Assembly (NCBI GenBank): GCA_903865015.1
Contig: CAIPID010000282.1
Span: 1-61,767 of the forward strand
DNA from: an uncultured beta proteobacterium
GTDB taxonomy: Bacteria > Pseudomonadota > Gammaproteobacteria > Burkholderiales > Burkholderiaceae_B
DNA: 61,767 nt
Direction: 5' to 3'
The position numbers and the translations under genes are program-made. The notes below the pieces were generated by a model that was given only the letters and a program-made list of their open reading frames with translations, made no database searches and was not told the DNA's origin. Within the stretch, counting starts at the first letter, position 1; every line of letters begins with the position of its first letter. This document shows positions 1 through 61,767 of this stretch, one piece after another.

Positions 1-677
1 ACGCTATAGCCCACGCGCTTGAGCTGTGCTTGCCACCACTTCGCATCGGGCAATCCTTTCTTGGTGAATTCGGCCTCGTATTTTGCTTCGGCAGTTTCGT
101 CAAACCATCGGCCCACGCCGTCAAGCGCGAGTTCTTTCCATGGAAATGATGGTCCGGGGTCTTGTTTGCGCAACGGAGCTACATCACTATGTCCCACGAT
201 ATTTTCGGGCTTGATGTCATAGCGCTTTGCGAGATCGCGCGTCAGTGCAGTCACGGTATGGACTTGTGCGATCGGGTAGGGCGCACCCATTGTTCCATTG
301 ACGTTGCGCTCCCACCCCGGGTGAACAATCTCAATGCCGATCGAGCGCGGGTTGACATAGGTACGTCCATACCAGCTGCTCTCTCCCGCATGCCAGGCGC
401 TCATCGAGTCATCGACGAGTCGATATACCAAAGGAGGGTTGTCATCGGTCACAACGTAATGCGCACTCACATCTTTATTTGTGAGAACCGCGAGCGATGA
501 TGTTTTTGAGCCGGCTGTGTAGTGCAGCACGATCATGTCGATGCGACTGTTCTGGCCTTTCGCTTTCATTGTGTCGATGATCGAGTACCGACCTTCGGGC
601 GATTGGCTGGCGCAACCCGCAAGGATCAGGAGGGCGAGAATGGAAATAAGACGTTGAACGAAGCGCATCGGATTCAT
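1..677 (-). CDS. amiD: N-acetylmuramoyl-L-alanine amidase lipoprotein (AmiD-like), 3' end runs off the window
   Basis: Not in the ORF track. Manual translation from ATG at 677 gives MNPMRFVQRLISILALLILAGC (lipobox LAGC); the same frame gives IVGHSDVAPLRKQDPGPSFPW (Amidase_2 motif). ATGA overlap with the upstream gene. Confidence 0.9.
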   Translation of the reverse strand, partial: MNPMRFVQRLISILALLILAGCASQSPEGRYSIIDTMKAKGQNSRIDMIVLHYTAGSKTSSLAVLTNKDVSAHYVVTDDNPPLVYRLVDDSMSAWHAGESSWYGRTYVNPRSIGIEIVHPGWERNVNGTMGAPYPIAQVHTVTALTRDLAKRYDIKPENIVGHSDVAPLRKQDPGPSFPWKELALDGVGRWFDETAEAKYEAEFTKKGLPDAKWWQAQLKRVGYS

Positions 678-1405
678 ACCGCAAGAAACAAAAAGAGTGT
701 GGGGTGCTTGTCGAGCACGGGGGCAGGTTGTGATTTCCATTGCGCGATGGTGAACGTGCGGACCCACTCATCGCCGGTTGTCAGTGATCGTGCGATACAG
801 AGTCGCGTATTGCCTTTCAGGTTTTCGATCAGGCTGTTAAACATCGCATTGTTGCGATAAGGTGTCTCGATCAACAGCTGTGTTTGTTTCTGCTTGGCAG
901 AAGTGAGCTCCCAGCTTTTGAGTTGCTTGACACGCTCCGCTGCATCGACTGGTGCGTAACCATGAAATGCAAAACGCTGGCCATCCAGACCGCTGGCCAT
1001 AAGACCTAGCAGGATGGAGGAGGGCCCCACCCAGGGTTTAACGTTAATGCCCCAGCTGTGCGCAATACTCACGGCGCGTGCGCCCGGGTCTGCCACAGCT
1101 GGACAGCCTGCCTCTGATACCAGTCCGATATCTTGACCCGCCCGCAGTGGTTGCATCCATGCTTGCAGCGCTGCATCATCGATACGCTGACCAAGTTCAT
1201 GAATGGTGATTTCTTGCAGCGGTTGCGCCAGTGGGGTGAGTTTTAAAAAGGCACGTGCTGTTTTTGCATTTTCTGCAATGTAGAGTTTCAATCCCCCCGC
1301 AGTGGATTGAACTTGCTGCGGCAGCCAGTCATTGATTTCGGCTTCGCCTAGTCCGACAGGGATAAGGTGAAGGGTGCCTTGTTTATTTTTTGGAGCGTCT
1401 GTCAT
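674..1405 (-). CDS. SAM-dependent methyltransferase, tetrapyrrole-methylase/RsmI-like
   Basis: GLVSEAGCPAVADPG, VGPSS, IETPYRN motifs. Confidence 0.85.
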   Translation of the reverse strand: MTDAPKNKQGTLHLIPVGLGEAEINDWLPQQVQSTAGGLKLYIAENAKTARAFLKLTPLAQPLQEITIHELGQRIDDAALQAWMQPLRAGQDIGLVSEAGCPAVADPGARAVSIAHSWGINVKPWVGPSSILLGLMASGLDGQRFAFHGYAPVDAAERVKQLKSWELTSAKQKQTQLLIETPYRNNAMFNSLIENLKGNTRLCIARSLTTGDEWVRTFTIAQWKSQPAPVLDKHPTLFLFLAV

Positions 1406-1447
1406 TGAATTAGCCGGATTAAATGTGCTGTATTAACTGAGACGCGC

Positions 1448-2050
1448 TTAATTGAGGCGCGCGTGCAATAGAGGGTCCAGGCCGCAGTTGCTCAGCATAT
1501 TTGTCAGGGCAATCAGGGGCAGACCGATGATGGAAGTTGGATCCGCGCTTTGCATGCTTAGCATTAACGCGATTCCGAGACATTCTGCGCGAGCGCTGCC
1601 CGCTGTATCAAGCGGCTGGTCAATGGCAATATAGCGCTCGATCGCTTCACTTGAAAGTGTACGAAAAACACACGTGGTGGGCACATCAATACTTTGTGTG
1701 TGGTTATTGAAGATGACCGCCATTGCGCTGTGGAACACGACGGTCTGACCTGACATCTGTTGCAGCTGAATACGTGCAGCCTCAGTCGTGCCTGGCTTTC
1801 CCAAAGGCGTTCCATGCAGACTGGCTGCCTGATCGGCACCAATGACGATTGCCTCGGGAAAGCGCTCGGCTACGACCTGGGCCTTTTCGATTGCGAGCCT
1901 GAGTGCGAGCTGCTCCGGGGGCTCGCCAGAATGTGGTGTCTCATCGATCTCTGGGATGCTTATGGAAAAAGGAATCCTTAATCTTTCTAGCAGTTCACGC
2001 CTGTAGGGCGAGCTGGAGGCGAGGATTAACGAGTGAGGCATTGAAGTCAT
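1448..2050 (-). CDS. maf: Maf-family nucleotide pyrophosphatase (YceF-like)
   Basis: LILASSSPYRRELL, VIGADQ, GKP; divergent from yceD as usual. Confidence 0.9.
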   Translation of the reverse strand: MTSMPHSLILASSSPYRRELLERLRIPFSISIPEIDETPHSGEPPEQLALRLAIEKAQVVAERFPEAIVIGADQAASLHGTPLGKPGTTEAARIQLQQMSGQTVVFHSAMAVIFNNHTQSIDVPTTCVFRTLSSEAIERYIAIDQPLDTAGSARAECLGIALMLSMQSADPTSIIGLPLIALTNMLSNCGLDPLLHARLN

Positions 2051-2079
2051 GGTGCAGTGAGGATCGGGTGAGACTGAGA

Positions 2080-2109
2080 TTGACGATTAGAGGGTAAACA
2101 CGCTATTAT
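2080..2109 (+). promoter_or_regulatory. sigma70 promoter for yceD-rpmF-plsX-fab operon
   Basis: TTGACG-18 bp-TATTAT. Confidence 0.55.
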
Positions 2110-2182
2110 CTCTTGCTTTGCTGCTTTTATGCGAGCACGGCAAATGAACTTTATCGCATTGGAAACCGGCATTGGAAAGCGC

Positions 2183-2791
2183 ATGACCGACAAAAAGGCG
2201 GACGCAACCGTGGTGCACTGTAGCCTGGGTTTACCAGGTCAGATTGATGCGTTTGAATTTGCCCGCCGTGGTCGTACGCAGGCCGGTGTATTCAGTGTGC
2301 ATCGATTGCAGCGATTGCTTGATGGCCTTGAAGATCAGCCCTCGGTTGAGCTCGTTGAATTAAACGATGCGCCTGAGGAGCCAGGTCTTGTCAGGTATGT
2401 GCTTGTTGGGCAGTTAAATGCGTCGGGCAGGCCTCAATTAGTGTTGCGGGTGCAGACAAAGCTGTTGCTCGAATGCCAGCGCTGCCTGGGTCCGATGATG
2501 TTGTCCATTGACAGGCAGACGGCATTTGATCTGGTGAGGAGCGAAGCTGATCTCGGCGAGGAGTCTTTTGACGAAGACAGTATCGATGAGCCAGAAAAAT
2601 TAGTGGGATCCCGTCAGTTTGATGTGCTGGATCTGATAGAAGATGAATTGATTTTAGAAGTGCCCTATGTACCGCGTCACGAACAGTGCACGGACATGGC
2701 TGAAACAGAGTCTGATGACTCTGAGGATGACGTTGGGGAAGCGCGTCCATCACCGTTTGCGGTGTTGGAGCAGCTTAAATCAAAGCGTTAA
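2183..2791 (+). CDS. yceD: YceD/DUF177 23S rRNA accumulation protein
   Basis: CQRCL, EDELIL, C-terminal RPSPFAVL; upstream of rpmF. Start 2183 preferred over 2129. Confidence 0.88.
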   Translation: MTDKKADATVVHCSLGLPGQIDAFEFARRGRTQAGVFSVHRLQRLLDGLEDQPSVELVELNDAPEEPGLVRYVLVGQLNASGRPQLVLRVQTKLLLECQRCLGPMMLSIDRQTAFDLVRSEADLGEESFDEDSIDEPEKLVGSRQFDVLDLIEDELILEVPYVPRHEQCTDMAETESDDSEDDVGEARPSPFAVLEQLKSKR

Positions 2792-2883
2792 GTCGAGCGT
2801 ATTCAAGCAAAGCTTAATTCAGTGTATTAATTGGTTATTACTAAGATGGTTGGCGTACAATTCGCCGATCCACAGGAGTTGTC

Positions 2884-3066
2884 ATGGCTGTTCAGCAAAA
2901 CAAAAAATCACCATCAAAGCGCGGTATGCACCGTTCGCACGACTTTTTGACGAATCCGTCAACAGCGATCGAGCCAAACACAGGCGAGCAGCACATTCGC
3001 CACCATATCAGCCCAACCGGCTTTTATCGTGGTCGCAAGGTCCTCAAGACCAAAGCTGACGAATAA
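2884..3066 (+). CDS. rpmF: 50S ribosomal protein L32
   Basis: [20 protein letters not shown]; AGGAG RBS. Confidence 0.98.
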
Positions 3067-3111
3067 TACGCGGTTGACAGGCATCACTCGTTTAACCGTG
3101 AGTTTATTCGT

Positions 3112-4200
3112 GTGACTGCGCACAATCACGTGGAACCCGTTATTCGCATTGCGATCGACTGCATGGGTGGTGACAGAGGTATTTCTGTCACTGTCCCTGC
3201 CGCATTCGAGTTCGCTGCGCGTTTCTCAGATACAGAATTACTGCTTGTTGGCTTGCCTGACGAGTTGAGTTCCGCTGTATCCGCCGCCCGTAAAAAATTT
3301 CCCTCCGTATCTCCCGAGCGTTATCGCATTATTGCAGCCTCTGAGGTTGTGACGATGGATGATCCCGTTGAGATCGCCTTACGCCGCAAAAAAGACTCGT
3401 CGATGCGCCTGGCCGCACAGGCCGTCAAAGATGGCGAGGCGCACGCCTGTGTTTCAGCAGGCAATACGGGGGCTTGGATGGCGATCTCGCGCTACATTCT
3501 TAAAACTATCCCAGGTATTGACCGTCCTGCGATCGCATCAGTCATGCCGAACCAAAAGGGTAACAAGACTGTCATGCTCGATCTGGGGGCCAATGTAGAT
3601 TGCACGCCCGAGCATTTGTTGCAGTTTGCCATCATGGGGACCGCACTGGCTCAGGTTGGTTCGACCGGGCAGCAGCCCAGCGTTGGCCTGCTCAATATCG
3701 GCGAAGAAGTCATCAAAGGCAACGAAACGGTCAAGCAGACTGCTGAACTCTTGCGCAAAAGTTCTTTGAATTTTTACGGCAACGTCGAAGGCGATGACAT
3801 ATTCAAAGGTACGGTCGACGTGGTGGTTTGCGATGGCTTTGTCGGTAATGTTGCCCTGAAAAGCGCCGAAGGTCTGGCGCATTTGATTGGGTCATATATG
3901 CGCGAAGAATTCAAACGTAATGCGCTGACAAAAGTCATGGGCCTGCTTGCCATGCCCGTACTCAACCGTTTTCGCTATCGCCTGGATAATCGTCGCCTCA
4001 ACGGTGCCGCCTTGCTTGGTTTGCGTGGCATCGTCATTAAAAGTCATGGTTCCGCGGATGCCTATGCATTTGGCTTTGCCTTGCAGCGCGCGCGTGACGC
4101 TGTGTTGAATGGCTTGCTTGAGCGCACAACAATTGCGATTGCGCAATTAACGCAGACTGCCGCGGCAACTGAAACTGTTCGTTCCGGAGACCCCGCATGA
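3112..4200 (+). CDS. plsX: phosphate acyltransferase PlsX
   Basis: [27 protein letters not shown]. Confidence 0.97.
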
Positions 4201-5183
4201 GTGCGTCCATGCCTTTTTCCCGCATTATTGGCTCGGGTAGTTTTTTGCCTCCCAATCTGGTGACTAACGAAGCACTTGCCGCTGATATGGCGACCCGTCA
4301 GATCGAAACCTCCGACGAGTGGATTGCCGAACGCACAGGGATCCGTCAGCGCTATATCGCTGATCGGGGCGTTAAAACCAGCGCACTCGCGACCGAAGCC
4401 GCACGACGCGCGCTGGCAGATGCGGGTGTTGATGCCAGCGAAGTTGATCTCATTATTGTGGCGACTTCCACCGCAGATTTTGTATTTCCGAGCACCGCCT
4501 GTATTGTTCAGGCAGGGCTGGGCAATAAAGGCGCCGCGGCCTTTGATGTGCAGGCAGTTTGCAGCGGCTTTGTCTATGCGCTGACAACGGCAGACAGTTT
4601 TATCCGTGCCGGACGTGCCAAGTGCGCCGTTGTCATCGGTGCTGAGGTTTTTTCCAGCATCCTTGACTGGAATGACCGTGGTACCTGCGTACTGTTTGGC
4701 GATGGCGCCGGCGCAGTTGTCTTGCAGGCGAGCGACACGCCAGGCATTATCGGTGCTGAGTTGCATGCCGATGGCAGTCAGATGAATATTTTGACGGCAG
4801 CGGGTAATGTGGCCTACGGGCAGGTGACCGGTGATCCTTTCCTGCGTATGGATGGCCAGGCGGTATTCAAGCAGGCCGTGACGGTCCTTGATCGTTCTGC
4901 ACGTTCAGTGACTGCTGATGCAGGTCTGACGATGGCGGATGTGGACTGGATGATCCCCCATCAGGCTAATTTACGTATTTTGACATTCCTCGCCCGTAAA
5001 CTGGATGTACCCCTCGAAAAAGTCGTGGTCACGGTTGATCAGCACGCGAATACTTCTGCTGCAAGCATCCCGCTTGCGCTGGACGTAGCGCGTCGCGATG
5101 GGCGGATTCAGTCAGGACAGTTAGTCCTGTTGCAGGGTGTCGGTGGTGGATTCACCTGGGGCTCTGTACTAGTCAGGATGTGA
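4197..5183 (+). CDS. fabH: beta-ketoacyl-ACP synthase III
   Basis: AVCSGF, PHQAN, ANTSAAS. Confidence 0.97.
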
Positions 5184-5226
5184 TGTTTTTCATAACAGCC
5201 TTGTTTTTAGCTTATTGACGATAACT

Positions 5227-6165
5227 ATGAAATTTGCCTTCGTATTTCCAGGTCAGGGTTCCCAGTCTGTTGGCATGATGGACGCATGGGCGTCTCATCC
5301 CGCCGCGATGAAAGTGATTGCTGATGCCTCAGCTGCCCTTGGCGAGGACCTTGGTGCCTTAATGGCACAAGGTCCTGCAGAGCAGTTGAGCCTGACCACC
5401 AACACACAGCCGGCGATGTTGACCGCTGGCGTGGCGATGTTTGAAGCCTGGCGTGCAGCGGGCGGACCGGATGCCTCGATGATGGCTGGCCATAGTCTGG
5501 GAGAGTATGCGGCCCTGACCGCAGCGGGTTCGCTTGATCTGGCTGATGCTGTTCGTTTGGTGCGTATTCGTGCGGATGCGATGCAGGCTGCTGTCCCGGT
5601 CGGTACGGGTGCCATGGCGGCTGTGTTGGGTCTGGATGATGATTCCGTTCGCGCAGCGTGCGCCGAAGCCGCACAAGGTGAGATCGTTGAGGCAGTTAAT
5701 TTCAACGCCCCTGCACAGGTTGTGATTGCAGGACATGCCGAGGCCGTTCAGCGCGCAATGACTGCCGCCAAGGCTCGTGGTGCCAAGCGTGCGATGCTAT
5801 TGCCCGTTTCCGCACCTTTTCATTCCAGCTTGCTCAAGCCTGCGGCTGATGTCCTTTCCAAAGCACTGGCAACGGTGAGCGTTAATGTGCCCGCCGTATC
5901 AGTGATTAACAATGTGGATGTGGCAATCACTCAGGATCCAGCAGCTATTCGCGATGCACTGGTGCGTCAGGCCTGGCATGCTGTGCGTTGGGTTGAAATC
6001 ATTCAGGCCATGAAAGCACAGGGTATTACCCATGTAGTCGAGTGTGGTCCGGGTAAAGTACTTTCTGGTATGGTCAAACGCATCGAGCCCGACATGGTCG
6101 CCCTGTCGGTCACCGATCCGGAGTCGATGCAGGCAGCTCTTGACACACTGGCTGCTGCAGCCTGA
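5227..6165 (+). CDS. fabD: malonyl-CoA-ACP transacylase
   Basis: FPGQGSQ, GHSLGE, SAPFHS. Confidence 0.97.
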   Translation: MKFAFVFPGQGSQSVGMMDAWASHPAAMKVIADASAALGEDLGALMAQGPAEQLSLTTNTQPAMLTAGVAMFEAWRAAGGPDASMMAGHSLGEYAALTAAGSLDLADAVRLVRIRADAMQAAVPVGTGAMAAVLGLDDDSVRAACAEAAQGEIVEAVNFNAPAQVVIAGHAEAVQRAMTAAKARGAKRAMLLPVSAPFHSSLLKPAADVLSKALATVSVNVPAVSVINNVDVAITQDPAAIRDALVRQAWHAVRWVEIIQAMKAQGITHVVECGPGKVLSGMVKRIEPDMVALSVTDPESMQAALDTLAAAA

Positions 6166-6172
6166 GGATTTG

Positions 6173-6913
6173 ATGATGGATTTAAAAGATAAAGTTGCAC
6201 TGGTGACTGGCGCCTCGCGCGGCATTGGCAAGGCAATTGCCCGTGAATTAGCCTCACGTGGTGCGATCGTAATTGGTACCGCCACAACGGACGCTGGTGC
6301 GCAGGGCATTACTGAGATGCTTGCCCCACACGGTGGACGTGGCGTAGTACTGAATGTGACGGATGTGCCCGCATGTGACGCTCTGATCGATGCGTTAGGT
6401 AAGGAATCTGCCGGCGGACCGCATATCCTTGTCAATAATGCCGGTATTACCCGCGATACGCTCGCAATGCGCATGAAAGACGAAGATTGGGATGCGGTCC
6501 TCGAAACCAACCTGACCTCTGTTTTTCGTCTCTCGCGCGCTGTGATGCGCAGTATGATGAAGGCACGCTGGGGGCGTATTATTAATATCACCTCCGTCGT
6601 GGGCTCAAGCGGTAATCCTGGACAGGCTAACTACGCGGCAGCCAAGGCTGGCGTGGCAGGGATGTCCCGTGCGCTTGCCCGCGAGCTCGGTAGTCGTGGT
6701 GTCACAGTAAACTGTGTCGCACCTGGCTTTATTGAAACAGACATGACCAGTGAGCTGGGCGAGTCCCAGACTGCTGCCTTACTTGGGCAAATCCCTCTCG
6801 GAAGACTGGGTTCTGCCTCCGATATTGCACACGCGGTTGCCTTTTTGGCATCGCCGAATGCTAGTTACATTACAGGTACGACTTTGCACGTGAATGGCGG
6901 CATGTACTTGTAA
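6173..6913 (+). CDS. fabG: 3-oxoacyl-ACP reductase
   Basis: [21 protein letters not shown]; GAGGA RBS before 6173/6176. Confidence 0.97.
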
Positions 6914-6972
6914 TAGGTTTTTTTCTCCCGGTTAGCTATAATTCGCCGGACTTTTTCCTTTTGGAGATCTGC

Positions 6973-7209
6973 ATGGAAAGCATCGAACAGCGCGTCAAGA
7001 AGATTGTCGCTGAACAACTTGGCGTTAACGAAGCCGAAATCAAAAACGCCTCCTCCTTCCTGGATGACCTCGGCGCCGATTCGCTCGATATGGTCGAGCT
7101 GGTTATGGCACTCGAAGACGAGTTCGAAACTGAAATCCCTGACGAAGAAGCTGAAAAGATCACTACTGTTCAGCAGGCAGTGGACTACATCACTTCGCGC
7201 TCCAAGTAA
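6973..7209 (+). CDS. acpP: acyl carrier protein
   Basis: DLGADSLD phosphopantetheine site; TATAAT at 6937-6942 and GGAG RBS upstream. Confidence 0.98.
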
Positions 7210-7219
7210 TTATCAATTC

Positions 7220-7331
7220 GCGGCATCAAGCGGAGTGATCCGCTGAGCTGTCGGGCGGTTGAGGCGATTAGTGTGCAGGTATCCCGGGGCGGTCGCGCTG
7301 GGTGTCTGCTCATTGAGTGTCTTGGCCGCCT
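7220..7331 (+). other. structured acpP-fabF intercistronic RNA (short GNRA hairpin plus long G.U-rich hairpin)
   Basis: AGCGGA-GTGA-TCCGCT at 7229-7244; 7254 GGCGGTTGAGGCG pairs with TGTCTTGGCCGCC ending 7330, and pairing continues inward. Confidence 0.65.
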
Positions 7332-7354
7332 TTATCACATATAAGGAGTGATCC

Positions 7355-8584
7355 GTGAAACGACGTGTCGTCATTACAGGCCTTGGGATCGTATGCCCAG
7401 TGGGTAACGATATCGCTTCAGCCTGGGACAATATCGTTAACGGTCGGTCCGGAATCGGACGGATTACACGTTTTGACCCGGCCGCGTTTAATGCGCACAT
7501 TGCAGGTGAAGTCAAAGGTTTTGACATCACTACGCTGATTCCCCAAAAAGAAGCACGCACAATGGATACCTTTATCCATTATGGGATTGCTGCGGGCGTG
7601 CAGGCCTGGAAAGACTCAGGCCTCGAAATCACGGAAGCCAACGCCGAGCGAGTGGGCGTCATCATTGGTTCGGGTATCGGTGGTCTGCAGCGTATCGAAG
7701 AAACGCAGACAGATTATCTCGAACGTGGTCCTCGCCGTATTTCTCCGTTTTTTGTTCCTGCCTCATTAATCAACCTGATCTCCGGTCAGTTGTCGATCAT
7801 GCTCGGTCTCAAAGGCCCGTCCTACGCCGTTGTTTCAGCTTGCACGACAGGCCTGCATTCAATTGGTGACGCGGCACGCCTGATCGAGTACGGTGATGCG
7901 GATGTCATGGTTGCAGGCGGTGCAGAGTCGACCGTGTCCCCATTAGGCATCGGTGGCTTTGCAGCGATGCGCGCGCTTTCGCAGCGCAATGATGATCCAA
8001 CGACTGCTTCGCGTCCCTGGGACCGTGACCGTGATGGTTTCGTCCTTGGCGAGGGCGCAGGCGTACTGGTACTCGAGGAATATGAGCACGCTAAAAAACG
8101 CGGCGCACGTATTTATGGTGAGTTTGCGGGTTATGGCATGAGCTCGGATGCGCATCACATCACGGCCCCTGACCGTGATGGCCCACGCCGTGGCGTCGTC
8201 AATGCTTTGCGTAATGGCGGGATCAATGCCGACGAAGTCGATTACGTTAATGCGCACGGTACCTCTACTCCGCTAGGTGACAGAAATGAAACCGAAGCCC
8301 TGAAACTTGCGTTTGGTGATCACGCTAAAAAACTCGTGATCAACTCAACCAAGTCGATGACCGGTCACTTGCTGGGTGCCGCAGGCGGTATTGAGGCTGT
8401 ATTTACAACACTTGCCGTACACCACCAGATCTCCCCGCCAACGATCAATATTTTCAATCAGGACCCTGAGTGCGATCTTGACTACTGCGCAAATACCGCG
8501 CGGCAGATGAAGATCGATGTGGCCTTGTCGAATTCATTTGGTTTTGGTGGAACCAACGGTTCTATGGCTGTGCGTCGTCTTTGA
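7355..8584 (+). CDS. fabF: beta-ketoacyl-ACP synthase II
   Basis: SACTTG, NAHGTST, TGHLLGAAG, SNSFGFGG. Confidence 0.97.
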   Translation: MKRRVVITGLGIVCPVGNDIASAWDNIVNGRSGIGRITRFDPAAFNAHIAGEVKGFDITTLIPQKEARTMDTFIHYGIAAGVQAWKDSGLEITEANAERVGVIIGSGIGGLQRIEETQTDYLERGPRRISPFFVPASLINLISGQLSIMLGLKGPSYAVVSACTTGLHSIGDAARLIEYGDADVMVAGGAESTVSPLGIGGFAAMRALSQRNDDPTTASRPWDRDRDGFVLGEGAGVLVLEEYEHAKKRGARIYGEFAGYGMSSDAHHITAPDRDGPRRGVVNALRNGGINADEVDYVNAHGTSTPLGDRNETEALKLAFGDHAKKLVINSTKSMTGHLLGAAGGIEAVFTTLAVHHQISPPTINIFNQDPECDLDYCANTARQMKIDVALSNSFGFGGTNGSMAVRRL

Positions 8585-8591
8585 TCGCAGC

Positions 8592-9071
8592 TTGACCGAT
8601 GGCTTAAGTCTTTGCGTGCCACTGTCCCGCCCCAGGCGGGCAGTGGTTACGGAATGCATCGCTTTGGCGGGAGCTAGCTCGGCTCTCACACTTGCTGCCT
8701 TTTGGGCAGACCTTCCCTTACTGATCGTGATCTCTGTGGCGTGCCTGCCTGGGCTACATGTCCTGTTTGCTTCGTTAAGTCGCAGGCCTAAAATGCCTCA
8801 ATATTTATACCTGCACCCCTATCAGTCGTGGAGTCTCGGCGACTTGAACAGTAAAAATAACCAGTCAGTGCACCTGAAACAGAAGTGGCAGCATTTTTTT
8901 GGTTTGACGCTTAGCTTGAAAATCCTCAATTGCCCCCATAACAAGCAGGAAACTGTCAAAATCACTGTGTGGCGCTGCAATATCGCTCCTGATATCTATC
9001 GTCGGATCTGTGTGATGGTTGCCTGGAGGCTGGATCAGCCCCAGACTGAGCAAAAAATGGAGATAGTGTGA
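8592..9071 (+). CDS. membrane protein, YgfX/CptA-like
   Basis: Two N-terminal hydrophobic helices; C-terminal W...YRRICV resembles YgfX; stop overlaps the rpoE start. TTG start at 8592 is uncertain. Confidence 0.55.
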   Translation: MTDGLSLCVPLSRPRRAVVTECIALAGASSALTLAAFWADLPLLIVISVACLPGLHVLFASLSRRPKMPQYLYLHPYQSWSLGDLNSKNNQSVHLKQKWQHFFGLTLSLKILNCPHNKQETVKITVWRCNIAPDIYRRICVMVAWRLDQPQTEQKMEIV

Positions 9072-9667
9072 CTGAGCGCGACGTAGATGCTGAATTAGTC
9101 GCCCGTGTGCAAAACGGCGATAAAAAGGCATTTGACCTGTTGGTATTGAAATATCAACGCAAAATTATGCGGCTACTGTCGCGGATGATCCGCGACCCAG
9201 CCGAGACTGAGGACGTGGCACAGGAGGCTTTCATCAAAGCCTACCGAGCATTGCCACAATTCAGGGGAGATAGCGCCTTTTATACCTGGCTTTATCGTAT
9301 TGCGATCAATACCGCACGCAACTGGCTGGCTACAAATAAACGTCGTCCGAGCACTTCTTCTTCATTTGAGAACGAAGAAGGTGAAACTTTTGACGAATCC
9401 GAGAACCTAACAGACAACAGTACCCCTGAGTCAGAGCTTGCCAGTCGTGAAATTGCACGGACGGTGAACAAGGCGATCGAGGACTTGCCAGAAGAATTGC
9501 GCAACGCCATTGTGATGCGCGAGATCGATGGCATGACCTATGAGGACATTGCTCAAAGCATGAACTGCCCCATCGGTACTGTGCGTTCTCGAATTTTTCG
9601 GGCCCGCGAGGCTATTGCGACACGGTTACGTCCAATTATGGGCAATACCAGTGACAAACGCTGGTAA
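9068..9667 (+). CDS. rpoE: ECF sigma factor RpoE
   Basis: DVAQEAFIKAYRAL, FYTWLYRIAIN, PIGTVRSRIFRAR. Confidence 0.97.
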   Translation: MTERDVDAELVARVQNGDKKAFDLLVLKYQRKIMRLLSRMIRDPAETEDVAQEAFIKAYRALPQFRGDSAFYTWLYRIAINTARNWLATNKRRPSTSSSFENEEGETFDESENLTDNSTPESELASREIARTVNKAIEDLPEELRNAIVMREIDGMTYEDIAQSMNCPIGTVRSRIFRAREAIATRLRPIMGNTSDKRW

Positions 9668-9679
9668 GGACAGAAAATC

Positions 9680-10216
9680 ATGCAAGACTTAAAACAGAAT
9701 CAGAGCAACCAGAACATCTCGATTGACGAGCTTTCAGTCTCGATTTCAGCCTGGATGGATGGCGACCAACAAGCCTCGATGCCGGACGTCCTGAAAACCG
9801 AACAGGGTAAAGAAACCTGGCAGCTTTATCACCTGATTGGGGATGCGCTGCGTACGCCTGAGCTCGCGCAGCCACCGGCAGTTGAATTCTCCAGTCGCGT
9901 TGCGCAGGCGATCGCCGCAGAACCCACCATCCTCGCCCCAGGGGCTCTGGCGACACAACAGAGCACTTCATGGATGCGTCGTTATGGTTGGCCTAGTTTT
10001 GCGATGGCTGCTGCTGTCGCAAGCGTAGTGTGGGTTGCACGTCCTTTCTTAGTCCCTGAAATGAGTGACGCAGCACCTCAGGTGGCTATGTCCGCTCCTG
10101 CGAGTATTGTCGCGTCGAGTCTCGACCCATCAAGCGTGCAATCCTATGTCAGTGCGCACAGACAGGTGTCAGGACCTGCGGCAGTCAGGCAGGTCTCATT
10201 TGGAGTTGATAAATAA
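9680..10216 (+). CDS. rseA: anti-sigma-E factor RseA
   Basis: ISAWMDG, WQLYHLIGDALR, single TM segment, follows rpoE. Confidence 0.92.
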   Translation: MQDLKQNQSNQNISIDELSVSISAWMDGDQQASMPDVLKTEQGKETWQLYHLIGDALRTPELAQPPAVEFSSRVAQAIAAEPTILAPGALATQQSTSWMRRYGWPSFAMAAAVASVVWVARPFLVPEMSDAAPQVAMSAPASIVASSLDPSSVQSYVSAHRQVSGPAAVRQVSFGVDK

Positions 10217-11241
10217 TGGTCGCGGTGACTGCAAAAACGGTGGTTCTGCTCGTGACGAGCGCACTGGCCGTGTTGACCGCAGGCGCGCAAGCGCAAGTGC
10301 CTTTAGCGGTGGCGCCTCAATCCCAGGCGCAACCTCTGGCAGATTCAAAATTATTGTCACAAATTCAGCGCGCCGCCCATTCGCTTAATTACGCCGGCGT
10401 ATTCACTTATCAGCAGGGTGGGGCGATTGAGTCTTCGCGCCTGGCGCATGGCTTTGATGGTCAGAACGAAACAGAAAAACTGGAGCTGCTTGATGGTCCG
10501 GCGCGCGAGTATTTGCGGCGCAACGAAGACGTGCAGTGCCTGATCCCTGAGCAAAAAACTGTCTTGCTTGAAAAGCAACGTGGTGATCGTTTCCCTGGGC
10601 TTTTACTTTCCAACACGCAATCGATCGATGAGAATTACAGTGTGCGACCTTTGCCTCAACCTATGCGCGTGGCGGGCAGGACGTGCCAGTTGATTGATGT
10701 TGCACCACGTGATGCTGCGCGCTATGGTTACCGGTTGTGTGCCGATATAGAAACAGGGCTGTTACTCAAGGCGCAAACAATCAACACGGATGGACACGTC
10801 GTTGAACAAGTCGCGTTCACAGAAATCGCGATTGGTTCTGCGGTCGCGCAAAATCTCTTGCAACCCTCATGGCCCATCGCGGGTTGGACCGTTTTGGAGC
10901 CAGTACAAAAAACGGTTGATTTGAAATCATTGGGCTGGAACATCCATGCGCCCGCAGGCTTTGCGCCCACATCGCAGTTGCAACAGTTTTTTGCTGATAA
11001 TAAAGTCGTTCATCAGATGGTGTTGTCAGATGGTTTAGCAACTATTTCAATATTTATTGAACCTTATCTGAATGAGCGGTCTGACTATAAACCCCTTGGT
11101 GCTGCACAGGTCGGCTCTGTGAATCTCTATGGGGTAAGAGTTGCAAATTTCTGGCTGACTGTTCTGGGTGAAGTGCCGGCTTCCACTCTCGAAAAGTTTG
11201 CGCAGTCCATTCAATACGCACCTAACGCAGCCTCAAAATAG
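10216..11241 (+). CDS. rseB: RseB/MucB periplasmic regulator
   Basis: Signal peptide, LDGPARE, SDGLATISIFIE, GEVP. Confidence 0.92.
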   Translation: MVAVTAKTVVLLVTSALAVLTAGAQAQVPLAVAPQSQAQPLADSKLLSQIQRAAHSLNYAGVFTYQQGGAIESSRLAHGFDGQNETEKLELLDGPAREYLRRNEDVQCLIPEQKTVLLEKQRGDRFPGLLLSNTQSIDENYSVRPLPQPMRVAGRTCQLIDVAPRDAARYGYRLCADIETGLLLKAQTINTDGHVVEQVAFTEIAIGSAVAQNLLQPSWPIAGWTVLEPVQKTVDLKSLGWNIHAPAGFAPTSQLQQFFADNKVVHQMVLSDGLATISIFIEPYLNERSDYKPLGAAQVGSVNLYGVRVANFWLTVLGEVPASTLEKFAQSIQYAPNAASK

Positions 11242-11277
11242 CAGGCTGCGCAGGGAGCAAGAAAAACGGAGTTCAAG

Positions 11278-12783
11278 ATGCGAGATCTGTATCAGTCATA
11301 TCTGTATCTGCCCGCTGACCGTGCGCGTCGCGCATTGGTCGCCCTCATGCTTGGGGTCGTCCTGGTTGCAGGTGGTGTTCATACACAACAAGCACACGCA
11401 CAAAACGTAGCGTTGCCTGATTTCACGACCATTGTCGAAAAGGCAGAGCCTGCAGTGGTCAATATCCGAACCACCGCAAAAGTAAGCGCACGTGGGCAGG
11501 CGCCAGGCGGCGGCCAGGATCCTTACGAGATGTTCAGACATTTCTTCGGTCCTGATTTTCAGCCTCCCGGACCAGGCGGTAAGGGCGGTCCACCACAGCA
11601 AGGCCCGCGTGGCAAGCGTGCTGAACCCGAGGAGCGTACAGTTCCACGCGGTGTGGGTTCCGGCTTCTTTATTTCAGAAGATGGTTTCGTTTTGACGAAT
11701 CATCATGTGGTGGCCGATGCGACAGAAATTTTCATAACACTGACGGATGGTCGCGAATTCAAAGCCAAGTTGATTGGTAGTGATGAGCGCACTGATGTGG
11801 CATTACTCAAAGTCGATGCCAAAGGTATGTCGATTCTTCCAGTTGGAGATGCGAAACAACTTAAAAAAGGTCAGTGGGTATTAGCCATTGGTTCTCCTTT
11901 CGGCCTAGACTCAACTGTGACCTCTGGTATTGTTAGCGCGCTGGGTCGTGATACGGGTGACTATCTGCCCTTTATCCAGACTGATGTCGCTGTCAATCCC
12001 GGTAACTCGGGTGGTCCCTTGCTAAATATGAAAGGCGAAGTGGTCGGTATCAATTCGCAGATCGTTTCGCGCAGCGGTGGATCAATGGGGATTTCGTTAG
12101 CGATCCCGATCAACGAGGCCATGGTTGTCGTTGAGCAGCTCCGTGCTTCTGGCAAGGTTGTCCGCGGTCGTATTGGTGTGCAGATCGGTGAGGTCAGCAA
12201 GGATGTGTCCGCTGCCATTGGCTTGCCCAAGGCTGAAGGCGCCATGGTCAGCGGTGTCGAGCAAGATGCCCCTGCAGACAAGGCTGGTATTTTGGCTGGC
12301 GACGTGATTACCAGCTTTAACGGCAAGCCAATCAACAAATTCTCTGATTTGCCCCGTCTGGTTGGTGAGGTCAAACCAGGTACCTCTGCGCCGATAGAGG
12401 TCTGGCGTAAGGGTAAGGTCGTCAAGCTCAAGGTCACAGTGGGCGAGATGAAGGCTGATCCTAAGGCTGTCGCCAAGGCAGAAGAAGCCAAACCCGCTGA
12501 GGCGACCACAACGGTGCTTGGTATGGATGTGGTGCCGGTCGAGGCTGATCTGCAGACTAAATTACGCATCAAAGGTGGCGTGCAGGTCAGTTCCGTCGAA
12601 GGCCCTGCCAGTTCGGCGGGGATCGCCGAGGGTGACATTATTCTGGCAGCAAACGACACGGACATCACCAGTCCAGAGCAATTTGCCAAGTTTGTAGCCG
12701 GTCTGGATAAAACCCGTCCGGTTGGCTTGATGCTGCGCCGGGGTGATCAAACTCAGTGGGTAGCGGTTAAACCCACAAAATAA
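11278..12783 (+). CDS. mucD: DegP/DegQ/MucD serine protease with two PDZ domains
   Basis: GSGF, TNHHV, DVAL, GNSGGPL. Confidence 0.9.
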   Translation: MRDLYQSYLYLPADRARRALVALMLGVVLVAGGVHTQQAHAQNVALPDFTTIVEKAEPAVVNIRTTAKVSARGQAPGGGQDPYEMFRHFFGPDFQPPGPGGKGGPPQQGPRGKRAEPEERTVPRGVGSGFFISEDGFVLTNHHVVADATEIFITLTDGREFKAKLIGSDERTDVALLKVDAKGMSILPVGDAKQLKKGQWVLAIGSPFGLDSTVTSGIVSALGRDTGDYLPFIQTDVAVNPGNSGGPLLNMKGEVVGINSQIVSRSGGSMGISLAIPINEAMVVVEQLRASGKVVRGRIGVQIGEVSKDVSAAIGLPKAEGAMVSGVEQDAPADKAGILAGDVITSFNGKPINKFSDLPRLVGEVKPGTSAPIEVWRKGKVVKLKVTVGEMKADPKAVAKAEEAKPAEATTTVLGMDVVPVEADLQTKLRIKGGVQVSSVEGPASSAGIAEGDIILAANDTDITSPEQFAKFVAGLDKTRPVGLMLRRGDQTQWVAVKPTK

Positions 12784-12814
12784 GACAAGACCGGCTAGAA
12801 TAGCGGTTTGACGC

Positions 12815-12839
12815 AAAAGGGGCGCAAGGCGCCCCTTTT
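12815..12839. terminator. intrinsic terminator after degP/mucD (symmetric)
   Basis: AAAAGGGGCGC-AAG-GCGCCCCTTTT. Confidence 0.8.
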
Positions 12840-12865
12840 GCTTGCTGGCTCACTTCTTAGGCTCT

Positions 12866-14656
12866 ATGCAGCACATTCGCAATTTCTCCATCATTGCCCA
12901 TATTGATCATGGCAAATCAACGCTCGCAGACCGGCTGATTCAGCGCTGCGGGGGGTTGGCCGCCCGTGAGATGTCCGCTCAGGTTCTGGATTCGATGGAT
13001 ATCGAACGTGAGCGTGGCATCACGATCAAGGCACAGACTGCCGCCCTGCACTATAAAGCGCTTGACGGCAATATTTACAACCTTAATCTGATCGATACCC
13101 CCGGACACGTCGACTTTTCCTACGAGGTCAGTCGTTCGTTGTCCGCCTGCGAAGGCGCGTTGCTGGTGGTCGATGCTTCCCAGGGCGTTGAGGCGCAGAC
13201 GGTTGCTAACTGCTACACGGCGATTGAGCTGGGTGTCGAGGTCGTACCCATCCTGAACAAAATGGATTTGCCCCAGGCAGATCCAGAGAGCGCGCGTGCA
13301 GAGGTTGAAGACGTCATCGGCATCGATGCGACGGATGCTATTTTGGCGAGTGCCAAAACGGGCATGGGCATTGATGAGATCCTTGAGGCAGTGGTTGCGC
13401 GGATCCCTGCCCCTAAAGGCGATCCAACAGCGCCGTTACAGGCCTTGATTGTTGACTCCTGGTTTGATAATTACGTCGGTGTCGTGATGCTGGTGCGTAT
13501 TATCAATGGCGTGCTCAAGCCCAAAGACCGTATTACGTTTATGGCGACTGGTGCGATGCACTTGTGCGAGCAGACCGGTGTGTTTACACCAAAATCCGTG
13601 CCGCGTGCGCACTTGTCGGCAGGTGAGGTGGGCTTTGTCACGGCCGGTATTAAAGAGCTCAAAGACGCCAAGGTTGGTGACACCATTACGCTCACCGCCA
13701 AACCAGCGGCTGAGGCGTTGCCAGGTTTTAAAGAGGTCAAGCCTCAGGTGTTTGCGGGTCTCTATCCGGTTGAGAGTAGCGAGTACGACCAGCTGCGTGA
13801 CTCGCTCGAAAAGCTCAAGCTCAATGACTCGGCATTGATGTTCGAACCTGAGGTATCTCAGGCGCTGGGTTTTGGATTCCGTTGCGGATTCCTCGGTTTG
13901 CTGCATATGGAAATTGTTCAGGAACGACTCGAGCGTGAGTTTGATATGGACATCATCACCACGGCACCTTCGGTCGTCTACGAAGTTGTACTACGTGATA
14001 ACGAGGTCATCCATATTGAAAGCCCTTCGCGCATGCCTGAAGTGGGTAAGTTTATCGAGGTGCGTGAGCCGATCGTGAATGTGACGCTGTTCATGCCACA
14101 GGAATACGTTGGGCCTGTGATGACCCTGTGCACCACTAAGCGTGGTGTCCAGCTGGATATGACTTATCACGGTCGTCAGGTGCATCTGCATTATGAGATC
14201 CCGCTGGCCGAGATTGTGCTGGACTTCTTTGATAAGTTGAAATCCGTATCACGCGGCTATGCCTCGATGGATTACGAATTTAAAGAGTATCGGGCCGCCG
14301 ACGTGGTCAAGGTTGATCTGTTGATCAATACCGATAAGGTCGATGCGTTATCGACGATCTGTCATCGTTCCAATGCACGCTATCGGGCTCGGGATGTCGT
14401 ATCAAAGATGCGAGAACTGATTCCTCGTCAGATGTATGACGTAGCGATTCAGGCCGCGATCGGAGCTGAGATTATTGCCCGCGAAAACGTCAAAGCTTTG
14501 CGTAAAAACGTGCTGGCCAAGTGCTACGGTGGCGATATCAGCCGTAAGAAAAAACTGCTTGAAAAGCAGAAGGCCGGTAAAAAACGCATGAAACAAGTCG
14601 GCAGTGTCGAGATCCCGCAAGAAGCCTTCCTGGCGATCCTGCAGGTCGATAGCTAA
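12866..14656 (+). CDS. lepA: elongation factor 4
   Basis: [34 protein letters not shown]. Confidence 0.99.
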
Positions 14657-14686
14657 TCCGAATTTAATCGTCAACAGGTTGAGCTG

Positions 14687-15574
14687 ATGAGCTGGAACTT
14701 TGCATTAATTTTATTTGTGTTGCTTGTCGTGACGGGCATTGTCTGGACGCTGGATCGCTTTTCACTTAGAGCAAAGCGACGTCAAAAAGTCGAGGATGCG
14801 CTTGCGCTGGCCCGTCCAAGCTGGTCCGCCTTGCCACCCGCTGAGGTGCAAGCGCGCGAAGAGCAAATCCGTGCTGAGCTGGGCCGCATGCCGTGGTGGG
14901 TTGAGTATGGCGTGAGCTTTTTTCCCGTCATTTTATTTGTCTTTGTATTGCGCTCATTCATTGTTGAACCTTTTCGTATCCCCTCTGGTTCGATGTTGCC
15001 GACTTTGCAATCCGGCGATTTGATTCTGGTCAACAAGTTCACCTATGGTTTGCGTCTGCCTGTGATTGATACCAAAGTTATTCCAGTCGGATCACCCCAG
15101 CGCGGTGATGTGATGGTGTTTCGTTACCCGTTGGATCCTTCAGTTGATTACATCAAACGTGTTGTGGGCCTACCCGGAGATGAGGTGGCCTATCTGGATA
15201 AAAAGCTCTTTATCAATGGTAAAGAGGTCCCTCGCAAGCGAGATGGTGAGTATTTTGAGCCGGATCGTGTGGCGTATACCGCACAGTTTACAGAACAACT
15301 GGGTGATGTCTCGCACGAAATCCTGCTTGATGAGCGAGGATCGCAGAATTTAGCACCAATTTCAAACTTTCCGTATCGTGATAAATGTGAATACCTACGT
15401 AATGGCATCCGATGCACCGTGCCGGCGGGTGTTTACTTTATGATGGGTGATAACCGCGACAATAGCCTTGATAGCCGTTACTGGGGATTTGTCCCAGAAG
15501 CCAACATCGTAGGACGTGCCTTTTTCATCTGGATGAATTTTGGCAGCCTGGGTCGCATTGGTCCTTTCCATTGA
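14687..15574 (+). CDS. lepB: signal peptidase I
   Basis: [24 protein letters not shown]. Confidence 0.97.
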
Positions 15575-15590
15575 TTGTGCTTATTTATTA

Positions 15591-16349
15591 ATGTCACTTG
15601 CCGTACTAGAAACCTCTCTCGAATATAAGTTTTCTAAGCCTGCTCTGCTGGAGCAGGCCCTGACCCATCGCAGCCATGGCGCGCGTCACAACGAACGCCT
15701 TGAGTTTCTGGGTGACTCGGTGCTCAGCGTTGCGGTCGCAGCTTTGCTGTTCAATCATTACGGCACGCTCGACGAGGGCGATCTGTCCCGTGTGCGTGCC
15801 AATCTAGTGAAACAATCCTCACTTGCCGATATTGCCCAAAAACTCGATCTCTCGCGCTTTTTGCGTTTGGGTGAGGGGGAGCTCAAAAGTGGAGGTTTTC
15901 GGCGCCCTTCGATCCTTGCTGATACCTTTGAGGCGATTCTGGCCGCTGTCTATCTGGATGGTGGCTTTATTGAGGCGCAAGCACTGATTGAGCGGCTCTA
16001 CATCCCGATCCTTGAAAACGTCGACCCCTTAACGCTGGGCAAGGATGCCAAGACTTTGCTGCAAGAATTCCTGCAGAGTCGCAAACTTGCGTTGCCGATC
16101 TATAACGTTGTCGCAACGACCGGTGCTGCGCATAGTCAGCAATTTGAGGTGGAATGTTGTATTCCTGCACTTGATATCAAAGTCACCGCGCCCGGCTCGA
16201 GTCGTCGTGCGGCAGAGCAGTCGGCTGCAAAGCTTGCGCTCGAGGGTGCTGAGGCGGCCAGCCCAGCACCCCTTAAAAAGCGTTCTACCCGGGCGCGCAA
16301 AACGGCACAACTTACGCTGCCGGTTGCGGTTGCCCAGGAGCTTAAATGA
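15591..16349 (+). CDS. rnc: ribonuclease III
   Basis: [10 protein letters not shown], dsRNA-binding domain. Confidence 0.97.
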
Positions 16350-17236
16350 CAGAAACAGCACATCGCTGTGGTTACATTGCAGTCGTCGGTCGTCCCAACG
16401 TGGGCAAGTCCACTCTGACTAATGCACTGATTGGTTCAAAAATCACTATCGTTTCGCGTAAAGCGCAAACCACCCGTCACCGTATTCAAGGCGTGCTGAC
16501 GCGAGAGCACGAGCAGTTCGTGTTTGTGGATACCCCGGGCTTTCAGACGCGACATGGCGGTGCCATGAATGTCATGATGAACCGCGTGGTGACCCAGACC
16601 CTCGCTGATGTGGATGTGGTGTTGTTTGTGGTTGAGGCAGGCAAGTGGTCGCCTGGTGACGCCAAGCTGCTGACCCTGCTGCATAATCCAAAAAAAACCA
16701 TTCTGGTGATCAGTAAGATCGACCAGATTAAAAATCGGGACGAACTCTATCCCTTTGTGGCCAAGATCGCCTCGCTGTATAACTTCAGCGCGATTGTCCC
16801 AGTGAGTGCGAATAAAAAGCACCAGCTCGATCAGTTGCTTGATGAGGTTGCAAAACGCCTGCCTGAAAACGATGCTTTTTTCGAGCCTGATACGCTGACT
16901 GATCGCTCAATGCGTTTTATCGCAGCCGAGTTGATTCGTGAAAAAATCTTCCGTCTGGTGGGTGATGAGTTGCCTTACGGCAGCACCGTCACGATTGAGC
17001 AATGGGACGAGACGGATAAAGGTGTGAGCATTGCAGCTTGCGTCATCGTTGAGCGGGAGAGTCATCGCCCGATGTTGCTGGGTGTTGGTGGCACGCACAT
17101 GAAACGTATTGCTTCCGAGGCGCGCCAGGATATGGCAAAGTTGTTGGATAAACCCGTCCACCTTGAGGTGTATATCAAGGTGCGCAAGGGCTGGGCGGAT
17201 AAAGCCGCAAGCCTGCGCGATCTGGGTTATGAGTAA
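16346..17236 (+). CDS. era: GTPase Era
   Basis: [15 protein letters not shown] domain. Confidence 0.97.
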
Positions 17237-17828
17237 ACGCGTATTACGCATACTTGATACGCCGGGCTACGTATTGCATACAACGGCCTGGCGTGAAACT
17301 TCCCTTGTAGTTCAAATATTTTCCAGAGATCACGGCTGGGTCACCATGGTGGCCAAGGGTGCCAAACGCCCACATTCCGTACTCAGACCCGCCTTATCTG
17401 TCTTTCAGCCCTTGTTGCTGTCATGGACAGGCGCGGGCGAGGTTAAAACACTCATCCGTGCCGAATGTGCCGGCGTGCACGCACTGCCTGGTTCAGCCAT
17501 GATGTCCTGCTGGTATATGAATGAACTGCTGTTTCGTTTATTACCGCACGAGGACTCTCACCCCGCTTTATTTGATGCGTATGTCATTGCGATGCAGCGT
17601 CTCGCTGCAGGCGAATCGGCTGCAGGTGCTTTGCGCAGATTTGAATGGATTTTGTTGCAAGAGACGGGGTATGGTCTGGATGCGGAAGAGCCAGACTTCG
17701 ACGATCCGCAGATTGAACCGGATCTGAGAGTGAAATTGCGTGCCAGACTCTCCGATCATTTGACGGGAAAGCCGCTGGCAACACGTCAGGTCTTGATGTC
17801 GTTGCAGCGTTATCAGGCGCCTAAATAA
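17229..17828 (+). CDS. recO: DNA repair protein RecO (short form)
   Basis: WRETSL, AKGAKRP, YMNELL; follows era. Confidence 0.93.
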   Translation: MSKRVLRILDTPGYVLHTTAWRETSLVVQIFSRDHGWVTMVAKGAKRPHSVLRPALSVFQPLLLSWTGAGEVKTLIRAECAGVHALPGSAMMSCWYMNELLFRLLPHEDSHPALFDAYVIAMQRLAAGESAAGALRRFEWILLQETGYGLDAEEPDFDDPQIEPDLRVKLRARLSDHLTGKPLATRQVLMSLQRYQAPK

Positions 17829-17839
17829 AAATCAAACCA

Positions 17840-19150
17840 TTATTTTCTATTCAGCAACAAGTCGTAAATGGGTTCTTGTTTCAGAACGGCTGGTATCAAG
17901 GTGCACATCACACTTGAAATGAGCAAGGGAATCATTAATTCCACTTTGCCACTCATTTCTACTACCAGCAAAATGCCTGTTAAAGGCGACCTGACGACAA
18001 CCATAAAAAATGCCCCCATCCCCACGAGTGCAAAAGAGATGAGGTCGAGCTGACCTAGGTGCGTAGCAGCGAGTATGGGGTTGATCAGGAGTACAAAAAT
18101 GACGCCCAAGCCTGATCCCATGAGGAGCAGGGGGGTGAATAATCCGCCAGGCACCCCCGTCATGTAGCTCATTGGACCTAGAAAAAAACGCACTGCGAGC
18201 ATCAATGCGAGCGGTAGCAAAAAAGATTGCTTGCTTAAAATTTCCTCAACTTGTGGCCCACCTCCACCAGCCCATTCAGGAAAGAAATAGGCAAGTAGGC
18301 CAACACCTGCGCCAATAAGCATGGCTTTAACGACCGGGGAGACCTGGTGAAAAGAGTCCCCAATGTTTAATGCACCGATTACTGTTTTGCTATATAGCAC
18401 GCCAATCAAGCTGATCAAGATCGAAAGTAATACATAGAAACATAGGCTGACCCCGTTGTCGGGCAACAGATCCCCTACGACAAACTCAACTGAGTTTCCA
18501 AAATAACTCCGAAAAACAATCATTCCGGTACAGACTGCGGTTAAAGAAACCATCAATCTTTTAATCGAAACCTTTTTAGCGATTTCTTCTACTGAAAAGG
18601 CAATGCCAGCGAGCGGCGCATTAAACGCAACCGATAATCCAGCTCCTGCGACGGCTGTGTATAACAATGATTGTTCAATGGCTTTGAGGCGAAACAGCTT
18701 TCCACACTCAGACCCGATCACTGCGGCTATTTGAACGGTAGGGCCTTCTTTGCCCAAAGCCATTCCGGAGCTTATCGATAGCAAACCGCCGACGAATTTA
18801 ATCGGTAAGGCCCTGAATCTGCTCGGTGTGGCCCCTTTCTGCATCACTGCCTCTACGTGCTGGATGCCGCTGCCGATTGTGGTTGGTTCCAGTTTGACTA
18901 AAAATCGTGCGAAACCTACACATACACCAGCTATCAAAGCGGTCACAACAAAACCAGGGATCAGCCAATTACCATCGGCCTCATGAAGATAAGTAACAAA
19001 CATAACCATCTTGCTGCCTATCGTGTTCAATAGGCTACGAAATGCGCCCCCTACCAGACCAACGAGCGCGCCTGCGATAGCCGCGACGATAAGTAGTCTG
19101 AAAAGCTCAAAGGGTGAATCAGAGGGATCGTTTGTTTGCGGCACTGTCAT
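17840..19150 (-). CDS. clcA: ClC family H+/Cl- antiporter
   Basis: GSGIQ, GKEGP, FNAPLAG...EE, GGLFTP, C-terminal PIY. Confidence 0.88.
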   Translation of the reverse strand: MTVPQTNDPSDSPFELFRLLIVAAIAGALVGLVGGAFRSLLNTIGSKMVMFVTYLHEADGNWLIPGFVVTALIAGVCVGFARFLVKLEPTTIGSGIQHVEAVMQKGATPSRFRALPIKFVGGLLSISSGMALGKEGPTVQIAAVIGSECGKLFRLKAIEQSLLYTAVAGAGLSVAFNAPLAGIAFSVEEIAKKVSIKRLMVSLTAVCTGMIVFRSYFGNSVEFVVGDLLPDNGVSLCFYVLLSILISLIGVLYSKTVIGALNIGDSFHQVSPVVKAMLIGAGVGLLAYFFPEWAGGGGPQVEEILSKQSFLLPLALMLAVRFFLGPMSYMTGVPGGLFTPLLLMGSGLGVIFVLLINPILAATHLGQLDLISFALVGMGAFFMVVVRSPLTGILLVVEMSGKVELMIPLLISSVMCTLIPAVLKQEPIYDLLLNRK

Positions 19151-19216
19151 TGATTACCCTTTCATAGCAAATACGTTTTCTTTGGAAAATTAACCAGATT
19201 TTTAATCTGCGCAAGA

Positions 19217-20206
19217 TTAATCTAGCTCGATATTTGCAGCCTGAGCGACGAACTGCCACTTTTGAATTTCAGCTGCGATAAAAACTTCTGTTTGTTCGGG
19301 TGTCATGTTGATAGGCTCAAACGCTATTTCAGCCAGACGGGCAATGTATTGCGGATTAGTGACGATTTTTTGATTCCATTCGCGCAACGTTGTTTGGATT
19401 GCTGCAGGGGTTTTAACCGGAACTGCAATGCCCCACCAGGAACTTGATACGATCTCAGGCATGCCGAGTTCGGTAAAAGTCGGCACTTCAGGCAAAGGCT
19501 TGAGACGCGCCGGGTGGGCGACGGCAAGAGCTTTAAGTTTGCCCTCGGCGATCAACGCTTGGAAAGTGCTCAGATCATTGACGTTGAGTGTGACCTCGCC
19601 ACTCAATACAGCCATGGTCGCGGGAGCACCGCCCTTGTATGGGACATGCAATAGTTCTGTGCCAGTTTTGGTGCGAAAAAGCTCAGCACCCATTTGCACG
19701 ATGCTACCGGTGCCGGCTGAGGAGTAGCTCAGTTTGCCGGGCTCTTTTTTTGCTAGGGCGATGAGTTCGGCGATGTTGTTGACGGGCACGGAAGGGCCCA
19801 CCACCAACAGGTGAGGCGCATCCGCGATCAGGCCGATCATCGAAAAATCTTTTTGGAAGTTGTACGGCAGTTTCTTTTGGACGACTTGGTTAATCACGCT
19901 TGTGCTGGCTGTACTGAATAAAATGGTATAGCCATTTGGTTCGGCACGCACTGCGTTTTGGGTACCAATGATGCCAGCGGCTCCCGCCATGTTTTCCACT
20001 ACAACAGCCTGGCCTGCTAACTTTGAAAGAAGTTGTGCGTAGAGTCGGGCCACGATATCACTGGGGCCTCCCGCAGGAAAGGGGACGATCAGCTGGAGTT
20101 GGCGGCTAGGATAGGGGGCAGAGGTTTGTGCCTGCGCCGAAGCATGAACGATGCCCACGCTGGCGATTGATGCTGCAAGCCATTTGACGAGGCGAAACGT
20201 ATTCAT
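19217..20206 (-). CDS. Bug/TctC tripartite tricarboxylate transporter solute receptor
   Basis: PFPAGGPSD, VPYKGG, signal peptide. Confidence 0.92.
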   Translation of the reverse strand: MNTFRLVKWLAASIASVGIVHASAQAQTSAPYPSRQLQLIVPFPAGGPSDIVARLYAQLLSKLAGQAVVVENMAGAAGIIGTQNAVRAEPNGYTILFSTASTSVINQVVQKKLPYNFQKDFSMIGLIADAPHLLVVGPSVPVNNIAELIALAKKEPGKLSYSSAGTGSIVQMGAELFRTKTGTELLHVPYKGGAPATMAVLSGEVTLNVNDLSTFQALIAEGKLKALAVAHPARLKPLPEVPTFTELGMPEIVSSSWWGIAVPVKTPAAIQTTLREWNQKIVTNPQYIARLAEIAFEPINMTPEQTEVFIAAEIQKWQFVAQAANIELD

Positions 20207-20222
20207 CAGGTAATCCGCGAAG

Positions 20223-21140
20223 CTAAGTATTCGGTTGGTCTAAAGGGGTCACGCAAGTCGCGAAATTGATCTGCGTTCGGATAAAGCCTCCACTGTGCAG
20301 GCTGTACGATAATCTGTCAAAGCCTGTTTTAGACATCTTAGGTGACTGCGCCCAGATACCATTTTGTAAATATCTTGTTATCGTATGTTCGAGGATCCGT
20401 GGACTGAGTCCCGGAAAGAAGCTCTGTACAAGCGTGACGATCATGGCTGGTGTTTGTGCGTGCATCCATGTCAGGAGTTCACACAGTACATCGTTGAGTG
20501 CTGTAAATGCTAAATGATGCTTATCCCACCCGTCTCGTGAGCAAATCAGCGTCGTGTAGACCGTCGGCCCGCGTGTGTGCCCAGCGTATAGTAATTGATA
20601 GTCTGGATCGGTTAGTAGCTCGCTCGCGAGTGGTTCGAAAAGGTGTGCGGCATCAAGTGTCCCAGCTTTCAGCGCTTGAATTTGCTCGTTCATACTGAGT
20701 CCACGCTTAAGTGAAGACTCTATTTTCGCGACATTCAAACCTAGGTCTCGCAAGTCAGCTTGCAGGCACAACCATGGTGTTGGCACTTCGGAGACCAGCG
20801 CCAGACGCAATTGTCGGAGTTGCGCGAGCTCAAAGCGGCCAAGGTTTTTTTTACCAATTAAAAAAAATGGATCGCGTGCAACCACCTCCCCGAAACACAG
20901 CAGGGACTGACCGTTGGCGGGCGTCGTGTCATGGTCTTTCATTACGCGCATGGGACCACCCCAAGTCAGATCGACTGAGCCATTTTTAATCGACTCAATG
21001 GCTCCACCTGGCGAGCCTGGTGGTAACCATTTGAGCTCAAATCCAGCCTGCTCGGCGAGACCCAGAGTTTTGAGTAAATAAAACGGTGTATAAAAAATAG
21101 CTCTAAAGTTTTCGGCGAGTGTAAGGGTCATATTGGACAA
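20223..21140 (-). CDS. NMT1/SsuA-like substrate-binding-fold protein lacking a signal peptide
   Basis: ENFRAIFYTPFY, WGGPMR, RDPFFL, FEP. Confidence 0.7.
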   Translation of the reverse strand: MSNMTLTLAENFRAIFYTPFYLLKTLGLAEQAGFELKWLPPGSPGGAIESIKNGSVDLTWGGPMRVMKDHDTTPANGQSLLCFGEVVARDPFFLIGKKNLGRFELAQLRQLRLALVSEVPTPWLCLQADLRDLGLNVAKIESSLKRGLSMNEQIQALKAGTLDAAHLFEPLASELLTDPDYQLLYAGHTRGPTVYTTLICSRDGWDKHHLAFTALNDVLCELLTWMHAQTPAMIVTLVQSFFPGLSPRILEHTITRYLQNGIWAQSPKMSKTGFDRLSYSLHSGGFIRTQINFATCVTPLDQPNT

Positions 21141-21175
21141 CGTGAATTCTTGATTCTGAACAATCTGAGCTTACT

Positions 21176-22987
21176 TTATTGGCTACCGAGCCCGAGAGTT
21201 TTTTCTGGATAGCCGGCTACGTCAAAATAAGTCTCTTCACCAAGCTGTTGATATTTGAGAACAGTAACATGGCCTTGAGAATCAACATCTGAGCGTAACT
21301 CCACTGTGGTTGAGACCGGAATTTGACCGCCAGGCATGGCCTCGGTAAGAAGACGGCCCTTTAGGTTTCCATTGGATTTGATGGGGAGTTTGAGGAGCTG
21401 AGCAATCGTGATTCCAATATCAGCATTACTTGTAGGCAGGGTATCAACATAATGATATTTAAAACTTGGCCCAATAGCTCCCATGATGTTCATCGTGTCT
21501 GCCCTCGAAAAGCTACCGTGCATGCCTTGACCTTGTTGCAAGATGTGATCTGCTACCGTGACCCCACAGGCGGTAGGATCTTGGCAGCCTTGGCTGTAGC
21601 TGGTGAAATTAACTACGATATCAGGTGTCGGGATCACAGCCGAACCAATCATGCCGATCGAAGACATCGGGAGTGTGCCAGCAAATCTGCCTAGTCGATC
21701 ATTCACAAAAATTCCGCTCGTGTAGTCCTCGCTTGAAAGGATGCTGATAATCTTGCTGACTAAATGAGTATTCGCAGAGGGGACATAGAGTAAATCCGAG
21801 CCTCCATTAGCTGCCACAATTACTTCAGCTTGATTAGAGTTTGCACCAAGAGTCGCATTTCCTTTCAAGGACGTGCTACCTGGCAAAACAAGTGCGTTAT
21901 GGTTATCGGGGTCATAGAGGTTCATGGATAATGCGTTCGCCAGATCTTTACCTACAAAACCTGGAGGTAATAAGCCGTTCACGACATTTGGATATTGCAT
22001 CTGAGCAGCATGACTCGTTTTACTTTGCTTGGATATAGTGGAGAAACCATGATCGGAAGTGAGGATGATGTCCGTTGTACCTTCCAAGCCGAGGTCATGG
22101 ACTGCCTGCCGAATAGCAGCCAAATTATTATCTGCATTTTTGACGGCAGCCATACTGGTGGGGCCATTAATTCCCGGACTTAACTCATTCAAGCTATCTC
22201 CTTGGAAATGTTGTGAACCATCAGGATCTCTCGACCAAAAAACCATCACAAAGGGTTTATTTTTTTGTTTGAACGACGGCAGAATAGCTTTTGTCGTGAC
22301 ATCTATGAAATATTGTTGCTGCACTTTGTTCGCGACGGTGGTGCCAGGGGTGAAATTGTTCCCTGATTGGCCATTTAATTCTCGCGTCGGGGCAATAGTC
22401 GCTAAGCCTAAAGCCGTCAGTCGTTCTTTTAAGTCGGGTGACAGTGCAATACCACCTCGACCGGTTGAGTCATCAATAATGAATGATTCTGTGCCATTTC
22501 TTGCTGTGTGATCAAACATTAAAGTGGGGCCAAGTTTCCCTACTGCAGCGGTTTGAAATCCTTGTTTACGTGCGGCAGCCAAAATAGTTTCTTCATTTAA
22601 ATAGTCGCCGTTAAAAAGAGAATCCAGTTCTCCTAATATGTCATCATTTTCGATCATTGGTGTGACAGAATCATTGGCTGATTTAATACCTTTTTTTGTA
22701 TAAATGGTGTTGCTAAAGATGCCGTGATCTCCAATCCCATGCCCTGTGCTGATGGAGGCGGCATTCGCCATTGTGAATGAGGGAAAGATTGAGTGTGAGT
22801 TGCTAAAACGAACGCCGTTAGTCAATAACTTCGTCATTGCCGGTGCGGTAGTTTGATTCACTACTCCTGGTCTTAAACCGTCAGCAACAAATAGAATAAT
22901 GTTGTGTTGAGCTTGTTGAGCGTAGGAGCTCACAGAGACAAAAAGCACTAATCCAACGCTAGCTATTGATCGAAATAAATGACACAT
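21176..22987 (-). CDS. exported alkaline phosphatase superfamily protein (nucleotide pyrophosphatase/phosphodiesterase-like)
   Basis: VADG, FPSFTMAN (Thr nucleophile), DPDGSQH, SDHG, MHG; signal peptide. Confidence 0.88.
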   Translation of the reverse strand: MCHLFRSIASVGLVLFVSVSSYAQQAQHNIILFVADGLRPGVVNQTTAPAMTKLLTNGVRFSNSHSIFPSFTMANAASISTGHGIGDHGIFSNTIYTKKGIKSANDSVTPMIENDDILGELDSLFNGDYLNEETILAAARKQGFQTAAVGKLGPTLMFDHTARNGTESFIIDDSTGRGGIALSPDLKERLTALGLATIAPTRELNGQSGNNFTPGTTVANKVQQQYFIDVTTKAILPSFKQKNKPFVMVFWSRDPDGSQHFQGDSLNELSPGINGPTSMAAVKNADNNLAAIRQAVHDLGLEGTTDIILTSDHGFSTISKQSKTSHAAQMQYPNVVNGLLPPGFVGKDLANALSMNLYDPDNHNALVLPGSTSLKGNATLGANSNQAEVIVAANGGSDLLYVPSANTHLVSKIISILSSEDYTSGIFVNDRLGRFAGTLPMSSIGMIGSAVIPTPDIVVNFTSYSQGCQDPTACGVTVADHILQQGQGMHGSFSRADTMNIMGAIGPSFKYHYVDTLPTSNADIGITIAQLLKLPIKSNGNLKGRLLTEAMPGGQIPVSTTVELRSDVDSQGHVTVLKYQQLGEETYFDVAGYPEKTLGLGSQ

Positions 22988-23016
22988 GGAGTGCTCCGTG
23001 CTGTAGTTGTTAGTTG

Positions 23017-23040
23017 AAAAAGCCCCGCAGAGCGGGGCTT
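23017..23040 (-). terminator. intrinsic terminator after the alcohol dehydrogenase gene
   Basis: Minus strand AAGCCCCGC-TCT-GCGGGGCTTTTT. Confidence 0.8.
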
Positions 23041-23079
23041 AGTCTTGCTGGTGCGTCTAAAGAGCTAAATTAATATGTT

Positions 23080-24141
23080 CTACGCAGTCAACACCGCACG
23101 ACCCGTCACTTTGCCTTCGCGCAACGATGTGAGCACCTTGTCTGCATCGGCCAGCGGATGCTTGTGAACAGGGATAGGTGCGATCTTGCCAGACTTGACC
23201 AGCTCCATCAGATCGCGCATCTCTTGGAGTGAGCCGGTGTAGCTGCCAAGGATCTGCAAGGCTTTCATCGGAATGAAAGCGATCGGCCAGGGGGCCGCTC
23301 CACCAAATAAACCAACGATCACGAGCTTGCCGCCTTTGATGAGTACGTCGAAGGCAAGGCCAGTAGTAGACGGGGCGCCGACCAGATCGATGACGGCTTG
23401 GAGCATCTTGCCACCATTGGCTTTGATGATCTGTTGTGCCGCATCAGGTGCCGCACCGTCGATGGCTGCGAGCGCACCGGCGTCGAGTGCCGCCTGACGT
23501 TTCGCGGGATCGATGTCGACGACGATGGCGCCCGCGCCACCCTGTGCTTTGACCAGCGCCAGACACATCAGGCCCAGACCACCTGCGCCCATGATGACGA
23601 CAGGATGTTTCTGAAATGTCTTGGCACCGACTTTATTCAAGGCGCTGTAAGTCGTGATGCCCGAGCAGGCATAGGGGGCGATTTCGGCCGGGTCCAGATC
23701 GCCGATATCCAGCAGGTATTTAGCATCAGGCACGAGGAGATGATCGGCATAGCCGCCGTCACGATGCACACCCAGGTATTGCGGTGCGGCGCAATGGTTG
23801 TCGAGATGGTCTTCAACGCAGGCAGGACACTTGCCACAACCGATCCAGGGGTAGACCAGATAATTTTTACCAAGCGTGACGCCACGTGCCTCAGGGCCCA
23901 TCGCGACAGCAGTACCTGCTGTCTCGTGCCCCATGGTCATTGGCAACTTGATGCCGCGATCTTTTAGTGAGAGCGTGCGACCATTGCCTAGGTCGTAGCC
24001 ACCTTCCCAGAAATGGATGTCACTGTGACAGACGCCCGCCGCGCGGACTTCAACCAGGACTTCTTTACCGGTTGGGGTTGGCGTGGGTTGCTCTACGAGT
24101 TTGAGTGCGGATTTAAAATCAACGACGCAATAGCATTTCAT
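23080..24141 (-). CDS. zinc-dependent alcohol dehydrogenase (MDR family)
   Basis: GVCHSD, GHE, CGKCPAC...C, GAGGLG. Confidence 0.93.
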   Translation of the reverse strand: MKCYCVVDFKSALKLVEQPTPTPTGKEVLVEVRAAGVCHSDIHFWEGGYDLGNGRTLSLKDRGIKLPMTMGHETAGTAVAMGPEARGVTLGKNYLVYPWIGCGKCPACVEDHLDNHCAAPQYLGVHRDGGYADHLLVPDAKYLLDIGDLDPAEIAPYACSGITTYSALNKVGAKTFQKHPVVIMGAGGLGLMCLALVKAQGGAGAIVVDIDPAKRQAALDAGALAAIDGAAPDAAQQIIKANGGKMLQAVIDLVGAPSTTGLAFDVLIKGGKLVIVGLFGGAAPWPIAFIPMKALQILGSYTGSLQEMRDLMELVKSGKIAPIPVHKHPLADADKVLTSLREGKVTGRAVLTA

Positions 24142-24180
24142 GGATATGTGCTCCGAGTAGTTTTTTGAGTGTCTTTCTAA

Positions 24181-25743
24181 TTACATCACCAGTTCGATCA
24201 GGCGTGGACCTTTTTCTTTTACGGCAATTTTCAGCTCTTTAGCGAGACCTTCCAGTGTTGTGACTTGCGCGCCTGGCACGCCATGGCCTTTAGCGATCGC
24301 GACAAAATCCAGATAAGGACCATCGAGATCCAGCATGCGCGCTGCACTGATGCCGGGTGCTGGGCCACCCATATTGGCGAGCTCGCCGCGCAGGATCTTA
24401 TAGGTACGGTTGGCACAGATGACGACGGTCACATCAAGCTGCTCGCGTGCCATGGTCCATAGCGATTGAATGGTGTACATGGAGCTGCCGTCACCAATGA
24501 CGGCGACGACTTTACGGTCTGGGCAGGCGATCGCGGCACCGACGGCTGCGGGCAGGCCAAAGCCGATTGAGCCGCCTGTAATGTCGATTTGATCGTGCGC
24601 AGCGGCTTGAGGCAGAAATTTGCCGAATTGGCGGCCCGAGGTGACTGCCTCGTCGATCATGATGCCGTTCTCCGGCATGCATGCGGCAATCACAATCCCT
24701 AGGTTGTCAGCCGTGGCAGCGCCTGTTGGCATGTCTGTAATAATTGGTCCGTTAGAAAACTGTGCGGGTGCTGTGTTTTGCGCACCCAGAGCATCCACAA
24801 GTGCCTGGAGCGTGGCTTCGATATCATGGGTGAGCGTGGCCAGCTGATGCACTTCGCAATCGGGTTGCTTGATCATGCGCGGTTTGTCTGGATAGGCAAA
24901 GAATGCCACAGGATTGGCGCTACCGATCAGCACCAGATGCTTGGTGTCTTTCAGCATTTCTACAGCGCCCAGCACAGGAAAGGGGAGCGCGTCGACATTG
25001 ACACGACCGCGGCCGCGTTCCATGCGTGGATTGCGTGGCTCGGACGCCAGCTTGCAGCCCGTGAATGTAGCGATCTTTCCTGCCAGCAATGTTGATTTAG
25101 CACGCAATGCAGCACCGCCAAGCAGCAGAGTGGTTTGCGCGGCAACGCTGCGATTGGACAGCAACTTTGCCATCGCGACGATCGACTCTGCGAGAGGAGC
25201 CGCAGCTGTTTGTGCTGGCGCGGTTGAATAGTGCCCTGGGTCGGAGGCTTCCCAGGCACAGTTGGCGGGGAGGACCAGCGTGGCGATTCGGCCAGGGGTG
25301 CTGCGAGCCTGTGAGATGGCCTCTGCTGTATCCAGAGGCGCTGCGGTCGCTGACATGGTTGTCTTGACCCAGTTTGACATGGGTCGTGCGACCGCTTCAA
25401 CATCGGAATTCAGCGGCGCATTGTTGTGAATATGGTCTAGCGCATGCTGCCCGACGATGTTCACAATGCCTGAATACGCACGTTTAGCGTTATGCAGGTT
25501 AGCCAGACCGTTGCCCAAGCCTGGTCCTAGATGTAACAAGGTCGCTGCAGGTTTTTCCGCCATACGGTAGTAGCCGTCGGCAGCTCCTGTCACAACGCCC
25601 TCAAATAAACCCAGTACGCAGCGCATCTTGGGTGCGCGGTCCAGCGCGGAGACGAAATGCATCTCAGACGTGCCAGGATTGGCAAAACATACATCGACAT
25701 CGCCTGCAAGCAGGGTGTGGACCATTGCTTCTGAACCGTTCAT
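24181..25743 (-). CDS. ThDP-dependent enzyme (acetolactate synthase large subunit/decarboxylase-like)
   Basis: ANPGTSE, LFEG, GDGSSMY...N ThDP motif; no small-subunit gene nearby. Confidence 0.88.
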   Translation of the reverse strand: MNGSEAMVHTLLAGDVDVCFANPGTSEMHFVSALDRAPKMRCVLGLFEGVVTGAADGYYRMAEKPAATLLHLGPGLGNGLANLHNAKRAYSGIVNIVGQHALDHIHNNAPLNSDVEAVARPMSNWVKTTMSATAAPLDTAEAISQARSTPGRIATLVLPANCAWEASDPGHYSTAPAQTAAAPLAESIVAMAKLLSNRSVAAQTTLLLGGAALRAKSTLLAGKIATFTGCKLASEPRNPRMERGRGRVNVDALPFPVLGAVEMLKDTKHLVLIGSANPVAFFAYPDKPRMIKQPDCEVHQLATLTHDIEATLQALVDALGAQNTAPAQFSNGPIITDMPTGAATADNLGIVIAACMPENGIMIDEAVTSGRQFGKFLPQAAAHDQIDITGGSIGFGLPAAVGAAIACPDRKVVAVIGDGSSMYTIQSLWTMAREQLDVTVVICANRTYKILRGELANMGGPAPGISAARMLDLDGPYLDFVAIAKGHGVPGAQVTTLEGLAKELKIAVKEKGPRLIELVM

Positions 25744-26916
25744 TTAGATAGCTCCTGTTTTAGTTTTCATGGTTTCGCGTGCGATCACAACTTGCTGGAT
25801 TTCGGTCGCACCTTCATAAATACGTAATGCTCTGATTTCACGATACAACATTTCCATTGGATGACCTTGTTTTACACCCAAACCGCCGTGGAGTTGTACA
25901 CAGCGATCAATAATGCGTTGAGCGGACTCTGTGCCAAACATTTTAGCCATGGCGGCCGAGCGGGTCGTGCGTTTTTGCAGGATATCGCGCTCCCAGGCTG
26001 CGCGGTAGACCAGCAGCGTCGCCGCATCGATCTCGGTACACATGTCACCAATTGCAGCCTGCGTGATTTGCAAGTCGCCTAGCGTACCTCCAAACATCTG
26101 GCGGTTTACTGAGCGGTCTATGCCCATATCGAGTGCGGCTTCTGCAAAACCAAGTGCTGCGGCGCCCACTGAGGCCCGGAATACGTCGAGGTTTTGCATA
26201 GCGACTTTAAAACCTTTGCCAGGCTCTCCCAGGCGTTGCGACACAGGGATCTCACAGTCGGTGAAGGTCAGCGTACCAATCGGATGCGGCGCGCAGAGAT
26301 TAAATCGATCCGTGACTTTCAGGCCGGGCGTGTTGGCATCAACCACAAAGGCGGTTACGCCATCGACCTCATCATTTTCTGTACGGGCGAATACCGTATA
26401 AAAATCTGCGATGTCAGCATTGGAAATCCAGGTTTTAACTCCATTGATCCGGTAGCCGTCTTTGGTGCGCGTGGCACGTGTCGTCATCGCTGCGGCATCC
26501 GAGCCCGCGTTGGGCTCCGATAAAGCAAAGGCGGCCAGCATTTTTCCGGAGGCGACGTGCGGGAGATATTTTTGTTTTAAATGCTCCGAGCCAAATAATG
26601 AAATCGGGCCACTGCCCAAGCCTTGCAGTACAAAAGCAAAGTCGGCTAAGCCATCGTAATAACCCAGCGTCTGGCGCAGCAGGCAAAGGCTGCGTGAATC
26701 CAGGCCGGGTAATGCGCCACCATATTCGGCGGGCACGCAATAACGCAACCAGCCTGCATCGCCGAGCAGCTTGACGAGCTCCTGGCAACGTTTATCAACG
26801 CTGCCTTCGTGGATGCGGCTGTGTAAATTCGCAAGCGACCAGGTGTGCAGATCTTCGTGAAGTTGACGATGTGCATCATCAAAAAAAGGTAACAACATTG
26901 AATCGGGATTAAACAT
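25744..26916 (-). CDS. acyl-CoA dehydrogenase
   Basis: FALSEPNAGSD, NGVKTWISN, QLHGG, IYEGATE. Confidence 0.93.
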   Translation of the reverse strand: MFNPDSMLLPFFDDAHRQLHEDLHTWSLANLHSRIHEGSVDKRCQELVKLLGDAGWLRYCVPAEYGGALPGLDSRSLCLLRQTLGYYDGLADFAFVLQGLGSGPISLFGSEHLKQKYLPHVASGKMLAAFALSEPNAGSDAAAMTTRATRTKDGYRINGVKTWISNADIADFYTVFARTENDEVDGVTAFVVDANTPGLKVTDRFNLCAPHPIGTLTFTDCEIPVSQRLGEPGKGFKVAMQNLDVFRASVGAAALGFAEAALDMGIDRSVNRQMFGGTLGDLQITQAAIGDMCTEIDAATLLVYRAAWERDILQKRTTRSAAMAKMFGTESAQRIIDRCVQLHGGLGVKQGHPMEMLYREIRALRIYEGATEIQQVVIARETMKTKTGAI

Positions 26917-26927
26917 ATTAATGATCC

Positions 26928-27674
26928 TTATGTATTCAGCAAATCGAATTTCATTTGAACGTAGCGAGTAGGAATTTCGAGTCGCGCAAAGTAAATCACG
27001 CGATTTTTGATGCAGGCGAATCTTCTGATTTCGGCAACGGGTGCGGATAAAGGCAAATGCAGTGCCTCGGCTGAGTCTGCACCGGCTTCGATAATGGTTA
27101 GCAGCTGCCCCGCGTGCGTTAATTCTTTACCATGTAGCTCGTCCAGAATGGGCGCAACGGTGGCATTGCGAAAGCGTGTGGGATGCTGTCGATAAATTTC
27201 ACGGTCGAGGTAGACCTCTGTATAGCAAAATGGGCCCGAAGATGTTGTGTGGATACGCCTGAGGTATTGGAAACTACCCTCCTTGCTATAAGGGCAATCC
27301 ATACCGAGAGATGCCGGCAGGTGCATGTCAGCAGTGGCCTCCATAATGGTCGTGGTGCCCAGTGCGCTGGAGAGTGCCACCGTCTCAGCCCAGTTCTTGG
27401 GGAGCGTGAGCTTGAATGTTTCGGGTAATTCATCATTAACGTAAGTACCCGAACCGCGCGAGCGATGAATCAGTCCCTCGCGCTCGAGGATGCCAAAGGC
27501 CTGCCTGACCGTTGCACGTGAGACGCCCAAGGTTTCGACCAGCGACTCCAGTGGTGGGACTTGTTCGCTGGGTGGCCAGATCCCGCGCTGGATATTGCGA
27601 CGAAAGATCGTTGCCACTTGCAAATAAAGTGGCTGAGGGCTGCGTGAATAGAGCAAACCGGCTGAAGGGTTCAT
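26928..27674 (-). CDS. GntR-family regulator (HutC/UTRA type)
   Basis: PLYLQV, LGVSRATVRQA, GSGTYV; UTRA-like C-terminus. Confidence 0.9.
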   Translation of the reverse strand: MNPSAGLLYSRSPQPLYLQVATIFRRNIQRGIWPPSEQVPPLESLVETLGVSRATVRQAFGILEREGLIHRSRGSGTYVNDELPETFKLTLPKNWAETVALSSALGTTTIMEATADMHLPASLGMDCPYSKEGSFQYLRRIHTTSSGPFCYTEVYLDREIYRQHPTRFRNATVAPILDELHGKELTHAGQLLTIIEAGADSAEALHLPLSAPVAEIRRFACIKNRVIYFARLEIPTRYVQMKFDLLNT

Positions 27675-29281
27675 GCGTGTTCGGCCACAAGCTTGTCGGC
27701 CATCTCTCTCATTTTGTTTTTTTGAATTTTGACTGCGTTCGCGCTTTCAATGGAAGGAAATGCGGTGAGCACTTCGAAACGAACCGGTACTTTAAAGGCC
27801 GCCATGCGCCGCTTGCACTCTGCTGCCCAGCTCTGTGGGTCGGCCGTGGCACCATCATGCAGAATCACAAAAGCGACAGGTAATATTTTGGTCCCTAATG
27901 TTGCGCCAACCACTTGGCAAGCTTTGATGCCAGGCAGGGTTTCGATCGCTTGTTCGATTTCGATAGGATTGACCAGGAATCCAGACAAACGCATCGAATC
28001 CCCCATGCGCGCCTGAAACACAAATTGTCTGTCACTGACGGTGTAGCCAAGGTCGCCAGTTTTAAAGTATCCATCTGCCGAAATTGCCTTTGCAGTGGCC
28101 TCTGGATTATCCAGATATCCATGCATGCGACTCGGTGAGTTGATTTCAATCTCCCCTGACTCACCATGCGCGAGGATGGCGCCTGTCTCGGGGTCGGATA
28201 CACGCACGCGCGCCTCGGGGTGAATCAGTCGGCCACCCGCCATGTAGCGCAAGCTCATATCCCCTTCAGAAGCTTGCGTGGGTTGTGCCGCAACCAGTGC
28301 TTGCAATTCGCTTGAGCCGTATAAGCCCGTCAAGGGCAGACCGTTACGCTCGGCCTGCTCCAGCAGGTTGGTAATCGCGGGTGAAAAATTTGCAAAACCA
28401 AAGAGCTTGCAACTCTCGAAGTCTTTCCGAGACTCTGCTGCCTCCAGCACTTTGAGGATCGACTCGTTGTTTGCATAGGTGTGTGAAACCTGGTGGCGTC
28501 GAATTTGTTCGAGTGTGCTTTGGGTGTCGGTGACAGGTTCGCAGACGACCGTGCTGCCTGTCACCAGGCCGCCAAGTAAGGTACAGAAACCAAATGCGCC
28601 GCAAAAGGGCGCGCTCGCAAAGATACGGCTCGTCTCGTTATAGCCATACGCGACTTTCATACCGTCGCCATGCGCGAGCAAACTCACATGGTCGTGCAGC
28701 ACAAATTTAGGTAGCGAGGTGGTGCCAGAGGTTGTGAAACACAACACACCTGCATTGCCGTGTGGTGCAGGGACGTCGCATGGCGTATTGAGTAACTGTT
28801 CAAAAGAATGCACAGACTGTCCGCGTGCAGCGATCGCGGCAATGGCTGGACTTTGGCTGTCGCCAAGTGTGATCACACCGCGCAGTCGCTCCATGACGCC
28901 CGCATCCACATCGGCTAGGATTTCAGCAAAAGCGATCCCTTTGAAATCAGGCCACATCACGAGCCAGTCGGCTTTGCCGCGACCAATGATATCTGCCACC
29001 TCTTTGCTGCGAAATCGCGTGTTGACGGCAAGTACCGTCGCGCCCAGATGCGCGCAGGCAAGGAAAGTCTCGACCCACTCCAGACAATTAGGTAACCAGA
29101 TAGCGACCCGGTCGCCCGCCTTTATTCCTAGTTTTGCAAGATTGCCTGCCAATTGACGCGACTGCGTATTGAGTTGACTGAATGTGGTGCTGACGTGGCG
29201 GTCGATCAGAGCAGGGTGTTGGGCATGGGAGATTGCGAGACTCGCCATACGCTCGGCAAAAAATCTAGGCTGTATCGTCAT
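27671..29281 (-). CDS. AMP-binding acyl-CoA synthetase
   Basis: TTSGTTSLPK, YGSSE, FKTGDLG. Confidence 0.9.
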   Translation of the reverse strand: MTIQPRFFAERMASLAISHAQHPALIDRHVSTTFSQLNTQSRQLAGNLAKLGIKAGDRVAIWLPNCLEWVETFLACAHLGATVLAVNTRFRSKEVADIIGRGKADWLVMWPDFKGIAFAEILADVDAGVMERLRGVITLGDSQSPAIAAIAARGQSVHSFEQLLNTPCDVPAPHGNAGVLCFTTSGTTSLPKFVLHDHVSLLAHGDGMKVAYGYNETSRIFASAPFCGAFGFCTLLGGLVTGSTVVCEPVTDTQSTLEQIRRHQVSHTYANNESILKVLEAAESRKDFESCKLFGFANFSPAITNLLEQAERNGLPLTGLYGSSELQALVAAQPTQASEGDMSLRYMAGGRLIHPEARVRVSDPETGAILAHGESGEIEINSPSRMHGYLDNPEATAKAISADGYFKTGDLGYTVSDRQFVFQARMGDSMRLSGFLVNPIEIEQAIETLPGIKACQVVGATLGTKILPVAFVILHDGATADPQSWAAECKRRMAAFKVPVRFEVLTAFPSIESANAVKIQKNKMREMADKLVAEHA

Positions 29282-29364
29282 AAAAAAATTCCGGAAAACA
29301 GAGGGCTATCAGAGTGGTTATGGACAGTTGCGGTGTGCTATTGTTTAATTCAGAATATCACTAT

Positions 29365-29409
29365 AGTACTAATTTACGTACTTTATAAGAAAAGTACTCT
29401 ATAAGAAAA
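29365..29409. promoter_or_regulatory. probable operator repeats in the divergent promoter
   Basis: GTACTTTATAAGAAAA / GTACTCTATAAGAAAA tandem (29378-29409); GTACTTT-N6-AAAGTAC inverted repeat; third GTACT at 29366. Confidence 0.55.
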
Positions 29410-29447
29410 ACCAAATGGCGCATCAGTGATCGCCGTCAGGAGAGCAA

Positions 29448-30449
29448 ATGAAACATAGACGCTTTGTATTGAATGTGCTGCTTGCCTCGGCAGCAATCTC
29501 CAGTGCAGCATTGCCAGTGAGTCGTGCGCTGGCGCAGGATTTTCCAACACGCCCTCTGACCCTCGTTGTGCCTTACCCTGCTGCGGGTGCTGCAGATATG
29601 TTTGGGCGCTCCATGGCGTTGGCGCTCGAAGAGGCATTCAAGCAAACGGTTGTGGTTGAAAATCGCCCGGGGGCGGGCGGCAACGTTGGGATGACCTATG
29701 TTTCCCGCGCGAAGCCTGATGGCTACACCATCGGACTCGGTACGATTGGTACACAAACGATTAATCAGTTTATCTATCCTGCAATGCAGTTTGATCCCGA
29801 AATGGATCTGCAGCCTATTGCGCTTGTTTCAACCACGCCGAACTCTTTGGCGGTTGCTGCAACCTCGCCCTGGAAAACGCTGCAGGATGTGATCGATGCT
29901 GCGCGTAAGGCTAATGCGCAAGATAAAAAACTGACCTATGGCACACCAGGAATCGGCTCATCGGTCCACCTGACGGGCGCCTATTTTGAGGCGATGACTG
30001 GCGTGGAGTTATTGCATATTCCTTTTAAAGGAGTGTCTGGTTCGTTGCCTGCCTTAATCGGTGGTCAGATCGACTTGTTGTTTGATAATTTGCCCGGTTC
30101 AATTAATCAGATTAATGAAGGCACACGGATTCGCGGAATCGCAGTGACCTCGGCGCAGCGTAGTCCGTTGGCCCCTAACCTGCCGACTTTTGATGAGTCA
30201 GGCGTCAAAGGGTTTGATGTGACGGCCTGGTTTGCAATTTATGCACCAAAGGGTACGCCACAGCCGATTATGGATAAATTGATTGCAGCCGCCAGAGAGG
30301 GTCTGAAATCTCAGAAACTTGTTGCACAGTACCAAAAAATGGCCGCTACACCAGGGAATTTGTTTGGTGCGGACTTGGCCGCATTTGAAAAATCCGAGCG
30401 CCAGAAATGGGGCAAACTTGTTCATGACCGGGAGATCAAAGCAGAATGA
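29448..30449 (+). CDS. Bug/TctC solute receptor (possible Tat signal)
   Basis: RRFVL leader, PYPAAGAAD, ENRPGAGG, IPFKG. Confidence 0.92.
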   Translation: MKHRRFVLNVLLASAAISSAALPVSRALAQDFPTRPLTLVVPYPAAGAADMFGRSMALALEEAFKQTVVVENRPGAGGNVGMTYVSRAKPDGYTIGLGTIGTQTINQFIYPAMQFDPEMDLQPIALVSTTPNSLAVAATSPWKTLQDVIDAARKANAQDKKLTYGTPGIGSSVHLTGAYFEAMTGVELLHIPFKGVSGSLPALIGGQIDLLFDNLPGSINQINEGTRIRGIAVTSAQRSPLAPNLPTFDESGVKGFDVTAWFAIYAPKGTPQPIMDKLIAAAREGLKSQKLVAQYQKMAATPGNLFGADLAAFEKSERQKWGKLVHDREIKAE

Positions 30450-31168
30450 AAGGCGCAACCGCATTAGTTACTGGGGGCAGTCGCGGCATTGGCCGTGCTG
30501 TGGTGCAACGTTTGTTGGCTGATGGCTACGAGGTCATCAACTTTAGCCGCACCGCACCAAAGGAAATCCTCCCTGGAGAGATTTTTGAATCCGTCGATCT
30601 TGGCAACGCCAAACGGACCCGCGAAGCCGCGATGGACTGGGCTGCCAAGAAAGATATTCTCAATCTGGTCAATAACGCTGGCATGATTCATGTTGGTAAG
30701 ATTGAGGACATTACGCTCGAGCAAATCGACGATATGGTGGCACTCAATATGGTTGCGCCGCTGCTTTTATTGCAAGCAGTGCTGCCCGCGATGCGTGCGC
30801 ATAAGTTTGGTCGGGTCGTTAATATCGGCAGTCGCGCAGGTTTGGGTAAATCGGGCCGTACTGGCTACGGCGGCACCAAAGCCGGCCTGGCCGGTATGAC
30901 ACGGACCTGGGCGCTTGAGACTGCGACGCAGGGCATTACGGTCAATGCGATTGCGCCAGGTCCGATTGAGACCGAGTTGTTTACTGCATCGAATCATCCT
31001 GATGCCCCCCAGACCATCAAAATCCGCGAATCGATTCCGGTTGGCCGTTTTGGTACGCCTGACGAGGTTGCACACGCAGTCTGCATGTTTATGGACAAAC
31101 GCGCGGGATTTATAACTGGCCAATTGCTTTATGTGTGTGGCGGCATGTCGGTCGGTCTGACCGGTTAA
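30446..31168 (+). CDS. SDR family oxidoreductase
   Basis: TGGSRGIG, NNAG, YGGTK. Confidence 0.92.
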   Translation: MKGATALVTGGSRGIGRAVVQRLLADGYEVINFSRTAPKEILPGEIFESVDLGNAKRTREAAMDWAAKKDILNLVNNAGMIHVGKIEDITLEQIDDMVALNMVAPLLLLQAVLPAMRAHKFGRVVNIGSRAGLGKSGRTGYGGTKAGLAGMTRTWALETATQGITVNAIAPGPIETELFTASNHPDAPQTIKIRESIPVGRFGTPDEVAHAVCMFMDKRAGFITGQLLYVCGGMSVGLTG

Positions 31169-31186
31169 CTCAATCAAGGGTGTCGG

Positions 31187-32224
31187 ATGTTGAATCGATT
31201 TGCTGTGTTTAAACGCTTGCCCGTCTGGGGCATGCGTGCGGCGATATTTTGTATTGGGCTGGGCGTGGCGCAAGTTATCCACGCTCAGTCCAATGCATCC
31301 GCGCCAGCACCGGCTGTGCAGTCCGCAGCAGATTACCCTAACAAACCGATCACCATGGTCGTGCCCTTTGGACCGGGCACGCTGACAGATATCCTGGCTA
31401 GAATTCTGGCAAGTAAGTTAGCCGAAAGTCTTGGCCAGTCGGTGATCGCTGAAAATAAAGCGGGAGCGGATGGAAATATAGGCGCGAATTTTCTTCTGGC
31501 TGCCAAACCCGATGGCTATACCTTGATGGTTGGGCCTACAAGCATCGGGGCGATTAATGTCACGTTACATAAAAATACTAAATACGATCCTCAACGAGAT
31601 TTTGTTGCGATTACCAATATCGCGACAGTCACAAATGTTCTCGTGATTGGTCCGCAGGTGCCTGCAAAAAACTTACCCGAACTTTTAGCGCTACTTAAAA
31701 AACAAGGTATGACTTTTGGTTCGAGTGGTGCGGGTGGCAGTATGCATTTGTCCGGAGAAATGTTTAAAAAAATGGCCCAGGCCGACATGATTCATGTGCC
31801 CTATAAAAGCAGCCCTGCCGTCGTCAACGATGTGATTGGCGGACGTGTGGACATGATGTTTTGTAACCTGCCCATTTGTTTGCCCTTGATTCGCTCAGGC
31901 AAACTGACTGCACTGGGTGTGACTTCCGTTGAGCGCTCGCCACTTTTACCTGACGTGCCAAGCATCTCCGAGGGCGGACTCAAGGGATATGAGGTAGAAG
32001 GCTGGTTTGGACTCTATGCACCTCGCGCGACACCTGCGGCAATTGTGGAAAAGCTGAACAAAGCCGCGGTTAAGGTGTTGCAGGATCCTGATATTAAGAG
32101 TCAATTACTTTCACAAGGTGCAGTGACGGTGGGTGATTCGCAAGAACATTTCGATTTATTTACCCGTGATGAGCGAGCGAAATGGGCAAAGATTATTCAA
32201 GAGGCTGGCATCGAGCTTGAATAG
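31187..32224 (+). CDS. Bug/TctC solute receptor
   Basis: PFGPGTLTD, ENKAGADG, VPYKSS. Confidence 0.92.
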   Translation: MLNRFAVFKRLPVWGMRAAIFCIGLGVAQVIHAQSNASAPAPAVQSAADYPNKPITMVVPFGPGTLTDILARILASKLAESLGQSVIAENKAGADGNIGANFLLAAKPDGYTLMVGPTSIGAINVTLHKNTKYDPQRDFVAITNIATVTNVLVIGPQVPAKNLPELLALLKKQGMTFGSSGAGGSMHLSGEMFKKMAQADMIHVPYKSSPAVVNDVIGGRVDMMFCNLPICLPLIRSGKLTALGVTSVERSPLLPDVPSISEGGLKGYEVEGWFGLYAPRATPAAIVEKLNKAAVKVLQDPDIKSQLLSQGAVTVGDSQEHFDLFTRDERAKWAKIIQEAGIELE

Positions 32225-33125
32225 GAAAAATGAATTAACGCATACGGCCTTTGCCACCTTGCTGTTGGTGGGGCTGGTCATGGGTGCGAATCATGTCGCG
32301 GCACGTGTCGCCTTTAATCATGGCGTGAATGTAGCCACTGCAGTTACCGTGCGTAGCGGTGTCACGGCGATTGTGGTGTCAATCCTGATTCTTGTCATGA
32401 ATGTGCCGGTTCGCTTCACGCGCCAGCACATTAGGATTTTGCCTGTCATCGGTATGCTGATGGCGATCCAGAGTGTGAGTATTTATTCGTCGGTGGTCAG
32501 ACTACCTGTTTCGTTGGCTTTGCTGGCTTTTAATACCTATCCATTATGGATCGCATTGTGGGCGCGTCTGTTATATGGCCAGCGCCCTGAGCCGCAGGTG
32601 TTGCGCGCCATGCCGATATTGTTGTTTGGTCTTGCGCTCGCGCTGGATGTGTTTGGCGCGACCTCCGGGCTTGGAGTGAAAGGCCAGTGGGGTGCGATCG
32701 GCGTGGGCGTCGCCTTTGCACTGACCGCTGGAGCCACGTTCGGCCTTGCGATGGTGCTTACCCAACAGAAAGCCGCTGATCTCGATGGGCGCGTGCGGAC
32801 AGCCGCGACGATGTGGATGATCGGTATTCTCGCCATGGTAGGTACCAAGTTAACGGGTGATTTTCATTGGCCTGACGCCGCTGCGGGATGGTGGGGTCTT
32901 GCCGCATTGTCTGTCCTGTATGGCACAGGCTTTACCATTATGTTTACCGTTTTGCCACGCTTAGGTGTGGTCGGTAACTCCGCCATCATGAATGTCGAGC
33001 CCATCTTTGCATTGATTCTGGCCTGGTTGATTTTGGGTCAGTCAATCGCCTGGGTACAAGTGCTCGGTGCCTGCATTGTGGTTGGAACGGTCATTAAAAT
33101 CGGATTAAGAAAACAATCCAAATGA
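32217..33125 (+). CDS. DMT/EamA family transporter
   Basis: About ten hydrophobic segments, NTYP and NVEPIFA motifs; TTG start at 32217 is uncertain. Confidence 0.85.
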   Translation: MNRKNELTHTAFATLLLVGLVMGANHVAARVAFNHGVNVATAVTVRSGVTAIVVSILILVMNVPVRFTRQHIRILPVIGMLMAIQSVSIYSSVVRLPVSLALLAFNTYPLWIALWARLLYGQRPEPQVLRAMPILLFGLALALDVFGATSGLGVKGQWGAIGVGVAFALTAGATFGLAMVLTQQKAADLDGRVRTAATMWMIGILAMVGTKLTGDFHWPDAAAGWWGLAALSVLYGTGFTIMFTVLPRLGVVGNSAIMNVEPIFALILAWLILGQSIAWVQVLGACIVVGTVIKIGLRKQSK

Positions 33126-33132
33126 ATATTGC

Positions 33133-33345
33133 ATGATGAGCAGCAAGATGAACATTACGCCACCCTTTGAACCAGGCGAAAAAGTCCAGCACGTTAAGAC
33201 CGGCGGCTTTTATCAAATTGTTTGTGAGGCAAGGATCGAAGCCACACTCGAAGACGCCTATGTGTATCAGGCGCTTCGTAATATGACTTTCTGGATCAGA
33301 CCCAAAGCGGAAATGCTCGATGGGCGGTTTGTGCGCGCGTCATGA
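33133..33345 (+). CDS. small DUF1653-like protein
   Basis: HVKTGGFY..V..A...T.E..YVY....FWIRP..M...RF pattern. Confidence 0.65.
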   Translation: MMSSKMNITPPFEPGEKVQHVKTGGFYQIVCEARIEATLEDAYVYQALRNMTFWIRPKAEMLDGRFVRAS

Positions 33346-33371
33346 CGCGCATTTGATTGCGTGGCAAACGT

Positions 33372-34589
33372 TCAATTCACAGACTGGATCATGTTGCGCA
33401 CGACCGGATAAATTTGTGCCTCCCAGCGTTTGCCGTTAAAGACCCCGTAGTGTCCGACACCGGCTTGCAGGTGATGCGATTTTTTGTAAGCGGGCAGGCC
33501 CGAGCAGAGGTCTTGCGCGGCAAGTGTCTGACCAATCCCGCAAATATCGTCGCGCTCGCCTTCTACTGTCAGTAAGAAGGGGCGTTTAATCGCTTTCAGA
33601 TTGATCTTTTGTCCCTGATAGGTCAACGTGCCTTTTGCCAACGCATACTCTTGAAACACGTGTTTAATCGTCTCAAGATAAAAATCCGCTGACAAATCCA
33701 TAATCGCAAAATATTCTTCGTAAAAATCCCGAATCGCATTTGCTTTCTGGTGCTCGCCATCGAGGCGATTGGTGTACAGATTTTTGAATGATTCACGATG
33801 ACGATCCGGATTCATGCTCATGAACGCGATCAGCTGCATGAACCCGGGGTAGACACGACGACCTGCTCCTGCAAATTCAGGCGGGACCGTATCGATCAAT
33901 TTTTGCTCAAACCAGTCAAAGGGTTTGTCATTCGCGAGTTTATTGACTGCTGTCGGATTGATGCGCGCGTCCACGGGGCCTGCCATCAATGTAAGACTGA
34001 CAGGCTGACAGGGATCTTTTCGCTCTGCCATCACCGCAGTCGCGGCGAGGCACGAGACTGTGGGCTGGCATACCCCCATCAGGTGCGCACCGGGTCCCAG
34101 GAACTGCATGAATTCAATAATATGACCGGTATACGCATCGAGATCAAACCTGCCTTCTGATGAAGATACGTTGCGAATATTTTTCCAGTCGGTCAGGTAG
34201 ACCTCGTGGTCTTTGAGTAGTGTTTTGACTGTGCCCGCGAGTAAGGTTGCAAAATGGCCTGACATGGGTGCTACAAGCAATACTTTGGGCAAGACGGCCT
34301 TATCTAGTCGTTTGAAACGCAGCAGCCCACAAAATGGCGTTGAAAATACTGTCGTTTCCTCGACGCCATAGGTCACACCTTTTGAGCATACAACCTCGTG
34401 GATATTGAAAGCCGGGCGTGTATGCGTTAATCCCATTAATTTAATCTGTTCACATTGGGCATCAAGATGTGGCAGGGGAGTCAAGCCAATTAACTGCATC
34501 CATTGCGTGTGTGCGGATTGCGTTGCATCGCCGATCCGTTGGACTGACTCGATCCAGTTCGCATAGCCTTGGTAGCTTTTGTAGAGCAT
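33372..34589 (-). CDS. phaZ: intracellular polyhydroxyalkanoate depolymerase
   Basis: VAPMSGHFATLL, GVCQP (Cys nucleophile), VYPGF, EGERDD, GVGHYG. Confidence 0.95.
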   Translation of the reverse strand: MLYKSYQGYANWIESVQRIGDATQSAHTQWMQLIGLTPLPHLDAQCEQIKLMGLTHTRPAFNIHEVVCSKGVTYGVEETTVFSTPFCGLLRFKRLDKAVLPKVLLVAPMSGHFATLLAGTVKTLLKDHEVYLTDWKNIRNVSSSEGRFDLDAYTGHIIEFMQFLGPGAHLMGVCQPTVSCLAATAVMAERKDPCQPVSLTLMAGPVDARINPTAVNKLANDKPFDWFEQKLIDTVPPEFAGAGRRVYPGFMQLIAFMSMNPDRHRESFKNLYTNRLDGEHQKANAIRDFYEEYFAIMDLSADFYLETIKHVFQEYALAKGTLTYQGQKINLKAIKRPFLLTVEGERDDICGIGQTLAAQDLCSGLPAYKKSHHLQAGVGHYGVFNGKRWEAQIYPVVRNMIQSVN

Positions 34590-34622
34590 GGACGATCCTC
34601 CGATTGATCACAGAGCTTACAA

Positions 34623-34638
34623 AGCAAAACCCATGCCA
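34623..34638 (-). promoter_or_regulatory. sigma54 -24/-12 promoter toward phaZ
   Basis: Minus strand TGGCATGGGTTTTGCT (GG-N10-GC). Confidence 0.75.
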
Positions 34639-34641
34639 GAC

Positions 34642-34657
34642 TGGCATGCTTTTTGCA
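34642..34657 (+). promoter_or_regulatory. sigma54 -24/-12 promoter toward GST-cupin
   Basis: TGGCATGCTTTTTGCA (GG-N10-GC). Confidence 0.8.
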
Positions 34658-34682
34658 TAAAACTTGAAAACCCTTTTTCAGG

Positions 34683-35351
34683 ATGTACGCCATGGCTCAT
34701 TCCACAACACTGACAATCAGCAGCAAAAACTATTCCTCCTGGTCATTGCGAGGATGGCTCATGCTCAAGTTCTCTGGTGTGAAATTCAAGGAGGTCATCG
34801 TCGAACCGGGTGATGTGGATGCGCGTGCCGAACTGCTTTTATTATCTCCCTCAATTCTTGTCCCTTGTCTGAATCACAACGGTTCAAAGGTCTGGGATAC
34901 TCTCGCGATTGGCGAATATTTGAATGAGGTTGCACCAAATGCGGGGCTTTTGCCCACCAATCCGGTGCATCGGGCGCATTGTCGGTCTATCTGCGGCGAA
35001 ATGCACTCAGGGTTCGATGCGTTACGTGGGGCTTTGCCAATGAATATCAAAGCGCGCATCAAGGGTTTTAAAGTCTGGTCTAAAGCCCAGTCTGATATCG
35101 ATCGTATTCTGTTGATCTGGCGCGACTGCTTGCAGACGTATCAGGGCCCATTTTTATTTGGTGAAACTCCAGGCATCGCTGATGCGATGTTTGCACCGGT
35201 TGTTTTACGTTTTTTAACCTACGGCATCACAGTTGACGCCGCATGCCAGGCGTATTGCGACCATATTCTGGCATTGCCTGAAATGAAGCAATGGATTTCC
35301 GCCGCCATTGAAGAGCCCGAAGACATAGAAGAGTTGCAGGTTGAGTTTTAA
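34683..35351 (+). CDS. glutathione S-transferase family protein
   Basis: KNYSSWSLRGW, LVPCL, WDTLAI, EMHSGF, ADAMFAP; start may be 34692. Confidence 0.92.
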   Translation: MYAMAHSTTLTISSKNYSSWSLRGWLMLKFSGVKFKEVIVEPGDVDARAELLLLSPSILVPCLNHNGSKVWDTLAIGEYLNEVAPNAGLLPTNPVHRAHCRSICGEMHSGFDALRGALPMNIKARIKGFKVWSKAQSDIDRILLIWRDCLQTYQGPFLFGETPGIADAMFAPVVLRFLTYGITVDAACQAYCDHILALPEMKQWISAAIEEPEDIEELQVEF

Positions 35352-35448
35352 GCATTCGATAATGTGAGATAACCAAAAAACAACGAAGAGACAGCGTCAT
35401 TGATGAAAGGAGTTTTTACTGTGATGTAGTGCCAATGGAGCCTTGACT

Positions 35449-35898
35449 ATGAATAATCGTGCTGAGTTTTCCAGTGATAACTTGTTTTCGCATCAAAAAT
35501 CCCGAGACACGCAATTTTTGCCAAATGGTCTGCGTGATTTCTTTGTGTACAAAGATCTTGGCATTGCCGATGCGACCAAAGGGCGTGTAGTTGCCCATAT
35601 CGCTAAGGCTAATTTGCCACCTACTGACGGGACAGGCTGGCACTACCACGTGGCTGAGTTCCAGATCGTGATCATGTTGAAAGGCTGGGCGCGCTTCATG
35701 TATGAGGACAAGGAGACGCTTGTCGAGGCGGGTGATTGCGTGCATCAACGTCCAGGTATTGTTCATTACCTGTTCGATTACTCACCTGACATGGAGTATC
35801 TTGAAATCGTTGGACCAGCAGACTTTGAGTCGATTCCTGTTGAATCAGGCCCGTGTGCTGTTCCACCCGTCACGCCTTGGCCGGCCCAGCTGGGTTAA
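35449..35898 (+). CDS. cupin domain protein
   Basis: GWHYH...Q...G and GDCVHQRPGIVH cupin motifs. Confidence 0.88.
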   Translation: MNNRAEFSSDNLFSHQKSRDTQFLPNGLRDFFVYKDLGIADATKGRVVAHIAKANLPPTDGTGWHYHVAEFQIVIMLKGWARFMYEDKETLVEAGDCVHQRPGIVHYLFDYSPDMEYLEIVGPADFESIPVESGPCAVPPVTPWPAQLG

Positions 35899-36824
35899 AC
35901 CGTCTTGTTCGGATCTGGGCGTACGACCTGTTTGGCGAGGCCTGCTTTTTCTAGCACCCAAACTGAAACGTACGTCAGATCCAGCTCAAACCAGCGATGA
36001 CCGTGCTTGGCAGAGCGAGGCTGTGCATGATGATTGTTATGCCAGCCTTCTCCCATTGCAATCAGGGCCACAAACCAGTTGTTGCGGCTGCGATCCGTTG
36101 TCTCATAGTTTTGATAACCAAACAGATGGGCGAGCGAATTGACAGACCAGGTGATGTGCCAGACCAGCACCGTACGCACGAACACGCCCCAGATCAGAAT
36201 GCTCGTTCCGAATCGCAATGCCTCTTGCAATGTGTCGCCTGTGAGCAAGGCCGCAATCATCCCTGCCAGGAAAAATACAACCCACGAACCCAATACGATC
36301 ATTGCGTAGAGGGGGCCTTCGAGTTTTTTGTAGAACGGGTCGCGCAGGATATCTTTTGCGTAACGCGCGTAAATCTCCAGGCGACTGACATCGGTATTTT
36401 CGATCACCATCCAACCCATGTGTCCCCATAGAAAACTCACCAGTGGGCTATGTGGGTCTTCGGTCTCGTCAGAGTGCTCGTGGTGGCGTCGATGAATGGC
36501 CACCCAGTGTGCGGGCGTGTCCTGCATGCAGCACACGCCGAATACCGCAAAAGTGTGCTCTAGCCATTTAGGGCAGACTAAGCCGCGATGGGTCAATAAA
36601 CGATGAAAGCACAGGTTGATGCCGAGCGTGCCAAATACATAGAGTCCCGCGAGCATTAGCACCACACCTGACCAACTGAAAAAGACGGGCATCAGTGCAA
36701 ACAGAGCGACCACGTGATAGAGCAGCAGCGTGATGGCATATGGCCAGACAATACGACGTGTATCCACGCCATGCGGCAGAGCGAGAGGGGTACGAAGTGC
36801 TTTATCAAGCATGCAGGCTGCCAC
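35895..36824 (-). CDS. delta-9-type fatty acid desaturase
   Basis: His boxes HRLLTH, HRRHH, HNNHH; DPHSP; start 36824 or 36812. Confidence 0.92.
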   Translation of the reverse strand: MAACMLDKALRTPLALPHGVDTRRIVWPYAITLLLYHVVALFALMPVFFSWSGVVLMLAGLYVFGTLGINLCFHRLLTHRGLVCPKWLEHTFAVFGVCCMQDTPAHWVAIHRRHHEHSDETEDPHSPLVSFLWGHMGWMVIENTDVSRLEIYARYAKDILRDPFYKKLEGPLYAMIVLGSWVVFFLAGMIAALLTGDTLQEALRFGTSILIWGVFVRTVLVWHITWSVNSLAHLFGYQNYETTDRSRNNWFVALIAMGEGWHNNHHAQPRSAKHGHRWFELDLTYVSVWVLEKAGLAKQVVRPDPNKTV

Positions 36825-36909
36825 GTCAATGGTGAGCAGCCGACAGGTGACGGGTGCTGGTAGTCCTTTGACCTTAACACTAATTTGTGACGCGTGTATT
36901 GCGAGGCGC

Positions 36910-38607
36910 TTAAATCAAGCTCCAGCAGTCATCTTTCTCGATCACTCGATTTTCTTTTTTGAGTTTGTATAAATGAGCAAGCAGCGAGCGAGCAGCCAAT
37001 GCGTGGCGCTGGACGGGTGTGTCCTGATAGGCTTGCGCGACGAGCGCATCGATTGTTTGAGGTGAATCGCTCGATTGGATCGCTGCGATGATTTTATTTT
37101 CACGCGCCAGGCGATGCAGTACGAGCCTATCGATCGCATGTTCAGGGTGACCCATTAAAAAACCATGACCAGGTGCTAAATAATCGACATCTAGTTGTTT
37201 AAGCATCTCCAGTGATTGCAGGTAAGCATACATATCACCGTCAGGGGGATTGATGACAACGGTGGAGCCTTGCATCAAGTGATCACCGGTAAAGAGGATT
37301 TTCTCCGATTCATGGAGATAGCAAAGATGATTAGAGGCATGTCCAGGTGTATGGATGGCACGCAATCTAATGCCCGCTAATTCTAAAATCTGGTCGTGCG
37401 CCGGAATGACATCAGGGGTAAATTCCTGGTCCTGATTCGCGTGCGGTGGAGCAGCCATGCCAAAAACTGTTGCACCAGTGAGTGCTTTAAGTTTGTTTGA
37501 TGCAGGTGAATGGTCTCGGTGGGTATGGGTGGTCAGAATCCATTTGATCGCTCCGGGTGCATAGCGAATAATCGCCTCGATATGCTCACTCAGGTCGGGA
37601 CCGGGATCAATCACGGCCACTCCGGTTTGAGGCGAACCAAGCAGATATGTATTGGTGCCAGGCCCGGTCATGACGCCAGGATTGGGCGCCGTCAGTCGCC
37701 AGACATCTTTAGCAAGTTGCACGGGATGTCCCGGATCGATATCGGATTTAGTCGTGCCTTTGTTTTCCGGATCCAGTTTTTGCGCTTCTGCATAAGCATA
37801 GTCGCTTTGGATCAGCATGCGGATTGAGCCATCGCGTGCGGTGGATACGTGAGGCGTAGTCGCTGCGATCTCAGGTTTGGTGCGAGCATGTGCGAGCAAA
37901 TCCTCTACGCGCGCAAACTGCACCAGACTCTCCAGCGTCTTGATCGTGGGGAACATCAGATCAATCTCCCCCTGTTTGAATAGCTCAAGTGCCGCGTTTG
38001 GACGTACCCAAAGATGCGCAACAGTTTCTGAGTTGTCATGCATCGCAATTTGCTCGGCGGGTGCCGGTGCAATAAAAAATCTCGTATCGTAACGTCGTGG
38101 ACGTCCTGGCGTGGTGATCCAGTGGCTGTAATAAATTAACTGATCTGTTGCTGCGCGCAATTGCTCACGCTGCAGGAGTTGCGCGAAGCTCAGTTTGTTC
38201 TCTGCCAGCTCAAGTCTCAGCGCCGCAAGTTTCTCTGCGTCTGATGCATCGAGTTGTAGCCGTGTCTGGTCGTTACGATAGCCGATTAGCAATCCGGCTT
38301 CTTCAAAACACTCCCGAATCGCTGCGACCCAATAGGCAAGACCGCCAGTTTGTATGCCGAGTTCAGCACTCGCTCGATCATCGTCGACTCCGATGCACAA
38401 TGCGTGCATCTCACCATCATGATCAGACGCATCCACACCCCCACCCGGAAAGACATGCATGCCTTTTGCGAATGTGACTTCGGTGGTGCGTTTCATCATG
38501 AACACTTCAACCCCGTGTGCGGAGTCGCGCGCCAGAATGATGGTGGCAGCAGGGCGGGGATGTGATGGGTCTTTATGCACAAACGACTCGGGTTTGAAAG
38601 TATTCAT
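36910..38607 (-). CDS. Nudix hydrolase (NUDT19-like) fused to a metallo-beta-lactamase-fold domain (LACTB2-like)
   Basis: VFPGG...AAIRECFEEAG, WITTP..RRYDTRFF; APNPGVMTGPGTNTY, THTHRDH, TPGH, FTGD, PGHG. Confidence 0.88.
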   Translation of the reverse strand: MNTFKPESFVHKDPSHPRPAATIILARDSAHGVEVFMMKRTTEVTFAKGMHVFPGGGVDASDHDGEMHALCIGVDDDRASAELGIQTGGLAYWVAAIRECFEEAGLLIGYRNDQTRLQLDASDAEKLAALRLELAENKLSFAQLLQREQLRAATDQLIYYSHWITTPGRPRRYDTRFFIAPAPAEQIAMHDNSETVAHLWVRPNAALELFKQGEIDLMFPTIKTLESLVQFARVEDLLAHARTKPEIAATTPHVSTARDGSIRMLIQSDYAYAEAQKLDPENKGTTKSDIDPGHPVQLAKDVWRLTAPNPGVMTGPGTNTYLLGSPQTGVAVIDPGPDLSEHIEAIIRYAPGAIKWILTTHTHRDHSPASNKLKALTGATVFGMAAPPHANQDQEFTPDVIPAHDQILELAGIRLRAIHTPGHASNHLCYLHESEKILFTGDHLMQGSTVVINPPDGDMYAYLQSLEMLKQLDVDYLAPGHGFLMGHPEHAIDRLVLHRLARENKIIAAIQSSDSPQTIDALVAQAYQDTPVQRHALAARSLLAHLYKLKKENRVIEKDDCWSLI

Positions 38608-38711
38608 CTCTGGATGCGGATGCAGCCAGATCAACGCAGACTATAAAAATCAGACTCATAACCAGGGTTTAGGATAGCATTGACACAGATAAACATAACA
38701 AAAGGAGATAT

Positions 38712-39704
38712 ATGAAAAAGTTCATTTCCCGCAAAGTTTGGACAGCACTAGTTGCCATAACACTCGCAGGATTTTTTTGCGGCGCAGCAATTGCGCAGCA
38801 AAGTGTTTGGCCGAGTCACCCGATCAGGATGGTGATTCCTTTTGGTGCCGGGGGAGGGACAGATGTGATTGGCCGCCTACTTGCGCAAAAGTTGACTGAA
38901 AGTCTGGGACAGACTGTCGTGGTGGAGAATCGTCCTGGAGCAGGCGGGAGTCTGGGTACTGCAGAGGTGGCGCGTGCGCCGGGTGATGGATACACCATTC
39001 TGTTGGGGTCAAGCTCCACACATGGTATTAATCCAGGCATGTATGCCAAGTTACCTTATGACCCGATTAAAGACTTCGAACCTGTCGCCCTGATTGCGAC
39101 GAACCTGTTTGTGATGGCAGTACCAAAAGACTCATCGGTCCGCACCGTTGCAGATCTGATTAAGCTCTCGCAGACTGCGCCAGGCAAATATGATTATGCG
39201 TCTTCTGGGAATGGCACCACCAGTCATCTTGCCGCGGCATTATTTGTTTCCATGTCAGGAGCCAGTCTTACGCATATCCCCTACAAAAGTAATGTGCCCG
39301 GCTTGACGGATCTGGTCGCAGGGCGCGTGGCGATGATGTTCGACAATATCACTGCGATGCAAACGCAGATTAATGCTGGAACCATTCGTCCTGTCGCCAC
39401 AACAGGACTCAAGCGTAGTGCAGTGTTAAAGGATATCCCGACTTTCGATGAGTCCGGTGTCAAGGGTTACGACATCAGGGGCTGGTTTTGCGTGCTCGCA
39501 CCGGCCGGGACACCTGCTGCGATTGTCGCAAAGCTCAATCAAGCGCTCGTCAGAATTGTGGCGATACCAGAGGTGACAGAAAAACTCGTTGCAATCGGCG
39601 CAGATCCTGAAACAGGTTCACCTGAAGATCTAAAAAAACTGATTGCCTCTGAAATTTTGAAATATAAAAATATTATTGAAATCGCAGGCGCAAAGGTCGA
39701 GTAA
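38712..39704 (+). CDS. Bug/TctC solute receptor
   Basis: PFGAGGGTD, ENRPGAGG, IPYKS; AAGGAG RBS. Confidence 0.93.
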   Translation: MKKFISRKVWTALVAITLAGFFCGAAIAQQSVWPSHPIRMVIPFGAGGGTDVIGRLLAQKLTESLGQTVVVENRPGAGGSLGTAEVARAPGDGYTILLGSSSTHGINPGMYAKLPYDPIKDFEPVALIATNLFVMAVPKDSSVRTVADLIKLSQTAPGKYDYASSGNGTTSHLAAALFVSMSGASLTHIPYKSNVPGLTDLVAGRVAMMFDNITAMQTQINAGTIRPVATTGLKRSAVLKDIPTFDESGVKGYDIRGWFCVLAPAGTPAAIVAKLNQALVRIVAIPEVTEKLVAIGADPETGSPEDLKKLIASEILKYKNIIEIAGAKVE

Positions 39705-39743
39705 AAAAAAGCTGCACGCCTTTTACAAGGTCGTGCAGCTTTT
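39704..39743. terminator. bidirectional intrinsic terminator between convergent genes
   Basis: AAAAAAAGCTGCACG...CGTGCAGCTTTT; a second hairpin GCCCTG/CAGGGC at 39753-39770. Confidence 0.8.
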
Positions 39744-39786
39744 CGAAGTGCAGCCCTGGGGGTTCAGGGCCAAACTTATTTAAGAA

Positions 39787-41163
39787 TTAAGCACCCCATG
39801 GAGTGATTGCTTCTTTGAGCATTTTGTAGCCGTCAAGGTAACGTGGGCGCGAATCGCCAGCGTAAATCTTGTCGAATTTTGCAAGTTGCGCATCGAGCCA
39901 GTCAGCCAGTTGTTTGTTGCCTGGGTTGGCGGCTTTGTAGGCCTCGTTGATCAGCACAAAGTGGATGCGTGGGTCGTAAGGCTGCTTTTCGCCGCCAACG
40001 GTCTCGTCGCCGTCAAGCAAACGCAACAACATGGCATCTGCCGAGCCTAGAGTTTGCTCATAAATCGGAGCGCCGTGCAGGCGATACATCACGCTGGTCA
40101 TGTCTTTACCATTGGTCATGGTAAAGCCCATTTTGGTCCAGAGCTTTTTCATGTCTTCTTTGACACCTGCGCCATCGAGCACAATCTGACCCCAGTCACG
40201 CAGAACGTCAGGTGCGTCAGCCATCAAGTCTGTCAGGCGATCGCCGTCCAGATCGGTTGCGTACACGATGCACTTACGGTGACGAATCATGTCATGTAAC
40301 AACAGACCGAAGTTTGTGTCGGAGATGTGTTCGTAGATGTCGCCTTTCCAGTTTTCCATGCCGGCTTTGAAGTCTGCTGGCAGGAGAGCTACGATTGCGT
40401 CAACGTTTGCACGCTGCTCTTCGTATGCATCAACGGTGTATTTACGCTTGAGCGTGAATTGTGTGCCTTGTAACAACCAGCGCATGATGCCTGCGTTGAT
40501 AGCGTCTTCTTGGGCCTGGGTAGGCTTGGTGGCAACGCGGCCGATCTGGCCGGTTTCGTTAACCATTTGCAGGAACAGACGTGCCGCATAAGCCATGCGC
40601 ACGCCAGGGGTGTTCATCTCGGAGTGGATGTTGCCCGTGGCTGGATCGACTGCGAATTTTTTCTTGTCTTGCGAATAAGGCAGGCCAGGCATAAAACGAA
40701 TGCTGGTGATGCCACCGTAAGGACGTACGTTGCAATACACGCCTGCTGCGGTGCGCAAGGGGGCGTTAGCGGATTTGCCATTCACAACAACTTTTTTGCC
40801 ACCGTCGTTGACCATGAAATCGCCAGCCGTCGACCATTTCAGTGCGGTGTAATCGAGCTTGCCAAACCACTCAAGTGATTTGAGCTTTGAGTCATGGCGA
40901 TACTGCGCCATCATCGGGACGCCGAGGAAAGGCAGACCCAGCACGTCGAGTGCCATCAGGGTGCCATTCAATGCAAACATGTCAGTAAACGCGTGTGCGA
41001 CGGGTTTGACGCCGCCTGCAGGATTACCGCCTTCCCAGATGATCGCGTCAGGGCAACCAGTAGGTTTAACGTCAGAGCGCTTGTAGGTACTGTCGAGCAG
41101 TTTGAAGAGATCGCCGTTTTGCTCTTCTTGGGCGATTTTCAGCAAATCTAGAGGTTGTGACAT
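39787..41163 (-). CDS. divergent isocitrate/isopropylmalate dehydrogenase family enzyme (probably isocitrate dehydrogenase-like)
   Basis: ALKWST, KSANAPLR, NVRP, IRF....PY, TKPT, ISD, DGDRLTD, MTSV, EQTLGSA occur in the order of IDH motifs. Confidence 0.7.
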   Translation of the reverse strand: MSQPLDLLKIAQEEQNGDLFKLLDSTYKRSDVKPTGCPDAIIWEGGNPAGGVKPVAHAFTDMFALNGTLMALDVLGLPFLGVPMMAQYRHDSKLKSLEWFGKLDYTALKWSTAGDFMVNDGGKKVVVNGKSANAPLRTAAGVYCNVRPYGGITSIRFMPGLPYSQDKKKFAVDPATGNIHSEMNTPGVRMAYAARLFLQMVNETGQIGRVATKPTQAQEDAINAGIMRWLLQGTQFTLKRKYTVDAYEEQRANVDAIVALLPADFKAGMENWKGDIYEHISDTNFGLLLHDMIRHRKCIVYATDLDGDRLTDLMADAPDVLRDWGQIVLDGAGVKEDMKKLWTKMGFTMTNGKDMTSVMYRLHGAPIYEQTLGSADAMLLRLLDGDETVGGEKQPYDPRIHFVLINEAYKAANPGNKQLADWLDAQLAKFDKIYAGDSRPRYLDGYKMLKEAITPWGA

Positions 41164-41312
41164 ATTTGGAAAGCCTCAGTTAGGGTGAACTTTGATTATA
41201 CCCAAGGGAAAGTACGGGCATCAGAAAGCTTCCTGTAGGGTCTACCCATCGCTATACTCGGTACATAAATGTATGAAAAATACATAAAAATATAAAACAA
41301 CAGGAGATAAAC

Positions 41313-42557
41313 ATGGCTAAAAAAATATTTAGTTCGCTGGTGTATGCCGCAGTGATCGGCATGGCGGGGGCCGCGAGCGCCGCGCCTGACGTCAAAATCG
41401 GTGCGACTTTCCCGCTATCAGGTAATTCGGGCAATGCTGGTAAATCGGCGATGGCCGCGATTGAGATTGCTGCCGAAATCATCAATAACCCGCACCCCGG
41501 ATTTGAAGCCTTGCCTCTTGGCGCGGGTAAAGGCCTGCCAAATCTTGGTGGCGCAAAGATTAAAGTCATCCCTGCTGATCATCAGGGCAACCCGAGTGAA
41601 GGCCAGAGTCAGACCTTGCGTTTAATTACCCAGGAAAAGGTCGCAGGTATTGTGGGAAGTTATCAATCAGCTGTTGCTGTGACCTCAACAGCTACCGCCG
41701 AACGCTATGGCGTGCCTTTTGTGGTGGGTGACTCCGTTGCAGCCAACATTACGACGCGCGGTTTTAAGTGGACGTTCCGTACCACCCCTGTCGCGAGTGA
41801 CTTTGCTAACCTTTACATGGTGTTCCTCAACGAACTCAAGAGTAAAGGTCAGGAGATCAATAATGTCGCGGTGGTCTTTGAAAATACCGACTATGGCGTG
41901 TCTGTAGCCGGTACGGTGCGTGATGCAGCGAAAGCCAAGGGCTTTAATGTTGTCGCCGATATTGCCTACAACGCCAATGGTGCAGATGTTTCAGCCCAAG
42001 TGTTGCAGTTGAAAGATAAAAAGCCCGACGCGGTCATTTTTATTTCCTATACGTCTGACGCCATTTTGTATATGAAGACTTTCAAAAGTCTGGACTACAT
42101 GCCCAAGATCGTCATTGGTGATAACTCAGGCTTTTCTGATCCCGCCTTTATTAAAGCGGTTCACGAGCTGGCTCAAGGTGCATTCAACCGTAGCGCCTGG
42201 AGTGTCGGACCAAAAGACAGCGTGAGCTGGCGCATTAATGAAATGTACAAAGCCAAGACTGGTCAGGACATGGACGACACTTCGGGTCGAGATATGCAGG
42301 CATTCTTTGTCCTGGCAGACGCGATCAATCGTGCAGGTTCTACTAAGCCCGATGCCGTTCAGGCCGCTTTGCAAAAAACGGACTTGAAAGCGAATCAACT
42401 CATGATGGGCTATCAGGGTGTGAAATTTGATGCGACGGGTCAGAACACGCTCGCTTCTGCCTACATGATTCAGTTGATTGGCGATCACTATATCCCCGTC
42501 TATCCTGAAAGTGCCGCTCAGGCTAAGCCTGTTGTGCCGTTCAAGGGCTGGAAATAA
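41313..42557 (+). CDS. branched-chain amino acid-type (LivK-like) ABC substrate-binding protein
   Basis: Signal peptide, KIGATFPLSG, GSYQS, ENTDYG. Confidence 0.92.
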   Translation: MAKKIFSSLVYAAVIGMAGAASAAPDVKIGATFPLSGNSGNAGKSAMAAIEIAAEIINNPHPGFEALPLGAGKGLPNLGGAKIKVIPADHQGNPSEGQSQTLRLITQEKVAGIVGSYQSAVAVTSTATAERYGVPFVVGDSVAANITTRGFKWTFRTTPVASDFANLYMVFLNELKSKGQEINNVAVVFENTDYGVSVAGTVRDAAKAKGFNVVADIAYNANGADVSAQVLQLKDKKPDAVIFISYTSDAILYMKTFKSLDYMPKIVIGDNSGFSDPAFIKAVHELAQGAFNRSAWSVGPKDSVSWRINEMYKAKTGQDMDDTSGRDMQAFFVLADAINRAGSTKPDAVQAALQKTDLKANQLMMGYQGVKFDATGQNTLASAYMIQLIGDHYIPVYPESAAQAKPVVPFKGWK

Positions 42558-42571
42558 GCCAGTGCGCTCAG

Positions 42572-42603
42572 CAGTTCAGACGTGAAAGATTGCGTCTGAA
42601 CTG
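42572..42603 (+). other. intercistronic stem-loop after the binding-protein gene
   Basis: CAGTTCAGACG-N10-CGTCTGAACTG perfect 11-bp stem. Confidence 0.65.
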
Positions 42604-42636
42604 TTATTCCATTCACTATACGGAAACTTTTTCGCG

Positions 42637-43494
42637 ATGGTTCTTCTACAAGTCATCGTTGCGGGCCTGTTGATTGGCGCCGTCTACGCATTGTTTTCTT
42701 CCGGACTCACGCTGGTGTGGGGCATGATGAACGTGATCAATTTCGCGCACGGCGAATTTGTCATGCTCGGCATGTATGTGAGCTTCTGGACGTTCACATT
42801 ACTGCATTTCGGTGTCGCAAGTTTTAGTGTGGCTGCGGCTGTGATGTTGTTTATCCTTGGCATTCTTGTTTATCTTTCTCTGATCAAACATGTGATGCGC
42901 GGACCGATGCTCGCACAGATTCTGTCGACCTTTGGGCTGTTGCTAGTGCTGCGTTACTCCGCATTCTGGGCCTTTGGTTCGACTTTTGTCAGCCTGCCTG
43001 AAGATATTCTCGGCCCCAGTTTGAATATTGGCGGCATTTTGCTCAGTGCGCCGAAAGTCGTGGCGGGAATCGCTGCGTTGGCGATCACGATCGGTATGCA
43101 TCTGCTTTTGACACGCACGATGCTCGGCAGTCAGATTCTGGCTGTTGCCGAAAACCGAAACGCTGCGATGTTGATGGGGATCAAGCCTGACCGAATGCAG
43201 GCAATTGCTTGGGGCTTGTCGGGCGCGAGTGCCGGCGTTGCTGGCGCTTTGATTGCAACGTTTTTTCCGATTTCAGCCACGGTTGGCGAGTCGCTAGGAC
43301 TGATCGCTTTTGTCGTGGTGACCTTTGGTGGTTTTGGTAGCGTGCCAGGTGCAATGCTGGCGGGACTGATTATCGGTCTGATCGAATCGTTGTCGGCGTT
43401 TTATTTCGGACCTGTCTATCAGGATGTTTTTGTGTATGCCTTATTTGTACTGGTGCTGTGGATTCGTCCTCGCGGCCTGATGGGGAAAGCCTGA
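42637..43494 (+). CDS. livH: LivH-like ABC permease
   Basis: GLTLVWG..INFAHG, FGGFGS, RPRGLMG. Confidence 0.88.
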   Translation: MVLLQVIVAGLLIGAVYALFSSGLTLVWGMMNVINFAHGEFVMLGMYVSFWTFTLLHFGVASFSVAAAVMLFILGILVYLSLIKHVMRGPMLAQILSTFGLLLVLRYSAFWAFGSTFVSLPEDILGPSLNIGGILLSAPKVVAGIAALAITIGMHLLLTRTMLGSQILAVAENRNAAMLMGIKPDRMQAIAWGLSGASAGVAGALIATFFPISATVGESLGLIAFVVVTFGGFGSVPGAMLAGLIIGLIESLSAFYFGPVYQDVFVYALFVLVLWIRPRGLMGKA

Positions 43495-44504
43495 TGAAAC
43501 GCACTGGATGGATTGCGCTCGCGCTGGTGTTGGTGTTGTTTCCGCTCAGCTTCGATGATCCTTATTACGAGCAGTTAGGATCGCTCGTGTTGCTCGCGGC
43601 GATTTCCGCCTCGGCATGGAATCTGATCGGCGGGTACGCAGGTCAGGTGTCGGTCGGTAACGCCATCTTTTTTGGAGCGGGGGCGTATATGCCTCTGCTG
43701 TTTTACAAGCTCTGGATGGTGAGTCCGCTGTTTGGGTTTCCCGCTGGTATCGCTGTCAGTATTGTGATTGCGGTGATTATTGGTATACCAACCTTCAGAC
43801 TAAGCGGTCATTATTTCAGTATGGCAACGATCGCGGTGGCCGAGTTGATACGGATTGTCGTGAGTAACTGGGATTTCCTGGGCGCTTCAATTGGATTGAC
43901 TGGACCGGCTGTTGCGCGTGACTGGTCGGATTTGATTTTCCGCAGCTCAACGCCTTACTACTATATGTTTCTGGCGGTACTGGTACTGCTCTTATTTATT
44001 ACCTATCGCATTGAACGCAGCAGGTTTGGCTATTATTTGCGTGCGATTCGCTCCGGTGAACGCGCGGCCCGTAGTCTGGGTGTACCCGTGAGTCGCTGTA
44101 AGCTTTATATCTTTATGCTGAGCGCGACATTCACTTCTTTAGCGGGATCTTTGTATGTGGCTAAATTCGGCTTCATTGATCCTGCAAGTGGATTTGGCAC
44201 ACTGATCTCAGTCAATATGGTAATTATCGCGGCGTTCGGTGGAGCAGGCAGACTGCTCGGACCATTGCTAGGTGCTGTCATTCTGATTCCTTTGCAGTCC
44301 GAAGCAAACTCTTACTTCGGCGGTGGTGGAACAGGCGTGACCTACATTATCTATGGCGCAATCATCATGTTGATTGCACGATATGAACCTGGTGGCCTGC
44401 TCGAAATGTGGGATCGCTTTCGTGAGCGCCGTGCTTCGCGACGCAACAAAGCTCTGGAGCGGGCGCAGGCTGAATCCAAAGTACAGAACTCTTCGGCAGG
44501 CTAA
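43494..44504 (+). CDS. livM: LivM-like ABC permease
   Basis: WNLIGGYAGQVSVG, RLSGHYF, FGGAG. Confidence 0.88.
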   Translation: MKRTGWIALALVLVLFPLSFDDPYYEQLGSLVLLAAISASAWNLIGGYAGQVSVGNAIFFGAGAYMPLLFYKLWMVSPLFGFPAGIAVSIVIAVIIGIPTFRLSGHYFSMATIAVAELIRIVVSNWDFLGASIGLTGPAVARDWSDLIFRSSTPYYYMFLAVLVLLLFITYRIERSRFGYYLRAIRSGERAARSLGVPVSRCKLYIFMLSATFTSLAGSLYVAKFGFIDPASGFGTLISVNMVIIAAFGGAGRLLGPLLGAVILIPLQSEANSYFGGGGTGVTYIIYGAIIMLIARYEPGGLLEMWDRFRERRASRRNKALERAQAESKVQNSSAG

Positions 44505-44506
44505 CC

Positions 44507-45244
44507 ATGTTGCTTAAAGCAGAAAATGTATCGATGCAGTTCGGTGGCTTTCGTGCCGTATCTGGTGCATCGCTTGAGATTAATCAAGGTGAGATCATTG
44601 GCTTGATCGGACCGAATGGCGCCGGTAAATCTACATTCTTTAATTGTCTGGTGGGCGATCTGCGTCCAACGGAAGGTCGCGTCTGGTTTGACGGTCATGA
44701 TGTGACGCAGGCCTCGCCTGAAGAGCACGCCAGGCTGGGAATAGGGCGCACCTTCCAGCTGCCTGCGACATTTGAGGATTTATCGATTCTTGATAACGTG
44801 ATGGTGGGCGCATTTTTGCGGCATCCGCGCGTCAGTGATGCGTTAGAGGCGACACATCGTGTGTTGGAGTTAACAGGTTTATCAGAGCTCGCACAGCACA
44901 AAGCAAAAACACTAGGAACACCTGGACGAAAACGTCTGGAGATTGCGCGTGTGCTGGCCACAGAGCCAAAGCTTATGTTGCTTGACGAAGCGCTCGCGGG
45001 CCTCACGCCAGTTGAAGTGCGTCGTGCGATAGAGCTTGTCAGAAAAATTCACCAGTCAGGTGTGACGCTTGTGATTGTTGAGCACATCATGGAAGTTATT
45101 CTGACGTTGACCGATCGCGTACTTGTTTTTAATCAGGGTAAAGTAATTGCGAGTGGTAAACCGACAGATGTCGTGAATGATCCTGCCGTGGTCGAGGCTT
45201 ATCTTGGCCGTTCTTTATCCCGTCAGAAAGGCCGTGCAGCATGA
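44507..45244 (+). CDS. livG: LivG-like ABC ATPase
   Basis: GPNGAGKST, LLDE, VEH, VVEAYLG. Confidence 0.9.
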   Translation: MLLKAENVSMQFGGFRAVSGASLEINQGEIIGLIGPNGAGKSTFFNCLVGDLRPTEGRVWFDGHDVTQASPEEHARLGIGRTFQLPATFEDLSILDNVMVGAFLRHPRVSDALEATHRVLELTGLSELAQHKAKTLGTPGRKRLEIARVLATEPKLMLLDEALAGLTPVEVRRAIELVRKIHQSGVTLVIVEHIMEVILTLTDRVLVFNQGKVIASGKPTDVVNDPAVVEAYLGRSLSRQKGRAA

Positions 45245-45978
45245 GTGCCATCTCCAGTCATTTGAAAGTCGAGCATCTAGAGGTCCGATATGGTGACTTG
45301 GTCGGTATCGCGGACGTTTCGATTGAAGTAAAAATGGGTTCAATTGTTGCCTTGCTAGGCTCCAACGGCGCAGGGAAAACAACGACCTTGAATGCGATCG
45401 CCGGACTCGTGCAATCCAGTCAAGGCTCGATTCAATGGCAAGGTGAACACATCGCCTCGCAACCTGCCTTTGCAATTGTGCGCAAAGGTATCGCTTTGGC
45501 TCCAGAGGGCTGGCATTTATTTACGCAACAAACCGTTGAGCAAAACCTCATGCTTGGTACGACCTCGTTGGCGGATAAAAAGCGTATTCCAGAGATGATG
45601 GAGCAGGTATTCAGTTATTTCCCACGTCTCAAAGAGCGTCGACGTCAGCGCGCAGGAACATTGTCGGGGGGAGAGAGGCAGATGCTTGCGGTGGGACGTG
45701 CGCTGATGAGTGCACCAAAGATTCTCCTGCTCGATGAGCCGAGTCTGGGACTTGCTCCCGCGATTGTCGAAACAATGTATGAAACGCTCAGCGAACTCCA
45801 TGCAGCCGGTTTGACGCTCTTGATCGCCGAGCAATCCGTGCAACTCGCCCTGGAAGTGGCGGATTACGCGTATGTTTTACAGACCGGTAAAACGGTACTG
45901 GAAGGCACAGCCCAAGCACTTTCCAACGATGAGCAAGTACGCCAGATCTATCTCGGCATTACGGATGCGACGCAATAA
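45241..45978 (+). CDS. livF: LivF-like ABC ATPase
   Basis: GSNGAGKTT, LSGGERQM, LDEPSLGLAP. Confidence 0.9.
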   Translation: MSAISSHLKVEHLEVRYGDLVGIADVSIEVKMGSIVALLGSNGAGKTTTLNAIAGLVQSSQGSIQWQGEHIASQPAFAIVRKGIALAPEGWHLFTQQTVEQNLMLGTTSLADKKRIPEMMEQVFSYFPRLKERRRQRAGTLSGGERQMLAVGRALMSAPKILLLDEPSLGLAPAIVETMYETLSELHAAGLTLLIAEQSVQLALEVADYAYVLQTGKTVLEGTAQALSNDEQVRQIYLGITDATQ

Positions 45979-45993
45979 TTTTGTGCTTTAAAT

Positions 45994-46794
45994 CTATTTG
46001 CCTTTCATCGCCGCCGCTGGAAATCGGTCCGCGAAAATGGTCCGCCATGAGGCTTGGGGTTGCAACAGAGCGTTGAGTGACGCCTCGTCAAAAAACTGAC
46101 CGGACTCCATCTGATTGAGCTGCCATGTCATACAGAAATTGGATGAGATCGCGGGGATCCCGAGATCGCTCAATGCCATGATCGGGCCGAGGGTTGGCAT
46201 GCCGGCGCCTGCGAGCAAAATGACATCAGGTTTGAGGGGTATCAGGCGCTTGGCCGCCTCGAGCACGGCAGGATTGCGCAGCGTATATATATTATGAAAA
46301 CCACCAACTTGCGTGGGAGACTCAATCCCGACGATTTCAACGCCCGCTCGTTTCCAGTAGGCAGCGCTCATATCGGTGAGCCATTGCGGGTAGGGGCTGA
46401 CTAGTCCGATACGTTTTACGCGCAGTGTTTCAAACGCTCGCCTGATCGATTGACCAGCCGATACGATGGAGTAACCGTATTTTTTACCAAGTTGCTCGAA
46501 ATAGGCATCCTCCTGATCCGGCGACCAGTGGTAGGTCGAGCCCGTAATCAGAAAGCCCAAGCCTGAAAGCGGCGCATTGGCGAAGGTACCGATAAATCCT
46601 TCGATGCCATCGAGAAAGTCTACGAGACGATCGCGTAGCTCAGGCTGAGGGCTTGTCAGGCGTCCTGTAAGGAGCGCGATATCTCGCCCGAGCATCGCCT
46701 GAACCTCAGGCTCGGCAGTTGTGTTGGCTTGTGGCACAAGCAAGCCCAGAGTTCCGCGCGCACCATATTCGACTTCATTATTCATAACGACCAT
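45994..46794 (-). CDS. Asp/Glu racemase superfamily protein (maleate isomerase/arylmalonate decarboxylase-like)
   Basis: LGLLVPQANTTAEPE, RIGLVSPY, ISSN; start 46794 or 46785. Confidence 0.8.
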   Translation of the reverse strand: MVVMNNEVEYGARGTLGLLVPQANTTAEPEVQAMLGRDIALLTGRLTSPQPELRDRLVDFLDGIEGFIGTFANAPLSGLGFLITGSTYHWSPDQEDAYFEQLGKKYGYSIVSAGQSIRRAFETLRVKRIGLVSPYPQWLTDMSAAYWKRAGVEIVGIESPTQVGGFHNIYTLRNPAVLEAAKRLIPLKPDVILLAGAGMPTLGPIMALSDLGIPAISSNFCMTWQLNQMESGQFFDEASLNALLQPQASWRTIFADRFPAAAMKGK

Positions 46795-46808
46795 GCTAGC
46801 ATTTTGAT

Positions 46809-47792
46809 ATGAAAAAAACTTTAAAAATAATACAAATTTTTTTATTGGCTTCAAGCCTTATTACGACTTCCCTGACCGCTTACGCGCAAGCGCAGACATG
46901 GCCTGATAAACCTATTCGACTGATTAACCCTTTTGCACCTGGTGGCTTCGGTGATACGGTTGCCCGCCCATTGTTGGATCGACTCGCGCAGAGTTTGGGG
47001 CAGTCAATTATTGTAGAAAGTCATGGTGGTGCGAATGGAACACTTGCGTCTAATGTTGTCGCGCGGTCGCCTGCCGATGGCTATACCTTGTTGCTGGCAA
47101 ATTTAGGTCCGATTGCAATCAGTCCAGCCCTGCAGCCTGCTACCACACTGGACCCATTGAAAAATTTTGCGGCCATCACGCAATTAGTTTCAGGGCCACT
47201 TATTCTGCTGGTGCATCCTGAAGTGCCTGCAAATAATTTAAAGGAGCTGCTTGAGCTTGCCCGCAAAGATCCGGGTAAGTTGTCGTATGGTTCAGTGGGG
47301 GCGGGGAGCACAACGCATTTGGCTGGTGAGTTGTTGAGTCAGCGTGCTGGTATTGAATGGTTGCATGTGCCATACAAAGGCGCAGCACCAGTGATTACGA
47401 ATTTATTGGGCAAGCAAATCGATGTCGGGATTGTCAATATTTCGCTTGCTAAAGCTTATGTGGATTCAGGCCGATTAAAGCCGATTGCCGTTACAACACT
47501 CAAGCGCTCAGCGGTGATGCCAGATGTTCCTGCCATAGCAGAGTTGATTCCGGATTTTGAGGTCAATCCCTGGTGGGGATTGATGGCGCCAATCGGAACG
47601 CCTCAGTCGGTGATTGAGCGTATTCAAAATGAAACGATACGGCTTATCCAGTTACCTGAGGTGGCCGAGCGTTTTCGTCAGTCTGGCCTTGAGCCAGAGG
47701 GTACAACCGCCGTGGCCTTTGATGCCCGTATTCGAAGTGATTTAAAGCAATGGCAAGATTTGGCTCGCACCAATAAAATCGTGATAGATTGA
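46809..47792 (+). CDS. Bug/TctC solute receptor
   Basis: PFAPGGFGD, GGANG, VPYKG. Confidence 0.92.
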   Translation: MKKTLKIIQIFLLASSLITTSLTAYAQAQTWPDKPIRLINPFAPGGFGDTVARPLLDRLAQSLGQSIIVESHGGANGTLASNVVARSPADGYTLLLANLGPIAISPALQPATTLDPLKNFAAITQLVSGPLILLVHPEVPANNLKELLELARKDPGKLSYGSVGAGSTTHLAGELLSQRAGIEWLHVPYKGAAPVITNLLGKQIDVGIVNISLAKAYVDSGRLKPIAVTTLKRSAVMPDVPAIAELIPDFEVNPWWGLMAPIGTPQSVIERIQNETIRLIQLPEVAERFRQSGLEPEGTTAVAFDARIRSDLKQWQDLARTNKIVID

Positions 47793-47815
47793 GCTAATGT
47801 GCGACGTTTGTGTGC

Positions 47816-49039
47816 ATGTCGTTCAGGGCTGGAGTCAACCGTATCAAAAATTTTATTTGCCTTGTCTTAATGCTCTCTGCGTTAGCCGCCCCTGTTAACA
47901 AAAGCTGGGCGCAGTCCTCTGTCACGGTCTATGGGATCCTTGATATGGGACTCTCATATCAGAGTGCTTCGGCCAACACAGCAAACACTTCCATCGCAGC
48001 CAGTAACTTTGGTCTGATTAGCGGCGGGCAAAGCACGAATTTGATTGGCTTCAAGGGTAAGGAGGATCTGGGCGATGGCAATCAGCTTGCTTTTGTTCTG
48101 GAGGCTGCCTACAACCTTGGTAATGGATCTTTAGGCGCGGATCAACGCCTGTTTAATCGCCAGGCCTGGATGGGTGTGCAAAATGCGGATGTAGGTTACG
48201 GACGCGTCGGGCGCCAGTACAATTTCGCGCATGACTACATTGCACCGCTGACGCCTTTTGCAGCCACCGATTTCACCCGCGCGGCAATGGGATCTTCTTT
48301 CGCCTCAGGTGGCACCGAGCGCCTGAGCAATACCCTCAAGCTTGAAACAGCCGCCAATCAGGGATTCAAGTTAGGGGCGGGGTATTCTTTTTCCGCACAA
48401 ATACCTTCTGCCTACAGACAGGATACACAACCCCCCTTTATTCAAGATGGAGATACCCGAAACTACAACTATGCGACGGACGATAACTTACGCGCTGTCA
48501 CGGCCGGGTTTCAATATAAAAATGGGCCGTGGTACGCGACAGGTACGCTCGATATATTTATGCCGAATGCAGCAACCGCTGAGGGCTCCTATAAAAACGT
48601 CAGCGCCTGGACACTCGGTGGTTATTATGATTTTGAGGTAATCAAGTTATCTGCTGCCTATGGCCAAGTCAGGAATGGCTGGATCAATGCGTTACAACCA
48701 TTGACCACCCAAACACGCAATATCTCTCTGAACGTCTTGAATAATTTTATTGTGTTTGATGAGAGTATTTCGGTGGATTCGTATTTGCTTGGTTTTAATA
48801 TTCCGGTGAAAGACGCGACAAATATTTTTGCTGCGTGGCGTTTGATCAAACCATCGACCAATATGCAGGAAACCTCACCGTTTAATATCGGTACGCAAAA
48901 CTCACTGAGCCTGGGGGCAACCTACAACATTACTCCGCGGACAAATCTCTACGCCTATACGTCTTTTACGAAAGATTACGCCATGATTGAAGGCTTGACG
49001 TCTTTTAATGTTGCCGTAGGCGTGCGGCATGCATTCTGA
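47816..49039 (+). CDS. Gram-negative trimeric porin
   Basis: AQSSVTVYGILD, GFKGKEDLG, LFNRQAW, GRQY, C-terminal GVRHAF. Confidence 0.92.
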   Translation: MSFRAGVNRIKNFICLVLMLSALAAPVNKSWAQSSVTVYGILDMGLSYQSASANTANTSIAASNFGLISGGQSTNLIGFKGKEDLGDGNQLAFVLEAAYNLGNGSLGADQRLFNRQAWMGVQNADVGYGRVGRQYNFAHDYIAPLTPFAATDFTRAAMGSSFASGGTERLSNTLKLETAANQGFKLGAGYSFSAQIPSAYRQDTQPPFIQDGDTRNYNYATDDNLRAVTAGFQYKNGPWYATGTLDIFMPNAATAEGSYKNVSAWTLGGYYDFEVIKLSAAYGQVRNGWINALQPLTTQTRNISLNVLNNFIVFDESISVDSYLLGFNIPVKDATNIFAAWRLIKPSTNMQETSPFNIGTQNSLSLGATYNITPRTNLYAYTSFTKDYAMIEGLTSFNVAVGVRHAF

Positions 49040-49068
49040 ATCTAATCCAGAATACATGCGGACAAACT

Positions 49069-49950
49069 TTATTTAATTCCGGTAATCGATGCAGCCATCG
49101 CGCGCGGATCACGCATCGGCCAGCGGCCACTGCTTGCGTGCGTGATAAAGCTTTGAACAATCCGGTTGAATTCTCCTGTAGCCTCGAGATTCATGGTGTG
49201 ACCACAATTCGGGATGATGGCCAGCGCAGCACTCGGGATGGTTTCCTTGAGCATCAGTCCTGGTTTCAGGCAGGGCCAGTCTTCGTCACCGTTAAGTATC
49301 AGGGTGGGGACGGTCAGTTTGGATAGCTGCTCCGTCAGGTTGTAGAGCGAAGGACGCTCGCGTTGAACGCCGAGCTGTGTGTTTGCAGAACCGAGTGCGG
49401 AGTGCTGGGCAAAGTCCTTTTTGAATTCAGCAAAACCTTTCGGATCGGCACGCTCAAAAGGAATGCGAGTTGGTCCATGCGCATAGGTATCTACAAATGC
49501 TTGCATGCCTTGTGTGAGCAGGATGTTGGCGCTGTACTCAGCTTCTTCGCGGAATTTGTCACGCTGATTAAGCTCCGCGCCGTAGCCGCAACCGGCGACA
49601 CATAAAGACAGGGCACGCTCGGGGTGTTGTAGACCAAAATGAAGCGTAGCGAAGCCTCCCATCGAGAGCCCCACAATGTGCGCACGATCAATTTTTAAAT
49701 GATTCATCACGGTAATGATGTCGGCGACTGCGCGATTTTGTGAATAAGATGTGTGCTCGGGAGGGACTGTGGAGGGCGGATAGCCACGCGCATTGAACGT
49801 AATGACTTGATACTGGCGCGAGAAGTATCGAACCTGGGGCTCCCAGCTATGCATTGTGGCCGCGAATTCATGGACAAACACTATTGGGGTGCCGGAGCCT
49901 GTGACTTCGTAGCAAAGTTCAATACCATCATCTGTTGTTGCAAAGGGCAT
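49069..49950 (-). CDS. alpha/beta hydrolase
   Basis: VHEFA, GLSMGG, GDED, CGH; ATG at 49950 coupled to the upstream gene. Confidence 0.9.
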   Translation of the reverse strand: MPFATTDDGIELCYEVTGSGTPIVFVHEFAATMHSWEPQVRYFSRQYQVITFNARGYPPSTVPPEHTSYSQNRAVADIITVMNHLKIDRAHIVGLSMGGFATLHFGLQHPERALSLCVAGCGYGAELNQRDKFREEAEYSANILLTQGMQAFVDTYAHGPTRIPFERADPKGFAEFKKDFAQHSALGSANTQLGVQRERPSLYNLTEQLSKLTVPTLILNGDEDWPCLKPGLMLKETIPSAALAIIPNCGHTMNLEATGEFNRIVQSFITHASSGRWPMRDPRAMAASITGIK

Positions 49951-49951
49951 G

Positions 49952-50692
49952 TTATTTCCTGAAAAAATTTGCAAAGGCAGTTTGTGCTTCGTCGGATTTA
50001 AGGCGCATAGTGAACAGCCCAAGCTCATAATCAAAGGCTGCATGGATCGCTGGACGCAAGCTATGTTTCATCATGCGTTTCGATAACTGTAAGGCTTCGG
50101 GTGGCAGTGTCGCCATCTCAGTCGCGACAGCTTGTGCCTGCGAGAGGGCTTTTCCCGGCGGTGTTATGCCGGTCGTGAAACCTGACTCACAGGCTTCGAC
50201 TCCAGTAAATGCGCGTCCGCGCAGCAACCATTCCGAGGCGCGTCTGGGGCCAACGATCTGCGCCATGCGTATGCTCGATGCCCCCTCGGGACACAGACCA
50301 AGTGGTACGAAAGGAATTCTGAAATTCGCATTGTCTGCAGCGTAGACAAAATCACAATGCTGCAACATGGTCACGCCAATTCCGATGGCACTGCCTTCGA
50401 CGGCGGCAATGATGGGCAAATCACAGTCCACGAGTGCCCGGAGAAACTTAAGCCCAGCGCTATCACCCGGCTCCCTGGGCGTTTGAAAGTCTTTCAGATC
50501 ATTGCCGGCGGTGAAGTAGTTGTTTGCACCCGTTAGGACGATTGCGCGTACCTCTTTATCATCGCTCGCGCTTGCGATCTGGTCCGCTAATAATAAGTAA
50601 GTCGCGATATCCAGCGCATTGCGACGCTCGGGACGATTGATGGTGAGCGTAAGCACGCCATTTCTCTTATCGACCAGTACCGTTTGATTCAC
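49952..50692 (-). CDS. enoyl-CoA hydratase/isomerase
   Basis: NRPERRNAL, FTAGND, AIGIG, LGLCPE. Confidence 0.9.
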   Translation of the reverse strand: MNQTVLVDKRNGVLTLTINRPERRNALDIATYLLLADQIASASDDKEVRAIVLTGANNYFTAGNDLKDFQTPREPGDSAGLKFLRALVDCDLPIIAAVEGSAIGIGVTMLQHCDFVYAADNANFRIPFVPLGLCPEGASSIRMAQIVGPRRASEWLLRGRAFTGVEACESGFTTGITPPGKALSQAQAVATEMATLPPEALQLSKRMMKHSLRPAIHAAFDYELGLFTMRLKSDEAQTAFANFFRK

Positions 50693-50780
50693 TATCCATT
50701 TCCTTAACTAAGGTCCGCACACAGGTGTGATGCGAACAATATTACCTAACAAATGACCTGAATGAGCGCAAAAAATATCT

Positions 50781-50812
50781 AAAAAAAAGCTCACCATAAA
50801 AGTGAGCTTTTT
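50781..50812 (-). terminator. intrinsic terminator after yccA
   Basis: AAAAAAAAGCTCAC-CATAAAA-GTGAGCTTTTT. Confidence 0.78.
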
Positions 50813-50840
50813 GTGTGACTGGTTTAACTGCGACGTTATG

Positions 50841-51545
50841 TCAGTCTCGGCTGCTACCGCCAAAGATGCCGAGGATTGCCAGCAAGTTTGAAAACACGTT
50901 GTAGACATCCAGATAGATGGCCAGTGTGGCAACAACGTAGTTTGTCTCGCCACCGTTTACGACGCGTTGCAGATCGATCAGCATGAACGCCGAAAAAATT
51001 ACGATCGCAACCACCGAGATGGTCAGCATCAGCGCGGGCAATTTAAGGAAAATATTTGCCAGGCTAGCGACCAGCAAGATCACTACGCCAATAAACATGA
51101 ACTTTGCCATGCCGGACAGATCGCGTTTAACTGTCGAGGCCAGCGTAGCCATTGTGCCAAAGACAATCGCCGTGCCACCAAAAGCAAACATGACCAGTTG
51201 CGTGCCGTTACTCATGCCAAGCACAAAACCGAGCAAGCGCGAGAGCATCACACCCATAAAGAAAGTGAACAGCAGTAAGAGACCTACTCCAAGTGAGCTG
51301 TCTTTATTTTTTTCGATCGCAAACATCAGACCAAAAGCGCCGATCAGAAAGAAAATAGCGGTCATGCCTGGGCTGGTGGCCATCACTTGATTCAGGCCGC
51401 TCGTCATGCCGACAGCTGCACCCAATACAGTTGGGATTAGCGAAATTGCCAACAGCCAGTAGGTATTGCGCAAGACCCGATTGCGCACAACCTCTTGGGC
51501 GGCGCCATAGGGGCTGCGGGTAAGGGTAGGGCGAACATCGTTCAT
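50841..51545 (-). CDS. yccA: Bax inhibitor-1/YccA family membrane protein
   Basis: NRVLRNTY.LL, seven hydrophobic segments, GGETNYV.AT..YLD..N.F. Confidence 0.92.
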   Translation of the reverse strand: MNDVRPTLTRSPYGAAQEVVRNRVLRNTYWLLAISLIPTVLGAAVGMTSGLNQVMATSPGMTAIFFLIGAFGLMFAIEKNKDSSLGVGLLLLFTFFMGVMLSRLLGFVLGMSNGTQLVMFAFGGTAIVFGTMATLASTVKRDLSGMAKFMFIGVVILLVASLANIFLKLPALMLTISVVAIVIFSAFMLIDLQRVVNGGETNYVVATLAIYLDVYNVFSNLLAILGIFGGSSRD

Positions 51546-51603
51546 GGAAAAGCTCCTGTCAGATAAATTTTGAACTCAGGGACAAATCATCATTCCCTCA
51601 GTC

Positions 51604-51631
51604 TATGACCGAAAGCATACCTGACAGTTCC
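51604..51631 (-). promoter_or_regulatory. candidate sigmaE promoter for yccA
   Basis: Minus strand GGAACTG-N16-TCATA versus consensus GAACTT-N16-TCnnA. Confidence 0.5.
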
Positions 51632-51685
51632 CTGAATGGCTAGGTTCGGATGAAAAAAAACGATAAAAATGCTTGACTGAGCGCT

Positions 51686-52117
51686 TTAGCTCAGCCGGTG
51701 TGACCTTAAATCATGTCCGGCAGCCTGGTACGCACGCCAGCGTGCCCGTGCTCCGGCTTTGTCAGAATCGTCGTCCGAGACGATTTCTAGCACCCGGGTG
51801 AGCTTGCCAACCCAGGGAGGACATTGTTCATCCAGATTCATTAACCAGGCCTCGGCGGGAGCATCATTGAGGACCTGTTCGAGGTTTTCGGATGCAAGAA
51901 TGATGGGGGTCTGCGCAGCCAGTGCATCACCTGCCATGACATGCGGGACAAAAGCCGCATCGTCTATTGCCCAGAGTTGCAAGTCAAATGCTTTTAGCCT
52001 GGCCGTATCTGAGCAATACACCACCATTTTTTGGCCAGCAAGATACTGTCGCAAAGCCGTTTGACAGGCTTGCGACAGTTTGTTTGAGGCTCCAAAAGCG
52101 AAATCGATACGCGCCAT
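51686..52117 (-). CDS. holC: DNA polymerase III chi subunit
   Basis: MARIDF, DLQLW...FVPH, ARARWRAY; downstream of pepA. Confidence 0.93.
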   Translation of the reverse strand: MARIDFAFGASNKLSQACQTALRQYLAGQKMVVYCSDTARLKAFDLQLWAIDDAAFVPHVMAGDALAAQTPIILASENLEQVLNDAPAEAWLMNLDEQCPPWVGKLTRVLEIVSDDDSDKAGARARWRAYQAAGHDLRSHRLS

Positions 52118-52126
52118 GGATTAGGC

Positions 52127-53638
52127 TTATGCGGATTGATTCAGCAGGAACTGCAGCAGCAGTGGGACGGGACGCCCCGTTGAGCCCTTGACGGCGCCAC
52201 CTTTCCATGCAGTGCCTGCTATATCGAGGTGCGCCCAGCGATACGCTTTGGCAAAGCGCGAAAGGAAGCAGGCTGCAGTGACGGCGCCAGCAGGTTGGCC
52301 ACCGATATTGGCCATGTCTGCAAAGTTTGATTTCAATTGAACCTGATACTCATCATCCAGAGGCATGCGCCAGGCAGGATCACCTGCTTGTTTACCTGCT
52401 TTGAGAATGGATTCAGCCAGTGCGTCGTCCTTTGAAAACAGGCCCGAATTCACCCCGCCGAGCGCGACGACGCAAGCGCCTGTCAAGGTCGCGATATCAA
52501 TTACGGCAGATGGCTTGAAGCGCTCTGCATAGGTCAGGGCATCACACAGAATCAGGCGACCTTCGGCATCCGTATTGAGAATTTCAATAGTTTGACCTGA
52601 CATGCTCTTGACCACATCGCCAGGTTTGTTCGCGCTGCCGTTGATCAGATTTTCGCAGGTCGGAATCAGACCGACCACCTCACCTGGCAGTCCGAGTTCA
52701 GCCAGTGCGCGGAAAGTACCCAGTACGCTTGCGGCGCCGCACATGTCGAACTTCATTTCGTCCATAGTGGCTGCGGGTTTGATTGAGACACCACCAGAAT
52801 CAAATGTGATGCCTTTACCCACCAGTACGACGGGACCGGTAGCGGTCTTGGCCGCGGCCTTGGCCGGTGCTTTGCCTTTGTAATGCAACACGATAAATCG
52901 TGGTGGCTGATCGGAGCCTTTGGAGACGGACAGGAAAGAGCCCATGCCCAGCGCTGAAATTTGCTTGGCATCCAGCACGGTCACTTTGATGCTTTTGAAT
53001 TCTCGACCAAGTTTTTTGGCCGTTTCGCCCAGATAAGTTGGCGTGCAGATGTTGCCTGGCAAGTTGCCGAGCGTGCGTGCCATCGACACGCCTTCGCCAA
53101 GTGCCGCGCCTTGTTTCAGGCCAAGATCGGTCGCGGTGCTGTCTGAGCGCGCGACCAGGAGGGAGATTTTTTTCAGTTTAGGACGAGCATCCGGGTTTGG
53201 TTTGCCAAACGTAGCATCGTAGTGATAGGTCGCTTCGCTAGCTGCCGCGGCCGCATCGCGTGCGCGATCCGTCGCTGTAGTGCCCGGGCAGGCGATCGCA
53301 GCGAGTGTTGACGTTGCTTCGGTGATGCGCGCTGTAATACATACGCTGGTAAAGGCCTTTTCTGCATTGGCATGCATGCGTGCGTTGTAATCCGCCTGCT
53401 TTCCCAGTCCGACGAGTACGACGCGCTGGGCTGCCACACCATCCAGATTACGCAGAACCAACGTGCTGTTTGCAGATCCAGTGAATTCAGTTTTCATCAC
53501 CGCACGGATTGCACCGTTGCTGGCACGATCAATGACATCGGCGGCTGGGCTGAGCACGCCGTCAGCAAAAATTCCAACAGCCAGCGCTGCAGTTTTGACT
53601 TGATGGATCGAGACTGAAGTGTTTGTACTGAATTCCAT
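52127..53638 (-). CDS. pepA: leucyl aminopeptidase
   Basis: [31 protein letters not shown]. Confidence 0.97.
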
Positions 53639-53812
53639 GTTTGGAGCCTATTTGCGTCTAAGGGTGATTTACGTCAAAGCATGCGTTCAATTATCTCGCA
53701 TTTTGTCCCTGCCCATAGGGTTTTCAATACATTCAGGAAAGAAGTATATTTCTTTTTGTTATTTAGTATATTTTCTATATTACTTATAATGTGATTTCAT
53801 TATGAGGCGCAT

Positions 53813-54751
53813 ATGAATTTGCAGCAATTCCTTTTTGTACGTGAAACCATCCGTCGCGACTTCAATCTGACAGAAGCCGCCCGCAACCTGTTCACTTCGC
53901 AGCCTGGGGTCTCAAAAGCCATTCTGGAATTTGAAGATGAGCTGGGCGTACAGATTTTTGAGCGTCACGGTAAGCGTATTAAAGGCTTGACCAAACCGGG
54001 TCAGGCGGTTGCGCAAGTCGTTGACCGGATTATGAGGGAAATCGATAATCTCAAAAAAGTCAGTGATGAATTCGCTAAGCGCGATGAGGGCAGCCTGGTG
54101 ATTGCCTGCACCCACACGCAGGCGCGATATGTGTTGCCTAAGGTCATTCCTGCCTTTCGTCAGAAATTTCCTCGTGTGCACCTTGCCCTGGCAGAGGGCA
54201 GCCCGCCGCAATTAGCCGAAATGGTCCTGCACGAGCAAGCTGATCTGGCGATCGCGACCGAATCACTCTCGTTGACGCCAGGACTGGAAACGCTGCCCTG
54301 TTATACATGGGAGCACACAGTGGTGGTGCGTCCCGATCATCCTCTGGCAGAGTTGTCCATGAAAAAGGGCTTTGTTCTGACGCTTGAGCATATCGCCAGC
54401 TACCCAATCGTTACCTACGACCGTGCATTTTCTGGCCGTCGCTCGGTCAATGAGGCGTTCGAAAAAGTAAATTTACATCCAGACATCGTGCTCGAAGCCA
54501 TCGATGCAGATGTGATTAAAACCTACGTAGATGTGGGGCTCGGCATCGGCATTATTGCTGGCGTTGCCTATGAGCCGGCGCGTGATACGAATCTGGTCAG
54601 CTTGCCTGCCGGGCACCTCTTTGGCAGTCAGACCACCCGCATCGCGATTAAGTCAGGGGTATTTTTACGCGATTATGTTTACACATTTATTTCCATGCTG
54701 ACACCCGAGCTGACCGAGGAAGCAGTCAGAGAGCTGATAGAAACCAAATGA
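53813..54751 (+). CDS. cysB: CysB/Cbl LysR-family regulator
   Basis: TSQPGVSK, THTQARY, IDADVIKTYV. Confidence 0.93.
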   Translation: MNLQQFLFVRETIRRDFNLTEAARNLFTSQPGVSKAILEFEDELGVQIFERHGKRIKGLTKPGQAVAQVVDRIMREIDNLKKVSDEFAKRDEGSLVIACTHTQARYVLPKVIPAFRQKFPRVHLALAEGSPPQLAEMVLHEQADLAIATESLSLTPGLETLPCYTWEHTVVVRPDHPLAELSMKKGFVLTLEHIASYPIVTYDRAFSGRRSVNEAFEKVNLHPDIVLEAIDADVIKTYVDVGLGIGIIAGVAYEPARDTNLVSLPAGHLFGSQTTRIAIKSGVFLRDYVYTFISMLTPELTEEAVRELIETK

Positions 54752-54798
54752 GAATAGGTATTATTACGCTTGCATTTTAAATAGGAATCATTATCATT
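54746..54798 (+). promoter_or_regulatory. Fur box(es) overlapping a sigma70 promoter
   Basis: AAATAGGAATCATTATCATT (54779-54798) and AATGAGAATAGGTATTATT (54747-54765); TTGCAT-16 bp-TATCAT. Confidence 0.75.
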
Positions 54799-54826
54799 AA
54801 GGCTCTTCGATTATGGAGCAGACTTA

Positions 54827-55186
54827 ATGCCGAGATCTTGTATTCCAATGCCTTCCCCGTCGGGTTGCGTTCACAACGCGATACGGCACGCCGTCATCGT
54901 CGGGGCGGATCGCCTGGGAAATATTCCCGATTTACTGCGTGATCACAATATTTCGATCACCCATCACATCAGCGGTCGTGACCCTGCACATCAAAAAAAG
55001 ACGCTTCATCTTCCTTCGGGAACGCAAATCGTTATCTTGCTGACTGATTTTTTAGGTCACAATGTGATGAAAACGTTTCGCCAGGCAGCCCAGCGTGGGG
55101 GAATTCAGGTTGTTGCGTGCAGGCGCTCTGTGTGCGCCATGCAGCAGGCTTTGAACCAATGTGGGCTTTGCGGGAAATCAGCTTGA
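54827..55186 (+). CDS. DUF2325 domain protein
   Basis: IVGADRLGNI, H.SGR, LTDFLGHN, CRRS. Confidence 0.8.
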   Translation: MPRSCIPMPSPSGCVHNAIRHAVIVGADRLGNIPDLLRDHNISITHHISGRDPAHQKKTLHLPSGTQIVILLTDFLGHNVMKTFRQAAQRGGIQVVACRRSVCAMQQALNQCGLCGKSA

Positions 55187-55212
55187 TGAGTTTAAGCGTT
55201 TACCAAGAATGA

Positions 55213-55854
55213 CTACTTGGCGGCGACGGCTTTCAGATCGAGGCGGCGCGCGCCTGTGTAGCGCTTTGCCCAGTAACGGTCATTCATGTTTTCTACGCGA
55301 ACCACACCACCTGAGGCGGGGGAGTGTACAAACTGATCCTGACCGATATAGACACCGACATGTGAATATTTGCGACCCATGGTGTTAAAAAACACTAGGT
55401 CACCTACGGCGAGCTCAGAGCGTGCAACGTTATCGCCTTGTCTGGCCATATCATCTGCACGGGGAGGTAATTTCAATCCGAGAGACTGACTGGCCGAGTA
55501 ACCAACTAAACCACTGCAATCAAAACCGGTGTCGGGTGTTTTACCACCAGACCGATAGCGCACGCCCAGCTGCGTCATCATGTGCGCGGCAAGAGGGTGA
55601 TCGATGTCTGCAAAGTACAAGCCGTTACCGCTTTTTGAGCGGGCCAGAAAAGCACCAATCGGATCGTTTGAATTGCGCCAGTCGGCGCTCGTGGCGGAAT
55701 AGCCACCCAGACCAAAACCAGCATTTTTTTGAGCTTCCATCCCTGTACAACCACTTAACAACGTGATGGCTGCCACAGCAGTTACCGATGTCGCACGCTT
55801 GAGAGCGCGGGCATGGTGTGTGATGCGTGCAAAGGAGGAAAAAAATGGAATCAT
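55213..55854 (-). CDS. NlpC/P60 (C40) peptidoglycan peptidase lipoprotein
   Basis: LLSGC lipobox, GFDCSG, GDLVFF, SHVG, FVH. Confidence 0.92.
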   Translation of the reverse strand: MIPFFSSFARITHHARALKRATSVTAVAAITLLSGCTGMEAQKNAGFGLGGYSATSADWRNSNDPIGAFLARSKSGNGLYFADIDHPLAAHMMTQLGVRYRSGGKTPDTGFDCSGLVGYSASQSLGLKLPPRADDMARQGDNVARSELAVGDLVFFNTMGRKYSHVGVYIGQDQFVHSPASGGVVRVENMNDRYWAKRYTGARRLDLKAVAAK

Positions 55855-56001
55855 GCGGTCCGGTGTGAATTGAATGCTTTATTGCGTTGCATCAATTTTG
55901 AGGGTTTTTTCGATAAATGGCAAGGCTCGTGAAAGCTTCACCTGTCACAATCATAGTACAAAAAGTGATTTCACCCAAAATTCAATTTCCGGAGACTGTC
56001 C

Positions 56002-57888
56002 ATGAATGCTGTCCAAGCCTTCCACCGCCGCTCGATTCAGGATCGTGATCAATTCTGGCGTGATGAGGCTTCAGCGATTCACTGGCAGGTCCCTTTTCAG
56101 CAGGTGATTGACGACTCTAAGCTACCCTTTGCCAAATGGTTTGTAGGTGGACAGACTAACCTGTGTTTTAACGCTGTAGACAGATGGCTGGACAGTCGTG
56201 CGGATCAGGCTGCGCTGATCTGGGTGTCAACAGAAGTCGATCAGGAGCGCACCTATACCTACCGCCAGCTTTATCAGGAGGTCAATGCGGTCGCCGCAAT
56301 GCTAAAAGCCCAGGGCGTCGGGCAGGGTGATCGTGTGCTGATTTATATGCCCATGGTGCCTGAGGCTGTTTTTGCGATGCTGGCCTGTGCGCGTCTGGGA
56401 GCGATCCACTCGGTCGTGTTTGGTGGGTTTGCGTCAGTCAATCTGGCGCAGCGTATCGACGATGCCAAACCTAAAGTCATCGTCTGTGCGGATGCGGGCG
56501 CGCGCGCTGGCAAAGTCACTCCCTACAAGCCTTTGCTGGACAAAGCCGTTTCGCTTTGTACGGCGCCACCCGAAAAAGTAATTGTCGTAGATCGCGGCTT
56601 GTTTGCTTTTGAGCCCGTCGCAGGTCGTGACTTGGATTATGCAAGCTTGCGTCAGCAATTTGACGGGGCAGAGATCCCCGCCGTATGGCTCGAGTCGTCC
56701 GCACCTAGTTATGTGCTTTACACCTCCGGCACAACGGGTAAGCCTAAAGGCGTTCAGCGCGATGTCGGAGGATATGCGGTGGCGCTGGCGTCCTCGATCA
56801 AGCATATTTTTAATGGAAAGCCAGGCGACACCTTTCTTTGTACCAGTGATATTGGCTGGGTTGTCGGCCATTCCTATATTGTCTATGGCCCATTGATTGG
56901 CGGACAGACCACCATTCTTTACGAAGGCACCCCCGTCAGGCCCGATGGCGGGATTCTCTGGAGCCTGGTTGAGCGCTTCAAGGTCGACACAATGTTTTCT
57001 GCACCAACGGCTATTCGCGTACTCAAAAAGCAGGATCCAGGTCTGCTTAAAAAATACGACCTATCCTCCTTGCGTGCTTTATATATGGCAGGTGAGCCGC
57101 TGGACGAGCCCACTGCTCAGTGGATCTCTGAGGGGCTGGGTAAACCGATTATTGATAATTACTGGCAGACTGAGACAGGCTGGCCGATCCTCGCGGGCCA
57201 GCCAGGCATTGACAATACTCCGACTAAGTTCGGCAGCCCATCCTTTCCTGTCTATGGCTTTGATGTCCGGGTGATAGATGAGCAGACGGGTCAGGATCTC
57301 GGACCTAACCAAAAAGGCGTTGTCGCCATTGTGCCTCCCTTGCCGCCAGGTGCGATGACCACCATCTGGGGCGATGACGCCCGCTTTGTTGAAACCTATT
57401 TTTCGTCGATTCCCGGGCGACAGGTGTATTCAACTTTTGACTGGGGACTTGTCGACGAAGATGATTACTGGTTCATTCTGGGACGTACCGATGATGTGAT
57501 TAACGTCGCAGGCCATCGTTTAGGCACTCGGGAAATCGAAGAGTCCATTAATAGCCACTCAGCCGTCGCCGAGTCTGCTGTGGTCGGGATCGCTGACCAG
57601 CTCAAAGGCCAGGTCGCAGTAGGTTTTGTTGTGCTCAAAGACCCAAGCTTGCTTGATGTCGCTGGTGCGACACAAAAGCTCGAGGCAGAGATTATGAAAG
57701 TGGTGGATGAGCAGTTGGGGCCAGTTGCCCGTCCAGCCCGGGTACGTTTCGTCACGACCCTGCCGAAGACGCGGTCTGGTAAAGTACTCCGTCGCGCGAT
57801 TGTCGCGGTTTGCGAAGGACGCGACCCTGGTGATCTCACCACAATCGAAGACCCCACTGCACTTGAACAAATTAAGGATTCACTATGA
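56002..57888 (+). CDS. prpE: propionate--CoA ligase
   Basis: [37 protein letters not shown]. Confidence 0.93.
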   Translation: MNAVQAFHRRSIQDRDQFWRDEASAIHWQVPFQQVIDDSKLPFAKWFVGGQTNLCFNAVDRWLDSRADQAALIWVSTEVDQERTYTYRQLYQEVNAVAAMLKAQGVGQGDRVLIYMPMVPEAVFAMLACARLGAIHSVVFGGFASVNLAQRIDDAKPKVIVCADAGARAGKVTPYKPLLDKAVSLCTAPPEKVIVVDRGLFAFEPVAGRDLDYASLRQQFDGAEIPAVWLESSAPSYVLYTSGTTGKPKGVQRDVGGYAVALASSIKHIFNGKPGDTFLCTSDIGWVVGHSYIVYGPLIGGQTTILYEGTPVRPDGGILWSLVERFKVDTMFSAPTAIRVLKKQDPGLLKKYDLSSLRALYMAGEPLDEPTAQWISEGLGKPIIDNYWQTETGWPILAGQPGIDNTPTKFGSPSFPVYGFDVRVIDEQTGQDLGPNQKGVVAIVPPLPPGAMTTIWGDDARFVETYFSSIPGRQVYSTFDWGLVDEDDYWFILGRTDDVINVAGHRLGTREIEESINSHSAVAESAVVGIADQLKGQVAVGFVVLKDPSLLDVAGATQKLEAEIMKVVDEQLGPVARPARVRFVTTLPKTRSGKVLRRAIVAVCEGRDPGDLTTIEDPTALEQIKDSL

Positions 57889-58292
57889 AAACTAAAGCCG
57901 TATTGTCCGATTCCGACGTTGCAAAAATGCTGGCCGCCTCAAAGGCTTGTGCCAATAAAAATAATTGGGCAGTGACAATCGCGATCGTTGATGATGGGGG
58001 CCATCTGCTTGGTTTGCAGCGTCTGGATGGTGCGGCGCCAGTTTCGGCGCATATCGCTCCCGCTAAAGCACATACCGCTGCGCTGGGTCGCCGCGAAACC
58101 AAAGTCTACGAAGACATCATCAACAATGGCCGTACTGCATTTTTGTCTGCACCTTTAGTCGCAGGCATGCTCGAAGGCGGCGTGCCAATTGTGATCGATG
58201 GCGAGGTCATTGGCGCAGTTGGCGTCTCCGGCGTGAAATCCTCCGAGGATGCAGAAGTCGCTCAAGCTGGGATCGCTGCGCTGACTGCATGA
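57885..58292 (+). CDS. GlcG/HbpS family heme-binding protein
   Basis: IAIVDDGG, KAHTAA, GGVPI...IGAVGVSG. Confidence 0.9.
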   Translation: MKTKAVLSDSDVAKMLAASKACANKNNWAVTIAIVDDGGHLLGLQRLDGAAPVSAHIAPAKAHTAALGRRETKVYEDIINNGRTAFLSAPLVAGMLEGGVPIVIDGEVIGAVGVSGVKSSEDAEVAQAGIAALTA

Positions 58293-59632
58293 TGCAGCGC
58301 GTTTCACGCATACTCAATCCGGGTGTGCGTGCCCGCGAGATGTGGGCCTGGGCGATGCTCGATTTTGCTAACTCAGGCTACACCACGGTGGTGCTCACTG
58401 CCGTGTTTAGCGCCTACTTTGTAGGCGTGGTTGCAGGGAGCGCGCCTTGGGCCACTTTCGCCTGGACTGCAACACTTTCTGTTTCTTATCTCCTTGTTAT
58501 TTGTAGTCTGCCGTTTCTCACCGCTTACGCTGATGCGCATGCGGCTCGCAGGCGCCTGCTCTTTATTAGCGTTGCAGGGTGTGTGGTGTTTACAGCGCTG
58601 CTCGCGTTGGCAGGACCCGGGGATCTCTGGATCGCCGTGCTATTTGTCGTCTGCTCAAACTACTGCTTTGGTCTGAGTGAGTCTGCCATCGCATCTTTTC
58701 TCCCTACCCTCGCCAGACAAGATTCGCTTGGCCGTGTGAGTGGCATTGGTTGGGGGGTGGGGTATGTCGGAGGATTGTTCGCATTGGGTGTTGCGCTCTG
58801 GCTTGTTACGCAGGGCCAGGCGCAAGGTGTGGGTGCGCGGGTGACGGTCCCTTGGGTGATGCTGTCGACCTCGATTATCTTTGCTTTAGCAACAATACCT
58901 GCGTGGTTCCTGTTGAAAGAACGTGGCGTTGCGCAGTCGAGCGCATTGAACCATGAGCTAAGCGGAATCTGTCAGACACTGGCCCGGATATTTGCTGAAC
59001 TTGGCCGCGATTTTTCTGAGTTTAGAAGACTGTTGTTTTGTATTGTCTGTTATCAAGCGGGCATCTCTGTTGTCATAACGCTGGCAGCCGTTTACGCAGA
59101 GCAGGTGATGGGCTTTAGCATGACGCATACCATCATGCTGATTGTTGCCGTCAATATCGCGGCAGCATTGGGCGCACTATCATTTGGTCATGTTCAGGAT
59201 CGGCTCGGTCACCGACGTGCGCTCGCGCTGGCCCTGATTGGCTGGCTGGTCACTAGTCTGACGGCTTACGCAGCAATCAACGCAGCTGTGTTCTGGTTCG
59301 CAGCCTGCCTGGCTGGCCTCTGTATGGGGACCACGCAAAGTGCTGGACGGGCGATGGTTGGCGCCTTTGCGCCTACAGACAGGTTGTCACGGTTTTTTGG
59401 TTTATGGAGTGTTGCCACACAGCTCGCCGCAGCGATCGGACCCTTAACCTACGGTGGGGTGACCTGGGCGACGGGAGGTAACCAGCGTTTGGCGATGCTC
59501 TGCACGAGCCTGTTTTTTCTTGTTGCGCTGATCATTCTCAAAAATATCTCCTGGGATCGTGCTCAAAAGCAGAGAGATATGTCGTACGCTCTATTTAGTG
59601 TATGTAAGCAAGAAGTAAGAGCATCCGATTAA
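58289..59632 (+). CDS. MFS transporter (UMF1/Atg22-like)
   Basis: WAMLDFANSGY, GRVSGIGWGVGYVGG, about twelve TM segments. Confidence 0.88.
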   Translation: MMQRVSRILNPGVRAREMWAWAMLDFANSGYTTVVLTAVFSAYFVGVVAGSAPWATFAWTATLSVSYLLVICSLPFLTAYADAHAARRRLLFISVAGCVVFTALLALAGPGDLWIAVLFVVCSNYCFGLSESAIASFLPTLARQDSLGRVSGIGWGVGYVGGLFALGVALWLVTQGQAQGVGARVTVPWVMLSTSIIFALATIPAWFLLKERGVAQSSALNHELSGICQTLARIFAELGRDFSEFRRLLFCIVCYQAGISVVITLAAVYAEQVMGFSMTHTIMLIVAVNIAAALGALSFGHVQDRLGHRRALALALIGWLVTSLTAYAAINAAVFWFAACLAGLCMGTTQSAGRAMVGAFAPTDRLSRFFGLWSVATQLAAAIGPLTYGGVTWATGGNQRLAMLCTSLFFLVALIILKNISWDRAQKQRDMSYALFSVCKQEVRASD

Positions 59633-59707
59633 TGTTACGGACGATCCCGTTATAAGTTATGCATAAAAATATTCCAAATTCCCTGGTCAACGAGGAGACC
59701 CCAGTCA

Positions 59708-61687
59708 ATGTCTAATTCAATCGAATCCGTTCTGGTCGAGACGCGTGTTTTTCCGCCTCCACAGGATTTTGTTAAACAAGCAAACGTATCCGGCCAGGCC
59801 GCTTACCAGGCGCTGCTCGATGAGTCAGATCGCGACCCGGATGGTTTTTGGGGGCGCCATGCCCGTGAAAATCTGACCTGGAGCAAGCCGTTTACGCAAG
59901 TGCTGGACGAGTCCAAAGCGCCTTTTTATAAATGGTTTGGCGATGGTGAGCTCAATGTCAGTGAAAACTGCCTGGATGTGAACTTAAAAAATGGTAACGC
60001 TCATAAAGTCGCGATTATTTTTGAAGCCGATGGGGGTGAAGTAAAAAAAGTTACTTACCAGCAGCTCTATGAATTGGTCTGTAAATTCGCAAATGGCTTG
60101 AAATCACTCGGTTATAAAACCGGTGATCGCTCAGTCATTTATTTGCCGATGTCGATCGAAGCCGTCGTCGCGATGCAGGCCTGCGCACGTCTGGGTATTA
60201 CGCACTCTGTCGTGTTTGGAGGATTTTCAGCCAAGAGTTTGCATGAGCGTATTACTGACGTGGGCGCGAGTCTTGTCATTACCGCCGACGAACAAATGCG
60301 CGGCGGTAAGGCGATTTCGCTCAAGCCAGCTGTAGACGAGGCCTTTGCAATGGGGGGTTGTGAGGCCGTCCGTCATTGTGTCGTTTACAAACGCACAGGC
60401 GGCAAAGTCGCCTGGGATGCCAAGCGTGACATCTGGATGCATGAGCTCGCAGATAATCAGTCTGCCGAGTGCGCACCTGTCGCGGTAAATGCGGAGCATC
60501 CGCTTTTCATTCTTTACACCTCGGGCTCGACCGGTAAGCCCAAGGGTGTTCAACATTCCTCAGGTGGTTATTTGCTTTGGGCCAAGCTCACCATGCAATG
60601 GGTGTTTGACGCCAAGGCGAGCGATGTATTCTGGTGCACGGCCGATGTGGGTTGGGTGACGGGCCATACCTACATTACCTATGGCCCTCTGGCTGCGGGT
60701 CTCACACAAATCGTGTTTGAAGGCGTGCCGACTTATCCAGACGCAGGTCGTTTCTGGAAAATGATTCAGGATCATAAAGTCACGATTTTCTACACGGCAC
60801 CGACAGCGATTCGTTCGTTGATCAAAGCCTCGGATGCCAACGATGCGCATCATCCAAAATCTTTTGATCTAAGCAGTCTCAGACTGTTGGGATCGGTGGG
60901 CGAGCCAATTAATCCGGATGCATGGATGTGGTACCACAATAATGTCGGTGGCGGTCGCTGCCCGATAGTTGATACCTGGTGGCAAACCGAGACGGGTGGC
61001 CATATGATCACCCCGTTGCCGGGTGCGACACCGCTGAAACCAGGCTCATGCACAACCCGTCTGCCAGGCATTACCGCAGCAATCGTTGACGAGGCGGGTG
61101 GTGATGTTGAGGCGGGTCATGGTGGATTTCTGGTAATCAAGCGTCCCTGGCCATCCATGATTCGTAACATCTGGGGTGATCCGGATCGTTATATCTCGAG
61201 CTATTTTCCTTCAGAGCTTGGCGGTTACTACCTCGCAGGTGATGGCGCGCAATGCGACAAAGACGGCTGCTTCTGGATCATGGGGCGCATTGACGATGTG
61301 CTGAATGTTTCCGGTCATCGTCTGGGCACAATGGAAGTCGAATCCGCCCTAGTCTCGCATGAGTTGGTCGCTGAGGCTGCTGTGGTGGGGCGTCCTGATG
61401 CAACGACTGGCGAGGCGGTCGTCGCGTTTGTGGTGCTCAAGCGCTCATGCCCCGAGGGTGAGGAGGCGATTGCAATTGGCAAACAACTACGCGACTGGGT
61501 GGCCAAGGAAATCGGCCCAATTGCCAAACCTAAAGAGATTCGCTTTGGTGATAATTTACCGAAGACGCGTTCTGGCAAGATTATGCGTCGCTTATTGCGC
61601 GTAGTCGCCAAGGGCGAAAAAATTACGCAGGATGTATCGACACTCGAAAATCCAGCCATTCTGGATCAGCTTTCATCACCAGTTTGA
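59708..61687 (+). CDS. acs: acetyl-CoA synthetase
   Basis: [33 protein letters not shown]. Confidence 0.97.
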
Positions 61688-61725
61688 TCGGACTGCATGA
61701 ACGTTTTACCGATGAGTGAGTATTT

Positions 61726-61756
61726 CGGGGATCTGGATTCAGATCCCCGTTTTTTT
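61726..61756 (+). terminator. intrinsic terminator after acs
   Basis: CGGGGATCTG-GATT-CAGATCCCCG-TTTTTTT. Confidence 0.9.
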
Positions 61757-61767
61757 CTTCTCTTTAC

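What the first reader, a model, noticed from the sequence alone, without database searches (positions are those of the whole stretch)
39787..41163. Highly divergent isocitrate-dehydrogenase-like enzyme with an intact substrate site but a rewritten coenzyme site
Seen: the 458-aa protein has little overall resemblance to standard IDHs, but its motifs align in order, by eye, with type II (human IDH1-like) IDH. ALKWST matches VKCAT; KSANAPLR matches KSPNGTIR (Ser94/Asn96/Arg100); NVRP matches FRE (Arg109); IRFMPGLPY matches GRHAYGDQY (Arg132, catalytic Tyr139); TKPT matches TKNT (catalytic Lys212); HISD matches LIDD; DLDGDRLTD matches NYDGDVQSD (metal-binding Asp residues); MTSV is identical. The normally conserved EAAHGTVTRH reads EQTLGSADAM, so the His is lost and the NADP 2'-phosphate-binding Arg/His become Ala/Met; the later NP reads DP. 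It has an N-terminal extension of roughly 50 aa, its own TATAAT (41195-41200, minus strand) and its own terminator. Inference: a stand-alone, possibly undescribed clade of beta-decarboxylating dehydrogenase, probably NAD-preferring or using another cofactor or substrate.
Basis: partly seen in the sequence, partly recalled or inferred. Interest (0 to 1): 0.8.

Follow-up and report, generated by a model that had tools for sequence, protein, structure and literature searches.

The report
Hidden fourth type of isocitrate dehydrogenase
This unannotated protein is predicted to fold like isocitrate dehydrogenase and keeps motifs matching its catalytic residues; its relatives often sit where the standard gene normally lies, in bacteria that mostly lack a recognisable one, so it likely performs this Krebs-cycle step, probably with NAD.

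Summary
The 458-aa ORF is real and belongs to a large, conserved family (2009 clusters) that Pfam, NCBIfam and PDB sequence searches miss. The AlphaFold model (pLDDT 92) matches type II isocitrate dehydrogenases best (Z 27, 15% identity), and a homodimer is predicted (0.84 vs control 0.00). Across Burkholderiales, 4 of 27 carrier genomes have a recognisable IDH, against 51 of 53 non-carriers. In 11 of 27 carriers the gene lies beside csp-clpS, the usual icd slot. Here it has TCA-enzyme-like codon bias (rank 16 of 2246), while the retained canonical icd ranks 637. NAD preference is inferred: no Arg/His pair, and isocitrate lyase in 0 of 9 carriers. The usual NAD-selecting Asp is shifted by one residue and the coenzyme His is lost. 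Verdict: a probably undescribed IDH subfamily replacing icd; activity untested. IDH about 0.85; NAD-preferring IDH about 0.58.

The parts
39787..41163 (-). ORF, 458 aa, IDH-fold enzyme of an unannotated family
41023..41163 (-). N-terminal extension, residues 1-47 (helices 7-16, 19-26), outside the alignment to solved type II IDHs, conserved in the family
40828..40839 (-). K109-W-S-T112 (type II KCAT; Lys72/Thr77-like, human roles recalled), both invariant
40753..40773 (-). S131-x-N133-x3-R137 isocitrate-type substrate motif (type II SPNGTIR, type I SLNVALR)
40723..40725 (-). R147 (Arg109 equivalent), invariant
40675..40698 (-). R156-x6-Y163 (Arg132 and catalytic Tyr139 equivalents), invariant
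   Evidence: equivalence by motif spacing and order
40525..40527 (-). K213 (catalytic Lys212' equivalent), invariant
40318..40320 (-). D282 (metal ligand from the partner subunit, Asp252' equivalent, inferred), invariant, at the predicted dimer interface
40228..40254 (-). D304-L-D-G-D308-R-L-T-D312 metal-binding helix start (type II NYDGDVQSD)
40030..40059 (-). E369-Q-T-L-G373-S-A-D376-A377-M378 coenzyme loop: His replaced by Leu372, Arg/His replaced by Ala/Met, Asp one residue early
41195..41200 (-). -10-like TATAAT; relatives have TGCGATAAT in the same region
41174..41177 (-). GAGG ribosome-binding site, 10 nt before ATG
39703..39744 (-). intrinsic terminator hairpin plus T8, likely bidirectional (overlaps the stop of the convergent tctC-family gene)

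Best explanation
The gene encodes a predicted homodimeric, metal-dependent enzyme of the isocitrate dehydrogenase fold that likely converts isocitrate to 2-oxoglutarate and CO2 as the main TCA-cycle IDH of its hosts, probably with NAD+, and has likely displaced the canonical icd gene in several Burkholderiales families. Mechanism, by analogy with type II IDH (inferred; residue roles partly recalled): T112, S131, N133, R137, R147 and R156 bind isocitrate. D308, D312 and D282' of the partner subunit hold Mg2+/Mn2+. K213' and Y163 act as base and acid for oxidation to oxalosuccinate and decarboxylation. E369 and the G373 loop hold the nicotinamide cofactor. With no Arg/His at 377/378 there is no usual anchor for the 2'-phosphate of NADP, and D376 may take over ribose binding. 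Shown: sequence, conservation, genome distribution, synteny, codon bias. Predicted: fold and dimer. Inferred: substrate, cofactor, displacement history. P(isocitrate dehydrogenase, any cofactor) is about 0.85.
For: Fold: pLDDT 92, pTM 0.89. Foldseek best hits are O. tauri IDH, E 8.5e-12. VIA Z 27.0, rmsd 3.0, 313 aligned, and all 50 rows shown are type II IDHs. Unbiased search: type II Z 25.8 and 23.9, type I/IPMDH/HICDH 19-21.5, monomeric 12.7. Dimer score 0.84 vs best control 0.00 (mark reached by 20 of 30 solved homo-pairs and 1 of 23 monomers; runs agree in at least 96% of contacts, pLDDT at least 91; the pass may reflect likeness to solved IDH dimers); the interface includes 130-131, 161-163, 176-188, 215-219, 281-283, 305-306, 308-309, 311-313 and 376. 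9 of 10 named residues invariant. Recognised IDH in 4 of 27 carriers vs 51 of 53 non-carriers. No in-place S-x-N-x3-R motif in 85 of 85 Iso_dh paralogs from 14 carrier genomes. Beside csp-clpS in 11 of 27 carrier loci vs csp or clpS in 20 of 30 icd loci. CAI rank 16 of 2246 (mdh 27, sucA 43, gltA 55, icd 637). For NAD: Met378 matches Met327 of NAD-specific OlIDH (PMC4360740, passages). Distant members P0145 (GTAPDL) and P0134 (GTATDL) have Asp at the usual NAD position. Isocitrate lyase in 0 of 9 carriers vs 5 of 5 icd controls, and ICL-less organisms are said to bear NAD-IDH (PMC5909895, passage citing Zhu 2005).
Against: No activity data. No residue-level superposition was returned, so equivalences rest on motif order, spacing and invariance. 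Profile-profile comparisons were weak or insignificant (type II prob 0.7%, type I 53%, IPMDH/TDH 0.3%). The window's own genome keeps an intact icd above the NCBIfam cut-off, as do 3 of 12 genus carriers and 7 of 37 locus-reached carriers. At least 16 of the 23 order-level carriers without a recognised IDH have a paralog with P-S-x-A-I-A-L-R-like instead of S-x-N; the one member scanned has an IDH model as its best NCBIfam hit, below cut-off (391 vs 510). These paralogs could supply IDH activity. The coenzyme His is lost and the Asp is at +3, not +4. One distant member (P0123) has Arg at +4 and Lys at the K260-like position, an NADP-like pattern. The Zwartia vadi paper lists the TCA cycle as encoded without naming an IDH gap (PMC10535154, passages). 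Carriers are kin-clustered, so the counts are not independent.
Confidence: 0.58

Rival explanations
1. It is the TCA-cycle isocitrate dehydrogenase, but NADP-preferring or dual-specific through a non-canonical phosphate site.
For: Ala377 does not repel a 2'-phosphate as the usual Asp would. H290 lies at the K260-like position and R381 nearby. P0123 has Arg/Lys at the NADP positions. It replaces an NADP-type icd, and malate synthase is adjacent in 8 of 27 carrier loci.
Against: The Arg/His pair is absent in 106 of 107 locus proteins (one truncated). D376 is invariant in those 106. No isocitrate lyase in 0 of 9 and no AceK in 0 of 5 carriers tested.
Confidence: 0.27
2. It is a beta-hydroxyacid oxidative decarboxylase for another substrate (homoisocitrate, an alkylmalate or an unknown tricarboxylate), or a broad-specificity enzyme; isocitrate turnover in these hosts is done by a paralog.
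For: Only 14-17% identity to any solved IDH, with large indels near the substrate loop and clasp. HICDH-like paralogs exist in at least 16 of 27 order-level carriers. The own genome has icd.
Against: The S-x-N-x3-R motif is the IDH type, not the IPMDH/TDH type. The gene occupies the icd slot and has no conserved pathway neighbours elsewhere. 11 of 14 fully inspected carriers have neither a recognised IDH nor the KGP-type paralog.
Confidence: 0.1
3. It oxidises isocitrate with a non-nicotinamide acceptor or needs an unidentified partner, which would explain the rewritten coenzyme loop and the N-terminal extension.
For: Loss of the coenzyme His; about 47-residue extension; extra helical insertion between D312 and E369.
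Against: E369, G373 and the S/T-A loop are kept. No conserved partner gene. The own canonical icd also lacks this His (EATSGT), so its loss has a precedent.
Confidence: 0.03
4. It is an inactive or regulatory IDH homologue.
For: Coenzyme His missing; co-occurs with icd in the own genome.
Against: All inferred catalytic and metal residues are invariant; usually there is no canonical IDH to regulate; strong codon bias.
Confidence: 0.02

Closest known systems
Type II homodimeric NAD-IDHs (Ostreococcus tauri OtIDH, PDB 6ixl/7e2w; O. lucimarinus OlIDH; P. tricornutum PtIDH1)
   Same: Best Foldseek hit and best hit of the wide structural search (Z 25.8, rmsd 3.6, 318 aligned); same inferred substrate and metal residues; Met at the His315 position; type II-like KxxT, KxT, DGD and MTSV motifs.
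   Different: 14-17% identity; no HMM match; His of EAAHG replaced by Leu; the discriminating Asp is Ala with Asp one residue earlier; about 47-aa N-terminal extension and several indels.
Type II NADP-IDH (human IDH1/IDH2, TIGR00127)
   Same: Z up to 27.0, rmsd 3.0 over 313 residues; predicted dimer through the equivalent helices and clasp.
   Different: Arg314/His315 absent; no TIGR00127 match; profile-profile probability 0.7%.
Type I Icd (TIGR00183) and IDH3-like tetrameric NAD-IDH
   Same: S-x-N-x3-R-x9-R motif aligns; the new gene often occupies the csp-clpS-clpA / rluE slot of icd.
   Different: Lower structural Z (19-21.5); no HMM match; often the opposite orientation in the slot, so replacement rather than divergence in place (inferred).
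Monomeric type III IDH (PF03971)
   Same: Precedent for an IDH type too divergent for the Iso_dh profile (about 10% identity to others per PMC4360740).
   Different: 458 aa rather than about 740; Z 12.7; predicted homodimer.
IPMDH / tartrate DH / homoisocitrate DH
   Same: Same fold (Z 20-21) and the same Arg/Tyr/Lys/Asp scaffold.
   Different: Their substrate helix lacks S-x-N in all 85 paralogs inspected; LeuB and TDH are present separately in the own genome.

Membership tests
IDH/IPMDH structural superfamily | Isocitrate/isopropylmalate dehydrogenase fold | tested here: met
   predicted model
IDH/IPMDH structural superfamily | Three substrate Arg, catalytic Tyr and Lys', three metal Asp, in order | tested here: met
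   R137, R147, R156, Y163, K213, D282, D308, D312 invariant in 13 of 13; equivalence by motif, not by superposition
IDH/IPMDH structural superfamily | Dimer with a composite active site | tested here: met
   prediction only: 0.84 vs control 0.00; may pass by likeness to solved dimers
IDH/IPMDH structural superfamily | Metal- and NAD(P)-dependent oxidative decarboxylation | not testable with these tools
   needs an assay
Pfam Iso_dh PF00180 | HMM match | tested here: not met
   no match for P0001 at E<=10 or for any of 97 alignment members at E<=1
Isocitrate dehydrogenases (function) | S-x-N-x3-R substrate motif with upstream Thr | tested here: met
   T112, S131, N133, R137
Isocitrate dehydrogenases (function) | Isocitrate is the preferred substrate | not testable with these tools
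   indirect support from distribution and synteny
Type II IDH (TIGR00127) | Family HMM / sequence clade | tested here: not met
   0 NCBIfam families; hhalign probability 0.7%; 13-17% identity
Type II IDH (TIGR00127) | Nearest structural neighbour | tested here: met
Type II IDH (TIGR00127) | EAAHGT coenzyme motif with His | tested here: not met
   EQTLGS; position 372 is Leu in 11 of 13, never His
Type II NADP-IDH | Arg314/His315 | tested here: not met
   A377/M378
Type II NAD-IDH (OlIDH/OtIDH) | Asp/Met(Leu) at the 314/315 positions | tested here: inconclusive
   Met present; Asp one residue earlier in this clade, in place in P0134, P0145 and P0121
Type I Icd (TIGR00183) | Family HMM; K344/Y345-type loop | tested here: not met
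Monomeric IDH (PF03971) | About 740-aa single chain, HMM match | tested here: not met
   458 aa; no Pfam hit; Z 12.7
IPMDH/TDH/HICDH | Family HMMs and their substrate helix | tested here: not met
Position in the IDH family tree | Separate clade versus nested in type II | not tested
   no usable cross-family alignment; only a within-family quick tree was built

The most novel reading that the evidence does not exclude
This is a fourth type of isocitrate dehydrogenase, invisible to current profile libraries. It has displaced icd (often in its chromosomal slot) in at least seven Burkholderiales families, extends as deep branches to Binatia, Holosporales and probably a TGA=Gly (Gracilibacteria-like) lineage, and selects NAD by a new rule (no His, Asp shifted one residue and placed at the dimer interface), with a separate NADP-type branch among distant members.
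Probability: 0.5. Interest if true: 0.82.

Novelty: new variant of a known kind. Interest (0 to 1): 0.72.

Why it matters
IDH is one of the best-studied enzymes, and its classification into three subfamilies has been called complete with respect to coenzyme specificity (PMC4360740, conclusion passage). A fourth, HMM-invisible type would fill a TCA-cycle gap in many Burkholderiales, including cultured Zwartia strains, and correct metabolic reconstructions that find no IDH. It would add a test case for the NAD/NADP-isocitrate-lyase rule and show a new way to bind the coenzyme without the conserved His. It is directly testable with one expression construct and an E. coli icd mutant.

Tried and rejected
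Sequence-level assignment failed: Pfam, NCBIfam, phmmer and hmmsearch of PDB gave nothing significant (best relevant hit S. pombe HICDH at E 0.9). ESM Atlas gave only unnamed clusters under 0.9. hhalign to small type II, type I and IPMDH/TDH alignments was weak, so no cross-family tree was attempted. The within-family tree is the quick version, with long-branch warnings. No viral relatives with alignment A1. The metagenome scan with P0123 found none, so contexts of distant members are unknown. One freshwater metatranscriptome had 129 contigs laid on the region, 4 of them at least 99% alike; it held only a small share of the words and was found with this stretch, so it is not used as evidence of expression. 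Operon or pathway partner rejected: neighbours vary in the Zwartia-type loci. Dropped from counts: G465 (E 4e-4, 59-position fragment with a stop) and G000; two off-position S-x-N hits in LeuB open frames. Earlier scan findings: none. Literature: nine searches listed no description of this family. The library lacks most subscription papers; no supplements were read; InterPro, SUPERFAMILY and AlphaFold DB annotations could not be checked.

Full report
Observation. It is flanked by a divergent ABC-transporter binding-protein gene and a convergent TctC-family gene. TATAAT lies at 41200-41195 and GAGG 10 nt before the ATG. The -35 is poor and the consensus scan missed the site, but [GT]ATAAT is upstream in 46 of 48 close loci (no shuffle control). 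Downstream a hairpin at 39744-39706 runs into T8; the 93-nt region folds at -41.1 kcal/mol, z -7.2. The gene is therefore probably monocistronic (inferred).

Family. The homologue search gave 2009 clusters at E<=0.001 among 7998 scored candidates; 31 of the 120 listed carry a name, all 'hypothetical protein'. The exhaustive 50%-cluster search gave 216 proteins, with near-full-length members down to 28-29% identity. Named sources of distant members include Holosporales and Binatia. No Pfam or NCBIfam family matches the protein, and Iso_dh matches none of 97 members. PDB sequence searches are blank. In a 13-sequence alignment down to 25% identity, 24 of 457 positions are invariant, among them K109, T112, N133, R137, R147, R156, Y163, K213, D282, D304, D308, T311, D312 and G373.

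Structure. AlphaFold2 with 97 sequences gave pLDDT 92.1, pTM 0.89. Foldseek ranks O. tauri IDH first (E 8.5e-12, 14% identity), with IPMDHs and other IDHs close behind. VIA re-alignment gives Z 27.0, rmsd 3.0, 313 residues to human IDH1, and all 50 rows shown are type II IDHs, spanning model residues 47-458. The Foldseek-independent search ranks type II first (Z 25.8, 23.9), then type I, IDH3, IPMDH and HICDH (19-21.5), PdxA and monomeric IDH (12.7). Two copies with NAD and Mg riding along scored 0.84 against a best control of 0.00. The mark was reached by 20 of 30 solved homo-pairs and 1 of 23 monomers, runs agree in at least 96% of contacts, pLDDT is at least 91, and the pass may come from likeness to solved IDH dimers; ligands were not scored. 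The interface includes the segments carrying S131, Y163, D282, D308, D312 and D376. No tool returned a residue-level superposition, and profile-profile alignments were weak, so residue equivalences are by motif, spacing and conservation. Roles of R100, R109, R132, K212' and D275 are from passages of bioRxiv 10.1101/2020.04.19.049387; roles of T77, S94, N96, Y139, D252, D279, E306, H309 and K260 are recalled.

Which substrate? The own genome (86.7% complete) has six full Iso_dh genes: a canonical icd, LeuB, two tartrate-dehydrogenase-type genes and two unassigned; no monomeric or type II IDH was found. Wider, the gene is in 12 of 12 sampled genomes of the own genus and 0 of 238 others of the family. 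It is in 27 of 400 genomes drawn across the order, in six further families (one weak fragment dropped). Of these 27, four have a recognisable IDH: G583 icd, G395 icd below cut-off, G390 type II and G473 IDH3-like with S-x-N. Of 53 non-carriers (the first handles of that draw, about one per family), 46 have icd, three more the monomeric form and two more type II, so 51 of 53; the two without are a 0.9-Mb genome and a 93%-complete one. In the own genus, icd is in 3 of 12 carriers against 61 of 68 other family genomes; two more have an S-x-N IDH3-like gene, none type II, and monomeric was 0 of 5 tested. Among 37 genomes reached through loci, icd is in 7, monomeric in 0 and a split type II in 1. 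All 85 Iso_dh paralogs of 14 carrier genomes were scanned, including G016, G018 and G019 (the genomes of the Zwartia hollandica, Z. panacis and Z. vadi loci): none has S-x-N-x3-R at the substrate helix, while 4 of 4 control IDHs do (a few are fragments). Against this, at least 16 of the 23 order-level carriers without a recognised IDH have a KGP-type paralog reading P-S-x-A-I-A-L-R or similar; the one scanned has an IDH model as its best hit, below cut-off. It is absent from 11 of the 14 fully inspected genomes. Carriers are clustered by descent, so no P value is given.

Synteny. Canonical icd lies within 1.5 kb of csp or clpS in 20 of 30 control loci, and of csp, clpS, rluE or a DUF192-type gene (label recalled) in 27 of 30. 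The new gene lies beside csp and clpS in 11 of 27 carrier loci, with malate synthase adjacent in 8 of 27 (other labels), and beside csp in 14 of the first 80 loci. It often points the other way from icd between csp and rluE, which fits replacement rather than divergence in place (inferred). In Zwartia-type loci, including this window, neighbours vary, and the csp-clpS-clpA block of the own genome holds no IDH-like gene among the markers tested. In the quick tree the Zwartia-type proteins nest among other Burkholderiales families; with absence from the rest of the family this suggests horizontal acquisition (inferred, not tested). Codon adaptation against seven housekeeping genes ranks the gene 16 of 2246, with mdh 27, sucA 43, gltA 55 and the canonical icd 637.

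Which coenzyme? E369-x3-G373 fixes the register to EAAHG (one search aligns this stretch, at low significance). The Arg314/His315 pair of NADP enzymes (PMC7460673, passages) is Ala377/Met378. NAD-specific type II enzymes have Asp/Met there, and swapping them reverses specificity (PMC4360740, passages). Here the Met matches, but the Asp is one residue earlier (D376, in 106 of 107 locus proteins). Distant members have Asp in the usual place (P0145 GTAPDL, P0134 GTATDL, P0121 GTADDM), and one has Arg (P0123). Full-length isocitrate lyase was found in 0 of 9 carriers and 5 of 5 icd-bearing controls, and AceK in 0 of 5 carriers (no matched controls). Organisms without ICL are reported to bear NAD-IDH (PMC5909895, passage citing Zhu et al. 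2005, which I did not see). NAD is therefore favoured, about two to one, not shown. The lost His has a precedent in the own icd (EATSGT).

Comparison and novelty. It works like a type II IDH but fails membership tests for types I, II and III and for PF00180. Two papers describe three IDH subfamilies (PMC4360740 passages; PMC8287583 start of abstract in a listing). Nine searches listed nothing on this family. Passages of PMC10535154 state that the three Zwartia genomes encode the TCA cycle and do not mention isocitrate. PMC6292386 passages were not relevant. A preprint reports marine UBA868 genomes lacking icd but having ICL (passages); I did not test them. No supplements were read, and subscription literature and structure-based annotation databases were out of reach, so 'undescribed' is provisional.

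Verdict. Observation confirmed and interpretation supported and sharpened: most likely a new IDH subfamily that replaces icd. New variant of a known kind; interest 0.72.

Noticed in passing
G000:C153:2557-3813 (L086); L141, L143-L146: Canonical icd genes retained in carriers show changes in otherwise conserved motifs (EATHG to EATSG in three, HGT to HGP in two, altered KGPLTTP), and the own icd has weak codon bias; possibly relaxed selection. Two non-carrier icd genes (L151, L152) are also divergent, so this is not specific.
   Followed up: partly
L225-L244, L254, L266, L282: An unassigned ~350-aa IDH3/HICDH-like paralog with a lengthened substrate loop (KGPTxTPFG...PSxAIALR), common in carrier families; the one scanned is below cut-off for every NCBIfam model.
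   Followed up: partly
P0124: 5 of its 14 Trp fall in columns where other members have Gly (0 in the 12 other rows), suggesting TGA=Gly and a Gracilibacteria/Absconditabacteria-like host, unusual for a TCA enzyme (inference).
   Followed up: no
L068, L072-L075, L077-L080: Malate synthase A lies directly beside the gene, although no isocitrate lyase was found in the carriers tested; it may serve glyoxylate or glycolate use.
   Followed up: partly
L009, L012, L057, L060, L067, L069: Record titles such as Bordetella parapertussis, Enterobacteriaceae, Eremiobacteraeota or Thermoflexus carry proteins 85-91% identical to this one, some in Burkholderiales gene order; likely mislabelled bins.
   Followed up: no
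window 36910-38634 (-): NUDIX plus metallo-beta-lactamase-fold plus winged-helix fusion protein.
   Followed up: no
window 45994-46854 (-): Arylmalonate decarboxylase / Asp-Glu racemase-like gene downstream of the ABC operon that is divergent from the IDH-like gene.
   Followed up: no
G395:C183:1983-3230: A full-length icd scoring below the TIGR00183 cut-off (550 vs 567) in a carrier genome.
   Followed up: no
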